DNA from: an uncultured Gemmatimonadales bacterium
Lineage (GTDB): Bacteria > Gemmatimonadota > Gemmatimonadetes > Longimicrobiales > RSA9
NCBI GenBank assembly: GCA_963783305.1
Contig: CAWAMW010000004.1
Coordinates: 1 to 17,255, forward strand
DNA length: 17,255 nucleotides
Reading direction: 5' to 3'
How positions within the stretch are numbered: position 1 is the first letter of the stretch; every line of letters begins with the position of its first letter. A program made the position numbers and the translations under genes. Below, in pieces: positions 1 to 17,255 of this stretch. Under the pieces are notes generated by a model. It was not told the DNA's origin, made no database searches, and saw only the letters and a program-made list of their open reading frames with translations.

Positions 1-2
1 TC

Positions 3-1193
3 GGCAGCAATGCCATCATCAGCACCAGCGGCGGTATGGTCGACCTGATTGCCGGTCAGAACATGGACGTCGGCTACGTCATGGTCTCCGGTCCCGTCGG
101 CGGTGAGCTGACCATCACGTACGTGATCGACGAACCCGGCTGGTGCCTCACCGAGACCCATTTCGCGGTGGTCGACGACTTCGAAGACTTCCAGACCGAG
201 GGGTACCTGAACAAGAAGGGCAACCCGAAGGTCGGACAGTTCCCCTACGGCGACAATGACATCGCCTGTCTGACGGAGTGGTCCGAAACCGTCCCCGCCC
301 CCCCGGCGCCGGACGGCGAGTGGATGATCGCCGCCCACGCGGTGGTCGAGAGTGGCGGCGCCGGGAGCGGCGACTTCCTCCTCTACGGCGTGAAGGATGG
401 CGTCAACTCCAATGGCCTGTCAGACGGCGACATCTACTCCTTCAACCCCGTCACGGGCGTGGTCACCCTGCTGCAGAGCGTGACCGACCCCTCGACTGAC
501 GTCTTCTCCCCCAACGGCCTCGCGCTGCACGCGGCCAGCGACCGCCTCTACTTCAGTGTGCAGGACGGTGCCGGGACCGACATCTACTATTACGACCTCG
601 GCGCGGGCGGCGCTCCCGTGTACGCCGGCCACCTGGCGCAGTCGCCCATCTACAACGCGTCCATCATGGGGGACTCGTACTACTACATCCAGAACATGAG
701 CACCACGCTCAGGGTGGCGCCCATCAACGCCGACGGGACCATGGGGGCGAGCAGCGTGGCCTGTGAGCTCACCAACGCTCCCGGCCGGATCCAGTTCGGC
801 GACATCGCCGTGAGCCCCAATGGGATCGTGTACGGGAGCGGGAAGGTCTTTGGTATCACCCAGTTCTTCGTGGTCGACCTGGGCGACTGCAGCAACACCT
901 TCATCGACAAGTCCCTGGACTACAACTTCATGCTCCAGGTGGCACTGGGGCCGGACGGCACCCTGTACGGCCAGCAGGCGCTGAGCGCCGCCGGCGACTC
1001 CCCGGGCACCTGGTGGATCGTGGACCCGGCGAATGGCGACCTGCTCCTGCAGCTGGCCGACCTGGACGTGTCCTTCACCGACATCTCCGCCGGCATGACC
1101 CTCCCCGGCGAGATGAGGGAAGAGACCGCCTGGGGCGCCGGGTCGGGGTTCGGCGCCGGCAACTGGGCAATGTACTTCTCGTACGCACCATAA
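3..1193 (+). CDS. Hypothetical, probably extracellular protein, 5'-truncated by the window edge: a conserved LIAGQ...GNP..GQFPY...IAAHAVV...ETAW..G..F...NWAMYF domain interrupted by a beta-propeller-like insert
   Basis: The frame is open from position 3 (GSNAIISTSGG) through ATG 36 to TAA 1191-1193, with strong GC3 bias. The central part has blade-like segments (GDIYSFNPVTG, PNGLALH..SDRLYF, GDIAVSPNGIVYG, VALGPDGTLYG). Confidence 0.8.
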   Translation, partial: GSNAIISTSGGMVDLIAGQNMDVGYVMVSGPVGGELTITYVIDEPGWCLTETHFAVVDDFEDFQTEGYLNKKGNPKVGQFPYGDNDIACLTEWSETVPAPPAPDGEWMIAAHAVVESGGAGSGDFLLYGVKDGVNSNGLSDGDIYSFNPVTGVVTLLQSVTDPSTDVFSPNGLALHAASDRLYFSVQDGAGTDIYYYDLGAGGAPVYAGHLAQSPIYNASIMGDSYYYIQNMSTTLRVAPINADGTMGASSVACELTNAPGRIQFGDIAVSPNGIVYGSGKVFGITQFFVVDLGDCSNTFIDKSLDYNFMLQVALGPDGTLYGQQALSAAGDSPGTWWIVDPANGDLLLQLADLDVSFTDISAGMTLPGEMREETAWGAGSGFGAGNWAMYFSYAP

Positions 1194-1240
1194 GCCCTGA
1201 CGGGCCACGGCCACCGCTGGTTCTGGCCGATGACGCACTA

Positions 1241-1276
1241 GGAGGGGGTGGCGAAAGCCGCCCCCTCCCTGCGTTT
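1241..1276 (+). terminator. Probable intrinsic terminator hairpin after the first gene
   Basis: GGAGGGGGTGGC-GAAA-GCCGCCCCCTCC (1241-1268) forms a 12-bp stem with one G-U pair and a GNRA loop, about 48 nt after the stop. The U-tract is weak (CTGCGTTT). Confidence 0.65.
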
Positions 1277-1394
1277 ACGGCCGTAAGCGCGGCGGCCGAT
1301 CCCCGCGGACGGACGCTGGCGTTCTGGCGTAAAATGGGAATCTGACGGTATTCTCGAACAGAATGACCCACGTCCTCCCCTGCGAAAATCGATC

Positions 1395-2201
1395 GTGTCC
1401 AGCGTTGTGAAGCGAGCCGCCCTCTACTCCCTGCGCCGCGTGCGCAGGCGCGATCCCCGGGCTCTCTACTGGTGGCGACCCGAACGCTTCAGGAACGCCG
1501 GGGACGAGGTCGGGCCGTTTCTGTTCAGGGCTCTGACAGGAGAGGACCCGGTCCATCGACAGCCGAGCAACCGGTCGTGGCGGACCGTGATGCTCTCGGC
1601 GGGGAGCATCCTGGTCTACGCGCGGGAAGACAGCGTCATATGGGGCAGCGGAATCATGAGCAGGTCCCATCCCGTGGCCCGCCCCCAGGAGGTCCGGGCC
1701 GTCCGTGGGCCGCTGTCCCGCCGACGGCTCCTCGAGCACGGGTATGACTGCCCGGAGGTCTACGGCGATCCGGCGCTCCTCCTGCCGCTCTTCGTGGCGA
1801 TGCCCCCGACCCCGCAGGGCGGGATCGGCTTCGTCCCTCACTACAAGGACCTGCCGGAGACCCGGCGCTGGTTCAGTCGGTCGGAAGAGGTGAAGGTCAT
1901 CGATATCACCGCGCCCCTTCCCGTTGTGTTGCGGGAGGTGGCCGGCTGTGACGTCATCGTCGCCAGCTCACTGCACGGGATCATCTTCGCCCACGCCTAC
2001 GGTGTGCCCGCGGCAAGGGTGGAGACCATGAAAGACCCGGGCGGGGACGGCGTGAAGTACCACGACTACTATCAGAGCGTGGACCTGGAGCACCAGGTGG
2101 GAGCAGGGGACACGGCCGACCGGGTAGCGAGGCGCGGCGCGGCGGGCGCAGCGCACCTGACCAGGAGATCCTGCGGGGGCTGCAGCGAGGTCCTGTTGTG
2201 A
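1395..2201 (+). CDS. Polysaccharide pyruvyl transferase family protein (ExoV/GumL-like)
   Basis: Motifs NAGD, AGSIL, IWGSG, AVRGPLSR, VYGDPALLLP, IGFVPHY, ASSLHGIIFAHAYGVPA and GDGVKYHDYY. The extreme C-terminus looks out of frame, so the end is approximate. Confidence 0.88.
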   Translation: MSSVVKRAALYSLRRVRRRDPRALYWWRPERFRNAGDEVGPFLFRALTGEDPVHRQPSNRSWRTVMLSAGSILVYAREDSVIWGSGIMSRSHPVARPQEVRAVRGPLSRRRLLEHGYDCPEVYGDPALLLPLFVAMPPTPQGGIGFVPHYKDLPETRRWFSRSEEVKVIDITAPLPVVLREVAGCDVIVASSLHGIIFAHAYGVPAARVETMKDPGGDGVKYHDYYQSVDLEHQVGAGDTADRVARRGAAGAAHLTRRSCGGCSEVLL

Positions 2202-2239
2202 TGACTCCTGCCCGTTCCCCGTCCGCTCCCCGGAGTGAC

Positions 2240-3214
2240 ATGCCAGACCCGGTGGACTCACCCCTCGTGACCGTGATCATCCCCGCCTTCAACGCCGAGG
2301 ACTTCATCGAGGAGGCGGTGTCGAGCGTCCTCGCCCAACGCGTCCGTGACCTGGAAGTGTTCGTCGTCGACGACGGCTCCACCGATCGAACGGCCGAGAT
2401 CGCGGGCTCGTTCACCGACCCTCGCGTCCGCGTGATTCGAAAACCCAACGGCGGCGTAAGCTCCGCACGGAACGTGGGGCTTAGGAATGCCCACGGAGCC
2501 GGTACATAGCGTTCCTGGATGCGGACGATCGGTGGCGGCCGCGAGATGCTCGAACGCACGCTCTCGGTGCTGGAGTCTCACGAGGAGGTGATCGCCGTCT
2601 TCACGAACTTCGTTCGATTCAGACAGGACGGCGCCCTCCTCTCGGAGCAGTTCCCGTTCTACAGGGAGCTGCCCGAGGTGTCTACCCGGCCCGCGGATGC
2701 ATTCGGGGCTCGCATCGTAACGACTCCCGCCTTCGATACGTTCGTCCGGTTCGGCGACATCCCGGCATTCACCCAGGCCATGACCTTCCGCGCCGACGCG
2801 ATCGCCGACCTCTTCTTCGACGAGGATCTCACGCTCGGCGAGGACACCCACTTCTGCCTCCGCGCGTTCCAGCGCGGGCGCCGTGGCGTTCACTCCCGAG
2901 GTGCTGGTCGAGGTCAGGCGGCACGGTGGCAATGCCACCGCCCACTGGAATCCATCAGCGGCCAAGCTCGCCGCGCTACAGAGGATCGATACCTCCGAAC
3001 CTCGATGACCGCGAGTCGCCGCGCGCTCCGGCGGCGAATCGGGCGGGAATGGGTTAACATGGGTCGATCACGGATCGCGGACGGACATTTCGGGGCTGGA
3101 CTCAGAGCCTATGGCCGAGGATTTCGGCTCGGGTTCAGACGGGCCGCCCTTCTGCGCGCCGCAATAGCGCCATTGCAGATCGTGCGATCGGCGGTCCTGC
3201 GCATGATCCGTTGA
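2240..3214 (+). CDS. GT2 (GT-A) glycosyltransferase, frameshifted in this sequence
   Basis: GGAG at 2232-2235 precedes ATG 2240. VTVIIPAFNAE, VVDDGSTD and NGGVSSARNVG are in frame 1. YIAFLDADDRW lies in another frame at about 2503-2535, LGEDTHF in the 2519 ORF, and AFTPEVLVEVRRHGGN in a shifted frame after about 2880. Apparent indels near 2500, 2542, 2878 and 3000. Confidence 0.85.
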
Positions 3215-3238
3215 ACACCCGTCGGCTCCGGAAGCGCG

Positions 3239-4435
3239 CTACACGGGACCGGCCTGATCCGCCGCGGCGGTCCGCCGGGTAGGCTCCCACACCGCGTGCT
3301 GGGTGCCGAAGAGGAAGCCGAGCATGGCGTGCGCCGCCGCCACGTTGCCCATCAGGGCATAGGCGGGAATTGAGACCAGCCGTGGCAGGTCCCGTCCTGC
3401 GCGGCTGAGCCACCAGCCCGCTCCGCCGATGCCCGAGAGCCAGGAGCGCGAGTCCGGCCATCACGGCGGCCCACGGGTGCCGCGGAGCCAGGACCAGGAG
3501 CGCCAGCAGGCCGCCGAGCGCCGCCCACGGCAGTGCCCACCGGGCGATCTTGTGGCTCCAGAGCATCCACGCGAAGGTCGGGTGCCGGAACGGGTTCAGA
3601 AGGTGGCGCTTGTACCACAGCGTCCGCATGCCGCGCCCCATGGTGCGTACCTTCCGGCGATACTCGGCTTTCAGCGAGCCGGCGCGGGGCACGTACGCCA
3701 CGGCCTCGGGCACGGATACGGCCCGATAGCCGTGCTCTTCGGCGTGGAGCGCGGCCGCGAAGTCGCGGCTCAGCTGCTCCGGGAGCGGGAGCCGGTGAAG
3801 GTGTGTCCGGATGCCGTAGAACGACCCGGACGCGCCGACGATCCCGTACAGGCGGGTCTCGGCGTCACGCACCGCCATCTCGTACCCGACGTATCCGGCC
3901 TCTCCCACGTTCTGCTCCGCCTCCAGCCGCGAAACACTCACATCGCGACCCGAAGCGACACCCACCTTCGGGTCCTGGAAGCGCGCCACCAGCGGCCGGA
4001 CGGCGTCGGGAGCGATGCGGATGGAGGCGTCGGTGTTGATCACGATCTCGCCATCGACGTTCCGGGCCGCCAGCGCCTCCGCCGCGGTCTTGCCGCGCCG
4101 CTCCGGCTGCCGGAGGAGCTGGACTCCACGATCCGCGTAGCCCCGCACGATCTCGTCGGTCCCGATCCGTGGACGCGTCCGAAACCACGAGGATCTGGCG
4201 TCGATCGGGAGGATAGTCGATGGCCAGCAGGGAATCCAGGGTCCGGGCGATCTCCGCCTCTTCGTTGTACGCCGGCAGGCTGAAGGAGATCCGGGGCCAG
4301 GTCTCCGGCTCCGCCGGATCCGATCGGCGACCGGGAGGCTCCGAGCAGGCGGACGAGCAGCGGATATCCCACGTACGCGTACACCGCCAGCAGCGCCGCG
4401 CCGAACAGGAGCAGGTATGCCGCCGTGTCGATCAC
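3239..4435 (-). CDS. Membrane-bound GT2 glycosyltransferase (PgaC/IcaA-like family), frameshifted in this sequence
   Basis: GTG at 4435 gives MIDTAAYLLLFGAALLAVYAYVGYPLL. Across frames: SLPAYNEE, VVSDASTD, RRGKTAA, INTDA, GASGSFYGIR, SRDF, EYRRKVR, WSHKIARW and hydrophobic helices. It ends VWEPTRRTAAADQAGPV with TAG at 3241-3239. Confidence 0.85.
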
Positions 4436-4737
4436 TGGACCCTCGCGAGGTGAGGCATCAGAAAGCTCTGCAGCGTTGAGGGAGCAGGGTGGTCCCGAGT
4501 AGACAGTCGGCCGGGGGGAGGAGTGTAATCGCGATCCGCGCCGCACGCCAGACACCGGCGCGGTCGCCGCACGCCCTCTTCACCGCTCCGGCGGGCCCTC
4601 CCTCCAGGGTGCGAAATTATTCGGCAGTGCGCGCAATAGGTATCGACATCAGCGGCGTGGAAGAGCCGCCCTGGAATGCGCGTTTGTGCGATTTCTGCCC
4701 GCCGTTCCGCCACATCCGGCGCTTCCGGCCCGTTGCG

Positions 4738-4753
4738 AGCACCTGCCTTGCCA
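4738..4753 (-). promoter_or_regulatory. Candidate sigma-54 (-24/-12) promoter facing the minus-strand GT2
   Basis: The minus strand reads TGGCAAGGCAGGTGCT: GG-N10-GC spacing and 2 mismatches to TGGCACG-N4-TTGCW. It lies about 300 nt upstream of GTG 4435. Confidence 0.3.
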
Positions 4754-4796
4754 CAGACCTGCCCCGTCAGTTGTAGACAGCCGCTGACGAAAAGCA

Positions 4797-4895
4797 GGAT
4801 CGCTGCTCAGAGCGAAGCCGACCGAAAGGCGGTGGCGCAGAGCTACGGGGCTACCGCGATACCATCGCCATGCTCGCCGGGCCGCCAGTGAATCC
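4797..4895 (+). ncRNA. GEMM-I (c-di-GMP-I class) riboswitch aptamer, A20 variant (predicted 3',3'-cGAMP / c-AMP-GMP sensing)
   Basis: P1: CGCTG 4801-4805 with CAGTG 4886-4890, extendable by GGAT/ATCC. J1/2: CTCAGA. P2: GC 4812-13 with GC 4837-38, GCCG/CGGT, CC/GG and a GAAA tetraloop at 4824-4827. A47-equivalent at 4839. P3: GCTACGG with CCGGGC, GGC with GCT, a GCTA.../ATGC receptor-like element and a distal GCGAT/ATCGC hairpin. C4836-G4876 is the tertiary pair equivalent, and the C92-equivalent is at 4885. The aptamer ends about 65 nt upstream of ATG 4961. Confidence 0.9.
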
Positions 4896-4960
4896 ACCAC
4901 CCCGTGGGGACACCAGGCGGCCGTCATAGCATTCAGCGAGAATATCAAGGAGCACGGTCG

Positions 4961-6939
4961 ATGCGGACCCCGGCGATCAAGCGAGCCAAGCAGGATCTCT
5001 TCCTTCCCCTGTCCGCCATCCTGGCGTTCTTTCTCATCCTGGGCGGCTGTGACGCCGGCTCGTTCGTCGAGCCCGAGGAGTCCGCCAGCTGGCAGATCCA
5101 GGCCAGCGCGTACTCCCACGTCTTCACCGCCCTCGAGCAGACCGAACGGTTCACCGCCTCGGCCCAGGACAAGGCGGGGAACCCGATCCCGAACGCCGTC
5201 TTCCAGTGGACCTCTTCGGATCCCGCCGTGGCGACGGTGGCCGCGGATGGCTCCGTCACCGCGGTGGGCGCGGGCGAGGCGACCATCGAGGTCACTTCGG
5301 GGTGCTGCTCCGGCTCCGACGACATCCTCATCACCGTGGCGCAGGTGCCCGTCTCCATGAGCGTCTCGCCCGCGGAGGCGGAGGTCGGCATCGGCGACAC
5401 GCTCCGGCTCGTGACCACGGCACTCGACGCGAACGGTCATCCCATCGCGGGCGCAGAGTACACCACCAGCGACTCCACGGTCGCGCTGGTGTCTTCGGAG
5501 GGAGTGCTCCAGGGCCTCGGCGAGGGCGCCGTCATCGCCTCGGCGAAGATCAAGGGCAAGGTGGCAAAGTCGAACATCAAGGTGAAGGGCGCGACGACCG
5601 AGTCGCCCACCGAGCCCACCGTGGCCGAGGTACGGGCCAGCCATGACAGCCACGTTTTCACGGCGCCCGACCAGACGCTCCAGCTCTCGGCGCAGGCGCT
5701 CGACGATTCCGGCGAAGTCGTCAGCGGTGTTAGCTTTGACTGGTCCTCGACCAACACCGTCCGTCGCCACCGTGAGCTCCACAGGTATCGTGACCGCCAT
5801 GACCGCAGGCACCGCCCGGATCGTCGTCCTCGCGCTCTGCTGCGCCGCCGCGGATACCGTCGCGTTCACCGTGGAGGCCCAGACGCTGGGGGCCGGGACC
5901 GCGACGGCCACGGCCGGTGTGGAGCAGGTCATCCTCTCCGCTACCCCACCGACCGGCGGAACCCAGCCCTACAGCTATCAGTGGCACCGCTCCCTCTCCA
6001 GCGGCTTCACGCCGGCAGCGGGGAACGCCGTGGCGGGGCTGACGGACCCGGATGACGTGGATTCCGGACTCTCCGGCGGGACGACCTACTACTACAGGCT
6101 CGTGGCCTCCGATGCGGGCGGGGCCACGGTCACGTACGCCCAGGTCGAGGCCACCGCCCAGTCAACGCACGACCGCCGGCGCGCTGCACCCGAACGAGCC
6201 GGCGGGGATGACGGTCATCACCAACGCCGATGGCTCGGTCGCGTACAACGAGCCAGGCGGTCCCGCGTTCGGTGACCCGAAGTGGAGCAACTGGTGGGGG
6301 AACAAGGGGGTGAGCAGAACGTCGAGGTGGTGGACGACCCCGCCAATCCGACTGGCAGTGGCAAAGCAGTCCGGCTTCACTGGGTGGCGAATGAGGACAA
6401 TGATGCGGGCGAGGCCGCGAAGGCACAGCTTCACTTTGGCGACGGCTACTCGACACTCTACATCGTCATGCGGGTCGTGAAGCCGATGACGTGGCCCGTG
6501 GACGAGGGCAATGCGGCGCAGCCCAACGACCTGGCGCACAAGTGGATGTACATCCTGCCGGACGGGGGCTCTCGTGGGGCAACTCGGGCATCTGGACTGG
6601 CCACAACACCCAGGATCGTTGGCATCTGAGCGAACAATGGGAGAGTCAGCACCGAGATCGGCGCGCTCTGGCCATGCGTGCTCCCAATGAAATGCTGATG
6701 GAGGTACTCTGTTCGTTGCGGAATCAGCGCCCTATGCCCACGATGCGCAGGTCACGTTCTGGCTCAATGGAGAGTTCGTCGGAACGTCCAGCGTGGAAAA
6801 CATTGTTGACCAGGGCACGACGGAGTACGAGCCGTTCATGACGCGGCTCCAGCTCTACGCCCACGCCAACATCGTACCCCATGATACCTACTACGACATC
6901 CGCGAGTTCTATGTAAGCGGGAAGGGAGCCAGGAAGTGA
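4961..6939 (+). CDS. Surface lipoprotein with three bacterial Ig-like (Big_2-type) domains, an FN3-like domain and a C-terminal beta-sandwich (lectin/polysaccharide-lyase-like) domain; frameshifted in this sequence
   Basis: AAGGAG precedes ATG 4961. The signal peptide ends in lipobox LGG-C (Cys30, 5048-5050). Big_2 motifs: WTSSDPAVATVAADGSVTAVGAGEATIEV, TTSDSTVALVSSEGVL and WSSTN-PSVATVSSTGIVTA. FN3-like motif: DSGLSGGTTYYYRLVA. The C-terminal region runs HPNEPAGM...FWLNGEFVG...YYDIREFYVSGKGARK to TGA 6937-6939. Frameshifts near 5757, 6170, 6310, 6570 and 6710-6745. Confidence 0.8.
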
Positions 6940-7354
6940 GGCGCCGACCGAGCCCCTCGCCGCAGTCGTATGGCATCCATCGAAGCCTACAACGCGGTTA
7001 TCGCGCCGAACCCAGTATCCGGCGCCAACGCGCTTCAGAGCCGCTGTGCTGATGACGCCTTCTTGGACCACGCCTTCTTCTCGGGCAGCGTTGGCTCAAT
7101 TGCGTCAGCTCGCTGGCGGGGCCGCAGAGGTACCAGTACCTTTCGCAAGGGGGTCGCTATCGCGCAAACCGGATCTGCTCGTCGAGTGACTTCGCGATTC
7201 GGCGGTTGCTTAAGCGAAAGTTCAGTATCTGACGGGCGGCTGTGCCCGGATCACCTCCGGCCACCACCCATTAACGAGTAACGACGAGAGGAACTGTCCG
7301 CCGCATGCCGTGGCCAGTGAGTTCTCTATCAGCCGCCGATCCGGCCGACGGCTA

Positions 7355-7392
7355 CCTCACCCCCCCGAACTGAAGGACGGGGGGGTGCGAGG
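7355..7392 (+). other. GC-homopolymer stem-loop in the leader of the first CapK-like gene
   Basis: CACCCCCCCG (7358-7367) and CGGGGGGGTG (7378-7387) form a perfect 10-bp stem with a 10-nt loop, about 45 nt upstream of the SD. There is no U-tract. Confidence 0.45.
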
Positions 7393-7442
7393 CCAACCTG
7401 CTAATCGCTCGGGACGCGGGCGCTTGCGTTTCCAGGAGGTAG

Positions 7443-8813
7443 ATGATGGGCAGCCGGCTTCCGAGAATGGTGTTTGGCGCGGCTACCCGCCTCAGAGGCG
7501 AAGGCGGTTGGGGGCAGCACCTCTACGAACTCAGGCAGTTGGAAGGCTGCACTCCGGAACAGGTAGCGATTCGCCAAAATAACCGGTTGGCGCAGCTACT
7601 TTCGTTCGCGGTGCACAACGTGGAACACTACCGCGATACCGAGAGAGACCCACGGGAAAATATATTCAACCACCCTTTGCAGCTGCTCTCTTCGCTTCCC
7701 CTTCTCGAAAAGCAGACACTCCAGCAGCAGCCTGATCGCCTGTACGGGGACTTGAGCGGTCGCGCGATCGCGAAGTCCACAGGCGGCTCGACAGGAGAGC
7801 CGGTCCGGCTTCTTAAGACCGCGGACGGTGTTGCGGTGGAACGGGCGTGCACATGGCTTGGCCTAAGCTGGTTCGGCATAGGCGTGGGTGATCCGGCTGT
7901 GCGGTTCTGGGGTACACCGTTGACGCGAAGCCGTCGTGTTCGGTTCCGCCTCGCCGACATGGCAATGAACCGGATTCGCCTTTCGGCATTCGAACTGGAG
8001 GAATCGGACCTGGCGGCATATTACGATCGAATTCAGCGGTTTCAACCGGCCTGGTTCTACGGCTACGCTTCGCTGATCGACCTGCTTGCGCAGTGGATAG
8101 AGCAATCTGGTCGGAACGGCACAACCCTCGGTCTGCGTTCAATAGTCCCCACCTCCGAGCCCCTGAGCCCGGAGCAGCGGGAAAGGGTTGGCCGGGTCTA
8201 CGGCGCGCCCGTCCAAAATGAGTACGGCTGCGGTGAGGTAGGTGCGATCGCCTACGAGTGCGAGAGGGGCTTGCTACACGTAATGAGTGAGTCGGTGCTG
8301 GTGGAGGTGTTGAAGGAGGATGGCTCGCCCGTAGCTGCGGGTGAGACTGGTGAGGTGGTGGTTACCGATCTCAACAACTACGCGATGCCCCTGATCAGGT
8401 ATCGGATGGGTGACCGAGCGGTCGCTGGTGGCGCATGCGCCTGCGGGAGACCATTTCCCACTCTGGAACGCGTGGTCGGCCGCATCCACGATGTAGTCTT
8501 TACCCCACTCGGCAGACGCTGGCACGGTGAGAAGATCAATTACCTCATGTCGTCCATCCACCAGGAGCTATTTCCATTCCAGCAATACCAGGTCGTCCAG
8601 AAGGAGCCTGACCTCTTAGAGGTGCGGCTGGTGGCAGATGTCCCGATTCCTGAGCCTGCCAAGTTGCGGATCTCTGCTTACGTGCGAGACCGCCTGGATG
8701 GGATGCGCACGGACGTTCGCCGGGTGGAGCGGATCGAGCGAAGCGCCAGCGGAAAGCTGCGCTTGGTGCGGAACGATTTGCAGAGTGCCCATCGGCACGG
8801 GGAGGGTGTGTGA
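7443..8813 (+). CDS. CapK-like / phenylacetate-CoA ligase family adenylate-forming (ANL) enzyme, copy 1
   Basis: SD AGGAGGT at 7434-7440 and an intact 456-aa ORF. ANL motifs: P-loop STGGSTGEP, FYGYAS, TSEPL, NEYGCGE, MPLIRYRMGD, CACGRPFP, GRIHD and SASGKLR. Confidence 0.92.
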   Translation: MMGSRLPRMVFGAATRLRGEGGWGQHLYELRQLEGCTPEQVAIRQNNRLAQLLSFAVHNVEHYRDTERDPRENIFNHPLQLLSSLPLLEKQTLQQQPDRLYGDLSGRAIAKSTGGSTGEPVRLLKTADGVAVERACTWLGLSWFGIGVGDPAVRFWGTPLTRSRRVRFRLADMAMNRIRLSAFELEESDLAAYYDRIQRFQPAWFYGYASLIDLLAQWIEQSGRNGTTLGLRSIVPTSEPLSPEQRERVGRVYGAPVQNEYGCGEVGAIAYECERGLLHVMSESVLVEVLKEDGSPVAAGETGEVVVTDLNNYAMPLIRYRMGDRAVAGGACACGRPFPTLERVVGRIHDVVFTPLGRRWHGEKINYLMSSIHQELFPFQQYQVVQKEPDLLEVRLVADVPIPEPAKLRISAYVRDRLDGMRTDVRRVERIERSASGKLRLVRNDLQSAHRHGEGV

Positions 8814-8926
8814 ACCCGGGCCGGTAGACTGCGAATATCGCTGAATAGCAAAGCTCTGCTCTTCTTGTTCTTCGCGAGTACCTGCAGCACGGCTCGCATC
8901 GACAAAGACAGACGGTGCCGTCTTTT

Positions 8927-10108
8927 CTATCTCCGCTGTCGCCCACTCCGTGCGTGCTCCGCGCGCGTGGCATCATAAACCACTTGATAGTTCTCGATCC
9001 ACTCGCGAGCACTGTAGCGATCCCGTAGCCGTCGAACCGCTGCGTTAGCCCGCACCCGCGCCTCTTCAGGGTGCTTCCGGACAGCCCGCATGGCTTTGGC
9101 CAGGCCGGCGGGATCGTCGGGCTCGACCAGAAGCGCCTCGTCCGGACCGACCACGTCCGGTACTCCGCCGACACGCGTGGCGACCACCGGCACACCCGCG
9201 CGCATAGCTTCGAACAGCACTATCGGTGTCCCCTCGGTCCGGGAGCTGAGGAGGAATAGATCGAAGGCCGCGAAGAGCCGATCCGCGCCGTGGACTACTC
9301 CGTGCCAGTGCACGGGGAGGTCCTCCGTTGCGGCCTCCAGCCGCTCACGCTCCCGACCGTCCCCGACCACGGAGAGCTCCACGCCTGTTTCGCCGAGGAT
9401 TCGGAGCGCCTCCATGGCGACGTCGGGTCCCTTCTCGGGGCTCACGCGTCCGACCCACCCGATGACGAAGGCGGACTCGGATAGCCCGAGTTCTTTGCGT
9501 GCCGCATCCCTCGGCAGCAGCTCCGTCGTGGCAGACCAGCGGTTCGGGACGACGTGGAGCCGCCTTTGTGGAAAACCGCCGGCGAGCAATGTCTGCCGCA
9601 TGCTCTCGCTGACCACCACCGCGGCGTCCAGCCGTCGCGCTGCGCGCCGCTGCATCGCCTCATAAAGCCGGTTGCGCCAGCCGCCGCCGATGAACCCGTG
9701 CAGCGTGCAGAGGGTGGGGAACCCGGCGGCTCGGGCGGCCGGGGCGTCCAGGACGTCCGCGCGATAGCCATGAGTGTGCACCACGTCGGCACCCTGCCGG
9801 TGCGCCTCTCGGACTACTGCGCGCCGCTCCGCCAAATAGGCCCGGGTGCCCGGAAGAACAATCTCCACCACTGGGACATGGTGCGCCCGGATGGACTCGA
9901 GGAGCGGGTGCCCACCCGCTCTTTCCGCGGCGATGACGGCCGCCACGACGGGCTCGTGCCCGGCCTTCTTCTGGGCGGCCGCGAGCCCCTCCACCACTCT
10001 GAACTGACCGCCGACCACCCCCATCTCGAACACGTGGAGAATCCGGGTTGATGCGCACACATCGTGCACGTCTTCGCTGCTCTCAGGTTCGGACTGGGAT
10101 CGGTGCAC
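8927..10108 (-). CDS. GT4 (GT-B) glycosyltransferase
   Basis: RILHVFE...VGG, DVVHTHGYRAD, TLHG, VVPN, GWVGRVSPEKG, VVGDG and SSRTEGTPIVLFEAMRAGVPVVATRVGGVPD. The true start may lie up to about 50 nt downstream of 10108. Confidence 0.92.
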   Translation of the reverse strand: MHRSQSEPESSEDVHDVCASTRILHVFEMGVVGGQFRVVEGLAAAQKKAGHEPVVAAVIAAERAGGHPLLESIRAHHVPVVEIVLPGTRAYLAERRAVVREAHRQGADVVHTHGYRADVLDAPAARAAGFPTLCTLHGFIGGGWRNRLYEAMQRRAARRLDAAVVVSESMRQTLLAGGFPQRRLHVVPNRWSATTELLPRDAARKELGLSESAFVIGWVGRVSPEKGPDVAMEALRILGETGVELSVVGDGRERERLEAATEDLPVHWHGVVHGADRLFAAFDLFLLSSRTEGTPIVLFEAMRAGVPVVATRVGGVPDVVGPDEALLVEPDDPAGLAKAMRAVRKHPEEARVRANAAVRRLRDRYSAREWIENYQVVYDATRAEHARSGRQRR

Positions 10109-10331
10109 GGCGGCTGGACAGCTATGTAGTCAAGACAATGGCAGATGTCGTGATCATAGTATCGCAGTCCGCCCTCCACCGCCACCGCGGCAAGTGGGTA
10201 GCCGCCGGGCTTGACCCGAGCGGGTGCTGGTGCCAACATCAGCGACTCGCCCGCTGGCTCTCCTGAAAGCCCGAAGAAGATCCTTGTCGAAATCCGACCG
10301 TGATGGCCCGTTCCCTCCGCCCGGTGCGCTG

Positions 10332-11746
10332 ATGGGGAAGGCGCGCAACTTCCTGCGCGGCGAAATCCTGTATCGTCTGGCGGTGCAGACTCGAGGTGAG
10401 CACTCGGTCTACACCAGGCTCGCGGCTCTTCAACGGATGGAAGGCGAATCGAAGGAGTCGGTGCGCGAGCAGCAGCGGCGGAGACTGGCCGAGATGCTGA
10501 ACTACGTGCTCACCGGCGTGCCCTATTACCGCGGCAGGGGGTCGTCCGACCGCGTTAAGCCCGGGGCCGCTACTGAAGCCCTGCGACAGCTGCCGATCCT
10601 GGAGAAGGAGGTCATCCAGGAGCGGCCGGGGGAGCTGTTGGCCGAAGGCTGGACCGGGCGCTATACGAGCAAGACCACGGGCGGCTCGACGGGTCAGCCG
10701 GTTACGGTCCGAAAGAACCGCGAAGCCATCGCGCAGGAAATGGCGGCGACCTGGCTGGCCTACGGCTGGTTCGGAGTTCAGATTGGCGACCCCTGCATTC
10801 GCTTCTGGGGCCAACCGCCGCGCAATATTAGGCGCAGGATCCGGTACATGGCGGCGGACCTCGCCACTCACCGGAAGACGCTCTCGGCCTTCGGGTACAC
10901 GCGCGGCGACCTCAGAGAGTACGTCGACACCATCGACCGATTCCGGCCCTCGTACCTCTACGGGTACGTTTCGGCGCTGGAGGACCTGGCGCGGTACCTC
11001 CTCGACGGAAGGCGCCGGAGCTGGCCGGTCGCTACCTAAACTCCGTGGTCACCACATCCGAGGTACTGACGCCGCCTCAGAGGGCTACGATCCAGGAAGC
11101 GTTCGGTGTTCCCGTCCAGAACGAGTACGGCTGTGGTGAACTCGGCCCCATTGCGTACGAGTGCCGGGAATGGATCCCTCCATTCCTGCCCATGAACCAG
11201 TACTTGGAGATCGTCGACGACCATGGGCATGCCGTGCCGCCGGGTGAGCCCGGCCATATCGTCCTGACTGACCTGACGAATCGTGTGATGCCGTTGATCC
11301 GCTACCGGATCGGTGACATGGGCCGCTCCGGTCCCCCCTGCTCCTGTGGCCGACCGTTCCCGGTCCTGGGGGAGGTGTTCGGCAGGGAGTACGACTTCGT
11401 GGAAGCGCCGGACGGGCGCCGGTTCCACGGGGAGTTCTTCATGTACGCCTTCGAGGACCTCCGCCAGAGGCACCCGGAGATCGGGCAGTTCCAGGTCGTG
11501 CAGACGGCGGCGACGGAGCTGGTGGTGCGGGTCGTCCGGAGCGGCTCTTCCGGCACGGACACCCTGGACGGTATTCGGGCGGAGCTGGAGCGGAGGCTGC
11601 CCGGTTTCCGCTTTTCGATCGACTGGGTCCCGCAGCTCGAGCGGCGAGCTTCGGGCAAGATGCGGGTCGTGGAAAACCGTCTTGAGCAGGATTCCTCGGA
11701 TAAGGACTCCTCGTCCGCTGACCCCCGGGCGGATGTGAACCAATAG
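10332..11746 (+). CDS. CapK-like / phenylacetate-CoA ligase family adenylate-forming enzyme, copy 2; frameshifted near 11010-11045
   Basis: ATG 10332 (MGKARNFLRG). TTGGSTGQP and YLYGYVS are in the first frame. TTSEVL, NEYGCGE, MPLIRYRIGD, CSCGRPFP and RASGKMR are in the 11045 ORF. Colinear with copy 1. Confidence 0.88.
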
Positions 11747-11763
11747 CTGGAGAGAACGACTCA

Positions 11764-12691
11764 ATGACCTGTGCGCTCCTCGCCCTCGTGGGCCCCGCTG
11801 AAAAGCACCTCGAGGGCCTCACCGAGGTAATCGACGGCCTCGTGACGTACGAACCCGAGCACCTCGATCACTTCGACGTGTACCTGGCCAATGACGGGAA
11901 CCCGGGGCTGGAAGCCTTGACCCGGACCTTCCCCCCGTTCCGGCAAGTTACCGTATTCAGGAACCCCGGCCACGGTCTTTTCACGTATTATCGAGATCGG
12001 AATGCCTCCGGAATCTTCGAGGGCCTCCGCCTAGTCGCGAGCGAAGGAGGCTACGATTTCATGCTGAAGATGGATACCGACGCTCTCGTAATCAGTCCCT
12101 TCACAGACCGAATCCGGGACTTCATGAAAGAAAGTCCCACGGCCGGGATCATTGGTAGCTATTGCCATTTCCCTAGCGGCAAACCGCGTCTCGGAAATTA
12201 TCGTCACGGCCACTCTGTCAGCCGCGCAACGCGCTGGCTCCCCCGCCCCAAGCGGGTCCGGAGCGACCCGCGCGTCGATTATGTACGCACGATCGTGGCG
12301 CACAGGGGACTACGCCGCGAGATCGTCCACAGCGCGTGGGATAATGGGCACCAGGCTTCGCAGCACGTCCAGGGCGGCGCCTACGCCGTGTCAAGTGCTT
12401 TGCTAGCCGATTGGCACCATCGCCAATGGCTCGAAAGCCCCTTCACTTTTGTGGGGACCGAGCTCGGTGAAGATATGACAATGGGGGTTATGGCACACGC
12501 CGCCGGATACGACCTGATCGGACTTCAATCGGCGCGGGGATGTGTTTGGGGTCTGGCCCCGGGAGATGCGCTGCACCCCCGAGGAAATGGTGGAGCGGGA
12601 CTACGGGATCATTCACAGCGTGGATGCACGTTGGGGACAGAACGAGGAGGCGATCCGCACCTTCTTTCGTCGACGACGGCTCCGTGGCTGA
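11764..12691 (+). CDS. GT-A fold glycosyltransferase-like protein with GT31-like motifs; C-terminal frameshift near 12520
   Basis: YDFMLKMDTD (DxD), HVQGGAYAVS and GEDMTMG. After about 12520 a shifted frame reads DFNRRGDVFGVW...DYGIIHSVD...IRTFFRRRRLRG to TGA 12689-12691, which is more protein-like than the in-frame tail. Confidence 0.65.
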
Positions 12692-12954
12692 CGAGGACGT
12701 TTTGAGAGCATCCGCCCCCAGACGTCCCGAGGTCCTGTAAGCGCAGCCAAACACGGCAGCATATGCTACAGTTGAAGCTGTCGTGGCCTTCTTGTGGGTA
12801 AACGCCTTGTGATCAGCCAGGCTTTGCAGAAGGTACCGTGCGAGGTGCTCGCCTGGCGACTTCTCGAAGAAACAGTTGTCCCCGTATCGAGATGCCCGGG
12901 CCTCCGTGAGAGTACGGTCCCCGGCCGTGCCCCTGTGAAGAATGGAGGGAATAT

Positions 12955-14253
12955 GTGGATCGCTTGATTGAGTCTAATGAAACGTACCGACGGCGAGTGA
13001 TACCGAAGAGCGCACCTGAAAGAGTGGTATTTAGTTTCGTCAATGGCTACCCGAACGCCTTCAAGCCCTACTATGATGCTCAGTTTGTAGAGCTATTGGA
13101 ACAGGGCTATGACGTCAAAATCTTCGCAAGTGGCATGGTAAGCAGGACGTGGAGCCGTTTTGTGAACGATTATCGGCTCCTTGAGCGGACTGATCGGATC
13201 CTCGCGGGAGGAGCGCAAGGCGTGCGCAACGCCGGACTCGCAGCCGTTGCAAACATCTTCACCTCTCCCCAGGTCTTGAACAGACTTCCTCGTGCTCGGC
13301 CTCGCACTCGAAGCCTTGGAAATCGCCTGCGCCAGACACTCCAGATCCTGGCGCTACCCGTCGAGCCCCCGCTCCTGTGCTTGGTCCAGGCTGATGAGTC
13401 GTTGCGGCGTGTCCCGTGGCTGCGCGCCGTGTATCCCGAAACTCCAATCGCAATGTACTACTACGGGGGTCTTCCAGCCGAAGCAGGAGTCCTCGATCGG
13501 GCAGCAGTAAAGCGCAACCTGCAGATACCTGACGCTATCTTCGCACTGACTGAGTTTGCCCGGTCCGAGATAGTCGCACTGGGAGCGCCACCCGAAAAGA
13601 CTCACGTACTTCCTCTCGGCTTTCACCTGCAGTCATTTGACAAATTCGACGGGGTGACACCCAGTCGGCCGGGTCGACTGAAGACGGTAATGATTGGACG
13701 GCTCAGCGAAGGCAAAGGACACGAGATCGCCTTGCGCGCCCTGGCTTCGTCAGGGCACGACGACATTTCATTGGAGATTATTGGCTCGGGGCCTTTGTTG
13801 GGGCAGGTAGAGGCGGCCATCCGCGAACTGGGTCTGAGAGGTAGAGTATCCTTGTCTGGTCCTTTGCCATACGAGGAAGCGCTCAATCGAATGGCACAGG
13901 CTGATCTTCTACTGCTCCCTAGCGTTCCCACGGCCACGTGGAGCGAGACTCAGGGAGCAGTCATGCAAGAAGCACTTCTAACTGGAACGCTGGTCGTCGC
14001 CTCCCGAACGGGGGGAATCCCTGAGTCCCTGCCTCCGTTCATGCATCCGTATTTGGTGCCGCCGGCCGATGTTCGAGCCCTGGCTGGCGCCTTGGACCGC
14101 GTCTATCGCATGACCGCTGCCGAGGCCAGCGAAATCGTGGCGCAGGGGCGGTTATGGGTGCGGCGCAAATACGATAACTCTCAAATCATGCACGCGCTCG
14201 TGGAGACGACAGTCGAATCTCGCCAGGTTCAGAGCCCCATCAACTCCGATTGA
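12955..14253 (+). CDS. GT4 glycosyltransferase (WcaL/AmsK-like)
   Basis: VMIGRLSEGKG, IIGSGPL and ADLLLLPSVPTATWSETQGAVMQEALLTGTLVVASRTGGIPE. The ORF is intact but the start codon is uncertain. Confidence 0.88.
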   Translation: MDRLIESNETYRRRVIPKSAPERVVFSFVNGYPNAFKPYYDAQFVELLEQGYDVKIFASGMVSRTWSRFVNDYRLLERTDRILAGGAQGVRNAGLAAVANIFTSPQVLNRLPRARPRTRSLGNRLRQTLQILALPVEPPLLCLVQADESLRRVPWLRAVYPETPIAMYYYGGLPAEAGVLDRAAVKRNLQIPDAIFALTEFARSEIVALGAPPEKTHVLPLGFHLQSFDKFDGVTPSRPGRLKTVMIGRLSEGKGHEIALRALASSGHDDISLEIIGSGPLLGQVEAAIRELGLRGRVSLSGPLPYEEALNRMAQADLLLLPSVPTATWSETQGAVMQEALLTGTLVVASRTGGIPESLPPFMHPYLVPPADVRALAGALDRVYRMTAAEASEIVAQGRLWVRRKYDNSQIMHALVETTVESRQVQSPINSD

Positions 14254-14286
14254 ACAGAACCAACCCTTCATCACACGGCCACAGCT

Positions 14287-14907
14287 ATGAAAGTATTCGG
14301 TATAGGTCTTTCGAGAACCGGCACTACGAAGTTGGCCTACATCCTCGATCAGTTGGGCTTCAACACGCTGGACTTCGTAACCCCCCTGTTTGATCGGGAC
14401 AAGGAGGGGAAGCCTGTACCTCGAGATTGGAGCGTCCTCGAACGTCGCAATGCGTTTACAGATTCGCCCATACCCTTGCTCTACCCCGAGCTTGATCGGC
14501 GCTCTCCCGGTGCAAAGTTCATCCTGACCACGCGCGACCTCGACAGCTGGCTGGCCTCGATGCATTGGATGTTGACCGAGGGTCGGATCATCTGGAACTA
14601 CGGTCCGCAAATAGATCATTATCACCGAGAAATTTATGGCACCAGCAAATTCGATGAGAAGACACTCTCAGCTGGGTGGCATGCGTTCCACGGCGATGTA
14701 CATGAATACTTCCGAGACAGGGAGCACGACCTGTTGGTTGTGGAGCTCGCGAAGGGGTTCGACGTCACTCGCCTCACCAGCTTCCTCGGCGTGGAGCCTC
14801 GTCGAGTGGACGTCGACAGCATTGTAAATGGCCGCCGTTCCGCGCCTCTCGAGAGCCGCGTCCGCTACTGGGCACGAACAGCGGTGAGATATTTGAAGAA
14901 CAGCTGA
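14287..14907 (+). CDS. PAPS-dependent sulfotransferase family protein (Sulfotransfer_4-like)
   Basis: N-terminal 5'-PSB loop KVFGIGLSRTGTT, then FTDSP, and LYPELDRRSPGAKFILTTRDLDSWLASM (3'-PB R...S motif). 206 aa. Confidence 0.88.
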   Translation: MKVFGIGLSRTGTTKLAYILDQLGFNTLDFVTPLFDRDKEGKPVPRDWSVLERRNAFTDSPIPLLYPELDRRSPGAKFILTTRDLDSWLASMHWMLTEGRIIWNYGPQIDHYHREIYGTSKFDEKTLSAGWHAFHGDVHEYFRDREHDLLVVELAKGFDVTRLTSFLGVEPRRVDVDSIVNGRRSAPLESRVRYWARTAVRYLKNS

Positions 14908-14930
14908 GCAGGAGCGTGCGGACAGCCGTG

Positions 14931-15109
14931 TTACGTCAGATCCAGCAATTGGTGGTAGCGCGGGATAAAGCTGTTGCCGATAACGTTCCAGTCATAAGTC
15001 TTCTCGGCGGTCTGACGCGCCGCCTTTCCCAGACGTTCCCGCAGTTCCGGATCCCCGAGGAGTCGGCCCACGGCGACCTCCGCCCGCCGGCAGAGAAAAT
15101 ATGGCTCAC
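14931..15109 (-). pseudogene. C-terminal remnant of a GT4 glycosyltransferase (about 50 codons) behind an orphan SD and start
   Basis: 15080-14931 reads EVAVGRLLGDPELRERLGKAARQTAEKTYDWNVIGNSFIPRYHQLLDLT-stop, the typical GT4 tail. AGGAGGT (15119-15113) and GTG (15109) sit just upstream in a different frame. Confidence 0.65.
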
Positions 15110-15285
15110 GTGACCTCCTGTCGTTGCTTCGGGTTGCGACCTGAAAGGTGCCGGAGCTGGCACGAACCGACAAGTCCGCTCGCCGGGCGGGTTGTGCAGG
15201 GTATGCATTCGCCTTAGCCTCCGACGAGACCGGCGCGGGCACACTCCTTCCTCGCCGGATTCGTCCACGTCTGCCCAACCTCCGC

Positions 15286-16550
15286 ATGAGAAGCGCGCTC
15301 GACGCACGGCTGGAGATCTGGCTCCAGAAGGCCTCCGAGAACAGGCTGATCGTCTTCATGGCGGTGGCGACTATGCCGTCCGAGGTCTCTTGAACCGCCT
15401 TACCGGCCGGCGGATACGCGCCTGGGAGCTCCTGTCGCAGGTCCACCGGACCAGCCCCAGCCGGACGATTACCCGGGCGGTCGAGCCGATCCTCATTCGG
15501 GATCGTGACGCCGTCTGGGATCGCTGGGGCCAGCCGGACCGGGCGGAGGTGGAGCGACTGCTGGGAATCCGCCTGCTCGTGATGAAGCCGCCGGCTGACG
15601 GAGGAGAGAAAGGGGTGGTGTTCGTGAAGTTCAGCGAGACCATCGACCTGGTGGCGCGGACGCTCGACCTCTCGGCGCTCCTGCGGGACTATCACCTCGT
15701 GGTGGAGCCGTCCTGGTCGGGATACTGCGACCGCACGTTCTTCCACTTCACGCAGTTCGACGAGCCCGTGTTCGTCATGGCCCCGCGCTCGGAGGACTAC
15801 CGCCTGATCGCGGCCACCGAATCGAACCTCGTGCCGATCCGGTGCGGCCCCAGCGACTGGGTCGACCCGGGCATTGCCGAGCCCTACCTGGATCAGCCGA
15901 AGCGGTTCGACCTGGTGTTCAACTCCAACTGGCTCAAGCTCAAGCGACACTACGTGCTGTTCTCCATGCTGGCGCGGCTGGAGCGGAAGATCGACGTGGT
16001 CCTCATCGGGTCCAGGATGGCGGACCGGACCGAGGAGGACATCCGGAAGCTGGCCGCGCGCTACGGTGTGCTCGACCAGCTCACGTTCGTGGAGGGCATC
16101 CAGTTCGAGGAGGTGATGCGGATCAACTGCCAGTCCCGCATGGCCATGCTGCTGAGCCTCAAGGAGGGCAGCAACCGCGCGATCGCGGAGAGCCTCTTCT
16201 GCGACATCCCGGCCATCGTGCTGGAGGAGCACATGGGGGGGATCACCAAGAACATTGTCCCGGACACGGGCGAGATCGTGCCGGAGCGGCGGCTCGGCGC
16301 GGGAGTGCTCGACGTGCTCGACAACCTCGATCGCTACCGCCCCCGGGCATGGGCGCTGGAGAACATCTCCTGCTTCGTGACCAGCCGGCTGGTCAACGAT
16401 ACCGTGCGGGCCGAGGCGGTGCGCCGTGGAGAGCCCTGGTCGCGGGACATTGCCCCGAAGACCAACAGCCCGGAGATGCGCTTCATCCACCCGGAGGACG
16501 AGCAGCGGCTGGCGGGAGCGCACCGGGAGCTTACCCGGTACCTGCTCTAG
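15286..16550 (+). CDS. GT4-like (GT-B) glycosyltransferase; probable frameshift near 15372
   Basis: FDLVFNSNWLKLKRH and LLSLKEGSNRAIAESLFCDIPAIV (E-x7-E motif), with strong GC3 bias from about 15390 to TAG 16548-16550. The likely N-terminus MRSALDARLEIWLQ starts at ATG 15286 in another frame. Confidence 0.75.
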
Positions 16551-16560
16551 GGCGCCGGAC

Positions 16561-17255
16561 TCAGCGCCCGCCCTCCAGCACCAGCGGCGCCGTGTCCTCC
16601 GCGATCTGCCCATCCCGCAGGACAATGGTGTGGTCGGCGGTCGCGCGCAGCGCGGGCTGGTGCGACACCGCCAGGATCGTCACCCGTCCACGCAAGGATG
16701 CGAGTGTCTCCAGAATGGCCGCTTCGGTGGCTGTATCGAGCCCGGTCGTGGCCTCGTCCAGGATCAGCAGAGCGGGCTCCTTCACCAGCGCCCTCGCGAT
16801 CGCCAGCCGCTGACGCTGACCGCCGGAGAGATTGGAGCCCTGCGGCGCGATCAGCGCGTGGATCCCCTCGGAGTTCCGACCGACGAAGTCCCATGATCCG
16901 GAGGCGCGCAACGCCTCCTCCACCCCTCATCGGAGATCGAGTCGTCCCCCAACGTCACGTTGCGGCGGACCGTGTCGTTGAAGAGGAAGACGTCCTGCGG
17001 GACGTACCCGATCTTCCGCCGCCAGGCTCGGAGGTCGATCTCCTCCAGCGGCACGCCGTCGAGGTGCACCTCGCCTCCATCGGGCCGCCGGAGACCCGCG
17101 ATCAGGTCCAGGATGGTGCTCTTGCCGCTCCCGGACTGACCGATCAGGGCGGTGATCTCGCTCGCGGGGATCCGGAGCTGCAGTCGGTCCAGCACCTGAA
17201 GATCGCCGTACGAGAAGCTCACATCCCGCAGCTCGATCCCATCGGTGAGAGCCGG
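16561..17255 (-). CDS. ABC exporter nucleotide-binding domain (MsbA/PglK-like fused exporter), 5'-truncated by the window edge; frameshift near 16925
   Basis: Walker A GQSGSGKST, Q-loop YVPQD, signature LSGGQRQR, Walker B LILDEATTGLD and H-loop VSHQ. Confidence 0.92.

Follow-up and report, generated by a model that had tools for sequence, protein, structure and literature searches.

The window, which is the whole 17,255-nt stretch of DNA analyzed here, corresponds to contig C4 of a 4.35 Mb genome that is 96% complete. It carries a polysaccharide locus, many genes of which are frameshifted in the assembly. On the plus strand, a GEMM-I aptamer is followed after 71 nt by a gene for a predicted lipoprotein with a signal peptide, an LGGC lipobox and Big_2 Ig-like repeats, and the neighboring GT2 glycosyltransferase gene is oriented divergently. 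The original prediction, made from the sequence alone, had placed a surface lipoprotein of a polysaccharide locus behind the aptamer, which agrees with this arrangement. The features of the region are as follows.

3135–4555, minus strand: divergent GT2 glycosyltransferase of the polysaccharide locus, frameshifted (ORF and domain analysis)
4797–4895, plus strand: GEMM-I (c-di-GMP-I fold) aptamer of the A20/G48 subclass (Rfam match 4801–4889; P1 extendable to 4797 and 4895)
4801–4805, plus strand: 5′ strand of P1, G4805 being G14 (sequence; helix 1 is 99% paired)
4805–4808, plus strand: GCUC, predicted to pair with 4840–4843 (GAGC) in the ligand-free RNA, the helix being completed by G48 (folding)
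4811, plus strand: A20, which reads the alpha nucleotide of the ligand (cmscan alignment; role according to PMC6140456)
4812–4838, plus strand: P2 with GAAA tetraloop at 4824–4827; G4814 is A23G and C4836 is C44 (cmscan, subclass alignment)
4839–4841, plus strand: J2/3 with A47 (4839), G48 (4840, the subclass signature) and A49 (4841) (cmscan, aptamer survey)
4842–4882, plus strand: P3 with a tetraloop-receptor-like segment; G4876 is G83 (cmscan, subclass alignment)
4880–4922, plus strand: predicted OFF-state hairpin, 4880–4886 with 4916–4922, sequestering C92 and C93 (folding predictions)
4885, plus strand: C92, which pairs with the beta guanine of the ligand (cmscan; role according to PMC6140456)
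4886–4890, plus strand: 3′ strand of P1 (sequence)
4947–4952, plus strand: Shine-Dalgarno-like AAGGAG (sequence)
4961–6939, plus strand: controlled gene, predicted lipoprotein with signal peptide, LGGC lipobox and Big_2 Ig-like repeats (several frames in the contig, end approximate)

Overlaps connect C4 with the end of C2 (97% identity) and the start of C13 (78–88%), and the polysaccharide locus recurs in other divergent versions on C1, C3 and C5, indicating that the bin mixes strains. The contigs C1, C3, C4 and C5, each 17–21 kb in length, represent haplotypes that are 77–97% identical, and the main assembly is gapped exactly at this place. The C4 and C1 copies of the aptamer are distinguished by two positions, and a 1.18 kb block including the ORF is 82% identical. 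A third aptamer of the genome (C6:96283–96358; L002) has G20, precedes a subtilase lipoprotein gene and carries A instead of C at position 93.

Some further features of the locus and the genome were observed. A short hairpin just 5′ of the aptamer (4765–4789) is kept in C1. Positions 7443–8813 and 10224–11746 of the window hold paralogous phenylacetate-CoA-ligase-like (AMP-binding) genes with approx. 65% DNA identity as compared via the C1 copy. A 385-aa ORF at the start of the locus (36–1193) has no Pfam match and is conserved on C5 and C13. Outside the locus, 19 tRNA genes are packed into 2.5 kb (C2:112817–115285), and a gene for tRNA-SeC is present on C7.

Fold and authenticity of the aptamer

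The cmscan search returned c-di-GMP-I (RF01051) as the sole gathering-level match in the window (4801–4889, plus strand, 47.4 bits, E 1e-06). The match spans the full model (positions 1–87) and exceeds the gathering cut-off of 35 bits, and no variant family of clan CL00126 outscored RF01051, cmscan keeping the best clan member. In an alignment of 28 subclass sequences, which were our selection among plus-strand loci, the GEMM-I structure was 96.5% paired with two-sided changes in 18 of 28 pairs, far above shuffled controls and above slid controls (24–47% paired). The C44-G83 tertiary pair, represented by C4836 and G4876 in the window, is invariant in this alignment and therefore uninformative for covariation. 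By itself, the aptamer was no more stable than shuffled sequences (z -0.69); together with the downstream leader, a z-score of -3.72 was obtained.

The numbering of the aptamer was checked via the Rfam alignment and PMC3764141. A4811 aligned with the model G immediately before the G21-C46 pair of P2, and A4839 is located 27+1 nt past A4811, which is the spacing expected for A47 given a one-base insertion in P2 at 4821. The three-stem fold with P1 as described, the A at the G20-equivalent position and the retention of the A47 (4839) and C92 (4885) equivalents had all been predicted, and the Rfam match and alignment confirmed each of them. A4811 is repeated on C1, the second haplotype of the locus, and contigs (assembled sequences, not raw reads) at least 95% alike from two other public metagenomes span the position with no difference listed. 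A sequencing error at 4811 was excluded by these copies. Judged from its sequence, the window RNA is a genuine riboswitch.

With the c-di-GMP-I riboswitch (RF01051; Vibrio cholerae Vc2), the window aptamer shares the entire secondary structure including the GNRA loop, C44-G83, A47, A49 and C92. In contrast to Vc2, the window aptamer has the exchanges G20A, A48G and A23G. It differs from canonical c-di-GMP-selective GEMM-I aptamers by A at position 20 and G at position 48, with A47 and C92 kept, and the combination of A20 with C92 is that of GEMM-Ib. As in a riboswitch leader, the aptamer lies 5′ of a gene (ATG at 4961) and a competing hairpin (4880–4922) is predicted. Pairing of G23 with C44 is conceivable on paper, although C44 is required for C44-G83 (PMC11705072).

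The A20/G48 subclass and its expression platform

RF01051 was found above its cut-off in 59 of 101 related genomes. Classification of 135 aptamers from 48 genomes, which are about two thirds of approx. 200 matches after 5 of 140 parsed rows had been dropped as flank false matches, yielded 84 G20/A48, 41 A20/G48, 5 A20/A48 and 5 C20/A48 aptamers, but no G20/G48 aptamer. As the aptamer rows are kin, the linkage of A20 and G48 may reflect common descent. The A20/G48 form is a conserved subclass rather than a one-off. The original prediction had regarded G4814 and G4840 as two deviations that may tune affinity; both are real, but G4840 is the signature of the subclass and not a local tuning change. 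G23, in turn, is confined to 6 of the 41 subclass copies, always alongside G43, in this genome and close relatives. Sixteen genomes contain both A20/G48 and G20 aptamers. The A20/A48 aptamers were considered as the actual partners of Hypr; four of the five, a small sample, are located in genomes with a Hypr GGDEF.

The exact subclass pattern is present in 33 of 101 relatives and 41 of 301 phylum genomes. It was found in 122 stretches from 13 of 64 parts of GTDB, four of which are chance matches in which the remainder of the fold is absent, and approx. 610 stretches are estimated overall. Carriers span Gemmatimonadota, Nitrospirota, Acidobacteriota and one Desulfuromonadales bin, the named records with the motif assigning 90 of 122 loci to Gemmatimonadota. 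On this basis, the window probably stems from the same phylum and, within it, from Longimicrobiales. Some tallies take in unpublished genomes (G021, G024, G051, G062, G152, G234 and G253), and no conclusion depends on any one of them. Downstream ORFs were picked by script at 82 loci, a few of which are duplicates, and 73 were scanned after nine short, duplicate or wrong-frame ORFs had been dropped. Among these, 39 encode Big_2 and 6 more fn3 domains, 5 DUF5666, 6 signaling or regulatory proteins and 1 PilM, while 12 have no family and 4 belong to others.

Two arrangements were noted among subclass loci. In L072, L099 and L123, an A20/G48 aptamer with terminator is directly followed by a G20 aptamer, possibly a two-signal AND gate, and L162 harbors three A20/G48 aptamers spaced 157 nt apart.

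Within 70 nt downstream, 94 of 112 subclass members have a segment that can pair with the 3′ end of the aptamer (control window: 23 of 109), and a U-rich tail follows the hairpin in 73 of 112. In the window, the hairpin formed by 4880–4886 and 4916–4922 appeared in all three ligand-free folds with a P1 probability of 0.0, and the pair 4808–4840 reached a probability of 0.81–0.96. No U-run follows this hairpin in the window. No sigma-70 promoter was found, and a terminator-like match on the plus strand (5014–5026) falls within the ORF. In the C1 copy, the predicted unpaired fraction of the Shine-Dalgarno GGA rises from 0.03–0.06 to 0.67–0.83 between the two states, with little change in the window copy.

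These folds predict an ON switch, since the OFF hairpin excludes P1 and C92, so that ligand should turn expression on. Without ligand, 4880–4886 would pair with 4916–4922 and 4805–4808 with 4840–4843, leaving neither P1 nor a binding pocket. The ligand would stack on A47 and pair with C92 and A20, thereby locking P1 and removing the OFF hairpin. As the U-tail typical of subclass terminators is missing in the window copy, weak termination, Rho-dependent termination and ribosome access are candidates for its output step.

Candidate writers and erasers of cGAMP

Hypr GGDEFs carry Ser348, nine residues after Asn339, together with the GGDEF motif, and the exchange S348D converts GacA into a diguanylate cyclase (PMC6456294). 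The c-di-GMP machinery of the genome comprises 14 GGDEF, 5 EAL and 10 HD_5 matches. The residue at the Ser348 position is Asp in all 14 GGDEF matches and Ser or Thr in none of them, in an assembly that is 96% complete and strain-mixed. A custom HMM run over the six-frame ORFs of the genome revealed no further intact GGDEF domain. With the orthologue of the same genus as query, the best tblastn match in the genome was an Asp-type paralogue with 37% identity, and a local search at the syntenic tRNA-Lys site found no Hypr gene. Both flanks of this site are located on C15, approx. 200 bp apart, indicating that the gene is missing from the consensus and not hidden in a gap. A Hypr gene that is frameshifted or overlooked by Pfam was thus not found by the tblastn, HMM and syntenic-site searches.

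A GAF-GGDEF protein with Ser and an intact GGDEF motif is encoded in 14 of 100 relatives, including 5 of 6 same-genus genomes, and is located after tRNA-Lys in G001, G003 and G006. GacA (PDB 6d9m) was the best PDB match of the same-genus protein, with a near-identical motif. All 14 orthologues have Ser and GGDEF, and the cross-dimer position (Tyr304) is occupied by the non-Arg residues Asp (13) or Gly (1). Sequence comparison thus suggests a GacA-like enzyme with Ser348 and GGDEF. Unlike GacA, it has GAF instead of Rec as input domain and Asp or Gly instead of Tyr304, and the gene is missing from the genome studied here.

Other potential synthases were inspected. The sole CD-NTase gene of the genome is frameshifted and belongs to a CBASS operon that also contains TGT-like and 2TM genes. 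It was rejected as a cGAMP source owing to the frameshift in the assembly and its position inside a defense operon. The CBASS-like operon itself (C17, approx. 350180–353200; L048) consists of QueC-like and TGT-like genes, the frameshift-split CD-NTase gene and a 2TM effector gene. In the near-complete carriers G017, G037, G041 and G054, every intact-motif GGDEF (52 matches) has Asp. By pattern, an Asn-type GGDEF is encoded by 91 of 125 genomes of another family (f4) and by 25 of its 28 carriers (p 0.03); of its 112 pattern matches, 30 were translated and all have Asn. The f4 proteins (L314–L341) are approx. 580 aa long, keep the GGDEF motif intact and have Asn at the position otherwise held by Ser348 or Asp.

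An RxxQ motif is present in one of the ten HD_5 matches (C12:83916–85349), with the His and Asp ligands aligned and RSYQ aligning with RPYK of PmGH (4mcw). This motif is the signature of cGAMP phosphodiesterases according to bioRxiv 600031. The same source describes RxxQ/N enzymes as more widespread than Hypr and reports that two of five active ones degraded both signals. On its sequence, the C12 gene product resembles the cGAMP phosphodiesterase PmxA and would supply the Rxx(Q/N) HD-GYP protein of a GEMM-Ib host. Orthologues were found in 56 of 60 family genomes; 28 sequences were parsed from 30 loci, and 24 of them have Q. The D-A-x-T-x-x-R-x-Y-Q pattern was matched in 224 of 301 phylum genomes, and the RxxQ HD-GYP is too common to discriminate carriers.

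The original prediction had proposed that this organism uses cGAMP signaling. That claim stands unproven, and the 14 Asp-type GGDEFs and the absence of Hypr from the syntenic site weaken it. A genome devoid of a plausible cGAMP synthase had been named as grounds for giving it up, and this is largely what the assembly presents, its only CD-NTase being frameshifted. At the level of the lineage, the proposed pathway fared better, as five of six same-genus genomes encode a Hypr GGDEF and the genome studied here has an RxxQ HD-GYP, but the synthase gene is missing from it.

Co-occurrence of the subclass with Hypr depends on the taxonomic level. Within the order, Hypr is present in 5 of 32 carriers versus 9 of 68 non-carriers (Fisher p 0.76), or in 7 of 34 carriers after addition of two variant copies (p 0.23). 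This missing association weakens the step from the subclass to a cGAMP origin. In the family, 22 of 27 carriers have no Hypr, and 14 of 40 phylum carriers have no non-Asp GGDEF as judged by exact patterns, with which part of the domains is overlooked (a motif of this kind detected 10 of the 14 GGDEFs here). Outside Gemmatimonadota, the 25 carrier genomes include 20 with Ser, 1 with Thr, 1 with Asn only and 3 with none of these types. Ser-type GGDEFs are found in all 9 Nitrospirota carriers versus 80 of 151 background genomes (binomial p 0.003, the kin not being independent) and in 8 of 9 Acidobacteriota carriers, the latter being a carrier count only. We met no discussion of cGAMP in Nitrospirota in the literature searched, a phylum with the Ser-type motif in these 80 genomes.

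Ligand of the aptamer

A20 GEMM-I aptamers are already known, and the A20/G48 form is a variant of them. The tested GEMM-Ib examples are described by A20 only in the literature covered. Gs1761 and Gm0970 of Geobacter are more than 1000-fold selective for cGAMP (PMC6456294; PMC8835794), and a G-to-A change in an aptamer of D. acetoxidans markedly improved cGAMP binding (PMC9481103). In PMC6140456, however, A20 is reported to admit c-di-GMP via N1 protonation, with KD values of 53 nM for c-di-GMP and 120 nM for cGAMP in Vc2 G20A and of 30 nM and 463 nM, respectively, in Cbe 1-2 of Clostridium beijerinckii. As both of these RNAs favor c-di-GMP, A20 alone does not predict selectivity. The original equation of A20 with a preference for cGAMP can therefore be retained in part: by analogy, A20 makes cGAMP binding by the window aptamer likely, but it does not by itself confer selectivity. 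c-di-AMP was rejected as ligand; a DAC gene is present in the genome, but the retained C92 argues against it.

The window aptamer shares the GEMM-I fold, A20, A47, C92, the predicted ON logic and the presumed control of surface functions with Geobacter GEMM-Ib, and Hypr GGDEFs are found in many carrier genomes of the A20/G48 subclass. In contrast to Geobacter GEMM-Ib, the subclass has G48 and a fixed P1 and J1/2 sequence, a distinction based on published descriptions. Moreover, its presumed targets are Ig-like lipoproteins instead of cytochromes, and the window genome is devoid of a Hypr GGDEF. Cbe 1-2 and Vc2 G20A have the same A20/C92 pocket and provide a model for c-di-GMP recognition via protonated A20. 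The window aptamer differs from them by G48, the phylum and the expression platform.

We consider it about an even chance (probability approx. 0.5) that the RNA is a cGAMP-capable, probably bispecific ON switch, which reads c-di-GMP in this Hypr-less genome. Because the subclass accompanies Hypr GGDEFs in other phyla and in this genus, it likely arose as a cGAMP reader. Since the assembly contains no Hypr gene, the working signal here would be c-di-GMP bound via protonated A20, presumably with a lower affinity than that of the G20 aptamer on C6. A strain carrying the window haplotype may be an exception and still have a Hypr gene. Two facts stay unexplained if most of the family uses c-di-GMP, namely the fixation of A20/G48 beside G20 aptamers and the retention of RxxQ in 56 of 60 family genomes.

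The same two facts would be accounted for by a cGAMP-selective aptamer in an organism that makes cGAMP, either by a synthase missed by the signature or by a Hypr gene kept in the haplotype strain. The tandem order of A20/G48 and G20 aptamers in L072, L099 and L123 is compatible with two signals, the locus exists in several strain haplotypes, of which the window contig is one, and the Asn-type GGDEF of f4 is frequent among carriers. We nevertheless hold this to be a minority possibility, as intact-motif GGDEFs are exclusively Asp-type here and in the four near-complete carriers, S348D makes GacA a diguanylate cyclase (PMC6456294), the sole CD-NTase gene is frameshifted and part of CBASS, and RxxQ/N enzymes have a wider distribution than Hypr, some degrading both signals (bioRxiv 600031). 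Alternatively, the subclass senses c-di-GMP everywhere, A20 lowering the affinity such that adhesins are switched on only at high c-di-GMP, G48 being used for the helix of the OFF state and the co-occurrence with Hypr mirroring which phyla carry the subclass. Surface adhesins are typical c-di-GMP outputs. The subclass and Hypr are unassociated in the order, 14 of 40 phylum carriers lack a non-Asp GGDEF by pattern, the GCUC/GAGC helix is completed by G48, and Cbe 1-2 prefers c-di-GMP (PMC6140456). Against this rather unlikely scenario stand the Ser-type GGDEFs in 9 of 9 Nitrospirota carriers versus 53% background, the improved cGAMP binding of the D. acetoxidans aptamer (PMC9481103) and the retention of G48 in those 6 of 41 subclass copies whose position 17 is A, although the helix pair is impossible there.

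A coupled two-base change of the pocket might also indicate a new ligand class made by an enzyme not yet identified, such as a different purine dinucleotide or a mixed one containing a single guanine. A48, which PMC3764141 counts among the key conserved bases for ligand recognition, is replaced in 41 of 46 A20 aptamers. J1/2 and P1 of the subclass are stereotyped across phyla, and no known synthase tracks with the subclass in the family. We regard a new class as improbable nonetheless, because C92, A47 and C44-G83 are all kept, the perfect A20-G48 linkage may be due to common descent, a ligand is already offered by the association with Hypr in other phyla and A48 perhaps contacts the backbone only. 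A bolder view, which we put forward tentatively as a possibility, is that A20/G48 aptamers form a distinct selective subclass by which Ig-like adhesins in Gemmatimonadota, Nitrospirota and Acidobacteriota are connected to a second dinucleotide channel, using either cGAMP or a mixed dinucleotide that would be new. As the family keeps the reader and the RxxQ eraser, mostly without Hypr, its writer would then be an as yet unrecognized synthase.

Riboswitch-read cGAMP signaling has been worked out mainly in Geobacter. The A20/G48 variant is estimated at approx. 600 genome stretches, mostly in a common, little-studied phylum, and comes with Ser- and Asn-type GGDEFs as candidate writers and with an eraser candidate that is nearly universal. 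We found no paper on the A20/G48 subclass or on a cGAMP pathway in Gemmatimonadota, and the primary papers from 2015 and the consensus in PMC5473149 may include G48 members. If the RNA is merely a bispecific c-di-GMP sensor, the single locus would be ordinary; genomes with reader and eraser and without a known writer are natural tests of bispecific re-use or of a missing synthase.

Two further observations concern synthases and binding pockets in general. A GGDDF-motif protein with Asp348 is conserved in all five family genomes examined (C7:533498–534478; L361, L375, L388 and L401). The C7 protein has a receiver-like N-terminus and no cross-dimer Arg and is a candidate for synthase screens. 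In addition, five GEMM-I aptamers (L255, L484, L489, L493 and L499) carry C at position 20 and thus represent a further pocket variant.
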